From a virus, in IMG/VR virus record IMGVR_UViG_3300023180_000050, positions 2,655 through 66,654 of that record: DNA of 64,000 nt; one strand, 5' to 3'. How positions within the stretch are numbered: the first letter of the stretch is position 1; each line of letters begins with the position of its first letter. Below the pieces are notes generated by a model, which had not been told where the DNA came from, did not search any database, and was given only the letters and a program-made list of their open reading frames with translations. The position numbers were made by a program, and so were the translations under genes. Below are positions 1 through 64,000 of this stretch, piece after piece.

Positions 1-1
1 A

Positions 2-1045
2 ATTCGCAACTTCTTTGCAGAAAAGGGAATTCCAGGTTATCTTTACGAGACTGAATGGCATTATCCTGGCTATAACAGAGATCATGCTTTGCAGGAATGT
101 TTAAAAGCCGATCACGGGTGCGATTGGATTCTAAGGATGGATGCTGATGAGCAACTTGTTGTTGATGATGATTTTGATTGGGAGGTATTAAACGATACTT
201 CAATCCAGAGCTTTAATATTACTGCCCAAGACCCAGGTGGGATTTATTTTAGGACTTGGTTGTGGAATGCTAAACTTGACTGGTATTTTAGACACGATAA
301 AAGACATGAGATAATCTTTTTGCCAGGTGCTGGTGAAAATGAGGATCAGTTCCAGATCGTAAATCTTCCTAGAGGTTTTAGACACATCATTACAAATGAT
401 GGACAAACCTGGGATGCTTCGTTTAAGTTCTTAAAGGATGCTTTAGAACTTGAAGCTGATCAGGTTTGTACTGGAAAAATATTAGAGGATGACTACCATT
501 TATTTTACATTGGTAAAAGTTATTCCGACACCTACGAGGATCATAGATTTCCCTTTGGTAAAAATCACGGAGATGAATATGCTCGAAGAACTATATACTA
601 CCTAGAGCATTACGCTACTCGAAGGTTCCCTAGCTATGCTGATAGCTCTGATCCTGGTCATTGGGACGAGATGACTTATTATGCTATAGTACTCATAGCA
701 AAAGCTCATCGATTTATTGGTAATCGGGAAATTGCATACCAAAAATTGGATGAGGCAGATTGGTATTGCCCATTTAGAAACGAGCATTTGGTTGTAAAAG
801 CTGAAATGCTTAATGAGGATGAAAGAAACCAAGAGATGTATGATATAACATCAAGACTTATGGGGGATGACAGACTTTGTCCTTTCCCCGATTGGCATTT
901 TTTACTTTGGACTGGTTGCTACAAGGATACCGGGGACTATGTTCAGTTTTTACACAATATTGCTATGGAAAAGCTTGGACTAATAGATAAAAAAACTGAG
1001 GAAAATGATGTATCTAACTTTGCATCGTTTCCTGGAGAAATCTAA
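2..1045 (+). CDS. Glycosyltransferase (GT2-like, GT-A fold) with helical/TPR-like C-terminus; 5'-truncated by window edge
   Basis: Frame is open from base 2 (IRNFFAEKGIPGYLYETEWHYPGYNRDHALQEC). Contains WILRMDADE (DxD), RHE and FYIGKSY motifs typical of GT2+TPR proteins. Confidence 0.75.
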   Translation: MRNFFAEKGIPGYLYETEWHYPGYNRDHALQECLKADHGCDWILRMDADEQLVVDDDFDWEVLNDTSIQSFNITAQDPGGIYFRTWLWNAKLDWYFRHDKRHEIIFLPGAGENEDQFQIVNLPRGFRHIITNDGQTWDASFKFLKDALELEADQVCTGKILEDDYHLFYIGKSYSDTYEDHRFPFGKNHGDEYARRTIYYLEHYATRRFPSYADSSDPGHWDEMTYYAIVLIAKAHRFIGNREIAYQKLDEADWYCPFRNEHLVVKAEMLNEDERNQEMYDITSRLMGDDRLCPFPDWHFLLWTGCYKDTGDYVQFLHNIAMEKLGLIDKKTEENDVSNFASFPGEI

Positions 1046-1055
1046 TAAAAGAAAA

Positions 1056-1328
1056 ATGGAAAACAATTTAAAAATTACACCTGAAGAGTTAGAAAAAATT
1101 AACTCCTTGAGAAGAGAGATAGCTACTAACGTTGAAAACATCGGACGGTTCAATATCAAGAAGCACTTTCTGGTGAAGGATCTTGAGTCTGTTGATCTTG
1201 AGATTTTTAATCTTTATCAAAAATCTGAAGATCTTGATAAACAGGAGAAAGATATAATTGACCAGATTGTTGGAAAATACGGCGAAGGACAGCTTAATTT
1301 CGAAACGGGAGAGTACACTGTAGAATGA
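1056..1328 (+). CDS. Hypothetical protein (small, coiled-coil)
   Basis: ATG at 1056 after an A-rich leader; ends GEGQLNFETGEY; tightly packed between glycosyltransferase genes. Confidence 0.6.
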   Translation: MENNLKITPEELEKINSLRREIATNVENIGRFNIKKHFLVKDLESVDLEIFNLYQKSEDLDKQEKDIIDQIVGKYGEGQLNFETGEYTVE

Positions 1329-2386
1329 TGAAAGAAATCGAGGCACTCCGAAAAACTAAATATGAATTAATTAGAACTATTAATTCAATCCAAGAAACCC
1401 TTGACGAGAAGACTGGGGGTAAGCCTCGTATTCTTTTTGTTGCTCCCCATTTATCTACTGGTGGAATGCCTCAGTACCTCTATAAAAAGATAGAAGCATT
1501 TAATAATGATGCTGAAGTATATTGTATACAGTACAATAATACGTCCGAGGAGTATGTAGTACAAAGGGATCGAATTAAGGAAAAGATAGGTTCAAAGTTC
1601 TATTGCTTGGGAAGTAATAAATGGCAGATTATCGATTTAATCGAAGAGATTTGCCCTGATGTGATACATTTTGATGATTTTGTTGAATTTTTTATTGACG
1701 GTGAAATCATTGAAAAAATCTACGATCCTAAAAGACCTTATTTCATTGCTGAAACCTGTCACAGTTCAAACATATCAACAAGGGATAAGGTTTATTGCCC
1801 AGATAAGTTAATCATGGTTAATGAATGGATGTGTGATAAGTTTGAGGACTTAGGAATTCCTTTGGATATTTTAGAATATCCGATAGAAGATCATAAAAGA
1901 CCAGAGAGGGATAAGTCGTTGATCTCTTTGGGACTTGATCCTACTAAAAAACATATCATCAATATAGGTCTTTTTACCCCTGGTAAAAACCAAGGGGAAT
2001 TAATGGAATATGCTAGAGCTCTACTTAATTATCCTGTACAATTCCATTTCATAGGAAACACTGCTCCTAATTTCCAACATTATTGGCAACCTCTGTTGGA
2101 GAATTTACCAGAGAATTGTAAAATCTGGGGAGAGAGGGATGATACCGACGATTTTTATAAAGCTGCGGACCTTTTCGTCTTTACTTCAAATTGGGAGCTT
2201 AATCCAATCGTTATTAAAGAAACATTATCCTGGAAGCTTCCTATTCTAATGAGAAGACTTGAACCGTACAAGGATACCTATGACCAAAATCCTCTTGTAA
2301 GCTATTTAACACCAAGTGGAGTTTTCGAGGATCGTGATGCTAATATTTTAAAAATTAAAGAAATACTTGAGTTAGATGAAAAATAG
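1325..2386 (+). CDS. Glycosyltransferase family 4 (GT-B)
   Basis: PHLSTGGMPQY N-terminal motif, IGLFTPGKNQ, FYKAADLFVFTSNWELNPIVIKE (ExxxxxxxE). Confidence 0.85.
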   Translation: MMKEIEALRKTKYELIRTINSIQETLDEKTGGKPRILFVAPHLSTGGMPQYLYKKIEAFNNDAEVYCIQYNNTSEEYVVQRDRIKEKIGSKFYCLGSNKWQIIDLIEEICPDVIHFDDFVEFFIDGEIIEKIYDPKRPYFIAETCHSSNISTRDKVYCPDKLIMVNEWMCDKFEDLGIPLDILEYPIEDHKRPERDKSLISLGLDPTKKHIINIGLFTPGKNQGELMEYARALLNYPVQFHFIGNTAPNFQHYWQPLLENLPENCKIWGERDDTDDFYKAADLFVFTSNWELNPIVIKETLSWKLPILMRRLEPYKDTYDQNPLVSYLTPSGVFEDRDANILKIKEILELDEK

Positions 2387-3557
2387 GGGTATCAAGGTTT
2401 ATGAGAATATGGTTAAGTCTAAGTCGGTTAGGTTTAGACATCCATATACTTTTGATTTTTATTTCGATTACGGACCAAAGGCTGATTGTATAGGACCAAG
2501 TAATACAAAACCGTGTACCATAAAGTTTAAGGATCTGGACAAGAACTCTTATGCCTACACCGGTGAGACTTCTTCCGGATTGTTCACCCAACTTTTTAGA
2601 AAATGGTACACCAATTGGAAGTTTGAAGCATATGACGGTGAGGAGTTGATCCAAGAGGGTACTTTGGGTGATATGATGACTGGCGGGAAGGTTGGAATAT
2701 CGATCGATAGTAGCTCCTTAGGTGATACCCTCGCATGGATGCCTGTAATAGAAAAATTTAGGGTAAAATATAACTGTGACCTATATGTGACAAGTTTTTG
2801 GAACGAGCTTCTTTCACTATATTATCCTAATATAAGATTCTTCCAACCTGGATATCGTGAGCCTAAATCCGTAGCAATATTTGGTGTTGGATGGTATGAA
2901 GAGACTGATCGGGATAGACATAAAAGAGATCCTAGATCTATTTCTTTACAAGAGGTTGCTGGGGATATACTAGGAATAGAGATGGATGGGGATATTCTAA
3001 ACGAGACTGTTCCTGATTTAATAGCTAATTCCAAACCAACCATAGATGGTAAATATGTCTGTATCGCTATGGATTCAACAGCTAATGCCAAACATTGGCA
3101 CTATCCTGGTGGATGGCAGGAAATCGTCGATTACTTAAACCATATTGGATATAAAGTGGTTGTAGTCCAAAAGCAACCTTCTGGTCTTGAGAATGTCATA
3201 AATAAAACTGGTGACATCGATATCATCCAAAGGGCTATTGACATTTACCATGCTGATTTCTTTGTTGGGATTGGAAGCGGATTGAGCTGGTTGGCTTGGT
3301 CCTTGCATAAACCCGTGGTAATGATATCTGGATTTTCCGATCCTAAGTGTGAGTTCCAAACTAAAAACTATAGAGTTATAGAAAGGGATGTTTGTCATGG
3401 TTGTTTTAGTGATCCTTCGATCAAGTTTGATAAAGGGGACTGGAATTGGTGTCCTAGGCTAAAGGATACAGATCGGATGTTTGAGTGTACCAAATCTATT
3501 ACACCATCCACGGTGGTAGATCACATACAGAATCTTATTAAGGACAACCTTTCCTAA
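2376..3557 (+). CDS. ADP-heptose-dependent protein O-heptosyltransferase, TibC/AAH (BAHT)-like, GT9-related
   Basis: SSLGDTLAWMP, FVGIGSGLSWLAW, PVVMISGFS and a C-terminal Cys cluster CHGC..WCP..FECTKSI matching the iron-binding motif of autotransporter heptosyltransferases. Confidence 0.8.
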   Translation: MKNRGIKVYENMVKSKSVRFRHPYTFDFYFDYGPKADCIGPSNTKPCTIKFKDLDKNSYAYTGETSSGLFTQLFRKWYTNWKFEAYDGEELIQEGTLGDMMTGGKVGISIDSSSLGDTLAWMPVIEKFRVKYNCDLYVTSFWNELLSLYYPNIRFFQPGYREPKSVAIFGVGWYEETDRDRHKRDPRSISLQEVAGDILGIEMDGDILNETVPDLIANSKPTIDGKYVCIAMDSTANAKHWHYPGGWQEIVDYLNHIGYKVVVVQKQPSGLENVINKTGDIDIIQRAIDIYHADFFVGIGSGLSWLAWSLHKPVVMISGFSDPKCEFQTKNYRVIERDVCHGCFSDPSIKFDKGDWNWCPRLKDTDRMFECTKSITPSTVVDHIQNLIKDNLS

Positions 3558-3573
3558 CCTCTTTTATTCTACA

Positions 3574-3581
3574 GATATATA
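3574..3581 (+). promoter_or_regulatory. Putative late promoter (GATATATA)
   Basis: Recurring octamer upstream of virion genes; here ~45 nt before the neck gene. Confidence 0.7.
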
Positions 3582-3625
3582 AAAGGAAGCTAGTAGAAGC
3601 TTCGCTGAATAATATCTTGTAGATA

Positions 3626-6178
3626 ATGGCTTTTTACCCAGAAAATAGATTTCCAAAAAAAGGTTCTCCGGTTTACGACGGTAACGGGGATCAAAGGAAC
3701 CTTTCGGATCCACGATTCAGATATCAAGATGAATTGGAAAATACCACAAAGGTTTTCCATCAAAGTACGGATAACTATTTTGGAACTACTGGTGCTGCAA
3801 TGGCCAGGGCTGAACAATTAGGTTGTAATGGGTATCACACTGCACTTGCTGATGATGGAGTTTATTACTATCTTCCATGTTCTGATGCTACTTGGTATGC
3901 TGAAAGAATGGAGCAGTTTGAAAGTGCCCTTAATTTTACCTACATTGGAAATTATAGGGTTCTTACTTGGGATTCCCCGTTTAAATACGTTCAATCGTTT
4001 AACGGGTGGCTGATAGAAACAGCTGGAGCGGTTCTTAACGACCCTGTTAAGCTAGGAGATCCTTCTGCTGCAACACCAAATGATATTGCTATCGATTTTA
4101 GATATTCCGTAGATGGGCAGAGCTGGTCTCTATGGGCAAATGTTGGTACAGCATTAACTGGATTTTCACAAGGGTACACATCTAATAACGATTCAACTAT
4201 ATTTTCTATACCCCTAGATCCAGCTAAACCCTTTTATCCTGAGTTTAGATTTACCTCTGTAGTTGTTAACCCTGATGGAAGTTTAGCATATGAAAGCCAA
4301 GAACCTATAGATCCTTCCGTAGTAATTCTGGACTTTCAGCTCGAATTAACATACGCTACTGGTCCTAGTGGTCCTTCTGGTGCTATTGATACCTTGGTGA
4401 TAAACAGACCAGTTCCTAACTGCTCAAATGAAAAATCAAATAGACCTGTAGTTTTTGATGACTGTAACTACACTTTTGATCCTTACGCTATCAATAAAGC
4501 TGTTAACCTTTATAAGGATTTAAGTTTAGTAGTCAATAAGGTATTTGGTTTTGAAACCAACTATTATTCTGTGCAGCCACAAGCCAGAGGTAAAGACGTT
4601 GTATTGAAAGAGTACACCTTATTCGATGTTGTCGATGAGCAATGTGTAAAGGTAATGGTACCTTCGAACCAATTCCCAGATAACCGGGTTAATTACGATC
4701 CTTTTGGGATTCAATTTGACGAGCCTTTCGAGATACACATAGACAAAACTTATTTTGAGAGTATTTTTGGTAGGGGATCACAGCCAAGAAAAAGGGACAT
4801 CATTTATTTCCCTCTAACAAACAGGATATATGAGATCAATTCGACGTATCTGTTTAGGGACTTCATGTATTCCCCTGTTTACTATAAAATAGAACTGAAG
4901 AAATACAGTCAGAAATCGAATACTTATTTCAAGGACCCTGCTTACAAGGAAGAATTAGACGGGATAGCACTAACTACCGAGAAGCTATTTGGTGCTGAGG
5001 TTGAAGCAGAGGAGCAAAAAATCTCTAAACCTAAGCAGTATAACGATAGTACACAAAGGAGACAAGAGGATCCAACTAGATCTTACATCTATGAAAAACT
5101 TCCTATTGTAGGGTATGACCTGAACAATAACTGGACAATAGTATTCAACAATTACTATGATATGTCCGATGCATTTGTTACCGACTCTGAGTTTGTATAT
5201 CAGCCAAATAAATACAGGGAAGCTTTGAGATATAAGAGCAGTCCGTATTTAGCGGAAGAGGGTGAACTTTCATATACATGTTGGTTTAGTTTGAAAAACT
5301 ATGTGAATGAAAACAGCTTAGCTAAAAAACCCTTTTCACCTGCACCAATAGTTAAGGTGTCTGAGGATGCTAACCAAATAGTTTATAATTCTCACCCGTA
5401 TAAGCATAACTTATCCCCGTTCAGAAATTTCTCTGACAACCCTGAGGGATATGTAGCAATAAGTACCGATGCCAATCATTCGGGTGGATTCAAGGTACTT
5501 ACAACCCCTGATGAATATAGATTCTCGGTTGCTAACCCAAACCTTCCATATGCAAAAAATACTGCGAATTGGAGGATGCAAAAGGCTCAGGCAAGGAATT
5601 TGATCGATGGAACCTATTTTGATATTAACAGCGAGTTAAAGGGATTAAGGATAGACCTGGTTCATTCTGGTTCAAACGATCCTGCAAACAATAACTATGT
5701 TCAGCAGGGTAGTGTTGAGATAATCTTAAACGATCTCACCTACGATTCTAGATTACAGTTTGTCCCTGAACAGGGTGAATGGTATGGACTTGTTGTGAAT
5801 GTGAGTAACAAATACAGACAAATGGGAGTTAACATTTGGAAGATGTCTTATGATCCAACAAACCCTTCTCAGCAAAGCTCAGATCTCATAAAAGTTCACG
5901 AAGATTATAGAACACTAACGAAAGCTTACACTTTTGATGCACCGAGGGATATGGAGACTAATGTTAATAATCCTTTCTATGGTACTAACAATAACTCCTA
6001 TAAAATCTATACCTCTCCATTACTTCTTTCCAATGTTAGATTATTTAAGAACATGATAGATATTGATAAGCAATCTATTGTTTTAAACCAGAATACTGTT
6101 AGGGACGAACAACTTGCTTATATTATAGATAACGCTAAACCTCAATTAATATTGCCTAAATTCGCAAGAAATAGGTAG
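3626..6178 (+). CDS. gp14: Neck/head-completion protein, T4 gp14-like core with extra N- and C-terminal domains
   Basis: Central FGIQFDEPFEIHI...PRKRDIIYFPLTNRIYEI resembles gp14; sits immediately before the terminase genes. Confidence 0.6.
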   Translation: MAFYPENRFPKKGSPVYDGNGDQRNLSDPRFRYQDELENTTKVFHQSTDNYFGTTGAAMARAEQLGCNGYHTALADDGVYYYLPCSDATWYAERMEQFESALNFTYIGNYRVLTWDSPFKYVQSFNGWLIETAGAVLNDPVKLGDPSAATPNDIAIDFRYSVDGQSWSLWANVGTALTGFSQGYTSNNDSTIFSIPLDPAKPFYPEFRFTSVVVNPDGSLAYESQEPIDPSVVILDFQLELTYATGPSGPSGAIDTLVINRPVPNCSNEKSNRPVVFDDCNYTFDPYAINKAVNLYKDLSLVVNKVFGFETNYYSVQPQARGKDVVLKEYTLFDVVDEQCVKVMVPSNQFPDNRVNYDPFGIQFDEPFEIHIDKTYFESIFGRGSQPRKRDIIYFPLTNRIYEINSTYLFRDFMYSPVYYKIELKKYSQKSNTYFKDPAYKEELDGIALTTEKLFGAEVEAEEQKISKPKQYNDSTQRRQEDPTRSYIYEKLPIVGYDLNNNWTIVFNNYYDMSDAFVTDSEFVYQPNKYREALRYKSSPYLAEEGELSYTCWFSLKNYVNENSLAKKPFSPAPIVKVSEDANQIVYNSHPYKHNLSPFRNFSDNPEGYVAISTDANHSGGFKVLTTPDEYRFSVANPNLPYAKNTANWRMQKAQARNLIDGTYFDINSELKGLRIDLVHSGSNDPANNNYVQQGSVEIILNDLTYDSRLQFVPEQGEWYGLVVNVSNKYRQMGVNIWKMSYDPTNPSQQSSDLIKVHEDYRTLTKAYTFDAPRDMETNVNNPFYGTNNNSYKIYTSPLLLSNVRLFKNMIDIDKQSIVLNQNTVRDEQLAYIIDNAKPQLILPKFARNR

Positions 6179-6191
6179 ATAAAAATCATTT

Positions 6192-6965
6192 ATGCCTAGA
6201 AGAAAACCAAAACCGGAAAGGGTTGTCGAGGAAAAGATAAAGGAAAGCCTTGATTCAATTCTACAGGACGAGAACCTAGATTTTGATGCTGTTCAGCCGG
6301 ACGAGCTTCCGAGGCTGAAAACTACCGAATTGATGAACTTTACAGAAGCAACCCAAACTACCGGGTCTGATGCTAAAGGTGTTCTTGATTCTATAGTTAA
6401 GTTTTATCTGGATGAGAATTTCATTGATCAAACAGATTATATCGAGTATAAGAAAAAGATAGACTCGATGAACCTTGCATCTATGATGCTTCAACTTAAG
6501 ACGGCTCAGCATGCTATCACAAAACTCCTGGAAGAAATCGACCTAGGTAATGCTAATCCAAGAATGTTTGAGGTATTAGCTCAGCTTCAGTCTCAAATTA
6601 TGCAAATGCCTAAGGACTATCAGACCTATGTCCAAAAGATGGAGGATGGTTATAAAGCCCTTGGTACACAGCTAGAGGATAAGAGTAATGCAGGATCGTT
6701 TCAACTAGAACCTGGTGAGGATGGAAAGAATGTTTACAATCCCTCATCAACAGAAACTGGAGGAATCAAGGTAAGGGGTACAAAAGGTCTTATGGAAGGA
6801 CTAAGAGATATCATTGGTGCTGAAATAGAGGACGTAAGGGTTGAAGACGTTGATGACAATGCTGTAGTTAATGCTAAGAAGAAAGCTGAAATAGACGCTA
6901 GCAGGAATATCTCTCTCGATGACGAAGATGCTGACTTAGAAGTCGAGGACGATTTATTTGATTAA
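6192..6965 (+). CDS. gp16: Terminase small subunit (gp16-like)
   Basis: NPRMFEVLAQL resembles the gp16 PRxxEV motif; directly upstream of the large terminase. Confidence 0.6.
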   Translation: MPRRKPKPERVVEEKIKESLDSILQDENLDFDAVQPDELPRLKTTELMNFTEATQTTGSDAKGVLDSIVKFYLDENFIDQTDYIEYKKKIDSMNLASMMLQLKTAQHAITKLLEEIDLGNANPRMFEVLAQLQSQIMQMPKDYQTYVQKMEDGYKALGTQLEDKSNAGSFQLEPGEDGKNVYNPSSTETGGIKVRGTKGLMEGLRDIIGAEIEDVRVEDVDDNAVVNAKKKAEIDASRNISLDDEDADLEVEDDLFD

Positions 6966-6966
6966 T

Positions 6967-8754
6967 ATGGAAGAAAAGGAATCAAATTATTGGAGTACCA
7001 AAAAAATAGACGAGCTTCTTTTTAAGGTAGAGGAGGAAGGACTTGATTACAAATCTGTAGATAATCCTTTCCATGACGGAGATCCTGAATTGAAAAGAGC
7101 AAACCTACTTTACGAATATACCCAGGATGAAATCCTAGAGATGGAAAGGTGCGCTAAGGATGTGGTATACTTTTCCCAATATTGTAGGGTAATGACCGAT
7201 GATGGTTTATTTTATGTAAAGTTAAGGGATTATCAAGAATCGGTATTAAGAGAATACCAGGCTAGTAGATTTAATATTTTCCTGGCACCTAGACAGGTTG
7301 GTAAATCTATTACTTCAGCTATTGTCTTAGTGTGGTATCTTCTTTTTAACCATGATAAAAATGCAATGATTCTAGCTAACGTTGGATCTACTGCAGAGGA
7401 GCTAATGGATAAGATCAAGGCTATAGTTCGGGGTCTTCCTTGGTTTTTAAAACCAGGAATGGTTGTAAACAATGTAATGTCTATGAAGTTTGACAACGGG
7501 TGTAGAGCAATTGCAAAAACCACTACAAAAACATCCGCAATTGGATTTACTATTCACTTCCTTTATATGGATGAGTTTGCACACATTCATCCGAACTTTA
7601 TTGAGTCTTTCTTTAGATCTACTTATCCTACTGTTTCTTCCTCTAAGGTCTCTAGAATTATTATCACATCCACACCAAATGGAATGAATAAATTCTATGA
7701 GATATACAGGGATGCAGTAAATGGCGATAACAGCTTCAACCCCATTAGGGTTGATTGGTGGCAAGTTCCTGGTAGGGATGAAGAATGGAAGAAAAAGGAA
7801 ATTTCGAACTTAGGATCCCAGGAATTGTTCAATCAGGAATACGGAAATCAATTTTTAAGCTCTTCCACTCTTTTGTTAGGATCTAATGAGCTTAAAAAAA
7901 TAAAAGCCAATGAGGTAGAATATGAGTGGAGAGAAATTGATATAATGGAAGATCTTGGTTTACCCTATGACAACTTTAGGTGGCATCCAAAATTCCAGCT
8001 GAATGATGATACCTTACAAAGAAATAGGTTTGTACTTTCTGTAGATCTTGCCGGTGGTGGAAAAGGTGATTTCACTGTACTTAATATTTTCAAAGTAGTT
8101 CCGTTGCCAAAAAAAGTCATAGAAGTTATGGACGATTTCCAGGATGAATCTGATTTCTTCGGCCTTTTGCAGGTTGGTATTTATAGGGACAATGAAATAG
8201 AAGTTGAGGATTTCAAAAAGATTCTGGAATCTGTAGTAGTAAAGTTGTTTAACCCGGAGAACGTAAGGGTTTTATTGGAAATAAACTTTAAGGGAGAGCT
8301 GCTGATTGATAAACTAACAAGCAATGACGAATTTCCTATGGAAATCTTCGTACATACTAAACACACAGAATCCGCAAGGATGAGAAAACCTGGTATTAAG
8401 TATAACGAGAAGAATAAGATGAAATATTGTGAGATTCTTAGATCTCAGATGAGACTAAATAGGGTAATAGTAAACGAGTCTTCTTGGACTATACCTGAAT
8501 TATTTTCTTTTGGTCTTAATGGTAGGGGAACTTATTCTAGTCAATCGGGTCATGATGACGTGGCTATGAGTATAGTTAATTTATCTGGGATGTTTGAGTC
8601 TTCTGATTTTTATGAGCTTGTTGGTGAATTGTATGATGATCTTGGTGAATCCGCTTATAGAGATTTGATTGATATTAAGCTAGAAGAAATGAGCGGGGAA
8701 GGCGATGTCACAAAAGAGGGAGGATTCTATAGTTCTTTCAGCCAATTGCTCTAA
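6967..8754 (+). CDS. gp17: Terminase large subunit
   Basis: LRDYQ, PRQVGKS (Walker A), LYMDEFA (Walker B), ITSTPNG, nuclease SVDLAGG..DF and HDDVAM. ATG at 6967 preferred over TTG at 6958. Confidence 0.95.
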   Translation: MEEKESNYWSTKKIDELLFKVEEEGLDYKSVDNPFHDGDPELKRANLLYEYTQDEILEMERCAKDVVYFSQYCRVMTDDGLFYVKLRDYQESVLREYQASRFNIFLAPRQVGKSITSAIVLVWYLLFNHDKNAMILANVGSTAEELMDKIKAIVRGLPWFLKPGMVVNNVMSMKFDNGCRAIAKTTTKTSAIGFTIHFLYMDEFAHIHPNFIESFFRSTYPTVSSSKVSRIIITSTPNGMNKFYEIYRDAVNGDNSFNPIRVDWWQVPGRDEEWKKKEISNLGSQELFNQEYGNQFLSSSTLLLGSNELKKIKANEVEYEWREIDIMEDLGLPYDNFRWHPKFQLNDDTLQRNRFVLSVDLAGGGKGDFTVLNIFKVVPLPKKVIEVMDDFQDESDFFGLLQVGIYRDNEIEVEDFKKILESVVVKLFNPENVRVLLEINFKGELLIDKLTSNDEFPMEIFVHTKHTESARMRKPGIKYNEKNKMKYCEILRSQMRLNRVIVNESSWTIPELFSFGLNGRGTYSSQSGHDDVAMSIVNLSGMFESSDFYELVGELYDDLGESAYRDLIDIKLEEMSGEGDVTKEGGFYSSFSQLL

Positions 8755-8770
8755 TAAGTTTACAAGCCTT

Positions 8771-8830
8771 GATATATAGTATTACTATCCGAGGAGCATA
8801 CAAAAATGCTCGTTTCGGTTTAGATATATA
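8771..8830 (+). promoter_or_regulatory. Tandem late promoters (GATATATAGTA x2) flanking a hairpin
   Basis: GATATATA at 8771 and 8823, with an inverted repeat at 8789-8818 between them, upstream of the sheath gene. Confidence 0.65.
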
Positions 8831-8857
8831 GTAGGCAAAAATATCTCTTGTACAATA

Positions 8858-11800
8858 ATGGCAAAGAAAATCAAACTGGATTTATCCCAATTTAAAGCAT
8901 CAGGAGTCTATACGCTGGAATTTGACGCATCGGAAAATGTAATTCTAACGTCACAGACTATCCGACTGGTGGTGGGATTTTCTAATAAAGGACCTTTTAA
9001 TGCTCCTGTGTATTTACCGGATGTAACTACAGCAGTAGCAGTTTTTGGAGAAATAGATAAAACATTAGAGGCTAAAGGATCATACTTCCACAGATCAATA
9101 TTCGCTTGTTTAAATACTGGCCCGGTGTTCGCACTTAACCTCTTAAGCTTAAATGATAACGTTGACAGCCCAACTGCTGACGTGGTAAATTATTTTGGAT
9201 ATTCTATTGATACTGAGCAATCTAATGGTGTATTGACTTCAAGATTGTATTCGTCCTTCTATAATAAAGAGAGATTTTGGTTTGCCGACACTAACTATTT
9301 CTTAGCAACCCTTTCAGCGGTCGACACTGGTAGATTATTCAACCTAGTTAATCTTGGAAAGGAAGCTTTAAGTGTCATCGTTAGGAAATCTACCGATGCT
9401 AACCCACCATTACAAGGTTTTGATGTTTTTGCACTTGATTGGTATGGAGCAGACAACGTTCCAAGTTTTATGCATCCTTATGATTATATCTCTGATTACT
9501 TCATAGACGTAATATCAGTATCTGGTGATTGGACCGATTATGAGACACTCTCGTTAGATCCTAAATGGAGTTCTTACTTTACCAGGAATGGTTTTATAAA
9601 AAGTCAGATTAACAACTTCCTTTCGCAGCCAGATGTAAACATTTTAACATCTACTACAGGGTGTTTAATCCCAGATTTCGTGGATTTGAATGGAAATAAC
9701 CAGTATATCCAAACCCTCATAAACAACAATACACCTTCTACAGGTCTATTCTGTGCAGTTGATGAGGATGCTATGGATGATATCTGTACTAATCCATATA
9801 AGATCGATCTTGTTGGGCACCACTTAATTGATGAGCTTACTGCTGATAGAGATATAGTTGATGCAAGATTAAATTTCTTGAGCTATGATCAGAACTTAAC
9901 TGCTGATTACCTATACACAAAGAATACTAACACCTTAGTAGACAACGCTACTGGTCCTTCTGGATCTACCCCAGATTCTATCAGAACTGGATCTTTATTT
10001 AGCTACTATTCTGCAACTGGTGCTACTGCTGGTGTTGAAGCTTCTGAGTTTGATGCTTATGATTCAAGTCTTAAGTATGGTGGTTTACACTACCTCGTAA
10101 CTAAAGGAGGTACTGCTGGAACCTTAACTTCAACGCAGAAAACTGAACTTAGAGAGTTTGCAACTCCTTCTGCCACAAGCAGCCCATACATCTTGGGTAA
10201 AGTGACCGGACTAAGTGGTTTAACTGGTTCCCTTATAAATCAATTCTCTGAGGGAGATCTTGTTAAACTAAGGATTGCCGGAATAACACAAACTTCTGGA
10301 AATCTATTATTTACCTGGACACACCCGCTCGATACTACTTCATATGCAGCTCAAGGCGTATCTGTAGTACCTTATTCAGATATGGTTGGTGCTACTGCAT
10401 CCCCTTACATTGGTGCTACCGGATATTACCAATTCGTTGCTTCAGATTTTCTTGATATAACTCAGGTTAATCCAGCAACCGGAGGTACAGCAGGAACCCC
10501 TAATAATGTACTTACTGGCCAACTTTCTACAAACTTCTACCAAGACCTTTTATATGGTGAATTGGAAGACGGAGATCAGATTTGGTTAAATGACACAGGA
10601 AGTTCTGTTAACTACCTTTCATACCAATCTACTGTTGATAGAGATCAATACCAAGTTTCTTATGCTAGAACCTTTAATAATATCTCTAGACAAAGCCCAG
10701 ACCAGTTAACAAACTACCCTGCATTTGGTACTGTGTATGCATCTGACAATATTGGTGCTCCTGTAAGTTCTGATAGAACTGATATTATTTCATCGGTTGG
10801 ATCGATCAACCAGTTTATTAGCGTGGTAACCCAAATTGATCCTACAAACTTTACAATATCATCTACTCCTTCATCCCCTATATCAGTTGGTGATTTGGTA
10901 GTATCTACGGATCTTGATATTTGTGAAACGGTCGGAAGTAATAGACAAAACAGATTGACAAAGGTAACTGCAGTCGCTCAAACTACTACTGCTAATGTAG
11001 TTCAGGTGACTACTGCTAGGCCAGTTTACTACTATGCTGGAAGCCCAATCCAAGTACAGAAGTTTAAATCAATACCTCAATTTACAAGGTCTTTTGATTT
11101 TACTTACCTGCAAGGATTTACCATGAGAGATTCTCATAGGCCAAATGGAACTGATGCTAGAGTTTCTGAATTGCTTGATGTAATGTACAATACAAACATT
11201 GCAGCAACCCTTGCTGCTAAGGATGTTATCTCCTTCAGATACATTGTAGATACGTTTAGCGGTCAAATCCTACCTAACTCAAAATACCAGTTAAGTAAAC
11301 TTGCAATGATGAGACAAAAGGCTTTGGCCCTTATCAATGCTCCTTCTATGAGTCAGTTTAGGGCATCAACAGATCCTAGGTTTACAGATGCACCTACACA
11401 AACTAACCCATATCCATCGCTGAAAGCACAATACATTGCAGAAGGTGGTAACCTTTCTCTGAATCCTTCTTACACATTCAGTTTACCAACGGAGGATCAG
11501 GGTGCTAAGTACGCAGCTTTCTATACTCCTTATTTGACATTAAGGGAAAACAATAGAAATATAAACGTACCTCCAGCAGCTTACATCTCTAACAACTTTG
11601 TGAGGAAGTTTGCTAATGGTGAGCCTTACAGCATTATTGCTGGTCAGAAAAGAGGGGTCATTTCGGGACAAAACTTAGTAGGGCTTGAATATGACTTTAC
11701 CGACACAGATAGAGGCTGGTTAGAGCCAGTAGGTCTTAACCCTATTATTAAGAAGAGAGGCCTTGGCGTGGTTGTGTTTGGAAACCAAACAGCATACCAA

Positions 11801-12154
11801 ACAGTTAACTCAGCATTTAATCTTGTACACGTTAGGGACCTTCTCATAAGTGTAGAGAACGATGTTGAAGAAATCATGGCTAACTACCTATTCGACTTCA
11901 ACGAGGATTCAATTAGGCTAGAGATTAAGACTCTGGTAGATAATTATCTCGATGGAGTTAGAGCCGGTGGTGGTATTTATGCTTATCAGGTAATTATGGA
12001 TTCTTCAAACAATCCTCCGTCAATCATCGACCAGAACATTGGTATAATTGATGTGATTATAGAACCTGCTAGAGGTATCCAGAAGTTCATTAACAGAATT
12101 ACTGTTACTAGAACTGGTGGTATCGCTGCTGGAGGCTTTATCCAATTTGCTTAA
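8858..12154 (+). CDS. gp18: Tail sheath protein
   Basis: N-terminal SGVYTLEFD..VVGFSNKGPFN and C-terminal VPPA..IAGQKRG..LNPI..VVFGNQT..VHVRDLL sheath signatures; large central insertion. Confidence 0.92.
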   Translation: MAKKIKLDLSQFKASGVYTLEFDASENVILTSQTIRLVVGFSNKGPFNAPVYLPDVTTAVAVFGEIDKTLEAKGSYFHRSIFACLNTGPVFALNLLSLNDNVDSPTADVVNYFGYSIDTEQSNGVLTSRLYSSFYNKERFWFADTNYFLATLSAVDTGRLFNLVNLGKEALSVIVRKSTDANPPLQGFDVFALDWYGADNVPSFMHPYDYISDYFIDVISVSGDWTDYETLSLDPKWSSYFTRNGFIKSQINNFLSQPDVNILTSTTGCLIPDFVDLNGNNQYIQTLINNNTPSTGLFCAVDEDAMDDICTNPYKIDLVGHHLIDELTADRDIVDARLNFLSYDQNLTADYLYTKNTNTLVDNATGPSGSTPDSIRTGSLFSYYSATGATAGVEASEFDAYDSSLKYGGLHYLVTKGGTAGTLTSTQKTELREFATPSATSSPYILGKVTGLSGLTGSLINQFSEGDLVKLRIAGITQTSGNLLFTWTHPLDTTSYAAQGVSVVPYSDMVGATASPYIGATGYYQFVASDFLDITQVNPATGGTAGTPNNVLTGQLSTNFYQDLLYGELEDGDQIWLNDTGSSVNYLSYQSTVDRDQYQVSYARTFNNISRQSPDQLTNYPAFGTVYASDNIGAPVSSDRTDIISSVGSINQFISVVTQIDPTNFTISSTPSSPISVGDLVVSTDLDICETVGSNRQNRLTKVTAVAQTTTANVVQVTTARPVYYYAGSPIQVQKFKSIPQFTRSFDFTYLQGFTMRDSHRPNGTDARVSELLDVMYNTNIAATLAAKDVISFRYIVDTFSGQILPNSKYQLSKLAMMRQKALALINAPSMSQFRASTDPRFTDAPTQTNPYPSLKAQYIAEGGNLSLNPSYTFSLPTEDQGAKYAAFYTPYLTLRENNRNINVPPAAYISNNFVRKFANGEPYSIIAGQKRGVISGQNLVGLEYDFTDTDRGWLEPVGLNPIIKKRGLGVVVFGNQTAYQTVNSAFNLVHVRDLLISVENDVEEIMANYLFDFNEDSIRLEIKTLVDNYLDGVRAGGGIYAYQVIMDSSNNPPSIIDQNIGIIDVIIEPARGIQKFINRITVTRTGGIAAGGFIQFA

Positions 12155-12203
12155 TTTGACAAAATAGAAAATTCGGATAAATATAAAAAAAGGATAGAAC
12201 TAA

Positions 12204-12758
12204 ATGGCTGGTTTACCCCATTATCAGAACTCAATAAACTCGGTAAATAAGTTTGAACCGGTTTTCCTCAATCAATTTGAGGTAAACGTTATACCTCCCG
12301 CAGCAGTTGCTGGTGGTCCGGTTCTTCTTGAGCACGTGATTTCTGTTGATGGATTAGAGGTTGATAAAAACCCAAATTTCGTTGCACAGAAGTACAAGTT
12401 TGCCAAAAGGAATTATGCTGGAGGTAAGCCCGACACAACTACTCTTGACCTTGGATTGAAATTCACTGTCAACCTTGATGATGCTAACTCCATGTATGTT
12501 TTTAAAACACTTAGGCAGTGGACGGATTTAATATACAATCCACTAACCGGTGCACAAGGTATCAAGGCAGATTATACCGGAACAATTGTAGTTTCTGTCT
12601 TTAACAAAAATGGAGAAGTTTTTAGAAGGATTACTTTAAAAGATTGCTTCCCGCTAAAAGCAATCGACCCAATGGAATTAACATACATCGACGGAAGTAC
12701 TCTGTACGAGATCAGCATGGTTTGGGCGGTTGATTACTGGGATGATCTTTTCTTATAA
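12204..12758 (+). CDS. gp19: Tail tube protein (copy 1)
   Basis: Follows the sheath; NQFEV..YAGG..LRQW..YNPLTG..LKDCFP..DYW tube pattern; GATAAATA variant promoter at 12176. Confidence 0.8.
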   Translation: MAGLPHYQNSINSVNKFEPVFLNQFEVNVIPPAAVAGGPVLLEHVISVDGLEVDKNPNFVAQKYKFAKRNYAGGKPDTTTLDLGLKFTVNLDDANSMYVFKTLRQWTDLIYNPLTGAQGIKADYTGTIVVSVFNKNGEVFRRITLKDCFPLKAIDPMELTYIDGSTLYEISMVWAVDYWDDLFL

Positions 12759-12772
12759 AATAAAAAAAGTAG

Positions 12773-13351
12773 ATGGCAGGTTTACCACATTTTAATAATT
12801 CAAAGGCAGCAAGAAATAACTACGAGCCGGTTTTCTTAAACCAGTTTGAAGTCTTGATTACTCCTCCAAATGGTATAAATCTAGCGAACACTACCTTCAA
12901 GGGGGAAAACATCCTTACACAACAGGTAAAGAACATTTCTGCTTTGCAAGTAGATCTACAGCCTGCAGATGCGGTTACACAATACTACAAGTTTGCTGAG
13001 AGAAGGTATGCTGGAGGTGAGCCTTCAACTTCGGATGTTCAGTTTACTATGGATTTTGAAGTAAACCTTGATGACGACAATTCTATGACCCTTTATAAAA
13101 TCTTAAGACAATGGTCAGATCTGATTTACAACCCACTCACTGGGGCTATGGGTCTGAAAAGGGATTATGTTGGTTCTATGGTGGTTTCTATATTTAATAA
13201 ACAGGGTGATGTGTTTAGAAGAATTACTTTGAATAATTGCTTCCTGGTTGAAGCTATCAATCCGATGCCACTATCTTATGATTCTGGAGACGCTCTTTAC
13301 ACCATTTCTACAACTTGGAAGTCTGATTACTGGAACGATCTGTTCTTATAA
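12773..13351 (+). CDS. gp19: Tail tube protein (copy 2, paralogue)
   Basis: Shares MAGLPH, EPVFLNQFEV, LRQW.DLIYNPLTGA.G, VFRRITL and DYW.DLFL with copy 1. Confidence 0.8.
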   Translation: MAGLPHFNNSKAARNNYEPVFLNQFEVLITPPNGINLANTTFKGENILTQQVKNISALQVDLQPADAVTQYYKFAERRYAGGEPSTSDVQFTMDFEVNLDDDNSMTLYKILRQWSDLIYNPLTGAMGLKRDYVGSMVVSIFNKQGDVFRRITLNNCFLVEAINPMPLSYDSGDALYTISTTWKSDYWNDLFL

Positions 13352-13353
13352 TC

Positions 13354-13382
13354 GGAACTTAATTCCTTCTATTTTCTATAAT
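13354..13382 (+). promoter_or_regulatory. Putative phage-sigma promoter GGAAC-N17-CTATAAT
   Basis: One of eight intergenic copies of G(G/A)AAC with a TA-rich -10 box 16-17 nt downstream. Confidence 0.6.
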
Positions 13383-13426
13383 TTATGGTTTTTGTACCCT
13401 TGTGGTATATAAAGAAAATTGTGAAC

Positions 13427-14452
13427 ATGTCGGATAAAAATCTATCGCCCGAAGAAATACTAAGAGAAAAAGAGATCGCTGGTGGAATTGTTTATGATGA
13501 CCCTAGCGGGTTGAATTTAGATACTGATCTTTCTGATAACGTGTACAACGAAACAGTAAAGGAATCTACACCAAACAATCAGCAAACTCCTTCTATTGAA
13601 CCTGAAGAAACAAAGCCATTAGAGCTTGGTTGGAAAAATTTACCAGTTGGCATGCTTCCTTCAAAAGGTCTTTTTTATCCGGATGGCTCTAGGATAGCGA
13701 TCAGACCTGCTGAGGTTAAAGAAATCAGACAATTCTCAACGATTGATGAGGACGATATGCTCGATATAGATGATAAGTTAAACTTTATATTGGACTCTTG
13801 CTGTCGTATTAAATTTGGCGAGGGTGTTGTTTCTTACAAAGATCTCAAGCAGGAAGATAGGTTTTTTATAATTATGGCAATAAGGGATTTAACTTTTGTC
13901 AAAGGTGAGAATCGGATCATTGTTAGTCCAGAGGGCGGATGTAGCACTAGAGGATGTGATGGGATGGAAGGTATCGAACTTAGGACCGGCGTTTTAAGTA
14001 ACTATGAAATTCTTGAGGAGCTTACGAAATTCTATTCGCACTCTGAAAGATGTTTTATCTTTCCTATTAAAAGGATTGGTAAAACAATTAAGATGTCTCC
14101 TCCCTCTATAGGAGTGACCAAAGCTATATCTTCCTTTGTAAGAGATGCTGTAAAGAAAGGGGATGAGGTAGATCAAAGCTTCATTAAGATTGCACCATTT
14201 TATTTAGAAGAGTGGCGAGGTCTTGACTATTTTAAAATCAAGGAAGCCATGATAACTTCTTCGGAGGAATGGACCAAGGAGGAGTTTTCTGCATACTTTG
14301 AGCTTGCTGAAAGGATAAAGATTGGTACTAACCTAAAAATTAAAGTCAGGTGTGACGCTTGCGGTGATGGGGAGGTCACCGCCCCAATCTACTTTCCCTC
14401 CGGGTTCAGATCTCTTTTCGTTATTTCAGATATCTTTAGAGAATTATTTTGA
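13427..14452 (+). CDS. Baseplate hub assembly protein (gp26-like)
   Basis: LPSKGLFYP..IRPAEVKE, Cys pairs (CSTRGC, CDAC); located after the tail tubes. Confidence 0.65.
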   Translation: MSDKNLSPEEILREKEIAGGIVYDDPSGLNLDTDLSDNVYNETVKESTPNNQQTPSIEPEETKPLELGWKNLPVGMLPSKGLFYPDGSRIAIRPAEVKEIRQFSTIDEDDMLDIDDKLNFILDSCCRIKFGEGVVSYKDLKQEDRFFIIMAIRDLTFVKGENRIIVSPEGGCSTRGCDGMEGIELRTGVLSNYEILEELTKFYSHSERCFIFPIKRIGKTIKMSPPSIGVTKAISSFVRDAVKKGDEVDQSFIKIAPFYLEEWRGLDYFKIKEAMITSSEEWTKEEFSAYFELAERIKIGTNLKIKVRCDACGDGEVTAPIYFPSGFRSLFVISDIFRELF

Positions 14453-14624
14453 TCTTAAATTTAGAATGTGGAAAGAGCATGGACTCGATCCAGCTTGGAT
14501 AGAATCCATTCCTTTTTATGAATATCAAATTTGGCTTGATAAGCTAAATGATGCTGTAGAAAAACAAAACAAGAAAAATCTAGAAGATAGCGGACAGACG
14601 GAGGTCTTTAGCTTTAGTAAGTGA
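14352..14624 (+). CDS. Small baseplate/tail assembly protein (gp51-like); start uncertain
   Basis: LENYFDLKFRMWKEHGLDPAWIESIPFYEYQIW resembles the short ORF that follows gp26 in T4-like phages; overlaps the 3' end of the gp26-like gene. Confidence 0.55.
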   Translation: MTLAVMGRSPPQSTFPPGSDLFSLFQISLENYFDLKFRMWKEHGLDPAWIESIPFYEYQIWLDKLNDAVEKQNKKNLEDSGQTEVFSFSK

Positions 14625-14668
14625 TTTTAGTTTTCTGGGATATATAATTGGAAATAAAATATCCCTCT

Positions 14669-15976
14669 GTGGCTGATTCTAATAAACTACTTAAAGAACT
14701 TAGTAATCTAAGTAGCAACTTTGATTCCCTTTACCAGGAACTAAAAGCTTCTACCCAAGCAAATACCGATTCATCAAATGAGGTGAAGAATCTTATTGCT
14801 GAGGTGAGGAAGGGAAATTCTTTGGGAGATGGCGATCTGAAGGGAGTATTTGAGGGTTTTACAAAATCCCTTTCCAAAACAATTGCTGACCAAAACGATC
14901 AAATACTTAACGGTTTAACTGATAAGATATCTCAATCCTTTTCTGGCTCTGTTTCAAATTTTCTTGGTAAAGTCCCACAACAGATAGCTCAAGTAAAAGC
15001 TGGTAATATGCCAGATTTCAAATCCATATTAGGTGGTAATTCTATAAAAGGGATAGTATCTAATGCAGCTTCCCGCATACCTGGTTTGGCAGATGGTGGA
15101 ACTGTAGAGAGTAGCGGTATAGCAGTTGTTGGTGAGAAGGGACCTGAATTGGTAGAATTGAAATCAGGGGACAAGGTAAGAACCAAAGAAGAGCAACTGA
15201 TGGAGATGCTACTTGAGGAGGAAAGGGCAAAAAACGAAAAACTAGGTCGTGTAAGAAGGACTGGTCCAACCGAAGAAGAGGTAGAAGCTTATCGCCAGGA
15301 ACTATTGGCTGAGGATCCTGAATTTTTTTCAGATCCTGTAGAATTACAGGAGGAGCTAGATTGGTTTAGGTCCCAACAAGGTTATGAACTAGAAACCAGA
15401 GAGACATTTAGTCCTGCTGATCTTAAAAAACTTAGTGAACCCGTAATACCAAAAGAAGCTAGTGTTACAAAGAACACTCCTGAATTGAGCCAGGTGAAGG
15501 AAGTTAAGGAAACCCCAGATTTAAAAGAGGAGGACAAAAAGGAAAAATCTGGTAAGTTTAAGGATTTTTTGTCTGGAGTAACTAGCAAAGCTAAGGAAAA
15601 ATTAGAAGAAGCTAAGGCTAAGGGAAAAGCAAACCTTCAAAGCAGTGTTGCAGAGTTAAAGGAAAAGAATCCAATTAACCAGCTTAAATCTGACGCTGAA
15701 AACATCAAGTCACAGATACAAGAAAGCGTTGCTTCCATAAAAGGAATGTCTGGAAATTCCACTTCCAAACCCGTTGAGCAAAAAGTAACTGCAGTTAAAG
15801 AGCCAAAGAAGACAAGAGGTTCGTCTTCTAGTTCTAATGCTAGCGGGGATTCTTCTATGTCATCGTCTGACATAAAAGAGATGAAAGGACTTTTAGCAGC
15901 TATATACCAGGCATTAAGATCTCCTCTAACAATTGCCAATGATGTGCCTTTTAGGCCAAACTCCAACAATTTCTAA
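14669..15976 (+). CDS. Tape-measure-like/baseplate hub protein
   Basis: PGLADGGTV..VVGEKGPELV motif typical of tape-measure proteins; helical and K/E-rich; GATATATA at 14639; probable GTG start at 14669. Confidence 0.5.
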   Translation: MADSNKLLKELSNLSSNFDSLYQELKASTQANTDSSNEVKNLIAEVRKGNSLGDGDLKGVFEGFTKSLSKTIADQNDQILNGLTDKISQSFSGSVSNFLGKVPQQIAQVKAGNMPDFKSILGGNSIKGIVSNAASRIPGLADGGTVESSGIAVVGEKGPELVELKSGDKVRTKEEQLMEMLLEEERAKNEKLGRVRRTGPTEEEVEAYRQELLAEDPEFFSDPVELQEELDWFRSQQGYELETRETFSPADLKKLSEPVIPKEASVTKNTPELSQVKEVKETPDLKEEDKKEKSGKFKDFLSGVTSKAKEKLEEAKAKGKANLQSSVAELKEKNPINQLKSDAENIKSQIQESVASIKGMSGNSTSKPVEQKVTAVKEPKKTRGSSSSSNASGDSSMSSSDIKEMKGLLAAIYQALRSPLTIANDVPFRPNSNNF

Positions 15977-15993
15977 CAATTGTTTATAAGTTC

Positions 15994-16027
15994 ATTTTTT
16001 CCCAACGCCGGGAAATCTTATATTTGT
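15994..16027 (+). promoter_or_regulatory. Bacteroidota-type housekeeping (early) promoter, -7 TAnnTTTG
   Basis: TATATTTG at 16019-16026 with the upstream ATTTTT/CG pattern also seen at 30282 and 37371. Confidence 0.65.
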
Positions 16028-16059
16028 TTCACAACTACCTTTTTAAGCCGGAACTGTCC

Positions 16060-16620
16060 ATGGAAGAAACGTTTATAAATTCTGAATTATTCTTTTCGCA
16101 AGAGTCTTCAGCACAAGGGGATTATTGGATTGCCAAACCCTCTCTTAACAAAGTTGCAACCTCAGAAAACAATTTTGATGAAATAAGCGAAACCTTTTAT
16201 TCTTTAAAGGATAGGAAGATGGACAGGGTCTATCTAGAAATGGCAAAGGTGTGGGCAACAAATTCTTACTGTGAGCGAATGAAGGTAGGTAGCTTAATAG
16301 TAAAGGATAAGTCAATCATCTCTGACGGGTATAACGGAGCTCCTACTGGATTTCCTAATATTTGCGAAGATGCTTCCCACGTAACGCTTCCACATGTACT
16401 CCATGCAGAAGCTAATGCAATTACTAAATTGGCCAAGAGCACACAAAGCTCGGACGGATCTACACTTTATGTTACGGTCTCTCCGTGTTTTGAATGCTCT
16501 AAACTGATTATACAGAGCGGAATAAAAAGGTTAGTATTTAAGGAGTTATATAGAAAACTTGAATCACTCAAGTTTTTATTTGACGCCGGTATTGAGCTTG
16601 TTAGGTTAAATAATAAATAG
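16060..16620 (+). CDS. cd: dCMP deaminase
   Basis: HAEANAI and SPCFECSK zinc motifs; KVG..IV..IISDGYNG. Confidence 0.92.
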   Translation: MEETFINSELFFSQESSAQGDYWIAKPSLNKVATSENNFDEISETFYSLKDRKMDRVYLEMAKVWATNSYCERMKVGSLIVKDKSIISDGYNGAPTGFPNICEDASHVTLPHVLHAEANAITKLAKSTQSSDGSTLYVTVSPCFECSKLIIQSGIKRLVFKELYRKLESLKFLFDAGIELVRLNNK

Positions 16621-16652
16621 GAGGTTAAAAAGGGAAATTACAAAGGGGAAAA

Positions 16653-17270
16653 ATGGCAAAAGAAAAAAATATACAAGTCTTGGCTGAAAGCTTCATTCAG
16701 ACCAGGGGCGAAAGAGAGTTCAGACCTCTCTACGAAAGAGTAAAACCAGGGGTATTAAATCATTGTTACGGGATTCTTAAAGATTTTGAATTGGCAGAAG
16801 ATGCCTTTTTGAATGCAATGTCAAAGGTCTGGCAGAAGATTGACCAATATGACAGCAGCAGGGGTAATTTTTCAACGTGGTGTTATAATATTGCTAGAAA
16901 TGAATCTCTTCTGCTTCTAAAAAGTAGGAAAAGGTATATTTCTCAGACATCCGAAGAAATGGAATACACCTCAGCAAAGGCCGAGGAAAAAAATCCATCG
17001 TATGATATAGAGGATGATCCTCTTTGGGAATTTTTATGTGGCGGAAATGATATTGATGACGTGTATGAGCAAGTTATTGATGAGATAAAGGAACTTCCTG
17101 ATATCTATAGGGATATAATGATTGATCGCGAGATTAATGGTATGAAATACAAAGATATCGCAGACAAGTACAATATTAAAAAGAGATCTATTGCTACTAG
17201 AATACGTAGGGCCAGGACCAAAATTCGTAAGAAAATGGAGGATGCAATGGGAAAATCTGATTTTAAGTGA
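16653..17270 (+). CDS. RNA polymerase sigma factor, ECF (group 4 sigma-70)
   Basis: Region 2 LAEDAF..KVW..IDQYD..FSTWCYNIARN; region 4 LPDIYR..MKYKDIA..IATRIRRAR. Confidence 0.9.
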   Translation: MAKEKNIQVLAESFIQTRGEREFRPLYERVKPGVLNHCYGILKDFELAEDAFLNAMSKVWQKIDQYDSSRGNFSTWCYNIARNESLLLLKSRKRYISQTSEEMEYTSAKAEEKNPSYDIEDDPLWEFLCGGNDIDDVYEQVIDEIKELPDIYRDIMIDREINGMKYKDIADKYNIKKRSIATRIRRARTKIRKKMEDAMGKSDFK

Positions 17271-17731
17271 TGTGGAATATATTAGCAATATTTAGAATTT
17301 TCAAAGTTCTCAAGGAGCTGAGAATCTATTCGCAGTATAGGTCTACCGTGAAAGAGGAAAGCATGAATTCCCCCTTTTGGACAAGGCTTAGACTTAGATA
17401 TGATTGGTTTAGAAGAATTTATACTGTGGTTAATTTACCACCCGAGGTTACAATGTCTCGTGAGTTTCCGGTAGATGCTAGGCCTGCATACGTTTTTGAA
17501 GAGCTTAAAGGAGTAAATGATTATCTTACCAAACTAAATCTCCAGGAGGTAATTACACCAGTCCTTAAGCCAATCCCAGAAACAAATGGGGATTCTTATT
17601 TGGTTGTATATTATTTCTTTTTCCGATACCTTTCATGGATATGGATATTTAGATTTATTCTAGAGGTGGTTGGAATTATATTGTTGGTTGTTAAGTGGAA
17701 TTTTTTGATAAGCTATTTTGGATTTGGATAA
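17267..17731 (+). CDS. Hypothetical membrane-anchored protein
   Basis: ORF overlapping both neighbours; hydrophobic C-terminal segment. Confidence 0.6.
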   Translation: MMWNILAIFRIFKVLKELRIYSQYRSTVKEESMNSPFWTRLRLRYDWFRRIYTVVNLPPEVTMSREFPVDARPAYVFEELKGVNDYLTKLNLQEVITPVLKPIPETNGDSYLVVYYFFFRYLSWIWIFRFILEVVGIILLVVKWNFLISYFGFG

Positions 17732-18530
17732 TATAGAGAAAGTAAAAGAAGACTACCAGAGAAAGCTAGACATATTCAAGGATCCCAAATTCATATTTAA
17801 CGAGTCAGCTCACACGTATCATTTTGATGGTATAAAATATGACTCGGTTACAACGTTTCTAAGGATATTCAAAACCCCCTTTGACCGGATGTACTGGGCT
17901 AAAAGGAAGGCTAGGGAGAGGGGAATAGAAGTTGACGAGATACTAAATGAATGGCAGGAGAAAGCAAACATAGCTAATTCTCTGGGAACGGAGGTCCATA
18001 AATGGATTGAAGACTACTGGTCTGGACTAGATCCTGAAATTCCGGAAGATGACGACGTTAGAGATAGGGTTGAAAAATTCCTGCTTTTAAAGGAGGAGAG
18101 GTTTAGTGATCTTGTTCCCCTTGAATCGGAGCTTAAGTTATTTTCCAAAAAATGGAGACTTGCTGGAACAGCCGACCAACCTTTCCTCATGTGGGACAAG
18201 AAGCAAGATAAAATTTTATTTTTAATCGGGGACTGGAAAACTAATAAGGAATTTAAGGATGATAAACACCCAAAGGGTAGATTCAAAAAGCTTCTACATC
18301 CATTTGCTGACCTTTATGAAAATTCGCATAATGAGTATTCCATACAGATTAGTTTGTATAGATTGATCATAGAGGAAGAAACCGGTTTGGAAACGCACGG
18401 GGGTTTTCTTTGTCATATCGGACCCCAGGATAAACCTAAGTTATATCCAGTAAAAGATTTGCGGGAAAGACTCAAGATATATTTACAGCATAACAGGGAA
18501 GAATTCGATGTTTTCGACATCTCTGAGTGA
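17718..18530 (+). CDS. PD-(D/E)XK exonuclease (Cas4/RecB-like phage nuclease)
   Basis: HTY..SVTT, GTEVH, E..LAGTAD..GDWKT, YSIQISLY motifs. Confidence 0.8.
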   Translation: MDLDNIEKVKEDYQRKLDIFKDPKFIFNESAHTYHFDGIKYDSVTTFLRIFKTPFDRMYWAKRKARERGIEVDEILNEWQEKANIANSLGTEVHKWIEDYWSGLDPEIPEDDDVRDRVEKFLLLKEERFSDLVPLESELKLFSKKWRLAGTADQPFLMWDKKQDKILFLIGDWKTNKEFKDDKHPKGRFKKLLHPFADLYENSHNEYSIQISLYRLIIEEETGLETHGGFLCHIGPQDKPKLYPVKDLRERLKIYLQHNREEFDVFDISE

Positions 18531-18571
18531 AACATTATTGTTTAAGCAACTAAAAAATAAAAAGAAATCAA

Positions 18572-19087
18572 ATGGCAAAGAAAAAAACAGAAGGCAAGGT
18601 AGTAGAACTTGATGCAAATCAACTTGCAGACGCTGTAGGCGAGGAAGCACTTTCTCGTTTAAACGAAGGAAGAATCAAAGCAGCCGAGGAAAACTTGGAA
18701 AATGCAAAAAAGAGGGTATCCACAAAAGTTTATGCAGTCCAATTTGATTCTATGGATCATATTGATAGGTTTGTAACCTTCATGGAAAACGATGCAGAGT
18801 GGAAGGAAAAGGAATCCCTTGGTGTAATTGAGATTTGTAAGGTTTTAGACAAACTCAAATCTGATGGCATTAAAAATAACATTCTTTACTTGCAAGCTTT
18901 GCCTTTAGAAGCAAGCCACTACTTTATCTCTAAGCAGAGTGGTAAAGGTCTTAAAGAGGCTAAAGAATTTATCTCCTTATTGAAGCCCTTTGAACAAGGA
19001 CTTGAATCTGCAAAAGCTGATGCAAGGGAGATTCAGGATTTGGAAAAAGAACTCGCTGCAGCTCAACAAGGGCTTGAATTAGCCTAA
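18572..19087 (+). CDS. Hypothetical protein
   Basis: ORF with A-rich leader, upstream GAAAC-type promoter (18529) and downstream terminator. Confidence 0.65.
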   Translation: MAKKKTEGKVVELDANQLADAVGEEALSRLNEGRIKAAEENLENAKKRVSTKVYAVQFDSMDHIDRFVTFMENDAEWKEKESLGVIEICKVLDKLKSDGIKNNILYLQALPLEASHYFISKQSGKGLKEAKEFISLLKPFEQGLESAKADAREIQDLEKELAAAQQGLELA

Positions 19088-19113
19088 GAGCACATTAACA
19101 AAACCATAGTTTT

Positions 19114-19146
19114 AAATAGGCTCCAGGTGATTGGGGCCTATTTTTT
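19114..19146 (+). terminator. Rho-independent terminator
   Basis: Stem TAGGCTCCA / TGGGGCCTA followed by a T6 tract. Confidence 0.8.
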
Positions 19147-19199
19147 AGTGTATATGGTTTTGGGTTAGATATATAGTAAAACTAAAATTGTAAATAATC

Positions 19200-19493
19200 A
19201 TGGTACAAAAGATTAAAGACAACTTCCAATTTATAGTATTGGGGTTCCTAGTATTGGTTTTTTTCAGACAATGCGGAGTAAACAGAGATATTGACCGTAT
19301 CGAAAAGGAGCTTAAAGCTTCTAACACTGAATTAAATACTAAGCTTGACTCGATCAACACTCTTACAAAAGCAGAGATCAGACACGAAATGAATCAGGTA
19401 ATGTTCCAATTTCTTATTTATGAAGATGATTTTGATAAGAAAAGAATTTCCTTGTCTGAGATTAAAAATAAGATAGAAGCAAGTGAAGAGTAA
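19200..19493 (+). CDS. Small membrane-anchored coiled-coil protein (possible lipoprotein or spanin-like)
   Basis: N-terminal hydrophobic stretch ending FFRQC, then coiled coil; GATATATA at 19168. Confidence 0.5.
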   Translation: MVQKIKDNFQFIVLGFLVLVFFRQCGVNRDIDRIEKELKASNTELNTKLDSINTLTKAEIRHEMNQVMFQFLIYEDDFDKKRISLSEIKNKIEASEE

Positions 19494-20253
19494 ATCAAAA
19501 CTGGTTAACGGTTTCATCATAAGCACCTTTGTATCTCTGTATTTGATGGTGTCTGTGATTTCCACTATCCACGTAATTGACTTCTTTAAACTATCTAACC
19601 CAACTTGGTTAGCTATATCTCTTGCTATAGCATTTGAGGTGGGTGCAGCTGCATCCCTTGCTTCATTAATAGCTATGGAAAAAATGAACAAGTCACTGGT
19701 GTGGTTCTTGTTTATCCTTTTAACTGCAATGCAAGCAATGGGTAATACCTATTATGCCTTTGTAAATCTTGGTGATTATACCTCTTGGTCTGAGCTTTTC
19801 GGTCTGATTGAGGAAGAGGAAATATTCCAAAAGAGAGTCCTTTCTATAGTTTCTGGTGCTATTCTACCGATAGTGGCTTTGGGCTTTATTAAGTCATTGG
19901 TTGATTACATAAAACCTGAAGGGAATGAAGTTTCCAATTCTAAAGAACACGAAACTACTGAAATCGATTCACAGGATGAAGATTCTCACGAGAGTGAACT
20001 TCAGGATATAAGTGAACCTTTAATTTATGACTCGCATTTGAGCTTAATAAATTTACAAGGGGAAACACTCCAATCTGAAGATGCTGCTGAATCTGATAAA
20101 GTAGAGGAGGACAAAGAAGCAGAAAAGAAACCGATAGTTCAGGATAACGTTGAGGTAGTTAATGTGAATTCGAATAAGGAAACAGCCACTAGAAAAAGAA
20201 CTCCTAGTGTTAAAACCCCAGATGATCCTAATTTAAACCCAACTAAGCTTTAA
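19483..20253 (+). CDS. Multi-pass membrane protein with acidic tail
   Basis: About four hydrophobic segments in the N-terminal 145 aa, then a D/E-rich tail. Confidence 0.65.
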   Translation: MKSKSKLVNGFIISTFVSLYLMVSVISTIHVIDFFKLSNPTWLAISLAIAFEVGAAASLASLIAMEKMNKSLVWFLFILLTAMQAMGNTYYAFVNLGDYTSWSELFGLIEEEEIFQKRVLSIVSGAILPIVALGFIKSLVDYIKPEGNEVSNSKEHETTEIDSQDEDSHESELQDISEPLIYDSHLSLINLQGETLQSEDAAESDKVEEDKEAEKKPIVQDNVEVVNVNSNKETATRKRTPSVKTPDDPNLNPTKL

Positions 20254-20254
20254 T

Positions 20255-20929
20255 ATGAGCGCAAACATAGGTGATAGCTTTGAAATATTTGGAGGCGGGT
20301 CCAGTAACGGAGGTACCGGATCTGGTACCCCCTTTGGTTATGGTGATAGTAATCCTGCTTTAACAACAGGGCAGTCCGGTCCGTGGAATACTAAATACAC
20401 ATTAATTGCAAACGATCCTGGATCACTGAAGAGAGTAAACCTTACTTTCTCCAACTATAATGATCCTCATGAAGTTAGAATATTTCAAACCTCGCTAAAC
20501 GTAACATATCAGGCTGAGATAGAGGAGAAATTGGATTTATCTGAGTACTTCCACCCACTCCAGTCCTTTTCAAGCTACCAAAAGCAAACCTTTGTTATAT
20601 CACCAGATGCTTCAATAAATTTGGATCCTGGTGATTTTGACACAACATTGGGTGAAGTAAGCTTATTGATGGCCAGGGCTCATTACAAAGCGGATGCAGT
20701 TGAGGACCAAAGGCTTTTATACTGGCATTACAATTCTGGGTATAGGAATATTATGTCTGATATGATGATGCTTACTGGGCAGGTAAAGCCAGATGCTGCA
20801 TGGAAGGGATGGCAAACATTACCTAATATCGACGAGCAAGTCGGATATACTGGAGCAGCAACAGGCGGATTCGTTTTTTCAAATCCAACTGAATATCCAG
20901 TTAAACTTACAATATTAACTGCAAGCTAA
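20255..20929 (+). CDS. Hypothetical virion protein (paralogue A)
   Basis: C-terminal YWHY..NI.SDMMMLTG..GW..GGFVFSNP..VKLTIL shared with the next gene. Confidence 0.6.
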   Translation: MSANIGDSFEIFGGGSSNGGTGSGTPFGYGDSNPALTTGQSGPWNTKYTLIANDPGSLKRVNLTFSNYNDPHEVRIFQTSLNVTYQAEIEEKLDLSEYFHPLQSFSSYQKQTFVISPDASINLDPGDFDTTLGEVSLLMARAHYKADAVEDQRLLYWHYNSGYRNIMSDMMMLTGQVKPDAAWKGWQTLPNIDEQVGYTGAATGGFVFSNPTEYPVKLTILTAS

Positions 20930-21474
20930 TGGCAACTAGACCTATTATATGTCCACCGCAGCCGATAGACGGATTCCTTTTTAGAAAGGACAAATTTGTT
21001 CTTGAGGAAGACTACAACATCACGAACTTCTTTGATTTCAGTGACCTTCAGGATGAGGTCATTTCATATTCAAGGATGAAAGTAACATTAAAAAAGAACA
21101 AGAGTGTAAAGATTAGCCAGACTGATATAGGGGATGATAATGGCTTTGTTAAATGGGTAGCTGTTAAGGTAAAATACCCAGCACCAAAGAATCCTGTATT
21201 ATATGGGGCTCAAACTCCTATTATACCTGGGGTACCAACACCAACTAACGGAACCCCTCAGGTTAAAAAATACATCTATTGGACATATAGGGGAAATACC
21301 TATAATATCGGGGAGATGATGATCTTGACCGGTGATAAATTGGGATCTACTGATTCTGAAAAAAGCGGCTGGAATCTTAGCGAGGATTTTCTCCCATACG
21401 AAGATGGGGGAATAACCTTCAGCAACCCTCACACAGATATTGACGTAAAGCTTGAAATTATTATAGCTAGATAA
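20929..21474 (+). CDS. Hypothetical virion protein (paralogue B)
   Basis: YWTY..NIGEMMILTG..GW..GGITFSNP..VKLEII; coupled to the previous gene by a TAATG overlap. Confidence 0.6.
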   Translation: MATRPIICPPQPIDGFLFRKDKFVLEEDYNITNFFDFSDLQDEVISYSRMKVTLKKNKSVKISQTDIGDDNGFVKWVAVKVKYPAPKNPVLYGAQTPIIPGVPTPTNGTPQVKKYIYWTYRGNTYNIGEMMILTGDKLGSTDSEKSGWNLSEDFLPYEDGGITFSNPHTDIDVKLEIIIAR

Positions 21475-21568
21475 TTTTTTCTAAAATTTTGACTTTAACT
21501 GGAATATATAATGGAAAAGTTTCAATATCACAGGTGTGATATATAGAAAGCAAAAAAACACAAGTAGA

Positions 21569-24304
21569 ATGGACTTACTTAATCAATTAAAAACTCTTAG
21601 GGAAACAACCACTAACCCTGAAGTTAAATCTATTTGCGAATCCCATATTAATAAAATACAAAACGGGGAGAACGTAAATGAATCCGCGGTCCTTGAATCT
21701 GTTGATCAGGTTGTAAAGGAAAGCGAAGGTGAAAGCGCTGTAAATCCTATGGAGATGGTCAGGCAACAAGAAATTGAAAGATCTAAATCTGCAGCCCAGA
21801 GGTTGATGGAATCTTGGGGAGGTATTGGATCATCAACTTCTAGAAATGCAGGATCTTACGTAGATGCTGAAAAGAATGAGAGCAATAATGAGGTAAGCAA
21901 TATCTCAGAAAGCTTGAAAGAGGTTGCTGAAAAAGATCCAGCAGCTAAGGCTTTTATTGATTCTCAAGCGGTAAACAACTTAGGGGTTTACGAGTCTATT
22001 CTTTCACTTAAAGGAACTGGTATTTACGAACATCCTAATGTTAAGATCCTATGTGAAAAATATACCCACTTGCTAAAAAGCAACAATGTGCCTGAGTTTT
22101 TGCTTGCTGAATCTTTTGTGCAAGAGCTTCAGAACTTTAACTGGGATAATAAAGTTAAGTCTGCTGTAGAAGCTATTAGTGAAAAAGTCCAATCACACCT
22201 ACCTGAAATTGAGGTATCTAAAGCTCTTTACTCTATTGAGAAAAGCGCTGGTGCTGATTTCTACTCACCAGTAACTGAATCTTTGAATAAGTGGTTGATT
22301 TCAGAGAACAAATCAGTTGCCTTGCTTTCGAAGGAACTATCAAGATGGTCTTTTAACCCAACGGTTAGAAATCTTGTTAATTCACTTTCTTTGATGGAGT
22401 CATCAGAAAGTAAATTAAGTATTCCAGTTAATAACGGAAATTCTTCAGTTAAGAAAGTTTACTCTCCGGTACATGTAAGTGGAGGTAAAACTGTGTTTAC
22501 CATTGGTAATAATGTCTTTGAAGGAAACTCCGAAGGAATTAAGAGGCTTAATAGAGCAGAATTTGAAGCTCTTCCAGCATCTTTCAGATCTTTACTAGAA
22601 TCTTTCTATTCTTCTATGGTTAAGATTAACGAAAATGGTCTTAGCTTCTATGTTGGAAACAGCAGCTTTAAACTTGTTGAAGAAAACGATTCAGTTTCTA
22701 TCTACTCGAAAGAAACAAAGATCAACTTCAGTGACCTTAATCAACTTGCTAAGCAAGTAGCTTTGGAGATTTCTGGTAGCTTAGGAGTTAATGAATCTAA
22801 AGCGGTTTCAGATCTTATTAACTTATATGAGAATTTCGAAAATATTGTTGAGTTAGATTTTGCTAAGAGATTGGAATCAAAGGTATTTGAAGGTGTATCT
22901 GTAAACCTTATTAAATGGAACTCAAACCTTTACCTTAATAGGATCAACGAGGGAATGAATGAGAATTCTCTATTTAAGGTTAACGGATCACAAGCTACCA
23001 ACATGGTTAAGGATTTGATGAAGTACGACATCTCTGAAGGATTAACAGAATTCTTGGATGGCGAGAACAGAATCAAGTCTATTATGCTTAACGATAGAAA
23101 GCAAATCATTGATAACATTTCTATTGTCGAGAATGAAATCAATAAGATTTCACATGCAATGGCTACAAACCCTCTTTACGAAAACTCAAAAGAAATGCAC
23201 AGAGCCAAGCACATGCTTGAGCAAGAGCTTTCTTCATTGAGGAAAAAATGGGCGGCTGTTAACGAGGAGATTGAAAAGATTGAGTCAACTGCAACAGAGG
23301 TAAACGACTTGAACGAGGACGAGAAATTTACTGTAGGCGACTACGTGAAAGTAAAAGAGTCTGGTAATACTGGTAAGGTAATTTCAGTCGATAGCACTTC
23401 TGGATCTTATACAGTTCTTATGGACAACGGAAGAACTGGTGATTTCAGAATGGACGAGATCGTTGATATCGAAGAGGCATTAAAATCTGCTGGTGAAGAA
23501 AACCAAGAAGCAGACGAGACTCAGGAAGAAATTAAGGAGCAAGAAATGGCAGTAGCTCCTGAAAAACAAACTGAATCTGCAAAAGATAAAACTCCTGCTG
23601 CTACACTTAAGGCTAATACTTCTGCAGCTCCTTCTGCTAAGGATCAAGAAGATGCTGGTAAAAAGGACATTGAAAAGGAAGATCATGCTAATTTAGAGGA
23701 AGCTCCAGAAGGTAGCGAGAAGGAAACCAAATATGACATAAAGTTAAAAGATTCTTTGGTTGACAAAATGGGATACAACGTGAATGAAAATTCTGAAGAC
23801 GTTGAGTCTACTGAATCTGAAATGGCTGAGGCTCCTGCTGACGGTAACACTGAGTTATCCGAAAGAGACGTTGAAAACACGGATCAAAACCTAGCAGAAG
23901 CACCAGGTGGAAGAGATCATGCAGATTATGATGTAAAAGCTGCTCATGCAGAGGAGAATAATCCTGACATGGTTAAAACAGACCCTGAAATGGCTTCAGC
24001 TCCTGGTGATGGTACAGATAAAGAAATGCATCACGAGGTTGGTAAAGAAATGGGATACAATCTTGATGAAGCCAACGACGTTGAAAAGACAGATCAACAA
24101 CTTGCAGTAGCACCAGGTGGTGAGCACAAAGCAGAATATGATGTTGAAGTTGCTAAAGCTGAAAAGGCAGTAGCAGATGTCATGAAGACAAACCAAGAAT
24201 TGGCTGAAGCTCCTGCAGCAGGAACTGAAGCTGAAACTGATGTTGAGGTAAACCCAGAAATGGGATATAACATTGACGAAAGCGAAGAGTCAAAAAAAAA
24301 CTAA
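21569..24304 (+). CDS. Large acidic head/core-like protein with KOW/SH3-like domain and C-terminal repeats
   Basis: GATATATA at 21538; many (I/L/V)xE sites; FTVGDYVKVKESGNTGKVISVD (KOW-like); repeated [ML]AxAP and MGYNxxE motifs. Confidence 0.6.
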   Translation: MDLLNQLKTLRETTTNPEVKSICESHINKIQNGENVNESAVLESVDQVVKESEGESAVNPMEMVRQQEIERSKSAAQRLMESWGGIGSSTSRNAGSYVDAEKNESNNEVSNISESLKEVAEKDPAAKAFIDSQAVNNLGVYESILSLKGTGIYEHPNVKILCEKYTHLLKSNNVPEFLLAESFVQELQNFNWDNKVKSAVEAISEKVQSHLPEIEVSKALYSIEKSAGADFYSPVTESLNKWLISENKSVALLSKELSRWSFNPTVRNLVNSLSLMESSESKLSIPVNNGNSSVKKVYSPVHVSGGKTVFTIGNNVFEGNSEGIKRLNRAEFEALPASFRSLLESFYSSMVKINENGLSFYVGNSSFKLVEENDSVSIYSKETKINFSDLNQLAKQVALEISGSLGVNESKAVSDLINLYENFENIVELDFAKRLESKVFEGVSVNLIKWNSNLYLNRINEGMNENSLFKVNGSQATNMVKDLMKYDISEGLTEFLDGENRIKSIMLNDRKQIIDNISIVENEINKISHAMATNPLYENSKEMHRAKHMLEQELSSLRKKWAAVNEEIEKIESTATEVNDLNEDEKFTVGDYVKVKESGNTGKVISVDSTSGSYTVLMDNGRTGDFRMDEIVDIEEALKSAGEENQEADETQEEIKEQEMAVAPEKQTESAKDKTPAATLKANTSAAPSAKDQEDAGKKDIEKEDHANLEEAPEGSEKETKYDIKLKDSLVDKMGYNVNENSEDVESTESEMAEAPADGNTELSERDVENTDQNLAEAPGGRDHADYDVKAAHAEENNPDMVKTDPEMASAPGDGTDKEMHHEVGKEMGYNLDEANDVEKTDQQLAVAPGGEHKAEYDVEVAKAEKAVADVMKTNQELAEAPAAGTEAETDVEVNPEMGYNIDESEESKKN
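23867..24286 (+). repeat. Two tandem 210-nt (70-aa) coding repeats
   Basis: GACGTTGAAAA at 23867 and 24077; the unit DVE.TD..LA.APGG..YDV..KT..E.A.AP..GT..EMGYN.DE occurs twice. Confidence 0.85.
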
Positions 24305-24480
24305 GAAAAATACTTAGTAAAGTTTGGGCTTTTGCTCCAACGGGAAAGGATCAGTCTGAAACACCAGAGCCTTTCGTCGATGAGATAAAAGATAAAATGA
24401 GCGTCGCCCCAGATGGAAAAGAACCAACTGGAGACACGCTCATTTCTTCTGAAGATGGATCTGAAGAGGATAAGGTCTAG
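24292..24480 (+). other. Slippery A9 / A_AAA_AAC site and 59-codon -1 frame extension
   Basis: The -1 frame from 24301 is open to TAG at 24478-24480 and encodes WAFAPTG and MSVAPDG, repeats of the upstream protein's motif. Confidence 0.65.
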
Positions 24481-24483
24481 GCC

Positions 24484-24513
24484 GAAACTAACCTCGAGGT
24501 TTAAACTAAAAAT
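24484..24513 (+). promoter_or_regulatory. Putative phage-sigma promoter GAAAC-N17-CTAAAAAT driving the late sigma gene
   Basis: Same motif and spacing as copies at 36459 and 51085. Confidence 0.6.
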
Positions 24514-24534
24514 AATATAAGTATTAATAAGGTT

Positions 24535-24894
24535 ATGGCAAAGGCTTATGTAAAAAATAAAGACCTGTTGGCTGCTATTCTAGAGTCAAAGGAAAAAGGT
24601 GAGCTAACACCAGAGACCATCGAGATGTTTGGTTTAATGGTTCAAGGCATTTCAAAAAAGATGGCTTACCGTGACCCAGACGATAAAGCTGATTGTATGG
24701 CTTTTGCTATGGAAGACCTTTGTAAATATTGGAACAGGTTCAATCCAGAAAAGTCGAATAATCCATTTGCATATTATACACAAATTGCAAAAAATGGGTT
24801 TGCAAAGGGGTGGAAGAAAATACATCCACCAAAGGCACCAAAAACGATTCCATTCTCTTACATAACAGGCGATGACAATACATATAATGTATAA
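24535..24894 (+). CDS. gp55: Late-transcription sigma factor (gp55-like, short)
   Basis: YVKNKDLL..FNPEKSNNPFAYYTQIAKNGF is the gp55 signature. Confidence 0.85.
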   Translation: MAKAYVKNKDLLAAILESKEKGELTPETIEMFGLMVQGISKKMAYRDPDDKADCMAFAMEDLCKYWNRFNPEKSNNPFAYYTQIAKNGFAKGWKKIHPPKAPKTIPFSYITGDDNTYNV

Positions 24895-24896
24895 TC

Positions 24897-25382
24897 ATGC
24901 CCGATATAAAGAAAATAAAACCCAATGGGGACTATAAGTCTGGCTTATACGTTCCGCAAAACCCGGACAAGTACATTGGTGACGTCCATAACATAATCTG
25001 CAGATCTTCTTGGGAATTCAGGTTTTGTCGTTATTGCGATACTAACGACAAAATACTTAAATGGAGTTCTGAACCAATCTCTATTCCTTATTACAATCCT
25101 TTGGATAAGAAAGAACACCAATATAATGTGGACTTTTATATGCAAGTTCTAAAGGACGATGAGCAAACTCAGGACTGGATAATAGAGGTCAAGCCAGAGA
25201 AGCACTTCAAGAAACCTATCCTTGAAGGAAATTCAACACTCAAGAAACTTAAGTCCTACAACCATAAAATGCAGATTTGGATTACCAACCAAGCCAAGTT
25301 CAAAGCAGCACAAAGATGGGCAGATGCTAGAGGATACAAATTTGGTGTGGTTGATGAGAATTTTTTATTTAAAAGCAAGTGA
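24897..25382 (+). CDS. gp4: Head completion nuclease (gp4, TnsA-like fold)
   Basis: PQNPDKYIGD..CRSSWE..WSSEPISIPY..DF..IEVKP..NQAKFKAA. Confidence 0.88.
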   Translation: MPDIKKIKPNGDYKSGLYVPQNPDKYIGDVHNIICRSSWEFRFCRYCDTNDKILKWSSEPISIPYYNPLDKKEHQYNVDFYMQVLKDDEQTQDWIIEVKPEKHFKKPILEGNSTLKKLKSYNHKMQIWITNQAKFKAAQRWADARGYKFGVVDENFLFKSK

Positions 25383-25984
25383 AACCTTTCGAAGAGCAAA
25401 TTAAGGACCTAAGAAAGGAATCACAGTCGATTTCTAGCATTTCTAAGGAATCGAATGGTTTGTTTAAGAAAAAATATGGACCGAATGGTTCTGGTGGAAG
25501 ACTAGAATTCAATGGAGATTTCATACCAGGTAAATTCTATACCTGCGAATATAAAACGAAAACCAAGATTTCTGATAAAGTTCCCTTTATTGATAGGGAG
25601 CCCGTTTTCATCTTTTTGAAAAAAGAGAAGTTCCAATCTGGATCTATAGCGGTGTCTGTAGATCTTGGTGTCATCCCCCCTGATTATAGGGGTAATATTA
25701 TGGTTAAGTTGTGGAACCAGTATTATAATATATTTAAGGATAATGAGTCCTTGCCATATACTTCCCAAATTCCCATACAAGGGATCAGTAGGGCATTTGA
25801 TGCTTTATTAAACGGTACTGGGTGGAAAACTTCTCTTACCGGATTTAAGCTCGATTTTATGAATAATATAAAGGTTGTGGACTATACTGATCTTGTCAGA
25901 ATCCCATATCTTTCTGATTTTATGATAGAGGGACAATCCATTAATGGGATATATAGTGATTATAGATCGAAATTAAATCTCTAA
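25379..25984 (+). CDS. gp2: DNA end protector-like protein
   Basis: PGKFYTCEY..K..VPFIDREP resembles the gp2 motif; adjacent to gp4 as in T4-like phages. Confidence 0.55.
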   Translation: MKPFEEQIKDLRKESQSISSISKESNGLFKKKYGPNGSGGRLEFNGDFIPGKFYTCEYKTKTKISDKVPFIDREPVFIFLKKEKFQSGSIAVSVDLGVIPPDYRGNIMVKLWNQYYNIFKDNESLPYTSQIPIQGISRAFDALLNGTGWKTSLTGFKLDFMNNIKVVDYTDLVRIPYLSDFMIEGQSINGIYSDYRSKLNL

Positions 25985-26017
25985 GATAAAGTACAAAAGA
26001 CAGATCTTATTTTATAA

Positions 26018-27646
26018 ATGGCCGGATTTAACGAAACACCAGAAGGGAACCCGATATTCCAAAGGATTAGAGAGTCTGTAAAGTCTCTCAGTAATTTTGG
26101 TATGAGGTATGGTGATATGGTCATTAAAAATTCACAGGCCATTGGATCGATAGAAGCTGATTTTATGAAAAAGCAATCTATCGATGATGAGAGCTTGCTT
26201 TATTCCCTCGGTAGACAAGACACGACCACAAGACAATTTATCAGCTACTATGATAAGGATTATGCAGGAAAGAGAGATTATCTTAGGAAGTTTGCTCTGA
26301 ATCCTGAGATAGAGTACATCTTGGATACTGTCTGTGACGAAGCGATAACTTTTGACTCATACAACTTCTTTGCATATCCAGCATTTTTAAATCTTACCGA
26401 TGTAAAGGATAAGATAAAAAACCGTCTGGACGAGAATTATAAGAATTTGTATGACATGTTCGGCTTCGGCGATGATATCAGCGGGTGGCAATACTTTAGA
26501 CAGCTAATGGTCGATGGCTTTCTTGCCTTTGAAATAGTTTATGATGACAAAGGTAAGAAGATTATTGGATTTAAGGAATTAGATGCAACTACTCTAATGC
26601 CATCTGTTGAAAAGCAGCCTGATGGTACTTATTTGAGTGTTTGGTATCAATACCCAAAGGATATCAATAAGAGGAGGATGCTATATGACTCCCAGGTGAT
26701 TTACATATCATTTGCTAAGGGAAACACAGTTTCTAGGATTAGCTATGTCGAAAGACTTATAAGGCCCTACAACATTCTTAGGATAATCGAGTACACTAGG
26801 GTGATATGGTCGGTTATGAACGCATCGTTCAGAATGAAAATGACTGTACCGATTGGATCGAGATCTCCACAGAAGTCTATGCAAACCTTGGGTGAGCTTA
26901 TGAGTATCTATAAGGAAGATATTAGGTTCAATGATGAGAGTGGGGAGTTAACAGTAGATGGCAGACCTAAGATACAGTTTTATAAGAATTATCTAATGCC
27001 TTCTGGTGTTAATGGAACACCAACAATAGAACCTATTAATAATGCTGGTCCAAACTTAAACGATCCCCAGCCTCTTGCTTATTTCTACGATAAGCTAGTT
27101 CAGGAATCTAAAATTCCTTTTTCTAGGTTCCAAGGTCCTGATGGTGGATCTATAGGAAACTATTCGAATGGTGCAGAAGGATTGGATAAGGAGGAAATAA
27201 GGTTTGGTAAGTTTATTAGTAGGCTTAGATCTATCTTCCAGGATCTTTTGGTTAAGCCACTTTGGATTCAAATGTGTAAGGATTTTCCGGAGTTGGAGAA
27301 GGATTACTTATTTAAGAGTCAACTGGGGTTGGAATATGTTTCTGATAATCCATTCAGGGTTAATCAAGAGATAGAAACCATGCTTAAAAAGAAAGAGCAA
27401 ATTGATGGTATGTATGCTCTTACAGATGATAGCGGTGAGCCTTTCTTTTCATTGGCTTATCTAATTGAGTCTCATTTGGGAATGACTGACGATGATATAA
27501 AGGCAAATAAGGAAGCTATCAAGAAAAGGAAAGAGGAGGAAAAAAAGAAAGCTGACGAAGAGGCTAAATCTTCGGAGGAAGAACCCGCAGAGGAAGCTCC
27601 AGAAGAATCTCCGGAGGAAACCCCGGAAGAACCCCCACAAGAATAA
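26018..27646 (+). CDS. gp20: Portal protein (copy 1)
   Basis: PEIEYILDTVCDEAI, FRQLMVDG, SYVERLIRPYNILRIIE, YFYDKL..SKIPFSRF, EEIRFGKFISRLRSIF; GATATATA at 25948. Confidence 0.88.
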   Translation: MAGFNETPEGNPIFQRIRESVKSLSNFGMRYGDMVIKNSQAIGSIEADFMKKQSIDDESLLYSLGRQDTTTRQFISYYDKDYAGKRDYLRKFALNPEIEYILDTVCDEAITFDSYNFFAYPAFLNLTDVKDKIKNRLDENYKNLYDMFGFGDDISGWQYFRQLMVDGFLAFEIVYDDKGKKIIGFKELDATTLMPSVEKQPDGTYLSVWYQYPKDINKRRMLYDSQVIYISFAKGNTVSRISYVERLIRPYNILRIIEYTRVIWSVMNASFRMKMTVPIGSRSPQKSMQTLGELMSIYKEDIRFNDESGELTVDGRPKIQFYKNYLMPSGVNGTPTIEPINNAGPNLNDPQPLAYFYDKLVQESKIPFSRFQGPDGGSIGNYSNGAEGLDKEEIRFGKFISRLRSIFQDLLVKPLWIQMCKDFPELEKDYLFKSQLGLEYVSDNPFRVNQEIETMLKKKEQIDGMYALTDDSGEPFFSLAYLIESHLGMTDDDIKANKEAIKKRKEEEKKKADEEAKSSEEEPAEEAPEESPEETPEEPPQE

Positions 27647-27655
27647 TAATATAGA

Positions 27656-29260
27656 ATGGCAGGTTTTTTAGATTATGTAGCAGAAAGATCCTTCTTGGGT
27701 AACCTGTATAAGAATTTATCCAAGGTTGGAAGGTTTGGAATGGAATACGAAGATATGGTAATTCGTAATTCCCAAGCTGTTGGTGCTACTGAATCTAACT
27801 TTTTCAACGAACAGGGAAGTGGATTTACTGAAAACAACGCATTTTATTGGACCCTTGGATATCAGGATACGAAGGTTAGAAAATATATTGCCTACTTCGA
27901 CAAGGACTACATGGGTAAAAGAGACTTCCTTAGGAAATTCTCTTTGAATGGCGAAATTGATTTTATCCTGGATACACTTACTGATGATGCTATCAATTAC
28001 GATGACAAAAATTTCTTTAGTTATCCGTCTTTAGCTAACATTGATCTAAAGCCTGATGTGCTTGATAAGGTAAACGAGACATATCAGAATTTGTATATGC
28101 TGTTTGGCTTTCAGCAAAGCATATTAGCTTGGCAATATTTTAAGCAGTTTTTGATTGATGGGTTTTTGGCTTTTGAGATTGTTTATTCTACTGATGGCAA
28201 GAAAATAGTTGGCTTTAAAGAATTAGATCCAACCTCCCTTCAACCCGCTACAGAACAGCAGCCAAATGGTGAATTCCAACAGATTTGGATACAATACCCA
28301 GAGGATAATAAAATGACAAGGAAGCTCAGAAGTGAGCAGATCATTTATCTTTCGTATGCTAAAGGAAATACAATTTCTAGGGTAAGCTATGTGGAGAGAC
28401 TTATAAGGTCTTATAACATTCTAAGAATCATGGAAAACACCAGGGTTATTTGGAATGTGATGAATGCTTCTTATAGACTTAAGTTTGTAATCCCTGTTGG
28501 TTCACAGTCTCAGCAAAAAGCAATGCAAACCCTTGGACAGCTAATGTCTATCTATAAAGAGGAAATGGAAATTAATGATTCCTCGGGTGAACTAACAGTA
28601 AACGGTAGACCTAAGGTTCAGTTTTATAAGAATTATCTTTTCCCTGAGAAAGATGGACAATCCCCACAGATTGAAACCCTTGATCCCAATGGACCAGACT
28701 TCAATGTTATGGATAATGTTATTTACTTCTATAACAAGCTTAAACTGGATTCGAAAATACCTTATGCAAGGTTTGCTTTCCGAAATGGTACCCCGGCTAA
28801 CTATCAAATAAGTATAGATCAGCTAGAAAGGGATGAAATTAGGTTTGAGAAATTCTTAACAAGACTAAGATCGATCTTCCAAGAAATATTGGTCAAACCT
28901 CTTTACATACAAATGTGTTTGGACTTCCCAGAATTAGCTAAGGATAGATCATTCAAAGCAAATCTGGGCCTAAGTTATGTAAGAGAAAACCTTTTCGAGG
29001 AGTTTATTCAATTGCAAAATTATACAAAACGCACCCAGTTTATAAATGACCTTGGTGAAATGAAGCAAAAGATTGGCGAGGAAGAGGAATCTTATTTTGA
29101 CAAAGAATTCCTGATTAAAAGGTATCTCGGTTTAACTATGGACGAATATAAGAAGAACGAGAAATATAAGGAAGCTGAAGCTAAGCTTGCTGAGGAAAAG
29201 GCTAAGGAAGCCGGATCTGAGGGCGGAGAGGAAGGCGGAGGCGAGTCATTCACCCTATAA
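27656..29260 (+). CDS. gp20: Portal protein (copy 2, paralogue)
   Basis: EIDFILDTLTDDAI, FKQFLIDG, SYVERLIRSYNILRIME, YFYNKL..SKIPYARF, RDEIRFEKFLTRLRSIF. Confidence 0.88.
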   Translation: MAGFLDYVAERSFLGNLYKNLSKVGRFGMEYEDMVIRNSQAVGATESNFFNEQGSGFTENNAFYWTLGYQDTKVRKYIAYFDKDYMGKRDFLRKFSLNGEIDFILDTLTDDAINYDDKNFFSYPSLANIDLKPDVLDKVNETYQNLYMLFGFQQSILAWQYFKQFLIDGFLAFEIVYSTDGKKIVGFKELDPTSLQPATEQQPNGEFQQIWIQYPEDNKMTRKLRSEQIIYLSYAKGNTISRVSYVERLIRSYNILRIMENTRVIWNVMNASYRLKFVIPVGSQSQQKAMQTLGQLMSIYKEEMEINDSSGELTVNGRPKVQFYKNYLFPEKDGQSPQIETLDPNGPDFNVMDNVIYFYNKLKLDSKIPYARFAFRNGTPANYQISIDQLERDEIRFEKFLTRLRSIFQEILVKPLYIQMCLDFPELAKDRSFKANLGLSYVRENLFEEFIQLQNYTKRTQFINDLGEMKQKIGEEEESYFDKEFLIKRYLGLTMDEYKKNEKYKEAEAKLAEEKAKEAGSEGGEEGGGESFTL

Positions 29261-29270
29261 TTTTATATAA

Positions 29271-30278
29271 ATGGATCTAAAGGATCTCCTGTCTTCAAAG
29301 AAAATTCTGGTAGTTGGTGATGTTATATTAGACCATTACATCTATGGTAAGGTTTATCGGGTTTCTCCGGAAGCACCAGTACCTGTAGTACTAAAATCAA
29401 ATTCAGCATATTGTTTAGGTGGATCAGCAAATGTCGCCCAAAATGTTTCTTCTTTCGGGTCTGAATGCTGGCTTCTTGGTGTTTATGGCAGTGACCAGGG
29501 ATCTGTAGAGATTGACAATCTTCTAGGGGAGAAGAACATACACTCACTTATGATAACTGATAGCTCTAGACCAACTGTAGAAAAAACCAGAGTTATTGGG
29601 AATAGCCACCAGATTGTTAGAATAGATTCTGAGACAAGTGATCCATTGGCATCTGATATCCAGGAGGAGGTATTGGAATCCTTTAAAAACATTATACACC
29701 AGATGGATGGTGTTATTATACAAGACTACGGAAAGGGAATGCTTAGTGATGAGCTTATAAGTAAGATAACTGATATCTGCACCGATCTGGAAATCCCTAC
29801 TCTGACTGATCCTAAGGATAGAGATTTTTCCAAATATATTGGATCTACCTGGATAAAACCAAATCTTAGTGAGTTTAAGTCATCCCTTGATATTCCACAG
29901 CCTGAAGCAATTGACTTAAAACGTACCACGAAACTTATGGATTCTTTGATGGACTCTTTTGGTTTTAGAGGAGTTTTGCTTACCCTTTCCGAAGATGGTA
30001 TGATGTTAAAGACGAATTCAGATTTCGAACAGGTCGATGGAATCCAAATAGAGGTAACTGATGTTTCTGGAGCGGGTGATACAGTTAGTGCTGTTTTCAT
30101 GCTTCTGCTAACAAATAACGTCTCTTATCTCGATTGCTTGAGAATATCAAATCTTGCTGGTTCCCTGGTTTGCCAAGTATCCGGAGCAGTACCTGTAGAT
30201 TCCAATAGCCTTTATATGACACTTCTTAAAAATTCTTGGGTTATCACAAGCCGTTCTGGAGAGCCTATTTTGATTTAG
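29271..30278 (+). CDS. rfaE: D-glycero-beta-D-manno-heptose-7-phosphate kinase (RfaE/HldE kinase domain, PfkB family)
   Basis: LVVGDVILDHY..RVSPEAPVPV..GGSANVA..QDYGKG..DPK..KPN..DVSGAGDTV. Confidence 0.9.
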   Translation: MDLKDLLSSKKILVVGDVILDHYIYGKVYRVSPEAPVPVVLKSNSAYCLGGSANVAQNVSSFGSECWLLGVYGSDQGSVEIDNLLGEKNIHSLMITDSSRPTVEKTRVIGNSHQIVRIDSETSDPLASDIQEEVLESFKNIIHQMDGVIIQDYGKGMLSDELISKITDICTDLEIPTLTDPKDRDFSKYIGSTWIKPNLSEFKSSLDIPQPEAIDLKRTTKLMDSLMDSFGFRGVLLTLSEDGMMLKTNSDFEQVDGIQIEVTDVSGAGDTVSAVFMLLLTNNVSYLDCLRISNLAGSLVCQVSGAVPVDSNSLYMTLLKNSWVITSRSGEPILI

Positions 30279-30281
30279 ATC

Positions 30282-30315
30282 ATTTTTTTAGTACGTTTTG
30301 GTTTCTTAGATTTGT
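30282..30315 (+). promoter_or_regulatory. Bacteroidota-type early promoter (-7 TAGATTTG)
   Basis: TAnnTTTG at 30307-30314 upstream of the ligase. Confidence 0.65.
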
Positions 30316-30331
30316 ATTATAATAAAAGCAT

Positions 30332-31678
30332 ATGAAGAAGGAACTGGAGATATTTATGGAGATAGAAAGCCTTTCTGGTAATGGATCTCAGAAGGTAAAG
30401 CAAACACTCATTTCAGAGAATTTGTCTAATGAAATGGAATACCTTTTGGATGTTTGTTTCAATCCATTTATTACAACAAAGCTCCACAAGCTGAATCTTA
30501 ATACACATACTCCTGGAAGAAAATACCAGAGAGACCCTGAGGAGTTTTGGAACACATTTAAAACCTTGGTGGAAGAGCTTAAAGCTGCACCTGCTGCAAA
30601 TGATTCCCTTAGACAAAGGGCTGAGGATCTTCTTGAACACACTTTTGATCCCGACAGCGATGTTGATCTGGGTATAAGGAAGATGCTCATGAAAGTCCTA
30701 ACTAAAAGGATGAATATCGGACTAGGTGCTAAGTTGATCAATAAAGCAGTTGGGTCTGAGATTATCCCGGATCCGTCTTTAATGCTTGCAACTGACAAGC
30801 AGGAGGAGATTGAAACCTGGGACAAAATCTATTGTGAAGAGAAGTATGACGGTGTTAGGGTTATAGCTATGATGAATCCTGACAGGTCATTCTCTTTTTA
30901 TACACGTGCATTCAATGAGCTAGACTCTTCCAAATTAAGCAAGATTGCGAAGGACCTTTCCACAATCTCAGATAAGGCTGGTCACACTAATGTATTTTAT
31001 GATGGTGAGCTAACAGATTTCGATAGAAAGTCAGTTTCTGGAAAGGTAACTCAGATTTTAAAAGGAACAGCCCCTGATAATATAGATGACAATTTCCTTT
31101 TTAATGTGTTTGACTTGGAGGACAATGCAACACTTGAAAAAGGCAAGGGCTCTGTACTGTATACAGAGAGAAGAAGGTCTCTTGCAGAGACGTTGAACTT
31201 TCTACCTGAGGATTCCAACATTAGGCTCGGTCAGATGTGGGAGGTAGATTCTATGGAGGATACCCTGATAATCTATAAGGATATCGTTTCTAAAGGTGGT
31301 GAGGGGGTTATTTGCAAGAATGATCATTTATATGAGTGCAAAAGAAGCAAAAGCTGGATTAAGCTTAAAGAAGTAAATGATTGCGACTTAGTGGTAGTTG
31401 GATGGTATCCAGGAGAGGGTAAAAGAGAGGGATTCATAGGAGGACTTATTTGTACTGACCAATCAAAAACACTAAACGTAAAAATTGGTGCAGGATTTAC
31501 AGATCTCGATCTTGAGACATTGAGCCAAAACCCAGATGATTTGATCGGTAGAATTGCTGCTGTTCAATACAATGTGCCTATTACGGATAAGCATCAAAAT
31601 CGAAGCTTATTCCTGCCAAGATTTATTGAGATTAGGACTGATAAGATGTTCCCCGACGACCTCTCTAACTTGTTCTAA
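30332..31678 (+). CDS. gp30: ATP-dependent DNA ligase
   Basis: EEKYDGVR (KxDG), YDGEL, FDL, EGVICK, KRSKSWIKLK, SLFLPRF. Confidence 0.93.
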   Translation: MKKELEIFMEIESLSGNGSQKVKQTLISENLSNEMEYLLDVCFNPFITTKLHKLNLNTHTPGRKYQRDPEEFWNTFKTLVEELKAAPAANDSLRQRAEDLLEHTFDPDSDVDLGIRKMLMKVLTKRMNIGLGAKLINKAVGSEIIPDPSLMLATDKQEEIETWDKIYCEEKYDGVRVIAMMNPDRSFSFYTRAFNELDSSKLSKIAKDLSTISDKAGHTNVFYDGELTDFDRKSVSGKVTQILKGTAPDNIDDNFLFNVFDLEDNATLEKGKGSVLYTERRRSLAETLNFLPEDSNIRLGQMWEVDSMEDTLIIYKDIVSKGGEGVICKNDHLYECKRSKSWIKLKEVNDCDLVVVGWYPGEGKREGFIGGLICTDQSKTLNVKIGAGFTDLDLETLSQNPDDLIGRIAAVQYNVPITDKHQNRSLFLPRFIEIRTDKMFPDDLSNLF

Positions 31679-31727
31679 ATGGGAAACTTAAGGCTCTTTT
31701 TTCTGTACAAGAATAAAGAGCTTTTTT

Positions 31728-32675
31728 ATGATAGACCAACTCCTCACAGAGAAGTTAAGACCCAAACAAATCAAGCATATGATCCTTCCAGACAGGATCA
31801 GAAAATTGTTCGATGAAAAGGGACTTAACCATAATGTTTTATTAGCAGGATCTCCTGGGTGTGGAAAGACAACTTTAGCAAAGATTCTTTCCAACGATCT
31901 CCCACACATTTTTATAAATGTATCTGACGAGAGCTCTGTTGATACCATCAGGACCAAGATAAATGAATTCTGTTCCACCATGAGTATCATGGATGGGAAG
32001 TCATCTAAAAAAGTGGTTGTACTGGATGAGTTTGATGGTGCTTCTGATCAATTCTATAAGGCATTAAGGGGAACAATCGAAAAGTTTGCTTCCAATACTA
32101 GGTTTATTGCAACCTGTAATTGGCTGAATAAAGTACCAGAAGCTATTCAAAGTAGGTTTGAGGTTATCAATTTCGATCCGATAAACCAAGCAGAGGAGGA
32201 GTTTTTACGAAATGAATGGAGAAGTAGGATCAAGCTAATTCTTGGGAAGTTGAGCATCTCTATTGACGATGCATCTCTTGATGAGTTTGAGAAGGAGTAC
32301 TTCCCAGATCTTAGATCTTCCCTAAACCGAATCCAATCCTGGGTTATCGAAGGAGTTCAAACAATTGATATTTCTAGGGTAAGGGATTCTGGCTGGTCGT
32401 ATGATGATCTCTACAATATGATCTTTTCTTCTAAGGATCCGATTGGTAATTACCAGGTGATAGTTGGTCAATATTCATCTAAGGTCGATGATGTTATGGC
32501 TGCTTTAGGTGAGGAGTTTATACAATGGATCATGAAGAATAAATCTACGTACGCTAAGATTATTCCAGCAGTAGTAGTTGAGGTTGCTCATCACCAGGCA
32601 CAGAGACAACTGGTTATTGATCCAGTAGTGAGTTTGTTGTCTCTGATTTTTAAGATACAAAAACTAGTAGACTAA
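31728..32675 (+). CDS. gp44: Clamp loader ATPase subunit
   Basis: EKLRPK, GSPGCGKTT, VVLDEFD, IQSRF; GAAAC-type promoter at 31683. Confidence 0.9.
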   Translation: MIDQLLTEKLRPKQIKHMILPDRIRKLFDEKGLNHNVLLAGSPGCGKTTLAKILSNDLPHIFINVSDESSVDTIRTKINEFCSTMSIMDGKSSKKVVVLDEFDGASDQFYKALRGTIEKFASNTRFIATCNWLNKVPEAIQSRFEVINFDPINQAEEEFLRNEWRSRIKLILGKLSISIDDASLDEFEKEYFPDLRSSLNRIQSWVIEGVQTIDISRVRDSGWSYDDLYNMIFSSKDPIGNYQVIVGQYSSKVDDVMAALGEEFIQWIMKNKSTYAKIIPAVVVEVAHHQAQRQLVIDPVVSLLSLIFKIQKLVD

Positions 32676-32965
32676 TGGATTTATTACCTGAAGAAATAAG
32701 AAAGAACACTTACCTCTACAAATTTTATAAAAGAGGTGAAAGAGCAATGATGTATGAACAAATAGAGCCAAGCACTGGACAAACAGTAGGGTTTGAGATA
32801 TTTAAGAGAAAGATAGACAAACCAAAGGTAGTATTTGGTATCCAATTGAATGAGAGAGAAATCTTTCCAGGAAACGAGGATTTTGGTAAATGGGCATGGT
32901 CCATTACTGATGAGGTGAGAGCTTTAGAAAGATTTAACCTAATTGAGGGTCAAACCGATGAATAA
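32675..32965 (+). CDS. Hypothetical protein
   Basis: Coupled ORF; FPGNEDFGKWAWS. Confidence 0.65.
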   Translation: MDLLPEEIRKNTYLYKFYKRGERAMMYEQIEPSTGQTVGFEIFKRKIDKPKVVFGIQLNEREIFPGNEDFGKWAWSITDEVRALERFNLIEGQTDE

Positions 32966-33302
32966 GCAGGGATTAGTATTTTTCTTAATTATAGCCCTTG
33001 CCCAATCTGGTGCATGGTTTCAGCAGTTCTCCCAAGTGAGATGGGAATGGTTTAAAAACAACACCTGGTTTAATATTGGTATCCTTGGAATTCTCCTTTC
33101 TATACTTTTTGTGTATGGTGCAAGAATCGGGTACACTGCCTGGGAAAGTGTTTGGAAAGTTCGATTGATACAATTTTCAATTGGAGCATTTGTCGTATCC
33201 TTTTGGAGTTGGATAATTTTAGGAGAGGGGGTCAACTTGAAAACCTTTGTTTGTTTGCTACTAGCATTAATGATTATCCTTATTCAGGTTTTTTGGAAAT
33301 AG
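32958..33302 (+). CDS. Small four-TM membrane protein (SMR/DMT-like)
   Basis: Four hydrophobic segments, ILGEGVNLKT motif. Confidence 0.55.
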   Translation: MNKQGLVFFLIIALAQSGAWFQQFSQVRWEWFKNNTWFNIGILGILLSILFVYGARIGYTAWESVWKVRLIQFSIGAFVVSFWSWIILGEGVNLKTFVCLLLALMIILIQVFWK

Positions 33303-33305
33303 CAT

Positions 33306-33827
33306 ATGAAAAGGCTTATTATAGTAGGTAAAGGGGGTTCAGGTAAAGATCATCTTAGGAAAAAACTAGAAGACAGAGGATTTAAATATTGTGTATCCCA
33401 CACAAGCAGGCCACCGCGCCACGGAGAAATTGACGGGAAGGATTATCACTTTATATCCCTGGATACTGCAATCCATGAATTTATTGAAACCAATAGATTC
33501 TATGAGCATGTTATTTTCAATGGCTGGGTTTACGGTACTTCTCTTGACGAATTTAACTCGAGTAATCTTTTTATTATGACACCCTCTGGTTTGTCTTCTA
33601 TGAAACCCAGAGATAGGGAAGAGTCTTTTGTGGTTTATTTGGATATAGCCGAGGATGTAAGAAGGTCTCGATTATCTAAAAGAAACGATGCTGATAAGCT
33701 TGAAAGAAGGCTTCAAGCAGACTATGATGACTTTAGGAACTTTTTTGATTATGACGAGAGAATTACTGATCCTTTATTTGACAGTGTAGGTGATTGGGGA
33801 AATTTAAAATTTTATAGCAATGATTAA
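33306..33827 (+). CDS. gmk: Guanylate kinase
   Basis: GKGGSGKD, HTSRPPR..EIDGKDYHF, FNGWVYGTS. Confidence 0.88.
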   Translation: MKRLIIVGKGGSGKDHLRKKLEDRGFKYCVSHTSRPPRHGEIDGKDYHFISLDTAIHEFIETNRFYEHVIFNGWVYGTSLDEFNSSNLFIMTPSGLSSMKPRDREESFVVYLDIAEDVRRSRLSKRNDADKLERRLQADYDDFRNFFDYDERITDPLFDSVGDWGNLKFYSND

Positions 33828-34956
33828 CGTACTTATTGACGGAAACTACATATTTCATAAAACATTTGGTGTTTTTGGCGGATATGGGAATAAAAACCCT
33901 GGCGATATCTTAGGAACCCAAAATGAGCAGTCAATGTTTATTAGAAAAATATCGACTGACCTAACATCATCCCTCAGATCTATTCCTATTGGTGGAAAGC
34001 TAGTTTTTACTGTTGACAGTAGAAGTTGGAGAAAGGATGTTGAAATTGAAGGTGGAGGTTATAAATCCAACAGGGTGAAGGATGAGGAAGTTGATTGGAG
34101 TGTTTTCTTTAACCTCCTTACTTCTTACGGGGAACACCTTGAAAAAATGGGATTTATATTTTCCAAAGTAAATGGAGCTGAAGGTGATGATTTGCTTTAT
34201 TTCTGGGCTGATTACCTAAATACCAAGGGTGAAAATTGTATCATCATTTCGGGGGATAAGGATTTACATCAGCTGGCTAGATGGAAAAAAGATAATTGGA
34301 CCATAGTTTGGAACGCAAATTCTAAAAACAATATTCTCTCTGTGCCCGAAGGCTGGGAGGATAACTGGCTTAATAAAAACACAGAGGCAAGTGTATTTGA
34401 TATGGGCAGTGTAATGGACCCAGATAAAGATAAGCTTAAGGAATTTATTAAGAAGGTTGAAGTAAATGAAATTAATCCTAGAGATTTCATTTTCATTAAA
34501 ATGCTTGTTGGTGATAAGGGAGATGCTGTCCCAGGTATATGGGAGGTACAAGCAGGATCAAAAACCCAAAGAGTTACTCCCAAGAAAGCTGAGACTGTTA
34601 TGGAATCCTTGCAATCAACACAATGGGCTAAACTTCCCTTTGCTGAACTTATTGAAGACGACCAATTCCTGGAGTGGACTGCAGGCTATTGTATTAGACT
34701 TCTCAAGGATATAGACAGCAAGGATAATCGGGAAAAAGCTGCTGAGAATCTAAAAAGAAATTATAAACTCATGTGGTTGGACAAGACCGTAATCCCACAG
34801 GAGGTAATTCAAGGAACCGTAGAGGAATTAAAAAGGGGAATATCCTTGCCTAAAAAATCTATTACCCTCGATAGGGTGAAGATTCTTGAGGGAACAAGCT
34901 GGATAAGCTCACAAAATGCTCCTAGTCAATTTGACCCCTTTAAAAACTTTGGATAA
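33820..34956 (+). CDS. rnh: 5'-3' exonuclease / RNase H (T4 rnh-like)
   Basis: LIDGN, DSRSWRK, YKSNR, AEGDD, SGDKDLHQL, LVGDKGDAVPG. Confidence 0.88.
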   Translation: MINVLIDGNYIFHKTFGVFGGYGNKNPGDILGTQNEQSMFIRKISTDLTSSLRSIPIGGKLVFTVDSRSWRKDVEIEGGGYKSNRVKDEEVDWSVFFNLLTSYGEHLEKMGFIFSKVNGAEGDDLLYFWADYLNTKGENCIIISGDKDLHQLARWKKDNWTIVWNANSKNNILSVPEGWEDNWLNKNTEASVFDMGSVMDPDKDKLKEFIKKVEVNEINPRDFIFIKMLVGDKGDAVPGIWEVQAGSKTQRVTPKKAETVMESLQSTQWAKLPFAELIEDDQFLEWTAGYCIRLLKDIDSKDNREKAAENLKRNYKLMWLDKTVIPQEVIQGTVEELKRGISLPKKSITLDRVKILEGTSWISSQNAPSQFDPFKNFG

Positions 34957-35381
34957 TGGAATTATTTGATGTAGTTAAAACAATTTTCAAGAAGGATAAA
35001 GACTGGGATAAGGTTTCCAGGAACGATAAGGTTAGAAATTTCTTTATGATTAACCGGATAATGTCCATCCAATTTCCTATCCAGGCGGATCAGTTCAACC
35101 ACACAAAGATTTTACCAAGGCCTGTTGTGGATTGGTGGCACGACACGCTGAGCAAGCATTATACCAGAATTCCTGGTTGGATCTTCACAAAAACCAAAAA
35201 ATCCAAAAATAAGACAGCCCCAACCTCCGATATTGAGATCGATAAATCTATCGAGGAGTTTGTAGCAAACAAGTACGAGGTATCATTAAGAGACCTTTCT
35301 GATCTGAAAAGATTCTATCCGGAAAAATACGAGAATTGGATGAGATCTATAGGGGAACAAGTCACTATGATGAAAAAGTGA
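34956..35381 (+). CDS. Clamp loader small subunit (gp62-like)
   Basis: FFMINRIMS..ADQFN..W..K pattern; near the gp44-like gene. Confidence 0.5.
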   Translation: MELFDVVKTIFKKDKDWDKVSRNDKVRNFFMINRIMSIQFPIQADQFNHTKILPRPVVDWWHDTLSKHYTRIPGWIFTKTKKSKNKTAPTSDIEIDKSIEEFVANKYEVSLRDLSDLKRFYPEKYENWMRSIGEQVTMMKK

Positions 35382-35419
35382 TTGTGTGATATATAAGATG
35401 TTCCCTAATTAGATTTTTT

Positions 35420-35959
35420 ATGAGAAAGGATTTCAGGAAATTAATAGAAAAGGTATTGTCTAGTTTAGATTGGGATACCATTTTTGAAATACACAAAGTT
35501 TTTAAATTCGGAGTTGGTGAGGGTAGCGAAGTAATTCCTGGGCTGAAAAGAAAGATCTATAGCGAGGATCTTACTAAGAATGATGTTAAAAACGAACTCA
35601 AGTCCCTACTTAGATTTGTAATCAATAACGACGTTTCTAAATTTGGATATGGACCGTGGATGATTACCTGGTTTAATCAGGATTGGGATATTATTTTCAA
35701 CAATGAGTCTGAGGATGATTTTGTTGATGACGAGTTGGATGATATCCAATTCGATTCAAGACTAGAGGTTGTTTATGCTCCACAGCGTATTTGTCTCACT
35801 GTTAATGCCGCTCCTGATGCTAAGGAAGAGATTTCTTCGGAGGAAAGTGTGCTAAACAAAATGCTCAAAAAAGCTCTTAAGTCCGAAAATTATGAACTTG
35901 CTGGAAAAATCCAGGAAATCTTAGATGAAAAGAAATCTAAGGAGAGTTCAGATAAATAG
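35420..35959 (+). CDS. Hypothetical protein with C-terminal UVR (UvrB/C) motif
   Basis: LKKALKSENYELAGKIQEIL; GATATATA at 35388. Confidence 0.6.
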   Translation: MRKDFRKLIEKVLSSLDWDTIFEIHKVFKFGVGEGSEVIPGLKRKIYSEDLTKNDVKNELKSLLRFVINNDVSKFGYGPWMITWFNQDWDIIFNNESEDDFVDDELDDIQFDSRLEVVYAPQRICLTVNAAPDAKEEISSEESVLNKMLKKALKSENYELAGKIQEILDEKKSKESSDK

Positions 35960-35976
35960 TATAAATAAATTTATCC

Positions 35977-36459
35977 TTGAGGTACATTAAAACCATAAAT
36001 GAATTTTTTGACGTTGGTGTTTTTGGGGACACCTACGGATATGGTGGGGCAAATGGTATATTCAAGGTTCAATATAAGCCTTATAAGGATCTTTCCGTTT
36101 CTGTTGGTCCTGATCCAAATGTAAAGAGGAATGTAAGAGGATCACAATTTCAGGTTGGTGATATTGTTATTGGACAGCCTGTAGATTCTGAAAAGAAAGT
36201 TGCTGGAATGATCGTTAGAGCTGAAAGAGCCCCTGACAACAAATCCTATAAGTATTTCGTTCAGGTTCACACTAAAGGAAAGGACACAGAGGAGGTATTA
36301 GAGCTTATCCCGGATTCGGTTGAATTCGTTGACAATGGCGATAAAGGGCATAAGGAAATTATCTCTCACTTTAAACTGGATACCATGCCGGGTGGGGTTT
36401 ACAATTCTCCTACTGTTTACAACAACACAAAACTTGGCATCGAGGCTATAGGAAGTTAG
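35977..36459 (+). CDS. Hypothetical protein (KOW-like; possible internal head protein)
   Basis: MRYIKTINEFF N-terminus, FQVGDIV; GATAAATA at 35951. Confidence 0.55.
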   Translation: MRYIKTINEFFDVGVFGDTYGYGGANGIFKVQYKPYKDLSVSVGPDPNVKRNVRGSQFQVGDIVIGQPVDSEKKVAGMIVRAERAPDNKSYKYFVQVHTKGKDTEEVLELIPDSVEFVDNGDKGHKEIISHFKLDTMPGGVYNSPTVYNNTKLGIEAIGS

Positions 36460-36490
36460 AAACTTTCACTCTTTTTACTGCTAAGATGTA

Positions 36491-37372
36491 TTGATGATTC
36501 TAAGCAGGAACTTAAACAAAATAGGCTACATTAACAGGGAGATACCTCAATCCCTGGCAGGTGTTTCGCAGTTCCTATCTTTGATCCTAGATAACCTAAA
36601 ACTTGATAGTGATAGAGGTATTCCTGTATCGTGCTTTGAGGTTCCTCAGGGATTCCAAGTTTTGGATTTTTCATCTATTGAAGAAGGGTCTGACGAGTCT
36701 TCTAAGGTGTGGGAGATTTTCCAATTTCTTAAAAGTAGTAAGCAAAGAATTTTCTTTTACTTGCCTAATTACTATTTCTTAGGTAGCCAAATACCAGAAG
36801 TGGTTGAAACTACCAGAGGAATGATTTCATCACTTTGCTCTTTTTTGGAGCAGGTTGGTGTCAGGGAAACCTCGGTTGTTATTAGAATTGGTAGTGCTTA
36901 TGGTGCAAGAAAAGCTACCATGGATAGATTTTGTAGCGAGATTAGATCCTTCGATAAAACAACAATTGCAAAGCTTTCTGTTTGTAATGATGAAAAACCA
37001 AGTCTCTTCTCGGTAACAGACCTTTTAAGTGGAGTCTTCTATCAGGTTGGAATACCTATCGCCTTTAGATTTCTACCGCATCAGTTTAATAATGGTGGAC
37101 TTTCGGTTAGGGAGGCTTATTTTCTTGCTGTCTCGACGTGGGATAAAAACCAAGTCCCCGTTTTCTTTCACTCAGAGTCCGAAGAAGTTGATGAGAACGG
37201 TTATTCTCTATCTCCATCTCCCTCTTTGAAGCTAAGACACCGAATACCCACTTTTGGACTTGAGATTGATGTTATCTTGGATTCTTCTGACGGTCTTTCC
37301 ACTTGTGCAAATTACTTAGGGAATTATCTTTCTCTTAAGCCTATGGTAATTAATAAAGTTAGTAAGAAATAA
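36491..37372 (+). CDS. UV-damage endonuclease (UvsE/UVDE)-like protein, degenerate active site
   Basis: GSAYG..RF..LSVCNDEK..FSVTDL..GIPIAF..GGLS..A..LAVSTW..PVFFHSES matches UvsE, but several metal ligands appear substituted. Confidence 0.7.
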   Translation: MMILSRNLNKIGYINREIPQSLAGVSQFLSLILDNLKLDSDRGIPVSCFEVPQGFQVLDFSSIEEGSDESSKVWEIFQFLKSSKQRIFFYLPNYYFLGSQIPEVVETTRGMISSLCSFLEQVGVRETSVVIRIGSAYGARKATMDRFCSEIRSFDKTTIAKLSVCNDEKPSLFSVTDLLSGVFYQVGIPIAFRFLPHQFNNGGLSVREAYFLAVSTWDKNQVPVFFHSESEEVDENGYSLSPSPSLKLRHRIPTFGLEIDVILDSSDGLSTCANYLGNYLSLKPMVINKVSKK

Positions 37373-37404
37373 TTTTTATTAGCGTTTGTTTTCCTTAGTT
37401 TTGT
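37371..37404 (+). promoter_or_regulatory. Bacteroidota-type early promoter (-7 TAGTTTTG)
   Basis: TAnnTTTG at 37396-37403 upstream of the Nei gene. Confidence 0.65.
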
Positions 37405-37417
37405 GTAAAACGAGAAT

Positions 37418-38197
37418 ATGCCTGAGTTAGCGGAGCTTAAACTTACTTCTGATTTTGTCAATGGAGTTGTAAAGGATAAGGTGTTTACGCACATATCTAA
37501 AAATCCAGAGCACAAATGGATTGAGGTTGATTTTGGTGAACCCTTTGCTTTGAGGTCTTTCAGCAGGGGTAAAGAGATTAAACTGGTTCTTGAATCTGCA
37601 GAAACTGACAAGGTCGATAATCTTATGATGACCATGGGCATGGGAGGTCATTTCCAATGGGCTTCTCGGGGAGAGACCATAAAACATACCCACCTTTTCT
37701 TTCACTGTAATGACGGTGGACATTTGGCCTTTGTTGATGTGAGGAGATTTGGTAAATGGAAGTGGGGAGATTGGAACAAAGATAGAGGTCCAGATCCAAC
37801 CACTGAATATTTCCTCTTTTGTAATAACATTTTGCAAAATCTACACAAGAGAGCTTTTGATAAACCCATCTATGAGGTGCTAATGAACCAGAGGTACTTC
37901 AATGGAATTGGAAATTATCTGAGAGCAGAGATTTTAATCAGAATTCCTGATGAGGATCCTTTCCAATCTGCCAGAGAATTTATCAACAAAAGAAAATGGG
38001 AACTTTTTGAATTGTGTAAGGATATACCAATTCTTGTTTATGAAATAGGAGGTGGGACATTAAAAGATTGGAAGAATCCCTTTGGTGAAGTATCATCAGT
38101 TCGGGACTTTATGAAGTGTTACGGAAATCCACTAATGGAAAAAATAGAAGATCGTGGCGGAAGAATGTTCTGGTACGACCCAAAATGGAAAAATTAA
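37418..38197 (+). CDS. nei: Fpg/Nei DNA glycosylase-AP lyase (NEIL1-like, zincless finger)
   Basis: N-terminal PE, RGKE, FVDVRRFG, H2TH LMNQRYFNGIGNYLRAEIL, DRGGRMFWY; no four-Cys zinc finger. Confidence 0.9.
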   Translation: MPELAELKLTSDFVNGVVKDKVFTHISKNPEHKWIEVDFGEPFALRSFSRGKEIKLVLESAETDKVDNLMMTMGMGGHFQWASRGETIKHTHLFFHCNDGGHLAFVDVRRFGKWKWGDWNKDRGPDPTTEYFLFCNNILQNLHKRAFDKPIYEVLMNQRYFNGIGNYLRAEILIRIPDEDPFQSAREFINKRKWELFELCKDIPILVYEIGGGTLKDWKNPFGEVSSVRDFMKCYGNPLMEKIEDRGGRMFWYDPKWKN

Positions 38198-38201
38198 AAA
38201 T

Positions 38202-38909
38202 ATGGTAGATAAAAGAATTTTAGAAAATTGTCTCTTCCTTGACGTTGAAACAGCTACGGGATACAGATCCTTTGAAGATCTGGAGACTGAAAATCCAAGA
38301 CTAGCAGATCTTTGGTCAAAAAGAGCAAAGTACTACAGAACAGTATATGAAGACATGAATGGTCTTTCGGATTCTGAGATCTATAAGGAAAAAGCTACAC
38401 TCGAACCTGAATTTTCTAGAGTTGTATGTGTATCCTTTGGTGTACTACAAGAAAGTGGACAAGTGAGAATGACCTCTTTTTATGGAGACGATGAGGAAGA
38501 AATATTAACCAAGTGTGCTAAGGTCTTTAATAATGCACACGTAAAGGGTATGAAGCTTGCTGGTCATAATATTAAGGGATTTGATATTCCATGCTTGGGT
38601 AAAAGCATGATCTATAAGTTAAGCTCACCAGAATTACCTCCAAATTTGGTTATCTGGGATAAGAAACCTTGGGAAATACCTTACCTAGATACCTCCGAGG
38701 TTTTTTCTTTTGGTAGCTGGTCTCACCAAAAATATCTTTCTCTTGACCTATTAGCATGCTCGCTTGGTATCCAGTCTCCTAAGGATGATATGGATGGCTC
38801 TAAGGTAAGTGAACACTTTTGGGCAACTGGAGATTGCGAGAAAATTAAAGAGTATTGTGAGAGAGACGTACAAACGGTAATTGATGTTTTGCTAAAGGTG
38901 GCTAAATAA
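38202..38909 (+). CDS. 3'-5' exonuclease (DEDDy, PolB-exonuclease-related)
   Basis: FLDVET, GHNIKGFDIP, SLDLLA..PKDDMDGS, YCERDV. Confidence 0.85.
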   Translation: MVDKRILENCLFLDVETATGYRSFEDLETENPRLADLWSKRAKYYRTVYEDMNGLSDSEIYKEKATLEPEFSRVVCVSFGVLQESGQVRMTSFYGDDEEEILTKCAKVFNNAHVKGMKLAGHNIKGFDIPCLGKSMIYKLSSPELPPNLVIWDKKPWEIPYLDTSEVFSFGSWSHQKYLSLDLLACSLGIQSPKDDMDGSKVSEHFWATGDCEKIKEYCERDVQTVIDVLLKVAK

Positions 38910-38975
38910 GATTACCCTTTATTTAAATCCTCCTGGGATTGTTTGGATATATAAGATTCAAATAATCCCTTTTTT

Positions 38976-39767
38976 GTGAGCGTAGTTAAAGGCTTTAGTG
39001 ATTTTGTTCTAAACGAAGACAAGGTAGGTTCCTTTTATAACGATGAGCTTAATCCCAAGTTTTGGGATAAGTACAAAACTAAAGACGGAAAGGAAGAATG
39101 GGTCTTTGATAGAATAGTAAGGAAAAAACTTCTTAAGATTGCTGAAGACTTCTATGAAAAGTATGAGGATCTTCTGGGAGATCTCCCTATATCAGATATA
39201 CAGCTCACTGGATCCTTAGCTAATTTTAACTACACCGATAAATCGGACCTTGATGTACACGTCTTGGTAGATTTTAATAAGATAAAATCCAAAAGGGATA
39301 TTGTTAAAGCTGCAGTGGATGGAGTAAGGTTCGTTTGGAACCTCAGACATGATGTTATCATTAGAGGTCATGACGTAGAACTTTATCTTCAGGATGTTCA
39401 CGAACCACATACAGCTTCTGGTTTATATTCTCTTATGGATGATAAGTGGATACGTAAACCAAAGTTTGATCCACCAGAAGTTGACGAGCATGATGTTAGG
39501 AAGAAGTTCGATGGATTTGCTTCTGAAATCAACCAAATGGAATCTAAACTTGTTACATCCTCTGCTTTGCCTGACAATGCAAAAGAGATGTACAAGCGTC
39601 TCTTGAGGATCAAGGAGAAGATTCAAAAGATGAGAAAAGATGATCTTGCCAAGGATGGTGAGTTCTCTGTGGGTAACCTAGCCTTTAAAATGCTCAGGAA
39701 TGAGGGATATATAGGTAAAATAATAGATCTTATTTCTAAAGCTTACTCTAGGATCTATTCAGAATAA
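38976..39767 (+). CDS. Pol-beta-superfamily nucleotidyltransferase
   Basis: LTGSLANFNY..SDLDVHV and DVELY; GATATATA at 38946. Confidence 0.8.
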   Translation: MSVVKGFSDFVLNEDKVGSFYNDELNPKFWDKYKTKDGKEEWVFDRIVRKKLLKIAEDFYEKYEDLLGDLPISDIQLTGSLANFNYTDKSDLDVHVLVDFNKIKSKRDIVKAAVDGVRFVWNLRHDVIIRGHDVELYLQDVHEPHTASGLYSLMDDKWIRKPKFDPPEVDEHDVRKKFDGFASEINQMESKLVTSSALPDNAKEMYKRLLRIKEKIQKMRKDDLAKDGEFSVGNLAFKMLRNEGYIGKIIDLISKAYSRIYSE

Positions 39768-39781
39768 TAAAAAGAAAGACA

Positions 39782-42523
39782 ATGTTATTAGTATTCAGAA
39801 AAGGATTGGAATATGATGGTAGCATGAACGGCGAACCGTCGGACAAAGAAGCCAATATATTTCCACTAATGTCTTTGCCTCTAGATATGGAGGGAGAAGA
39901 AACAGATTTAAATGATTTCCAGTGGTGGGCATATTCCGATAAATGGAAAGAGTGGCTAGAAGATAATCCTAGAGAATGGCAAGCAGAATCTAAAGCCTCT
40001 GACTTCGATAAAGCTGAAGCTATGCTGGAGAGCATGGTTACTTCTAAAGGGGGTATTACTGAATATGTCTCAAGTCAGATTAAGAATATCTGGAATAATG
40101 GTAAGGTATCTTCATTTAGTGATTATGTGAAGCTTTTGGAAGCAGAGGGTGAATCAGGATCCTCTGAGTCATTCAAAAAGTTTGTAAAGCTCGGGTTTGC
40201 TCTTGAAAAACTTGCTAAAGATGGCAAGCTGAAAGACAAACTAAAAATGGAAGATCTTGAGGAAGACAAGGAATATTCAATTGTTATAGATCCTATGACA
40301 GAAGCAGGAGAGCCTATCCAAGAAGCAAGACAAGCTATTAGAATTAAAAAACTGGACGAGTCCGCAGGTTTTATCCTTGCAGATTTCGATTACAGCATTC
40401 CTGTTGGAGAAGTTAAAGATACTGAAAGTTATCTCGATAAGGTTTCTGAGTTTGCGAAGGATGTTGCTATAGCAGGAGCAGGATTTGCAGGTCTTTATGC
40501 TGTTGCTTACATTGGCGGGGGTCTATTATCATCTTGGGTCCTAATGAAGTCAGCACGTGGCGTTTATAGAACCTTTTCAAGAGGTAGAAGAATATATGGC
40601 GCGGTCCAAGCAGCTAGAGGCTCGTCTGCTATTAGAGGTGGATTTTCAGCTGTAAAAAACTTTGCAACTAGAGCCTTTGGTAGAAGAGCAGCTCAAGGAG
40701 CTTTAACTAATGCCGCAAGAATAACTTTGCCCTCTGGTGCTTTTGTTGAGGGTGGACTTGCTTATTCGACAAGGGCTACTGGTAATGTTCTTTTAAAGGG
40801 AGCAGCAGAACAATCGGTTAAAGCTGCAGCATCAAGAGCAGTTGCACAAGGCGGTGCTCGTGCAGCAACCGCTATAGGTGCAAGGGCAGCAGCCGGAGCA
40901 GGAGCAGGTGCCCTTGCTGCAGAAGCATCTAATCCTGTTGGCTGGATTATGTTAGCTGTTCAGGTTGTAGGTTCTGGAATAAACCAGCTTTGGAATTGGT
41001 ACAGTGATAAACAGGCACCTAGATATGAAGAGGTTGAAGATTTTGCTTATGGTACATTTAAGCCTAAAAATATTCCTATTGGAAAGTCAATCACTGTTTG
41101 TTGGACAAGCGACGGAGGAGCAGGCTGGGGCGAATACATCTTGGATATAATAACCATGAGCAAGGATGACACAAGGACTACTATGGAGATAGTTAAGATT
41201 GGTGAATTTGACGGTAGATCTATTTTCATGGTTTTGCAGATTAATTCGGAAAGGTTCCAGAAAGCTTTGCAAGATAACGATCTAATGCTTATGTCATTTA
41301 GCAATAGTGATTCGTTTGAAAGGGATTGGTATGATAATGAAGATTTGGAGTTCCAAACAATCCTAATACCAGACATTACTGAGCTTACAATCGCTACTTC
41401 ATTTGTTGGTTATTCAACCTGGGACGAAATGGAGGAGGCTTATAATAAAGCTCCAGACAATCCAATATATGTTCCAAAGGATGCTAAGAAAACTTACGAA
41501 TTCCATTATGTGGATTCTGAGGGCAGGGATGTAAATGTAACTGGTACACTAGTTAGTGAAAGTGAACTTGAAGGAAGTGTATTGAAAGAGCTTATACCTG
41601 GTGAAGCTGATGTTGTTGAAGAATCTTTTGACGGCGCAAGAGAATTTGAGGATCTCTTAAACGAAAGTAAAGTGGTTTCATTCTCTGATTTTTCTATGAG
41701 AACCTCTAATTTAATAAAAGAGGAAGAAAACGAAGATCCTGCACAAGCAGAAGAAAAACCAGCAGAGCAGGCAGAAGAGAAACCAACAGGGCAGACAGAA
41801 GAAACCCCAGCTGAAGACGAAAACGAGGAACTAGAAGGATATGAGGCTGAACTTGATGAAGTGATCAATTCTGGGGCTGGCTTAAAGAAAACATCTTATT
41901 CTAGAATTCCGATTGTTTCTTATGAGGTAAATACAATCAATTTTGTAGATCCTAATATCAATGAATCTCCTGATGAATTTAAGGAATTTTCATACTTCTT
42001 AGTTGGCGACCAAAGTTTAAATCCTAAACCAAACCAACCTATTTTGGTAGAGTCTGCTTCTGAGGATCTAATTGGAGAACCAAGATTCGGTTTGAAAAAA
42101 TACGTACCACCTACTGAGGAAGATAGAGAAGGTACTATTGTAGAACCAGATGAGGAAGAAATTGATATAGAGGATGTTGATAAGGAAAGAACTAAAATTT
42201 CTACCAATCGTGCTGATGTACAGATAAAGAGCGGTTCTAGATCTCTTTCGATTAAAGATAGAGATATCGAAGGCGGTATAAGCATCCTCGACGAGTTTGG
42301 AAACGATGCTCTCAAGAGGGATCTTAATATTGAAGATTGGAAAGAAGTTTCTAGTGTCAAGGTAAGGGAAGATAGTGATGGCGAACCGATCAAAGTAATA
42401 CTTAAGAATAGGTTTGCAAAAATGGGTAATAGAAGAAGGGTTCTTAGAAAAGGAGAACAAGGATTCAACACTGCACTGAAATTTGCTAACTCAGTTGAGG
42501 ATGGTATATCTTTCTCTGGATAA
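39782..42523 (+). CDS. Large putative internal virion/ejection protein with membrane-insertion region
   Basis: Hydrophobic G/A-rich segments (VAIAGAGFAGLYAVAYIGGG; AAAGAGAGALAAEASNPVGWIMLAV); GATATATA at 39706; next to head genes. Confidence 0.55.
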   Translation: MLLVFRKGLEYDGSMNGEPSDKEANIFPLMSLPLDMEGEETDLNDFQWWAYSDKWKEWLEDNPREWQAESKASDFDKAEAMLESMVTSKGGITEYVSSQIKNIWNNGKVSSFSDYVKLLEAEGESGSSESFKKFVKLGFALEKLAKDGKLKDKLKMEDLEEDKEYSIVIDPMTEAGEPIQEARQAIRIKKLDESAGFILADFDYSIPVGEVKDTESYLDKVSEFAKDVAIAGAGFAGLYAVAYIGGGLLSSWVLMKSARGVYRTFSRGRRIYGAVQAARGSSAIRGGFSAVKNFATRAFGRRAAQGALTNAARITLPSGAFVEGGLAYSTRATGNVLLKGAAEQSVKAAASRAVAQGGARAATAIGARAAAGAGAGALAAEASNPVGWIMLAVQVVGSGINQLWNWYSDKQAPRYEEVEDFAYGTFKPKNIPIGKSITVCWTSDGGAGWGEYILDIITMSKDDTRTTMEIVKIGEFDGRSIFMVLQINSERFQKALQDNDLMLMSFSNSDSFERDWYDNEDLEFQTILIPDITELTIATSFVGYSTWDEMEEAYNKAPDNPIYVPKDAKKTYEFHYVDSEGRDVNVTGTLVSESELEGSVLKELIPGEADVVEESFDGAREFEDLLNESKVVSFSDFSMRTSNLIKEEENEDPAQAEEKPAEQAEEKPTGQTEETPAEDENEELEGYEAELDEVINSGAGLKKTSYSRIPIVSYEVNTINFVDPNINESPDEFKEFSYFLVGDQSLNPKPNQPILVESASEDLIGEPRFGLKKYVPPTEEDREGTIVEPDEEEIDIEDVDKERTKISTNRADVQIKSGSRSLSIKDRDIEGGISILDEFGNDALKRDLNIEDWKEVSSVKVREDSDGEPIKVILKNRFAKMGNRRRVLRKGEQGFNTALKFANSVEDGISFSG
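41744..41815 (+). repeat. Three 24-nt coding repeats (QAEEKPAE-like linker)
   Basis: QAEEKPAE QAEEKPTG QTEETPAE. Confidence 0.7.
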
Positions 42524-42554
42524 AAAAACGTCAATTTTTCTGAAAAAGGAAATC

Positions 42555-42562
42555 GATATATA
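42555..42562 (+). promoter_or_regulatory. Putative late promoter (GATATATA)
   Basis: Intergenic, 34 nt before the protease ATG. Confidence 0.7.
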
Positions 42563-42588
42563 AAGTTAAATAATAGTAAAGTCAAGAA

Positions 42589-44595
42589 ATGAACGAGTCT
42601 TTATTGAATGAAAACCTCCTTTTTATTCTTGAAAAACAAGATAATAATCTTGATGTTTCAAAGGATGGTGCTGAAAACGGCTACGTACTGAAAGGTATAG
42701 CAGCTCAATTTGGCAAGGAGAACAATAACAATAGAATATACGAGGAAGGTGAATACTTACCTCACCTTGAGTATCTAAAGGATAAGATAGGACAAAAGAG
42801 ATTGGTTGGTGAATTAGATCACCCCGAAAAATTCGATGTCTCTCTTAGAAACATTTCTCACGTTGTTGAGGATCTAGTTTATGATAAAGACGGAAGGGTA
42901 TTAAACATTAAAGTTCGTTTGCTTGACACTCCAGCAGGACAAATCGCTAAAAAGCTTGTTGATGCTGGTATACCACTTTCTATTTCATCTAGAGCAGCTG
43001 GAAATGTTGGTCCGGATAAGAAAGTCCAGATCAAAAAAATCTTTACATATGATCTAGTAGCTGATCCTGGTTTTCAGGATGCTCAGCTTGAGAGGGTTTA
43101 TGAAAGTGCTGGTTTTGATGCTTTTGAATTTGAAGAAAGATCAAAAAAGTCCGTAGTAAACAACTTAGAGTGTGTAAACGAATCGCTAGGGCTAGAAAAT
43201 GAATCTAGGGTAAAGATATATAAAGTTGAAAATAGCGAAGAATTCGAAAAAATCCTTAATCAAGACAAAAATAAATCCAACATTATGGAGGCCAACAAAG
43301 AATATGTTACTGCTGACGAGCTTAACAAGTATTCTATCTTTTTGAAAAATAAGATGGATGAGCTGGAAACGCAGATTTCTGAAATGAAACAACAAGAAGC
43401 TCAGGTATCTGAGAGTGAAACTGACAGTGTAGACTGTAAAGCTCTAGAGGAAAGAGTTGCTAAACTTGAAAAGTATTCAGAATATCTTGCTGAAAACCTA
43501 GAGAGTGCTATTAAGTACGGTGAGTACCTAGCAGAAAATCTAGATAGCAGCATTACTTATTCGAAGTATTTAGCTGAAAACCTAGATAAGACTATTTCTT
43601 ATTCTAAGTATTTGGCTGAAAATGTTGATAAGGGTATTTCATATTCAGAGTACGTGGCTGAAAATGTTGATAAGGCAATCGATTATTCTAAGTATCTTGC
43701 TGAAAAGCTAGATGATGGAATTCAATACACAGAGTATGTTGCTGAGAATCTTGATAAGAACATCGCTTATTCAGAGTATCTAGCAGAGAATGTTGATAAG
43801 AACATTGCTTACTCTGAGTATTTGGCTGAGAATCTTGATAAAGGAATTTCTTATTCTGAATATCTTGCAGAAAACCTTGATAAAGGTATTGCTTATTCTG
43901 AGTACATCGCAGAAAAGCTTGATCAAGGTATCAACTACACAGAGTACCTAGCAGAAAACCTAAACAAAGGAATTGCTTACTCTGACTATTTGGCTGAAAA
44001 GCTAAATGGTAATATAGCTCAAACTGAAGCTATTCACGAAAGTGCTAAAACTCAAGTTTCTCCTTCTCTAAATGAGAACGCAAGAGAAACTGCTGAAAGC
44101 GCTTCAAAAACTGAATTGGTCGAATCAGGATTTGCTGGAGATTACGAAAATCTCGGAAGCAAAATTGATTCTCTAATTGAATCGGTCAAGACACAAAAGA
44201 CTGAGGAAAATATAAACGAGGCTAATACGAAAGTACAGCCAACTGCTCAAACACAAAAAGCAGATGAGGCAATCAACGAAGCCGAAGAAACTGTGGTAGA
44301 ATCATCAGGTCACAAATTTATTGATGAAATGCCAGAAGATTACGCTCCGATTTGGGAGTCACTAAATGAAAGCCAAAAGCAATCAATCATTGCACAATCA
44401 GCTTTCTATAATTTAGAGACAAACTATCAGATCAAGAATTTCTGGTCAACTCGTCAGCTTGGTGCTAAGCCAGTAGGTTTACAGAAACTTCAAGAAAGCC
44501 AAGAAACACCAGAGCCTAAGACGGCTTCAAACCCTCAGGGGTACTCAAATGATTACCTTAATTGGGTCGCTAAGTCGCTCGAAGGTAAGTTTTAA
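42589..44595 (+). CDS. gp21: Prohead protease fused to a scaffold/core (gp22-like) domain
   Basis: NNNNRIY, GELDHP, SH, DTPAG, ISSRAAG, DLVADPG = gp21 protease; followed by a long coiled-coil repeat region; precedes the major capsid gene. Confidence 0.9.
   Translation: MNESLLNENLLFILEKQDNNLDVSKDGAENGYVLKGIAAQFGKENNNNRIYEEGEYLPHLEYLKDKIGQKRLVGELDHPEKFDVSLRNISHVVEDLVYDKDGRVLNIKVRLLDTPAGQIAKKLVDAGIPLSISSRAAGNVGPDKKVQIKKIFTYDLVADPGFQDAQLERVYESAGFDAFEFEERSKKSVVNNLECVNESLGLENESRVKIYKVENSEEFEKILNQDKNKSNIMEANKEYVTADELNKYSIFLKNKMDELETQISEMKQQEAQVSESETDSVDCKALEERVAKLEKYSEYLAENLESAIKYGEYLAENLDSSITYSKYLAENLDKTISYSKYLAENVDKGISYSEYVAENVDKAIDYSKYLAEKLDDGIQYTEYVAENLDKNIAYSEYLAENVDKNIAYSEYLAENLDKGISYSEYLAENLDKGIAYSEYIAEKLDQGINYTEYLAENLNKGIAYSDYLAEKLNGNIAQTEAIHESAKTQVSPSLNENARETAESASKTELVESGFAGDYENLGSKIDSLIESVKTQKTEENINEANTKVQPTAQTQKADEAINEAEETVVESSGHKFIDEMPEDYAPIWESLNESQKQSIIAQSAFYNLETNYQIKNFWSTRQLGAKPVGLQKLQESQETPEPKTASNPQGYSNDYLNWVAKSLEGKF
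43215..43287 (+). promoter_or_regulatory. Internal late promoter and in-frame ATG (43285) for a nested scaffold gene
   Basis: GATATATAAAGTT at 43215 duplicates the 42555 promoter; A-rich leader AAAAATAAATCCAACATT before an in-frame ATG. Confidence 0.6.
43474..44019 (+). repeat. Thirteen tandem 42-nt (14-aa) coding repeats, YSEYLAENLDKGIS
   Basis: 13 units counted in translation, from YSEYLAENLESAIK to YSDYLAEKLNGNIA. Confidence 0.92.
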
Positions 44596-44618
44596 AATCT
44601 AAAAAATATCTAAAAAAG

Positions 44619-46340
44619 ATGAAACTAATCAACGAAGCAGAAATCTTCGAAACCTGGTCTCCTATCATCGAGCAGAAGGCTGGAATTCAAGATGCTGAGA
44701 AAAAAGGATGGTTGAGCAAGTACTGCCACTACCATTCATTAAACGAGTCTGCTGGAGCTTACCAGTCTCTAGCAACTGTAAACGGTATGGGTGCCGTACA
44801 ACCACCCGCATACCCAGGTGGGTATAACTCAACTGGTTCTGCAGTAGGTACGCAAGCTAACGCAGCTTTCTACAACTCTGCTAACCAAGGTTCAGGAGAT
44901 AAGTTTCCTTCACTTCTTCCTTTGGCAATTCAGGTTGCTGCGAAGACTGTTGGATTCGATATCGTTCCTGTAATTCCTATGTCAGGTCCTACTGGCGTAC
45001 TTTCTTACCTAGATTACGTATACTCAGGTGGTAAAATCAGCCCAGCATCAGCTGGTACAACTGCAGCAGATGCTCTTGCAACTGCACCATCTATGATCAA
45101 GGTACAATTGACTAACCCAGCTGCTGGATATCCTGGAGATTTTGCAGTAGGTACTACTTACTACATTACTAATGCTTCTTCAGCTGGTGCATACATCACT
45201 ACTGAGTTTGTTGGTCTATCTAGAATTGATGCATTCCCAATCTTTAGAGTTTTGGGATTAACTGCTGGTGAGACTATCTCTGACGTTCTTGATGGTGGTG
45301 CTACTAAAATTGGTACAGCAGTAGACGGTGCTCAAGCAGGTACTACAACTGCAAGAGCAGAATTGGTAAAAGCTCTTGAGGATCACATCCAAGGATTCTC
45401 TGGTGCTGGTTTCAACAACGACCAAGACTGGCAAGGTCCATTCGTAGATGGTACTAAGACTTACAACCCAATGCTAAGAGGTGTTGGTGAGAGCACTTAC
45501 TACCAATCAATGGGTCTTTCAACGTTCACTAAGTTCGTTGAAGCTGATACTTTCCAAGTAGCTGCTTCAGTAACTACTGAGCAAATCCAAGACTTGAACA
45601 AGCAGTTTGGTATCGACGTTATCTCAATGATCGAAAATGCATTGGTTAACGAAGTATCACAAGCTATCAACAAGCACATCCTTTCTAGAGCATTTGCTCT
45701 TGGATGGTCTAACCACGACGAATTCTTAACTACAGAAGGACAAAACTTGAACCTAAACCTCGTTATCGGTGGTACTGCAGGTTCTTACACTATCCCTTCT
45801 TACGTAGGTAAGTCTGATACTGGTATTTCTATCGCTTCTGTTGCAGGTCCTGCTTCAGGTGGTTACGAGAACTTGTCAACTCTACAGAGAAGACTATTCT
45901 CTAGAATCTTAGCTTCTGCTAACGTAGTAGCTAACAGAGGAAGAAGAGGTCCTGCTAACTTCATCGTTACTAACGCTAACGTTGCAAGTGCATTGCAAGA
46001 CATCTCTCAGTTCACTTTTGCTCCTTTCTCTAACACTCTTACTCAAAACAACGGAACACTTTACCCAGTAGGTTCTCTTGCAGGTATGACCGTTTATGTT
46101 GATCAGAACATGAAGTTCGGTGATAACAGAGTACTAGTTGGAAGAAAAGGTGGTGACGACGAACCAGGACTTAAGTTCATGCCTTACATGATGGCTGAGT
46201 CTATCCAAACAATCTCTGAAGGTACTATGTCACCTAAGATTGCGGTTAAGTCTCGTTACGCTCTAGTAGAAGCTGGTTTCCACCCAGAAACTATGTACTT
46301 CTGTTTCCACGTGAACGTTCCTACTGGAGGTCTATCCTAA
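44619..46340 (+). CDS. gp23: Major capsid protein
   Basis: W.PIIE N-terminus, VIPMSGPTG, T.EQIQDL..FGID, GRRGPANFIV, VGSLAG..VYVD, FMPY..PKIAVKSRYAL; followed by a strong terminator. Confidence 0.93.
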   Translation: MKLINEAEIFETWSPIIEQKAGIQDAEKKGWLSKYCHYHSLNESAGAYQSLATVNGMGAVQPPAYPGGYNSTGSAVGTQANAAFYNSANQGSGDKFPSLLPLAIQVAAKTVGFDIVPVIPMSGPTGVLSYLDYVYSGGKISPASAGTTAADALATAPSMIKVQLTNPAAGYPGDFAVGTTYYITNASSAGAYITTEFVGLSRIDAFPIFRVLGLTAGETISDVLDGGATKIGTAVDGAQAGTTTARAELVKALEDHIQGFSGAGFNNDQDWQGPFVDGTKTYNPMLRGVGESTYYQSMGLSTFTKFVEADTFQVAASVTTEQIQDLNKQFGIDVISMIENALVNEVSQAINKHILSRAFALGWSNHDEFLTTEGQNLNLNLVIGGTAGSYTIPSYVGKSDTGISIASVAGPASGGYENLSTLQRRLFSRILASANVVANRGRRGPANFIVTNANVASALQDISQFTFAPFSNTLTQNNGTLYPVGSLAGMTVYVDQNMKFGDNRVLVGRKGGDDEPGLKFMPYMMAESIQTISEGTMSPKIAVKSRYALVEAGFHPETMYFCFHVNVPTGGLS

Positions 46341-46365
46341 TCAGTAGTTAGTACACACTAATACT

Positions 46366-46395
46366 AAACCCCAGGTTTTTGCCTGGGGTTTTTTT
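46366..46395 (+). terminator. Rho-independent terminator after the major capsid gene
   Basis: AAACCCCAGG-TTTTTG-CCTGGGG followed by T7. Confidence 0.88.
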
Positions 46396-46435
46396 ATTGC
46401 TAGGGGATATATAGTATAAATGTGGTCGTTGCATA

Positions 46436-47536
46436 ATGAGTAGAATTAAATCACATAAGCAATTTTTAATCGAGAGAGATCTTTCACAAGAGGTTGATCA
46501 GGTTGTTCTTGCTGAGATGCTCTTAGAATATTACAATATTAATGAGGGTAAGGCTTTGGATACCCTTAAAAATAGTGTATCTAAAGCTCTATTAGGGCCC
46601 TTTTCGAGATTGTCAGTTATTGATACTATTAGAAAGGGAAATCTAGATATCCAAAAAGAAATCATAACCAAGCAATACGACGTTGAAGATGAGGTTCTTG
46701 ATCTAGAAGGTAAGATAGATGACCTTAGGAGCAAAGGTGCATCAAGGAATGATATTGCCAGAATTCGTACCCAAATCGAGAGGAAGAATAAGGAATTCCG
46801 TTCTTTTGTCAAAATGAAGAGGGAACAGATGAATAAAGGGATGAAACTCCTGGAAAAAACCATTGGTAAAAACCCTAGGAGAAAGGAATATTACGAGGCA
46901 GGTTTCATCGACGATAAGTATGACCTTGCTAAATTTGAATATGAGTTAGCTCAAAAGAAATCTAGCGACCAAGATAGCATTAAAAAGCTAAAATCCGATT
47001 TGGAAACAGCATCGAAGAAGGCAGAGTCTTTTGCTTCTAAAACTAAGGAATCCTCTAAGAGAGAAGCTTCTATTAAAGATGCAGATCTTGGGGATCTTTC
47101 GCAGATTAGAAAAAATGTTGGCAGCAAGGATCTTGGAGTGGTTGTCTCATTAAGGGAAAAATCAAGAGCAAAGATTAAGGATTTGAAGTCTAGCATGTCA
47201 AAAGTTCTTTCTGACATTAAGTCTTTTATGTCAAAGTCTCCCTCTTACGATGAGGTTCAGAAATCCGGAAAGATCTCTAATGGTATAAAAGATTTGGAGG
47301 AAAGTGCTAACGAGCTTGATTCACTGGAGAATTTAGTATCTGTTTATAGCAATGTAATTAGTAATAAGGGAAAGGATCTTTCCAATGAATCTTCTTTGAC
47401 CTCCCTTTTTTCTAAAATTAATAATGCAATTAATGACGGAAACGATGCGGGGTCTGGAATAACCAAGGAGGTGATTGATCTTAAATCAGATATAACCCTT
47501 AAAAAGGTCGGTAATCTAATAAAAAAATTAGCCTAA
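46436..47536 (+). CDS. Hypothetical basic coiled-coil protein (possible internal head protein)
   Basis: GATATATA at 46406; starts MSRIKSHKQFLIE. Confidence 0.6.
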   Translation: MSRIKSHKQFLIERDLSQEVDQVVLAEMLLEYYNINEGKALDTLKNSVSKALLGPFSRLSVIDTIRKGNLDIQKEIITKQYDVEDEVLDLEGKIDDLRSKGASRNDIARIRTQIERKNKEFRSFVKMKREQMNKGMKLLEKTIGKNPRRKEYYEAGFIDDKYDLAKFEYELAQKKSSDQDSIKKLKSDLETASKKAESFASKTKESSKREASIKDADLGDLSQIRKNVGSKDLGVVVSLREKSRAKIKDLKSSMSKVLSDIKSFMSKSPSYDEVQKSGKISNGIKDLEESANELDSLENLVSVYSNVISNKGKDLSNESSLTSLFSKINNAINDGNDAGSGITKEVIDLKSDITLKKVGNLIKKLA

Positions 47537-47537
47537 C

Positions 47538-48431
47538 ATGTTGTTAAGTTTTAAACAGTGGGAGTCACAAAATATAAATGAAAAAGATGGTGGTCTGGAT
47601 AAGATCATGAATTGGCTGAGTTCTAATTTTGGTGGCACTATTTCTAAGATTGATTCATTGCTTTCTGATATCAATGCTATCGAAACGCAGTATTCGAAAG
47701 AATGGAATGATATACAAACTGATATAGATGCTTTAGAGGTTAAAAAGGCACAAACCAAAAGTGATCCTGCCGAAGCTAAAAAATTGGAAAGGATGATTGA
47801 TAGGAATCAAAAACTTCTTTCAGCTTTAGGCAAGAAAAGGAAAGCTGATATAGAAAAGATTGATAATAAAGTCGAGAAACTTACTAAGGGTAAACAAAGA
47901 CTTATTTCTTATTGGAATCTTAAGAAATCTGAACTTGAAGCAGACTTAGCAGAGAAGCTATATAAGATGGCTAAAAGTTTAACCGACGATTCAATTGCTG
48001 ATGAGTTATATGATAAGTATAAAAAGGCAGCTTTAGATGCTAAGAGTAAGGATGAGAAATTTAGGGAAAAATTTGGTAAGCTAGATCTTGCTAAGCCATC
48101 TACTCTAAAATCAGATGCTGAATCAAGAGTAATCTCGAGTGCTAATTTTTCAATGGATCCTATATTTTCTATGAATGCACCACAGTTTACCAAATTTGTG
48201 CAAGATCTAGAAAAAAGCCAAGTGGGTGCATTAATTAAAGCTATGCAATCTGAAAGGAATGAAAGATATGCCACTTTAGATACCGAAAGGGATAGACTGG
48301 AAGCTCAAGCTAAAAAGAAAGGATTGTCTGCTGATAGTGTCAAAAAGGATATGTCTGATTTAAGAGAAACCTTAATGAGGCAAATTAGAGATCTCAGAAC
48401 TAAAATAACTATTGCTAGAAGATATGCTTAA
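47538..48431 (+). CDS. Hypothetical coiled-coil protein (possible internal head protein)
   Basis: Starts MLLSFKQWESQNINE. Confidence 0.6.
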   Translation: MLLSFKQWESQNINEKDGGLDKIMNWLSSNFGGTISKIDSLLSDINAIETQYSKEWNDIQTDIDALEVKKAQTKSDPAEAKKLERMIDRNQKLLSALGKKRKADIEKIDNKVEKLTKGKQRLISYWNLKKSELEADLAEKLYKMAKSLTDDSIADELYDKYKKAALDAKSKDEKFREKFGKLDLAKPSTLKSDAESRVISSANFSMDPIFSMNAPQFTKFVQDLEKSQVGALIKAMQSERNERYATLDTERDRLEAQAKKKGLSADSVKKDMSDLRETLMRQIRDLRTKITIARRYA

Positions 48432-48693
48432 GCACATTAAGAAACTTGAGGAATTCCCTTTGTTTGAGGGCGTAAATGAAGATCTGGTGAAAGCAAAAGC
48501 AGACGTTAATGCTAAGCAGGCGGAAATTGCTGAGGAAATTGCAAAGCAAAAGGAAACCACGGATTTGAAACAAAAAGCAGCTAGTATCAGGAACCAAGCA
48601 AGATTGGTTGGTCAAATGCCAGCTCTACTAAATGCTTTAGCTAATGCTATGGACGCAAAGGCTGACTCTGGCGATACAACAAATATTTATTAA
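48424..48693 (+). CDS. Small hypothetical protein (possible internal head protein)
   Basis: Starts MLKHIKKLEEFPLFE. Confidence 0.55.
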   Translation: MLKHIKKLEEFPLFEGVNEDLVKAKADVNAKQAEIAEEIAKQKETTDLKQKAASIRNQARLVGQMPALLNALANAMDAKADSGDTTNIY

Positions 48694-48695
48694 AG

Positions 48696-51080
48696 ATGTC
48701 AAACAATTATCTTAGAAATAACCCAGTAGCAAATCAATTATCCATAGATACTTTTAGACTCTATGAGAATAAGGATGTTGACGATGCTTTGAAAATATCA
48801 ATCGACACTCTTTTAGCAGCGTGTAAGAAGATTATTTTCGATTTTGCTTCTGATGGGAACAGAACGTATGAGTCTTTTGCAAAGAAGATAGAAATGATTA
48901 GTGATACTTCTACTATCAAGGGATTGATTGCTAACATTAAAGATGTTTGTGAGGATACCGAATTGCGTGATTCTATTCTTGCAAAAAACAAAAAATCTTA
49001 TTTGGATTCGATTGATCTAATTGGCGATGCAATCAAAAGAATGATTGAACTTGACCCATCACTCGAGTCAAAAGCTATCCAAAATTTTAAATCTGCTGGA
49101 AAAAGATTGGTTGAGAGTGTAAAGAGAACTGCTGATGAGTATCAGGAGAAACTGAATGAGTCTAATGAGATTGGAGTTCCTGGAAGAGTTCATAGATTGA
49201 AGAAAATGCTCATTAACCACATTGTCGATTCTAAAGGTAAGGATGCAAAGTCTGGATATGGTAGAGATTGGCACAGACTGTTTTCAACTTTAGCACAAAA
49301 GCTTTCTTCTATCAATAGTGGTAAAGCTACTTTCTCTGATAATGACAGAAAAACACTTACCGAACTTGAAAAGAAAACCGATAACCTTGCACAGGAATAT
49401 GCTCAGTACTCTGTTAAAGCGGTAGAGTCTATTATGTCAAAACTTATGAAGGACGATGACTTGGAAGCCAAGTTTGCAGATTTCTTTGAGATGATGACTA
49501 ACGCTTTGGACAAAGTTACTAAATCTAATACTGATGAAGGTCTAATCGAAGTAAAGGTTAGAGAAGATCTGGAGGACAAGGAAACCAAAATGAATGATAG
49601 AGTTTTCCCTCTAAAGATTGGTGACAAGGACAATGATACAAAACTTAAAGGCTCTGGACTAATCTCTGCTGTTCAAAAAGCACTCATTGATGCATTTGTC
49701 CCAATTAAAAACCTAATGGATCCAAGAGGTGGTGCTAACGGTAAGTATGAAACTGCAACTGAAGTAGCAGTGAAGTCAATCCAATCTACTTTAGGTAATA
49801 AAGATGTAAATGGAAAATTAGATAAGCCATTACTTGACATAATTCTTAAGCTGGATCAGGTATCAAAAGAAAATAAGGAGGCTATCAAGGAAGCGATCAG
49901 TCAACTTAGAGGTTCTTATTCTTCTGTGAGAGAGTCTAGTAATGCATTATCAGCTGCAGATTTCATGAGGCTGATGGAGGCTATGACTTATATTGATCCT
50001 AATGAGATAGAGGCTAGTATCAAGAATTACAGTCAGGAGCTGGCCGAAGATGATGATTCGATGTCCCAACCAACAACCTCTGATTATTCTTTAGCTGAAG
50101 CCCTTGCTAAACTTTTAAGAACAAAGGACTATAACAAAAATGCAGAAGCTGAAGATTTCTTGAAAGAGGATGGAACTCTAAAAGGATCATGTCCTCACGA
50201 TTATGTTGATTGCTGGACCAAGGCAGTTTCTGGGGATAAGCCAGTTTCTTTCTTTGTTATGGTTGATGATAATGACAACTGTTCTCTTTTCCCAACCAAA
50301 AGAATATCAGGCAGTGTAAACAAACCTTGCAACTGGAAAAGGTATAAATCTATTGCAGGTGACGATATAGAGGATGTACACAAATTTGGAAATTGGTACA
50401 CTTCATACTGGAAAAACTTTGGTGGTGTTGGTTCTGAGATTAAATCAAAAGTCTTGGACGAGGTAATGTCATCGAATTGTAAGCTTGCTAAGGAAGAGAA
50501 TCTAAGCGATGTTGCTGCTATTTATGAGGAGTTAGAGGGAGCTTTTGTTCCAAACAAGGACGAAGTTGCCGGTGGCTATATTAGACCAAATTCTATGAGA
50601 TCTTTGGTATCTAGCATTAAAGGTATGGTTGGTAATGATGGTATATCTAATCTCAGTCCTGGGGAGCTCAGAGCTTTGTACAACACAGTAATTGTGTGTT
50701 CACCTATGATAACTTATAATAGAGACAAAGATGAGTGGGTCCCAGCAGTAAAGATGCTATGTAACTCCTTGGACATAACTGAGGATGAGCTTATTTCTGA
50801 TATAAGAAAGAACGGCTCACTTGGTAAGAGTGGAAAAATGTCTGTTGAAAAGGTAGCTTTGTTTGATACCAATTCTGGAGACAATGAAATATTAAAATCC
50901 ACTATAATCGGAAGCACAGAAGATCCAGATAAGGTAAATGTTATGAAGGAGAGCCTGGGTAAGGTTAAGCCAATTATGAACAGTCTTTCTAAACACTGTA
51001 AAAGAATCGGTGTAGATAGAATGGATGATATTACTCCGGATATCTCTGACTCGATGATCGTTATAACAAGAGAGGGATAA
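48696..51080 (+). CDS. Large virion-associated protein with peptidoglycan-binding-like domain
   Basis: PLKIGD..ISAVQKAL..ANGKYETATEVAVKSIQ..VNGKLD resembles PG_binding_1. Confidence 0.55.
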   Translation: MSNNYLRNNPVANQLSIDTFRLYENKDVDDALKISIDTLLAACKKIIFDFASDGNRTYESFAKKIEMISDTSTIKGLIANIKDVCEDTELRDSILAKNKKSYLDSIDLIGDAIKRMIELDPSLESKAIQNFKSAGKRLVESVKRTADEYQEKLNESNEIGVPGRVHRLKKMLINHIVDSKGKDAKSGYGRDWHRLFSTLAQKLSSINSGKATFSDNDRKTLTELEKKTDNLAQEYAQYSVKAVESIMSKLMKDDDLEAKFADFFEMMTNALDKVTKSNTDEGLIEVKVREDLEDKETKMNDRVFPLKIGDKDNDTKLKGSGLISAVQKALIDAFVPIKNLMDPRGGANGKYETATEVAVKSIQSTLGNKDVNGKLDKPLLDIILKLDQVSKENKEAIKEAISQLRGSYSSVRESSNALSAADFMRLMEAMTYIDPNEIEASIKNYSQELAEDDDSMSQPTTSDYSLAEALAKLLRTKDYNKNAEAEDFLKEDGTLKGSCPHDYVDCWTKAVSGDKPVSFFVMVDDNDNCSLFPTKRISGSVNKPCNWKRYKSIAGDDIEDVHKFGNWYTSYWKNFGGVGSEIKSKVLDEVMSSNCKLAKEENLSDVAAIYEELEGAFVPNKDEVAGGYIRPNSMRSLVSSIKGMVGNDGISNLSPGELRALYNTVIVCSPMITYNRDKDEWVPAVKMLCNSLDITEDELISDIRKNGSLGKSGKMSVEKVALFDTNSGDNEILKSTIIGSTEDPDKVNVMKESLGKVKPIMNSLSKHCKRIGVDRMDDITPDISDSMIVITREG

Positions 51081-51084
51081 GCTA

Positions 51085-51113
51085 GAAACTTATCCCCCAT
51101 TTCTTCCTATAAT
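51085..51113 (+). promoter_or_regulatory. Putative phage-sigma promoter GAAAC-N17-CTATAAT
   Basis: Conserved motif and spacing; intergenic. Confidence 0.65.
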
Positions 51114-51132
51114 TCATTGAAAATCTTTTTTA

Positions 51133-52068
51133 GTGAATAACCTTGGTAAGTTTTATTTTCTAACTTTCTGTAGTCTAGGTCCACCCCATGATTCTGGACA
51201 GGATTTAAGTAAAAATATTTCCAACATCAAGACACTCCTTGGTCACTACTTTGACGATATAATTTTTTACACCCCGTCAAAACTTAAAGAGTGTGATGGT
51301 AGTGATGACTTCTGCAATGTCCTTGATGGTGTTTTCCCGCTCAACCCTGGTATCAATTCCAATGGATGTGGGGATTTTAAATCTTTTATTATTGACAAGA
51401 CCTTGTCCGAGATTGACGAGAATGATGTACTGTTTTACCACGACTGTAACTTCGAGAAGTATACACAATATTGGCAGACGGACTGGGAAAATATTAGGGA
51501 ATCTATCGATTTTTTGCTGACCCAAAATAAATCTGATTTTTTCATTCCTTTTGAAAGTGAAGCTTTTGGTCAAATTCCACAAGTAAGATTACACGGAAAA
51601 AGATATACAACCGAAGCTATTTTAGAAGATCCTGTGGAATCTGATATAGTTTCTAGATGCTGGGAAATAGCTTCGAATCGGATGATTATAAAAAACACCC
51701 AAGCATCCAGGGATTTCTTTGCTGATTATAAAAATCTTTGTGGAAGGAAGGATCTGCTCATGAAATATCCAAACCCAGATCCATACCCTCAATTCACACA
51801 CAGCTGCCCTGAACAGCATGTTCTAAATTGTCTAATCTACAAATATATTTTGGATGGAAAACTAGATCCTGAGTTTCCAAGATTTTCTTTCCCGAATAGA
51901 AAATTTATCTTAAATTCTGGTGTTGAAGTAAGAGTAAACTCTGAATTGTCGAAATATATGCAAACCAAGTCGATAAAAGAGTTTGAAAGAAGAAAAACAA
52001 CTAATGGGATCAAAGATCAAGATATTCGAGGGACCAAGGAATTCGGGCAAGACCTTTTTAGCACGTAA
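51133..52068 (+). CDS. Putative glycosyltransferase-like protein (GT-A-like)
   Basis: FKSFII..L..IDENDVLFYHDC and HSCPEQHVLNCL resemble GT-A-type xDx and H..DQ motifs. Confidence 0.45.
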   Translation: MNNLGKFYFLTFCSLGPPHDSGQDLSKNISNIKTLLGHYFDDIIFYTPSKLKECDGSDDFCNVLDGVFPLNPGINSNGCGDFKSFIIDKTLSEIDENDVLFYHDCNFEKYTQYWQTDWENIRESIDFLLTQNKSDFFIPFESEAFGQIPQVRLHGKRYTTEAILEDPVESDIVSRCWEIASNRMIIKNTQASRDFFADYKNLCGRKDLLMKYPNPDPYPQFTHSCPEQHVLNCLIYKYILDGKLDPEFPRFSFPNRKFILNSGVEVRVNSELSKYMQTKSIKEFERRKTTNGIKDQDIRGTKEFGQDLFST

Positions 52069-52552
52069 GTATTCTGAGGTACATAACATTCCTATCTTTA
52101 AGTTCGATTTTGTTGGTTGGTTCAACAGACTTGCTTTGGATGACCAATCACACGAGACCCACAGCTTTGCTCTAGGCAAAGAGTTAATGCTATTGCAATT
52201 GTGTCGAGATGGGTTGCTACCTACTTTTATATTAGATCGTGGATTTCTAACAGTTCTTACTTGGGGAATACTCTCTGGCCGTATTACCGAAGATGAGGCA
52301 ATGAATCAATTGAAAATGATTGCTGAAGAGGGATTGCTTAAAGATTGTGAAATCTATTTTGTAACTGGTGACAATCCAAATAAGGGGGACAGAAACAAGG
52401 ATAATTGGGATTTTCGGGATGGGGATTCAAAGGAGCAAGAGATTATGGAAAATCTGAGAGACTATGTTATGAATCAACCATACAATGTTTATGTCCATCG
52501 GATATTCAACAGCTTTGATAATAAAACAGTAAACGACTTAAGTCATATCTAA
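52004..52552 (+). CDS. P-loop nucleotide monophosphate kinase (thymidylate-kinase-like)
   Basis: IFEGPRNSGKT and ILDRG. Confidence 0.75.
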   Translation: MGSKIKIFEGPRNSGKTFLARKYSEVHNIPIFKFDFVGWFNRLALDDQSHETHSFALGKELMLLQLCRDGLLPTFILDRGFLTVLTWGILSGRITEDEAMNQLKMIAEEGLLKDCEIYFVTGDNPNKGDRNKDNWDFRDGDSKEQEIMENLRDYVMNQPYNVYVHRIFNSFDNKTVNDLSHI

Positions 52553-53953
52553 ATGTGTGGAATAGTAATCACAAAAACACCAGGTGAAGAAATACTGGAT
52601 ACCATAAAACATCGTGGTATTGAAAAAACCGTTGTTGAAAAAAACGGTCTTAGTATTTGTCACCACAGGCTTCCAATCCAGACAGTTGATGGTGATGATT
52701 GGAATCAACCAATAGAGATAGCAGACGGTATCTATTTGCTTTTTAACGGGGAGATTTTTAATTATGACCGCGAAAGATTCGATTCTGACGTAGAATATCT
52801 TACTAATATTTTCGGTAGGTATCGAGGAGGGAGCTTTGAAATGTTTTGCTCCTTGTTCATACCGGAAATCCAAACTTGGGATGGATTTTGGGCAATAACG
52901 ATATATGATGCAAACACTAATGATGTTATTGCTTTTACCGACCCTCTAGGACGTAAATGTCTTTATTATAATTCTCTTGGTGATATTGCTTCGGAGATAA
53001 AACCCCTTGTGTATGAAAATTCTCAGATAGACGAGACCTTTATCAGCACGGTAAGAAAATGGGGGTACAACACGGATGAAAGGACATCTTATAGTGATAT
53101 CAAAAGGATACTACCAAATAACATATACAGTTTTAATTTAGATGCCCCTGAATTTAAGAATGTGTATAGCACCTATTATAGAGGCTTTGATTTCCCGATC
53201 CAAGAATTGGTTGGTAAAAGCTACGAAGAGCACATGGAGTGGCTTTGGTCTAAAATGTTCGAATCAGTAAGGAACAGATTGGTTTCTAAGGATTATCCTA
53301 TATCTCTTCTTATTTCAGGTGGACTAGACTCCTCTATTATTGCATCCGTTTTAAATGAAATTGGAGCTGATGTTAGATGGTTTAGTATTGAAAATGGGGA
53401 AAAAGAGTTTGTAGACATTCTCTCTGAAAGACTTGGTAAGGAGGTTTCTTTTTTAGATTACAACATGGATGAATCTATGAATGAGGAGATTTATAAAAAA
53501 TGGAACGAGTCACCAATAGACCTTGGATCTGTTATACCACAGTATCATTTGTTTGATGCTGTTAAGAGGTTTGGTGGTTACAGAATAGTTCTCTCTGGAG
53601 ATGGAGCTGACGAGCTTTTCGGTGGGTATAAAAGAATCCACGAATATGATTCACAAAAGTCAGATGTATTTGACGAGTTAACTTACTACCATTTGCCAAG
53701 ATTGGATAAGATGTCTATGGCTCACACCTTGGAACTTAGGAGTCCCTTCTTGAATCTAGATCTTGTAAGATTTGCTTTGCATTTACCTATAGAGTGGAGG
53801 ACTGATAAGAAAATCCTTAAGGACACATTTTCACCACTGCTTCCTGATGAAATAGTAAACCGGAAAAAAGCACCTCTTAAAAACCCTAAGATTAAGGAGG
53901 ATAAAATTGCTTACCGGTATAAAGCAGTAGATCTTTTTCTGAGGAATAGATAA
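52553..53953 (+). CDS. asnB: Asparagine synthase-like glutamine amidotransferase
   Basis: MCGI, HRG, HHRL, FNGEIFNY, SGGLDSS, SGDGADELFGGY, RLDKMSMAH.LE.RSPFL. Confidence 0.9.
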   Translation: MCGIVITKTPGEEILDTIKHRGIEKTVVEKNGLSICHHRLPIQTVDGDDWNQPIEIADGIYLLFNGEIFNYDRERFDSDVEYLTNIFGRYRGGSFEMFCSLFIPEIQTWDGFWAITIYDANTNDVIAFTDPLGRKCLYYNSLGDIASEIKPLVYENSQIDETFISTVRKWGYNTDERTSYSDIKRILPNNIYSFNLDAPEFKNVYSTYYRGFDFPIQELVGKSYEEHMEWLWSKMFESVRNRLVSKDYPISLLISGGLDSSIIASVLNEIGADVRWFSIENGEKEFVDILSERLGKEVSFLDYNMDESMNEEIYKKWNESPIDLGSVIPQYHLFDAVKRFGGYRIVLSGDGADELFGGYKRIHEYDSQKSDVFDELTYYHLPRLDKMSMAHTLELRSPFLNLDLVRFALHLPIEWRTDKKILKDTFSPLLPDEIVNRKKAPLKNPKIKEDKIAYRYKAVDLFLRNR

Positions 53954-53992
53954 ATTCGTCTAAGGAGCGATATATAAAGAAAAAAGCTCCAA

Positions 53993-54673
53993 ATGGCAAA
54001 TAATATTAAGTCCTTTGAGGATTTTAAATCTGAGTCTGTTAATGAGAATTGGTTCAGTGATAGTCTAAGTGGTTTACTTGGCTATGCTGGAAATGCTTTC
54101 TCTGACGTTTTAAAGGGAAAAGCCTCTGCATATCTTTTAAGCTTCTTTGGAATTGGTGAACAATCAATCTTCAGTAAGCTTGTACAAAACTTTGTTGAAC
54201 AAATCCCAGTTGCTGATTTAACTAAAATTATTTTTGCAGGAAAGGCTAATTCCGCTTACCTTGCCCCTAAGATGGCTGATGCATCAATTGAATTCTTGAC
54301 TGAAAAAGGTTTGGATGGTATCGCTCAGGATCTTGGTATTGAGCAAGATGGGTGGATTTATAGAACAATCTCTGAAATGCTTACTAACCAAGTTAGAAGG
54401 GAGAACTTTAGAAATTCTTTGGAAGAATTTTATTTACAGGCTTTTAACGGGTTTGAAGGTGCTTCGGACAAGGAAGATTTTATGAGATCCCTTTCATCAA
54501 CAGAGGAAAGAACACTAAGGAGTGGAATCGATAGAGTGGTAGGTGCTAAAGGTGAAGATGTAGATGTAGATAGGTCTTCTGGAGACTTTGTATCCGATTT
54601 TCTTTCTAGCTTATCTGGAAATGGGCAATCACTGCAATCTTTAGGATTAAGCTCTGGTGGAACTATACAATAA
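53993..54673 (+). CDS. Hypothetical protein (possible internal head protein)
   Basis: GATATATA at 53969; starts MANNIKSFEDFKSESVNE. Confidence 0.6.
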   Translation: MANNIKSFEDFKSESVNENWFSDSLSGLLGYAGNAFSDVLKGKASAYLLSFFGIGEQSIFSKLVQNFVEQIPVADLTKIIFAGKANSAYLAPKMADASIEFLTEKGLDGIAQDLGIEQDGWIYRTISEMLTNQVRRENFRNSLEEFYLQAFNGFEGASDKEDFMRSLSSTEERTLRSGIDRVVGAKGEDVDVDRSSGDFVSDFLSSLSGNGQSLQSLGLSSGGTIQ

Positions 54674-54686
54674 AAATTTTTAGATC

Positions 54687-55055
54687 ATGAATATAAATGA
54701 CGTTTCGAAGAGGGAAGTTTTAGACTTCGATCAATTTAAGAAAAAAGTACACGATGAGACATTTAAGCCTTTTGCTGCTGAAAATCAAGAGGGCGGTGAA
54801 GGTAAAACTGGCTTGCATAAGATAAAAAGAGAACCTGCTTATGATTGGGTTGGCTATGCAGATGCAGTATTTAGCCCAGAGAAAGCTGGTATTGAGGTAC
54901 CTGGTTACAATGCTGATGGAGATAGAGAGTACAACATTGCTAATGCAGGTCCATCTATTGTGAATGCACCAAATTCTGCTCAAACTCTTTCTAGTGCACT
55001 TGGTGAATCTGAGATCAATGAATCTTTTTCCATAAAGAGACTAGAGGATTTTTAG
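54687..55055 (+). CDS. Hypothetical protein
   Basis: Contains VLDFDQF and a terminal INESFSIKRLEDF. Confidence 0.6.
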   Translation: MNINDVSKREVLDFDQFKKKVHDETFKPFAAENQEGGEGKTGLHKIKREPAYDWVGYADAVFSPEKAGIEVPGYNADGDREYNIANAGPSIVNAPNSAQTLSSALGESEINESFSIKRLEDF

Positions 55056-55077
55056 TAATATCTTTTAAAGAGTCTAT

Positions 55078-55111
55078 AAAGACAAGTTTCTTTTGAAACT
55101 TGTCTTTTTTT
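55078..55111 (+). terminator. Rho-independent terminator overlapping a GAAAC-type promoter
   Basis: AAAGACAAGTTTC-TTTT-GAAACTTGTCTTT followed by a T tract. Confidence 0.8.
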
Positions 55112-55145
55112 GTGTGATATAAAAAACAAAGATTCGGAGCACATA

Positions 55146-55814
55146 ATGAATATTAAATTAGTACATATACTTACAGAGCCTGAAACCAGAAGAGAACAAG
55201 CTTCTATAAACTCGTTATCTCCTCTTGGTGAAATGGGCTTAACTTATCAACAACAGGTTAATGAGAGATATAAGGGGGAAGAGTGGAAGGAAGTTCCTGC
55301 TCTTTCCCAATCCCCTGCTACCAATCACGGACCTGGCCATTACGGGGCATTCCAATCTTTTAAAAAGGCAATGCTAGACAATTTTACTGGGGATCTTGAT
55401 GCTTTGGTACTTTGTGAGTGTGATTGTGTATTGGAGACCTCACATGAAAACTTCATGAAAACTCTAAGAGGTGGTATTGAATTTTGCAATGAGAATGATC
55501 TTAAATACCTTTCATTAGGTTCTAGGTTTGTAAAGGGGGTTTTACAGTCCCCCGAGACTGATTCTGACCCTAATTTCCCAGATTTCTATGTTACTAATAA
55601 GGTAATTTTGGCTCACTGTGTTGTGCTACCAGCAATATCTAGAGATATCATATTAGATTCTTTGGATAAGTTTAGCTGGGATAGCCCAGATATCTGGTTT
55701 AATGAGGCACTTTGGCGCAGTGGACACAACAGGTTTGGGATAGTAAAAGAAAGACTTGCCAGACAACACGAAGGTGTTTCGTTGATAGACAATGTTTGGA
55801 AGGAGTCTCAGTAA
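55146..55814 (+). CDS. Glycosyltransferase family 25-like
   Basis: GHYGAFQSFKKA..ALVLCECDC resembles the GT25 GC..SH..W..LILEDD region. Confidence 0.55.
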   Translation: MNIKLVHILTEPETRREQASINSLSPLGEMGLTYQQQVNERYKGEEWKEVPALSQSPATNHGPGHYGAFQSFKKAMLDNFTGDLDALVLCECDCVLETSHENFMKTLRGGIEFCNENDLKYLSLGSRFVKGVLQSPETDSDPNFPDFYVTNKVILAHCVVLPAISRDIILDSLDKFSWDSPDIWFNEALWRSGHNRFGIVKERLARQHEGVSLIDNVWKESQ

Positions 55815-56543
55815 TTACTTCTTTTCCCTCTGCTCATTGTTTATTTCCCTAACAAACAGTTCTTTAGCAATTTTAAGAATAACCGAATCCTCGTTAAAAT
55901 CTTCGTATATCTCCATGATATCAATCTCAGGGTCTACGTTTGGTTTTAAGTCTATGGTTTCTATCGCCTCGTGTGCAATAAATTCATAAGAAAGAGAAAA
56001 ATGTGGATTTCTTAACGGAATCTTCTTAAGCATAGTGGCATCAGATCCCTTATTTGTTTTTCCACATTGCCACCAATAGCAAACTACATTATCTGAGGAC
56101 ATGTTTCTAAAAATAAGAATACCACACTCTCTGTTCTCCTTTCTACCAAACCTTTCTAGATTAAAAGCTCTAATTCTACCTTCTAGATTTTTCCACAAGT
56201 CCATTCCAAGATCTGCGTATTTGTAAAGAATACTTAGGGAGTTGTCAATTATGGACAAGATCTCATCTATCTCCGGTTGGTTAAAATCACTCTGTTTGAA
56301 GTATGTGATAATGTCGCTGATCTGCTTAGGTAATTCTCCAGGTGGATCTTGAAATTCATTTTCGATCCAAACTTTAAGAGAGGTTAGCTCCTTTATCATG
56401 GAGAAGATTCTCTTAATAGGATAGTAGATATCCTCATCCTCGATGTCTTTGTTAACAGTGGATAAAAAATCCAATAAGATGTACTGTTTGTATTCTTGAT
56501 CGATTGGATACTCGATGAACCATGTGGGTTTGATGTCTTTCAT
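55815..56543 (-). CDS. Hypothetical protein
   Basis: Only credible minus-strand gene; fills the gap between + genes; WFIEYPIDQEYKQYILLDFL. Confidence 0.7.
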   Translation of the reverse strand: MKDIKPTWFIEYPIDQEYKQYILLDFLSTVNKDIEDEDIYYPIKRIFSMIKELTSLKVWIENEFQDPPGELPKQISDIITYFKQSDFNQPEIDEILSIIDNSLSILYKYADLGMDLWKNLEGRIRAFNLERFGRKENRECGILIFRNMSSDNVVCYWWQCGKTNKGSDATMLKKIPLRNPHFSLSYEFIAHEAIETIDLKPNVDPEIDIMEIYEDFNEDSVILKIAKELFVREINNEQREKK

Positions 56544-56657
56544 GGTAAGAAGAATTATGTTTAATACTCTATATATTATCCCCCCGCCGATCTTCTTGAC
56601 TTTTAAAGAACTGGTTTTGGATTGCGATATATAATACATAAAAAAAGTGGTTTCCGA

Positions 56658-57095
56658 ATGCCAAGAATAGACGACTATATTTCTTTTAGCTCAAATAAGA
56701 AAAACAGGGTTTCAAATGAATTTTCTTTTTCAGCTGAGCTTGGAATGCTGGATGTAGAGATAGTGAACAGACCTCCTGAGATTTCTGATGTTGATTCTTT
56801 GGAGTGCGAAATAGATTACAAGGCTGGTATAGAAAGAAAAAAAGAGGGGATCCAGGATTTGGCATTCTCTGTTGATAGCATTGAATTAGAGATTAAAGTT
56901 GATGACTATCCGAACGGCCAAAAGGAATTCGAATTTGATATAGTTCCTGATGCAACGATTCCGCTTACCTCCGTTATAATCCAGAAGGGAACTAGATTGG
57001 TTCCGACAGATCCAACTTTTGTAAGAGTTGATATGAGAAAATCTATGAACCCAAAGGACTTTAAGGTACAAATCCTTTTTGGAACCAATGAGTAA
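56658..57095 (+). CDS. Hypothetical protein
   Basis: GATATATA at 56626; ATG at 56658. Confidence 0.6.
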   Translation: MPRIDDYISFSSNKKNRVSNEFSFSAELGMLDVEIVNRPPEISDVDSLECEIDYKAGIERKKEGIQDLAFSVDSIELEIKVDDYPNGQKEFEFDIVPDATIPLTSVIIQKGTRLVPTDPTFVRVDMRKSMNPKDFKVQILFGTNE

Positions 57096-57999
57096 GGCAC
57101 TTACTTTTCAGCTATTTGGAAAAATTAACGAATCGAAATCTATCTCGAAGGGGGATATTGGTGTAATCGGGCCAAACCTGCAGGGTGAGATTAAGATCAG
57201 GGTTGAAAATCCAGGCCTGGTTTTGAAGAGAGTCGAGGAGGGTGATGATTATGTTTTCAGGGTTGGTGAAAAATCTTGCTCTATTCCTAAAAAGTATGTT
57301 AGTCTATCTACCCAACCAGGATACGATGTGATTACATTTGATACTAACATGAATTGGTTTAAGCAAGGTGAAAATAAAGATGTCTTTGACGATGTTATCG
57401 ACGAATACGTTTCATTGCAATTCTCAAAAATGGGCAAATCCTTCAATCCCATGGAGGAAGATGCAAACATGATCTTGGATATTTTGGGTATAGATTCGGA
57501 CATCAAATCCTGCAATCAGTCTTCACCTCTTTCTTTGGAGGCTGAAATTTCCAACGGGATGGAGATGGAAATGGTAAAGGAAACAGATAAGGACATTTTC
57601 AAAAAGGTCTTTATCTATAAGAATTCTGATGACATACACCCTTTATTATCAATTAGGAGAAAGGGCAATCGATATAATTGTGAATATAAAACTCCAAAAG
57701 GTAAGTTTGAATGCAAGCATGACTCTGTTGCTGAAATGCTCGAAAATCCCATTGACAATTATCTTTTGTGTGTTTCCACAGGTAGAGATTTGGAAAGTCC
57801 TCAGAGGGATTTGGTAGATCATCTAATGAAGTTATTTAAGTACCATTCTTGGTCAAACCCGGACCAAAAAAGTCCAAAGCATATTCAGGAGAGGAAAGAG
57901 ATTAAGAGAATAATGGAAATCCTTAAAAATTCTATTCCTGAAGCTCATATCGAGGAAATGTATTCTGATGCTAGGACAAAATACTTTCCTAAGCAGTAA
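57088..57999 (+). CDS. Hypothetical protein
   Basis: Starts MSKALTFQLFGKINE; overlaps the previous gene. Confidence 0.6.
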   Translation: MSKALTFQLFGKINESKSISKGDIGVIGPNLQGEIKIRVENPGLVLKRVEEGDDYVFRVGEKSCSIPKKYVSLSTQPGYDVITFDTNMNWFKQGENKDVFDDVIDEYVSLQFSKMGKSFNPMEEDANMILDILGIDSDIKSCNQSSPLSLEAEISNGMEMEMVKETDKDIFKKVFIYKNSDDIHPLLSIRRKGNRYNCEYKTPKGKFECKHDSVAEMLENPIDNYLLCVSTGRDLESPQRDLVDHLMKLFKYHSWSNPDQKSPKHIQERKEIKRIMEILKNSIPEAHIEEMYSDARTKYFPKQ

Positions 58000-58108
58000 A
58001 AGTTGGAACACTTTACCTGGTTCACCATATAATTCTTGAATCTAGTAATGCTGTCCGGTGAATTGTTATCTTACATATCTTTTAGAGTTAAAGCTAAACT
58101 CCTAATAT

Positions 58109-58783
58109 TTGAAAAAGATGAGATGGCTGAGTCGACTATTCAAGAAAAAGAAAATGGATTTAAAGGAAAAAACTTTACCAGAATTAAAGGAAGAATTATC
58201 CCAGGTTGATTTCCAGTGGATTAAAGGGGATAAAATGGGAAATGTCGAAAAGTTTGAAGGCATTTTTCAGGACGAATCAACGGGAATGACCTTTGTAACT
58301 TTTATTGGCGGGGCAAGAATCAACATAGAATTGCTTGAGGAATATTTAGAAGCATTCCCTGCTTCAAAAGTTGATTATAACAATAATGCAGGTAATATTG
58401 ACCTGACCCAACCAGATTCTCAGCCCCAACAGACACAACCACAAAAGAGTTCCCAGAAACCTGTTAGAAACACGGTTTCTTCTATTGAGCTTGAGGAATC
58501 TCCGATATATAAGTTACTGAAGCAGCAGAATGAGAATTGGGTAAATGTGAACATCTCCCTAAAATTAAACCTGCCTTCAAAGAATTTGTATAATGTTTTG
58601 ATTACTTCTTTTGATGGTGCCAACGAGGAGATCATAAACTACGTAACGGAGGGTGTTGATATCGAAGACATCCGTTCTGCTTTAGCAGAATCGATTACAA
58701 CATATTATGGAGCTACTCAAAAACCAACGAGTCAAAGAATTAAGAAAAAGCAGGAAACGAAATCAGTAGACGATGACGAATAA
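58109..58783 (+). CDS. Hypothetical protein (start uncertain)
   Basis: GGAAC-N17-ATATAAT promoter at 58005; Q-rich linker. Confidence 0.6.
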   Translation: MKKMRWLSRLFKKKKMDLKEKTLPELKEELSQVDFQWIKGDKMGNVEKFEGIFQDESTGMTFVTFIGGARINIELLEEYLEAFPASKVDYNNNAGNIDLTQPDSQPQQTQPQKSSQKPVRNTVSSIELEESPIYKLLKQQNENWVNVNISLKLNLPSKNLYNVLITSFDGANEEIINYVTEGVDIEDIRSALAESITTYYGATQKPTSQRIKKKQETKSVDDDE

Positions 58784-59348
58784 AGTATTATATGAAACTA
58801 AGGGATTAAATCTCGTTGAAAGAGATGGCAGGGTTGGAGTTGTGCCAACTTTCATGAATGTGGTTGTTATGCCCTTTGTTTCCGATGAGCAAGGACTACC
58901 CCTTGCTATAGGCGTTTTAAAAGAACCAAATCCATTTAGAGAAGGTGGCTTAACAGTTTCCCTAATAACCGGAACTAGTGATGATGAGGATCCGGATCTT
59001 CTAACTACAGCAAAGAGGGAGCTTTTGGAGGAGAGTGGTTTTGATGCACCTGAAAATGATAGATGGTATTATTTGGGATCTGTTACATCATCTAAATTTG
59101 TAGACCACGAGCAACCTTGCTTTGCTGTTGACGTCACTGGATTACAAAAGGGTGAAGCAATTACTGACGGTAGCAAGGAAGAGCAAGAAATGGAATTTAA
59201 ATTCATACCAGCGAACGATGTTGTGAAGGCCAAGGATATTTTTATACCTGGTCTTTTCTTGAAGTTGTTTAAATATGTCCTGGGAATTGATATCCAAGGT
59301 ACCTCTACTGCCTCTGATGACGAGGCTTTTAAATTTTCTGCAGAATGA
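58773..59348 (+). CDS. NUDIX hydrolase
   Basis: GTSDDEDPDLLTTAKRELLEESG Nudix box. Confidence 0.85.
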   Translation: MTNKVLYETKGLNLVERDGRVGVVPTFMNVVVMPFVSDEQGLPLAIGVLKEPNPFREGGLTVSLITGTSDDEDPDLLTTAKRELLEESGFDAPENDRWYYLGSVTSSKFVDHEQPCFAVDVTGLQKGEAITDGSKEEQEMEFKFIPANDVVKAKDIFIPGLFLKLFKYVLGIDIQGTSTASDDEAFKFSAE

Positions 59349-59683
59349 GCCAATCGAGAAGACAAAGAAGACAAATGGCCAAACAATTTGGTCTATTAGG
59401 AAAAAAGGAATCCTTTTCTGATATGAGGGAAAGGATCAGGAGGTCACAACAGATGGGTAAACAAATCCATCTTAAAAATATGGAGGAGATTAGAAATAAT
59501 CAAATCGAAGCGGATCAAAATCGCGAGAGGGAGATCAAAAATTCTTTAGCCAAAGAGATTTCTAGTAATATTCCACAGGAGGAGCCCGAAATTGAATTAA
59601 ATGCTGGGTCCTTCGACTTTTTAAATGATGTAAAGAGTGGTCCTCAAGCTTCAGATGAAAATGTGAACGAGGATAATGCCTAA
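59345..59683 (+). CDS. Hypothetical protein
   Basis: Coupled ORF with a basic N-terminus (SRRQRR). Confidence 0.6.
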   Translation: MSQSRRQRRQMAKQFGLLGKKESFSDMRERIRRSQQMGKQIHLKNMEEIRNNQIEADQNREREIKNSLAKEISSNIPQEEPEIELNAGSFDFLNDVKSGPQASDENVNEDNA

Positions 59684-60011
59684 AGAAATACCAAATACAA
59701 CATTTTTGCTTACCTCAAGGTCTTTGAAAGAGGCCAAAAGAAAGTATTGTTCTGATAAAACTTACTATATTGTTGATATAGGAAAGATAATTAGAGAGCT
59801 TGGCTATGATACAGAAGAACTGACGCCAGAGTCAGAGTTTGTTATCAATTACGCCGTTCAGAAGAAAATAACCCAAGGAATATATAGTACAAGATGTAAT
59901 GACATCTTGGTGGTGTACAAAAACATCTCCCAAAGATTCGCAGAAAATTTAGAATATTTTCTAGACGAAGAAATGGAAGAGGATTTTGAGTTCACCATCA
60001 CGGTAGAATAA
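59676..60011 (+). CDS. Hypothetical protein
   Basis: Coupled ORF. Confidence 0.6.
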   Translation: MPKEIPNTTFLLTSRSLKEAKRKYCSDKTYYIVDIGKIIRELGYDTEELTPESEFVINYAVQKKITQGIYSTRCNDILVVYKNISQRFAENLEYFLDEEMEEDFEFTITVE

Positions 60012-60028
60012 AAATCTTGACTATATAA

Positions 60029-61987
60029 ATGGCAGGAAATAATAGTAATTCCCAAACTGGGTCTGTATCAGTAACAGAAGGTCTAACTAACAGACTTTCC
60101 AGGTTTAATTTTGGTGCTTCTAATGCTGCCAATAATCCAGTTTACGGTTCAAGAGAAACACAAAAAGATGCTGCTTCTGCTCAATTAACTGGAAGACTTT
60201 CTAATCTTGGTTCTGTAAATCCTAATAAAGGTCCTACTGCAAGGACTCTTTTTTATAATGGTGGATTTTACAGCACGGATGATGCTAAATACGGTCAATT
60301 TCTACTTTACTCGTTTGGTAATAACCAAAACAACTTTATACAAGAGTATTATAAGTCGGAAAACAGGGAGTTTAATTCAAATATCTCTTCAGTTTTAAGT
60401 GTAACTGGTAGAGGTGCTAGTAAAAATCCATCTGCAGGTCAATTAGTCAATCTAACCCAAACTACTCTTAGTTCCTTAAATTCGGATTCCGCTACAAGCG
60501 ATAGCCCTACAAGTTTAGGAACACGTGGTAATAAATCTCTAATTATCGGAGGAGCTTCAGCTCCTTATTATTGGAAGGATTTCCTGTATTGTAAATATTA
60601 TGGAACCATTCCAAATAATTACATGATAACGCTTAGAAGGTTTCCTGCACCTATGAGGGATAATCTTTCTATTCCAGATCAGCTCTTAGCAAGTGATCTT
60701 TATAAAAATCAAGGTGCAGGTAGACCGGTTGCACAAGCAGTTACTTGGTGGGGTGGAGATACAGACAATACTCTAGATGATGTTATCGGATTTGCTGCTG
60801 GCCTTACATGGGATGAAAAAAACCAAAAGGACGTCCTCTATCAAAAAGGATTTGACCAAGGATTTTTCAAGAGCGTTCTCGGTAGAGCTTTTGCTGGAGC
60901 AGCTGCTGGTGCTGGTGCTGGAGAACTCTATTCCAAAATGGGCGATGTTGCAAACCTTGCAGTAGCAGCTACAACTGGTGGAAGGGACGAAGTGACAATA
61001 CCAAAGATTAACTTTGCTCTTAGGGATAAAATGCTAACAGACGGTGGACCATTGTCGGATTTCATCTTTGTTTCTGTTGATACCGTTGATAAGACCTGGG
61101 TTAGAGGAAGGGGCCTTAAATTTAATAGTGAGGATGTAATCCAATTAAAGTTCCATTATGAACTTACCTCAGTTGGTGAGGTAAACACCAAAGCTGCAAT
61201 GCTTGATATTCTCGGCAATATGCTTGCCTTAGGTACAAATTATGGTAATTTTTTAACCCCAGATATCAGGTACGATAACACTTTCCCAGCTATTGGGTTT
61301 CCTGGGGGTGAGGACGGATTAAAGGCTTTCTATTCAGATCCAATTGGGTGGACAAAAACTGCTATCAAATACTTAGCAAACCCGGATGCCGAAACTATGA
61401 ATGACCCTCAAGCACAGGCTTTTAAAGAATCAACTGCATCCATTGAAAAAGCAATAAGTGAACTTCAGAGCGTGGTTAAACAATTGGCAGAAACTGATCT
61501 TGCAGGCTTAAGTGATCTTATAGAGAGCGACGCAGCAGTAGGTAATATACTTGCGTTTGCCCTTGCGGATGACTTCATAGAAAATATACAGCTCCCAGTG
61601 GCTTTGCAAACTGGAGCTCCTACTGGGGAATGGCATTTGGTTGTTGGTAACCCGATGAATCCTATAGCAATGATAGGAAACCTGATTTGTGATGGTGTTG
61701 ATATACAATTCAGTGAGGTTTTGGGACCCGATGATTTTCCAACTGAGCTTTTTGCTACCTTTACACTAAGACACGGTAGGGATAGAGAAAGAGGTGAGAT
61801 TGAAAGTATGTTTAACAGAGGTGATGGTAGACTTTACCAAAGCACTATCCCAACTTATGCAAACAATCAATCTGTATTCAGTCAAGGACTAAGCGATGGA
61901 TCTACAGTTTCTACCTTCCAGCAAGGTACACCTACTACAGTGTCGCCACAAGACATATCAGCAGAAACGGGAGCAGTACCGAAATAA
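60029..61987 (+). CDS. Putative baseplate/tail-tube junction protein (gp48/gp54-like)
   Basis: RGRGLKF..LKFHYEL..W.LVVGNP..IGNLIC..VDIQFS..DDFPTE..TFTL tube-fold-like C-terminus; directly before a gp53-like gene. Confidence 0.5.
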   Translation: MAGNNSNSQTGSVSVTEGLTNRLSRFNFGASNAANNPVYGSRETQKDAASAQLTGRLSNLGSVNPNKGPTARTLFYNGGFYSTDDAKYGQFLLYSFGNNQNNFIQEYYKSENREFNSNISSVLSVTGRGASKNPSAGQLVNLTQTTLSSLNSDSATSDSPTSLGTRGNKSLIIGGASAPYYWKDFLYCKYYGTIPNNYMITLRRFPAPMRDNLSIPDQLLASDLYKNQGAGRPVAQAVTWWGGDTDNTLDDVIGFAAGLTWDEKNQKDVLYQKGFDQGFFKSVLGRAFAGAAAGAGAGELYSKMGDVANLAVAATTGGRDEVTIPKINFALRDKMLTDGGPLSDFIFVSVDTVDKTWVRGRGLKFNSEDVIQLKFHYELTSVGEVNTKAAMLDILGNMLALGTNYGNFLTPDIRYDNTFPAIGFPGGEDGLKAFYSDPIGWTKTAIKYLANPDAETMNDPQAQAFKESTASIEKAISELQSVVKQLAETDLAGLSDLIESDAAVGNILAFALADDFIENIQLPVALQTGAPTGEWHLVVGNPMNPIAMIGNLICDGVDIQFSEVLGPDDFPTELFATFTLRHGRDRERGEIESMFNRGDGRLYQSTIPTYANNQSVFSQGLSDGSTVSTFQQGTPTTVSPQDISAETGAVPK

Positions 61988-62001
61988 AAGAGTTTTAATA
62001 A

Positions 62002-62571
62002 ATGCTACAAATTGATACATTAAGTAAAAACAAGGGTCTCTTTAACCCCAATGCTGAACAGCTTGAAAGAAATTATGGAATTTGGGATTTAACAAGATCT
62101 AGTATTACATATTCCGGTGTGGATGTCAGGTTTAAAAGCTATGTGGTTATAAAAAGCGACGATCAAATGAGGCCTGACCTATTGGCATTTAGGTCCTTCG
62201 GTGATATGAATTATACTGGTAGCTTACTTAAACTAAATTCTATTTCAAATCCTTTTGCTGTTCAAGAGGGTGAGGTATTTGCTATACCAACACCAAAGTC
62301 TGTTGACTCTATGTTTTCGAACAAGAAAGCTCTTAAAGATGAGACTAATAATAATCCGAATGCTAAATTTAGGGATTCACAGGAGCAAAGGAAATTTAAG
62401 GTAAGCGATTCTAGGAAAGAGTTTTTGGCTAAGAGAAAGAATCCAACACCTCAAGTTCTTCCACCTAATGTTTTACAAAATGGTGAAAGACAGACGGTTA
62501 GAACGAATTCTGTTATTGGATTAGCTCCTGATGTAAGTAACGCAACACCAAATCCTAATGCTAATATTTAA
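62002..62571 (+). CDS. gp53: Baseplate wedge protein (gp53-like, LysM-type)
   Basis: MRPDLLAF..G..LLKLNSISNPF..EG..IP. Confidence 0.7.
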   Translation: MLQIDTLSKNKGLFNPNAEQLERNYGIWDLTRSSITYSGVDVRFKSYVVIKSDDQMRPDLLAFRSFGDMNYTGSLLKLNSISNPFAVQEGEVFAIPTPKSVDSMFSNKKALKDETNNNPNAKFRDSQEQRKFKVSDSRKEFLAKRKNPTPQVLPPNVLQNGERQTVRTNSVIGLAPDVSNATPNPNANI

Positions 62572-62576
62572 ATCAG

Positions 62577-64000
62577 ATGCCTTCGGATCAGATAGTCATA
62601 AACAACTTTGCTAAAACTAGTATACTTCTAGACGAACTTGTTGTGCCTAATAGGTCCGGGCAAGAAATTCCTGATCAGCCTTTGGCTAGCGATACTGATG
62701 ATAAATCGTGGGGAGCTTATCGTCCAGTAGTTTTTATCAATGGATACTATGTAGATAGGTATGTAGATTTCTTCGAGTTTAGTCAAGTTGATTTTTTGCC
62801 CACTGTGAGACTTAGTTTCACTATGGATGATCCGATGTTTATTAGCGTAAACTATCCTAAGGATGGAGATATTATTTCTATGTACATTAGGTCTAGGGAG
62901 GAAGTCTACAAGCCAATTAGAATGGATTTTAATATTCTTAGTGTTAGATCTTCTCAATCCCAAGATCCCGAGGGAAAAAAGATAAGATTTACCATATTGG
63001 GTGAAACAAGAATTCCTGGACTTTACTCAGAGGTTTCTAGGGCTCTAAGGGATATGACTTCGTACGACGCTCTATTTGAGGTCTCACAGGCTTTAAATCT
63101 AGGATTTTCATCCAATGACGATGGCTTAACCGATTCGATGACGTGGATATGTCCAAATTTTTCACTTTATCAGTTTATACATGAGATATGCGAGAGATCG
63201 TATAAAAATGATGAGAGCTTTTATAAGGTTTGGATCGATCCTTATTACAATTTAACATTCGTGAACCTAAACAACCAGCTTACTGCTGATGATTATGTTC
63301 AGCAGGTCAAGGTTATTCGCGGGGATATAAATACTGCAAATGACACATTTCTTCCAGGTACTGAGTTGGATATGCAAGAAATGCCTTTGGCCTTTACAAA
63401 CCAAAAAGGCTCTGGCGATCTTCCTTTCTATATAAGGAACTTTACTCTTCTATCCAAGTCTGGAAATACCAATAACAAGTATGGTTATATCCAAGAGGTA
63501 CAATTCTATGACGAAGCTATAGTACCAGAAAATGGTAACTTCTCAGAAAAGTATGTAAAGTACACTATAGAGGCTACAACAACTGAAAACATTGGAGTTA
63601 ACCAAGTTCTCCAGAAAGGCAGACCCAAGGAGGACCTTTATAAGATGGAGGTTAGAAAATCTTGGTATGGATCATTAAACAATAGTCCAACTGGTGGAGG
63701 TGTACATGAGAATTTTATACAAGCTCTCATACAGAACGAATTTAATATCGGGGACCTTGAAAAATTTACTCTTAAGGTAGAGCTTAGTGGATATTATGCT
63801 GGAATTTACAGGGGTCAGGCAGTTCCAGTTTTGATTTATGCTAATGAACAGGGTAAGAGGAAGGAAAACACTGGTCTTTCGGACGATCAAAAACCAGAGA
63901 GTGAAGTTAATCCAGTTTTGGATAGGTTTTTGTCCGGTATTTATATTGTAACTGGGATGGAGGTAAAATACGATACCCTAGGGGGAATGTATCAGGTACT
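62577..64000 (+). CDS. Putative baseplate hub protein (gp27-like); 3'-truncated, absent from the ORF track
   Basis: ATG at 62577 (MPSDQIVINNF...). The same frame near the window end reads LDRFLSGIYIVTGMEVKY, like hub C-termini. Only the start and end were translated by hand. Confidence 0.6.
   Translation, partial: MPSDQIVINNFAKTSILLDELVVPNRSGQEIPDQPLASDTDDKSWGAYRPVVFINGYYVDRYVDFFEFSQVDFLPTVRLSFTMDDPMFISVNYPKDGDIISMYIRSREEVYKPIRMDFNILSVRSSQSQDPEGKKIRFTILGETRIPGLYSEVSRALRDMTSYDALFEVSQALNLGFSSNDDGLTDSMTWICPNFSLYQFIHEICERSYKNDESFYKVWIDPYYNLTFVNLNNQLTADDYVQQVKVIRGDINTANDTFLPGTELDMQEMPLAFTNQKGSGDLPFYIRNFTLLSKSGNTNNKYGYIQEVQFYDEAIVPENGNFSEKYVKYTIEATTTENIGVNQVLQKGRPKEDLYKMEVRKSWYGSLNNSPTGGGVHENFIQALIQNEFNIGDLEKFTLKVELSGYYAGIYRGQAVPVLIYANEQGKRKENTGLSDDQKPESEVNPVLDRFLSGIYIVTGMEVKYDTLGGMYQV

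Follow-up and report, generated by a model that had tools for sequence, protein, structure and literature searches.

Two conserved tandem portal genes in an uncultured aquatic giant phage and its relatives

An uncultured aquatic giant phage keeps two old, equally constrained copies of the normally single portal gene side by side, as does every sampled member of its large clade with enough sequence at the locus. This suggests, but does not prove, that its DNA-entry ring is built from two kinds of subunit. We analysed a 64,000-nt stretch (hereafter referred to as the window) of the IMG/VR record IMGVR_UViG_3300023180_000050 (positions 2,655 to 66,654). A preliminary description had reported two intact, collinear gp20-like genes in tandem, clearly diverged and with different acidic tails, and this observation was confirmed. 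Its interpretation, that the pair reflects an alternating hetero-dodecamer, two specialised vertices or two particle types, and hence an undescribed virion architecture, was only partly supported.

Two full-length portal genes in tandem

A BLASTP comparison of the two proteins (copy 1 and copy 2, Table 1) gave 265/525 identities (50%), collinear from residue 1 to about residue 519, and shared motifs such as SYVERLIR, listed in the preliminary description, are present in the translations. The C-terminal tails are both acidic but differ in sequence. Both proteins matched the Pfam family PF07230 (Portal_T4) end to end and above the curated cut-off of 22.9 bits (copy 1: 201.2 bits, E 3e-59, profile positions 7–432 of 433; copy 2: 205.9 bits, E 1e-60, positions 9–432), and both were assigned to PHROG 213 (portal). 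The AF2 models (pLDDT 78.7 for copy 1 and 76.0 for copy 2) showed the same order of helices and strands, with the lowest confidence in the clip and tunnel-loop stretches (pLDDT 50–70). The top Foldseek hits for both were T4 gp20 chains (9MKB, 9LU7, 6UZC and 3JA7; best E value 1.5e-18 for copy 1 and 8e-20 for copy 2). The two genes lie in a T4-like late head and packaging module, with neck, large terminase, sheath, two tubes, gp55-like sigma, gp4-like and gp2-like genes upstream on the same strand, and prohead protease and major capsid protein genes downstream.

Table 1. Features of the portal locus and of the tube genes in the window
Positions	Strand	Feature
12204–12758		Tube gene, 55% identical to the tube gene at 12773–13351
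12773–13351		Tube gene, 55% identical to the tube gene at 12204–12758
25948–25955	+	GATATATA motif, a late-promoter-like element about 62 nt upstream of the copy-1 start, inside the 3' end of the preceding gene
26018–27646	+	Portal paralog copy 1 (542 aa), gp20 type; more conserved clip, net negative tunnel-loop stretch, acidic, proline-rich C-terminal tail
27647–27655	+	9-nt spacer between the copy-1 double stop (TAATAA, whose last base is 27646) and the copy-2 ATG (TAATAA TATAGA ATG)
27656–29260	+	Portal paralog copy 2 (534 aa), gp20 type; more conserved channel loop and stem helix, net positive tunnel-loop stretch, Gly/Glu-rich C-terminal tail

No + strand terminator was found between the two portal genes, and a sigma-70 promoter scan yielded no more sites than shuffled sequences (18 found against 21.5 expected). 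The promoter reading of the upstream motif was not examined further. Contigs from three RNA libraries covered parts of both genes at 99% identity or more, and one of them (27625–27892) marginally spans the spacer. However, some stretches had no cover (for example 28240–28680 in all three libraries), such contigs do not prove transcription and give neither an expression level nor a ratio, and DNA carry-over cannot be excluded; this is weak evidence on the possibility, raised beforehand as a ground for rejection, that one copy is unexpressed. The preliminary description had also pointed to duplicated tubes and to a 20255/20929 gene pair. The tube duplication is real, but the latter pair shows only a weak local similarity (36% identity over 75 residues, E 5e-7).

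Age and conservation of the duplication

An assembly chimera had been named in advance as a finding that would overturn the observation, but the tandem is not an assembly chimera. The copy1–copy2 tandem was present in 137 of 142, 80 of 80 and 54 of 93 related loci, in many independent assemblies, at identities to the window's copies from 100% down to about 50–58% in a second clade. A 3,953-nt DNA contig fully spans the junction, although that run may be the source sample. Relatives were sought in viral contigs, and the metagenome and genome contig collections were not scanned. The 5 + 1 single-copy loci of the A/B types were all cut by contig ends, whereas 38 loci of outgroup types carry a single portal, 23 of them with at least 1.8 kb of room on both sides. 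No locus of the clade with room had only one copy, so the loss of one copy in close relatives, also proposed as a refuting observation, was not seen. One relative (locus L052) has a frameshifted copy 2, which could be a sequencing error or a sign that copy 2 is dispensable. Two PF07230 matches were found in the window's record and in three larger relatives (230, 219 and 128 kb), against one in the related 462-kb phage LR756500. Relatives of the sequence P0002 in viral contigs yielded only two truncated loci (L223 and L224), which do not show copy number. Contigs of the two-copy clade reach 430 kb and come from samples labelled salt marsh, freshwater and marine; their host was not predicted.

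The persistence of the copies as separate clades under purifying selection had been set out as a check, and both conditions held. The phylogenies showed one old duplication, with copy-1 and copy-2 sequences forming two mirrored clades (SH-aLRT 98–100) and a supported joint clade (99, 90 and 99). The two stem branches after the duplication were both 0.17. In the 51 and 48 unique intact pairs of the first and second clades of relatives, median dN/dS (copy 1/copy 2) was 0.023/0.014 and 0.036/0.045, and the dN ratio of copy 1 to copy 2 was 0.96 and 0.92, respectively. The spacer ranged from −1 to 23 nt in the 51 pairs and from 2 to 11 nt in the 48 pairs. A partition of ancestral states gave only seven informative sites (4 against 3), too few to indicate which copy is derived.

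The copies share stem and clip but differ consistently. Identity between them was 83% in the stem helix, 63% in the clip and 71% in the C-terminal wing. Across 100 genome pairs, 120 columns were invariant in both copies and only 8 sites were fixed differently, whereas 33 positions were conserved only in copy 1 and 27 only in copy 2. The net charge of the tunnel-loop stretch averaged −1.5 in copy 1 and +1.4 in copy 2, with copy 1 lower in 100 of 100 pairs, and the clip tip was more positive in copy 1 in 100 of 100 pairs. Copy 1 had the more constrained clip (entropy 0.46 against 0.67, p 0.007) and copy 2 the more constrained channel loop plus stem a7 (0.58, against 0.96 in copy 1, p 0.003). However, with eight domains tested, the clip value just misses a Bonferroni threshold of 0.006, and the domain borders were carried over from T4 gp20 (PMC4493910) through an alignment at about 18% identity, so terms such as tunnel loop and clip tip are approximate. 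The tail-tube gene, encoding another ring-forming conduit protein, is duplicated in the same genomes and single in the single-portal relatives, which gives partial support to the proposal of an undescribed virion architecture.

Possible composition of the portal ring

We consider it shown by these data that the two genes arose from a single old tandem duplication of a T4 gp20-type portal gene at the base of this clade, and that both copies have since been kept intact, adjacent, in the same order and under equally strong purifying selection. How the products assemble is, in contrast, an inference, to which we assign a probability of about 0.5. In this view, both proteins would be made together from one late transcript, with close or coupled translation, and would co-assemble into one dodecameric ring at the single portal vertex, most simply alternating 6+6. 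The shared stem and clip would build one common channel and one docking surface for terminase and neck, and the diverged parts (tunnel loop of opposite charge, crown, N-terminus and tails) would give the ring a six-fold pattern on its DNA-facing and capsid-interior side. The asymmetry of constraint suggests a division of labour, with copy 1 specialised in outward docking through the clip and copy 2 in the channel constriction.

The small number of sites fixed differently indicates that little interface incompatibility has evolved, and co-expressed paralogs of a homo-oligomer tend to cross-assemble unless their interfaces diverge. The short spacers, the lack of a terminator-like site between the genes and the single promoter-like motif upstream are consistent with joint expression. 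However, no result shows that the two proteins touch, and neither a dodecameric ring at one vertex nor co-assembly was measured here, as there were no virions and no oligomer prediction. The evidence for co-assembly is only indirect (inferred co-transcription, symmetric constraint, and shared stem and clip), and the near-identical interfaces would equally allow random mixing or two separate homo-rings. Complex prediction of copy 1 (residues 25–505) with copy 2 (residues 25–510), each with its alignment, gave scores of 0.02 and 0.01 against a mark of 0.32; the controls were not run, and we count this neither for nor against binding. A search for fused copy1–copy2 proteins of 950–2710 aa found none among 7,470 candidates, which is weak evidence, and a 1,059-aa sequence (P0148) that looked like a possible double portal is a single portal interrupted by an intein. 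No heteromeric portal is known in any tailed phage and our literature searches, which did not extend to supplementary gene tables, found no paper describing such a duplication, so the prior is low. A paper on the "moraphage" lineage of aquatic giant phages lists the portal family 25 times for 25 genomes and mentions no duplication (PMC12619734); the relationship of that lineage to the present one was not established. The three mechanisms of the preliminary description were not told apart by these data.

A broader possibility, which we regard as unlikely although it is not excluded, is that the whole DNA conduit of these phages has halved its symmetry by gene duplication, with a 6+6 portal and a tail tube built from two paralogs, for example as 3+3 rings or two tube segments. 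Alternating negative and positive tunnel loops would then form a new kind of DNA valve, and a true six-fold portal would remove the usual 12-to-6 mismatch at the neck and might lower recognition by host defences that read 12-fold portal rings.

The best surviving alternative, which we consider doubtful, is that each paralog forms its own homo-dodecamer, with one ring nucleating the prohead and packaging DNA while the other sits at a second special site, or with rings serving different particle types, capsid sizes or times in infection. Each copy keeps a complete predicted portal fold and its own set of conserved positions, and the consistent charge differences could equally mark two different rings. 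However, both copies keep the clip and stem, the parts that dock terminase and neck and form the channel, at 63–83% identity, whereas a ring with a different job would be expected to drift there, and rates and post-duplication branch lengths are symmetric. If the genes are co-transcribed, as their spacing suggests, both proteins would be made in one place at one time, and with so few sites fixed differently it is unclear what would keep them apart. Furthermore, no tailed phage is known to have two portal vertices.

It is less likely that only one copy is the virion portal, the other being an assembly chaperone or initiator, a regulator of terminase, or a decoy that blunts host defences sensing portal proteins or rings. 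Such defences exist: RAZR assembles around 12-fold portal rings, and escape mutations map to portal genes (PMC13017515). Avs4 senses portals. The less conserved clip of copy 2 and the frameshift in L052 would also fit. However, an accessory copy would normally evolve faster or lose parts, whereas both copies are full length in the 99 unique pairs with a rate ratio near 1, neither is clearly the ancestral one, and the more conserved channel loop of copy 2 is a DNA-conduit feature with no obvious use in a decoy. An artefact or neutral redundancy, as an assembly chimera of two strains or a recent duplicate on its way to loss, for which the only argument is that the window comes from a metagenomic contig estimated at 22% complete, is in our judgement already excluded by the recurrence of the junction, the divergence and deep separate clades of the copies and the strong purifying selection.

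The portal is taken to be a homo-dodecamer from one gene in all tailed phages and herpesviruses, and models of capsid nucleation, packaging-motor docking and DNA gating rest on twelve identical subunits. A large, widespread clade that has kept two portal genes would be the first natural exception. If the ring is mixed, it becomes a natural experiment on which portal functions need twelve-fold identity, how symmetry mismatches at the vertex and neck are handled, and how duplicated homomers become locked-in heteromers. The paired tube duplication hints that the effect extends along the conduit.

Comparison with known portals and ring proteins

The closest characterised system is the T4 portal protein gp20 (PF07230; PDB 3JA7, 6UZC, 9MKB, 9LU6/9LU7), with which both copies share the family profile, the predicted fold (E 1e-18 to 1e-20, TM about 0.55–0.70 by target) and the type of late module. 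However, sequence identity to T4 gp20 is only about 18%, and T4 and its characterised relatives encode one portal gene that forms a homo-dodecamer (PMC4493910), whereas here two paralogs are kept throughout a clade. The closest matches in the GenBank phage collection were portals of related huge phages, LR756500 (44% identity), the other LR records (34–37%) and Lak phages (34–37%), with the same family and gene neighbourhood type. LR756500 has one portal and one tube gene, and its portal, identical to the representative sequence P0005, lies outside the two-copy clade. LR756501 (735 kb) has one full portal plus a 58-residue fragment, and one tube gene.

Other viral ring or capsomer proteins have become two-paralog or pseudo-symmetric assemblies, although none of these cases concerns the portal. 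The T5 tube protein pb6 is a pseudo-hexameric trimer in which the two halves are fused, whereas the portal genes described here stay separate. Together with the hetero-hexameric capsid proteins of some archaeal viruses and of phage P23-77, and with T4 gp23/gp24, it provides a precedent for a duplicated structural protein replacing a homomeric ring position, which lowers true symmetry while keeping the shape (PMC6441041; 10.1101/2022.09.20.507954).

Two gp20-type portal genes in a T4-like late module

The window is bases 2655-66654 of a 66,654-bp linear IMG/VR viral contig rated as 22% complete by CheckV. The two portal ORFs, encoding proteins of 542 aa (copy 1) and 534 aa (copy 2), are both uninterrupted, and the proteins are 50% identical over 525 aligned residues and collinear from the shared MAGF start to about residue 519. 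Each matched Pfam PF07230 (Portal_T4) over essentially the whole profile (E 3e-59 and 1e-60 for copies 1 and 2, respectively) and PHROG 213 portal. AlphaFold2 models built from 78- and 77-row alignments had mean pLDDT values of 78.7 and 76.0 and showed the same order of helices and strands, and for both models the best Foldseek hits in the PDB were T4 gp20 chains (9MKB, 9LU7, 6UZC, 3JA7; E 1e-18 to 1e-20), followed at a distance by other phage portals. The observation made in the preliminary description, that two full-length portal genes lie in tandem, is confirmed.

The genes are located in a T4-like late module on one strand, with neck, packaging, tail and head genes upstream of them and the prohead protease and major capsid protein genes downstream. 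Copy 1 ends in TAATAA and copy 2 starts six bases later, and no + strand terminator-like site was found between them. The sugar-kinase-like gene starts 10 nt after copy 2, again with no terminator-like site in between, and it probably rides on the same late transcript. The TnsA-like endonuclease N-terminal domain of the gp4-like protein (PF08722, E 7e-18) is in line with the gp4 nuclease cited in PMC7824862. The two tube genes are 55% identical and both start with MAGLPH. The two proteins encoded at 20255 and 20929, which had been put forward as a pair, share only a C-terminal stretch of 75 residues at 36% identity (E 5e-7), and neither has a Pfam or PHROG match. The major capsid gene is single apart from short fragments.

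Coordinates of the features in the window and in the sequences compared with it
Sequence	Position	Strand	Feature
Window	3626		Weak neck-protein match
Window	6958		Large terminase
Window	8858		Sheath
Window	12204-12758		Tube paralog
Window	12773-13351		Tube paralog
Window	20255-20929		Protein without Pfam or PHROG match
Window	20929-21474		Protein without Pfam or PHROG match
Window	24535		gp55-like late sigma
Window	24897-25382		gp4-like head-completion protein (PHROG 218) with a TnsA-like nuclease domain
Window	25379		gp2-like DNA end protector
Window	25948		GATATATA motif, late-promoter-like, upstream of copy 1
Window	26018-27646	+	Portal copy 1
Window	27656-29260	+	Portal copy 2
Window	29271-30278		Sugar-kinase-like gene
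Window	30332		DNA ligase
Window	42589		Prohead protease
Window	44619		Major capsid protein
Window	25300-28447		Stretch spanned by a DNA contig of 3,953 nt
Window	27625-27892		Stretch matched by an RNA-library contig crossing the junction
L052 (viral-contig locus)	7650-9250		Copy-2 ortholog with a frameshift
LR756501	72263-73483		Full portal gene
LR756501	15166-15351	-	58-residue portal fragment

Conservation, phylogeny and selection

It had been proposed in advance that an assembly chimera, or the absence of one copy from close relatives, would overturn the observation, and that both copies should otherwise persist in related genomes as separate clades under purifying selection. Scans of the viral-contig collection with copies 1 and 2 returned 207 and 141 related stretches, respectively, and the best 80 of each were retained. 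Of the resulting 142 loci, which include two loci from the window's own record and many overlapping cuts of the same contigs, 137 show a copy-1 ortholog directly followed by a copy-2 ortholog. The five loci with one copy (L015, L058, L092, L093 and L140) are all cut by a contig end at the place where the other copy would be. After the removal of identical sequences, 51 distinct intact pairs remained, with spacers of -1 to 23 nt. A search of a library of representative proteins identified P0001 as the closest protein outside these. Its viral-contig relatives (184 stretches, of which 80 were retained) form a second clade, in which 80 of 80 loci again carry the tandem, with 48 distinct intact pairs and spacers of 2-11 nt.

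Two further scans with outgroup representatives brought in 93 loci. Of these, 54 are further tandem bearers, with copy 1 64-78% and copy 2 65-76% identical to the window's copies, some of them on contigs of 343-430 kb; 38 carry a single portal of outgroup type, at most 50% identical to either copy, 23 of them with at least 1.8 kb of room on both sides; and one is a copy-1-type locus cut 163 nt after the gene. We therefore saw no genome with room that has only one of the two copies. Tandem-portal phages were found on contigs (L276, L256, L259, L258 and L293; 430, 373, 373, 344 and 349 kb, respectively) far larger than the roughly 270-300 kb implied by CheckV for the window's record and its nearest relatives, so genome size in this clade seems to span at least 270-430 kb. 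The only broken portal copy seen among the loci examined was that of L052, in which copy 2 has a frameshift after about residue 208; the near-identical sister locus L051 is intact, and this could be a sequencing error or a real lesion. The junction between the two genes is also spanned by a DNA contig of 3,953 nt from one run, but that run may be the source sample.

Expression of both copies had likewise been named as a requirement. Contigs from three RNA libraries, two labelled salt marsh and one freshwater, matched parts of both genes at 99% or more, and one contig crosses the junction with 31 bases before the copy-2 start. Such libraries can hold DNA and their contigs give no expression level, so we count this only as compatible with expression of both genes.

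Three maximum-likelihood trees (IQ-TREE quick search, LG+G4, SH-aLRT support) gave one duplication with two mirrored clades. With 130 rows, the copy-1 and copy-2 sequences each formed a clade (support of 100), and together with P0001 they formed a clade with a support of 99. With 96 rows covering both deep clades, all 32 copy-1 rows plus P0001 formed one clade (99) and all 32 copy-2 rows formed another (98); the internal branching orders match, both stem branches measure 0.17, and the joint clade had a support of 90. With 58 rows, the joint clade (99) held no sequence other than P0001. Among the more distant representatives, P0148 (1,059 aa) is a gp20-type portal interrupted by an intein (PF14890), with weak sub-threshold Pfam matches to an HNH endonuclease and a winged-helix domain between portal residues 348 and about 800.

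Selection was assessed by Nei-Gojobori estimates on pairs with synonymous divergence between 0.05 and 1.5, the pairs outside that range being mostly saturated. Across genome pairs, the non-synonymous distance of copy 1 relative to copy 2 had medians of 0.96 and 0.92 in clades 1 and 2, respectively. Neither copy is relaxed.

Nei-Gojobori estimates for the two portal copies
Clade	Copy	Median dN/dS	Pairs used
1	1	0.023	41 of 1,275
1	2	0.014	38 of 1,275
2	1	0.036	110 of 1,128
2	2	0.045	97 of 1,128

Divergence between the copies

The domain borders of T4 gp20 (PMC4493910) were carried onto copy 1 through a HMMER alignment, and this mapping is approximate. Across 100 genome pairs, 120 columns are invariant in both copies and only 8 are fixed differently, whereas a further 33 are conserved only in copy 1 and 27 only in copy 2.

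Identity between the window's two portal copies by domain
Domain	Identity
Stem helix	83%
C-terminal wing helices	71%
Clip	63%
N-terminal wing	55%
Channel loop plus second stem helix	41%
N-terminus	34%
Tunnel loop	28%
Crown	24%
Tails	10%

Column entropy is lower in copy 1 for the clip (0.46 against 0.67, Wilcoxon p 0.007) and lower in copy 2 for the channel loop plus stem helix (0.58 against 0.96, p 0.003). The N-terminus is marginal (0.94 against 1.15, p 0.046), and the other five domains show no difference. The tunnel-loop stretch has a mean net charge of -1.5 in copy 1 (range -3 to 0) and +1.4 in copy 2 (range +1 to +2), copy 1 being the lower in 100 of 100 pairs, and the clip tip is one charge more positive in copy 1, also in 100 of 100 pairs. 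Single-copy outgroup portals are mostly zero or negative in the tunnel-loop stretch (21 of 25), so the positive loop of copy 2 looks derived.

Interpretation and comparison with related phages

We regard it as settled that this is a real, old and retained pair of portal genes, whereas what follows on mechanism is inferred. We favour one mixed ring, with a probability of about 0.5, because the genes would be made together; the stem and clip, which form the shared channel and the docking surface, are the most alike; almost no sites are fixed differently, so nothing obvious would keep the subunits apart; and constraint is symmetric, as expected for two indispensable subunits. The opposite-charge loops and the split of constraint between clip and channel loop fit a division of labour within one ring. 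None of this is direct evidence, and the interpretation in the preliminary description, which proposed an alternating hetero-dodecamer, two specialised vertices or two particle types, is supported only in part. Two separate homo-rings are possible but less likely; they fit the complete folds and the copy-specific conserved sites, but fit less well with the conserved clip in both copies. A non-structural or decoy copy, which draws on the existence of portal-sensing defences such as RAZR (PMC13017515), is unlikely, since it fits poorly with the equal and strong constraint. An artefact is, in our judgement, excluded.

Our full-text literature searches, which did not extend to supplementary files and covered few subscription journals, found no paper describing two portal paralogs, or a heteromeric portal, in a tailed phage, and papers retrieved for "two portal proteins" compare portals of different phages. 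A comparative study of jumbo phages treats the gp20 ortholog as one gene per phage group (PMC7824862). The present analysis adds the limits of the two-copy clade, as set by single-portal sister lineages, the domain-level asymmetry of constraint, the co-duplication of the tube and the RNA-library cover.

Whole-record searches found two PF07230 matches in relatives of 230 kb (85% complete), 219 kb (79%) and 128 kb, but one in the 462-kb phage LR756500, and one plus a 58-residue fragment in the 735-kb LR756501. This fragment, which may be a remnant or a mini-gene, matches the C-terminal end of the portal profile (22.4 bits) and lies far from the full portal gene of that phage. Both tandem-portal relatives searched for tube genes (230 and 219 kb) have two, whereas LR756500 and LR756501 have one; the tube duplication therefore goes with the portal duplication. 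The portal of LR756500 is identical to the representative protein P0005 and falls outside the joint clade in the 58-row tree. The duplication is thus a shared derived trait of one lineage within the huge-phage group that also includes the Lak phages.
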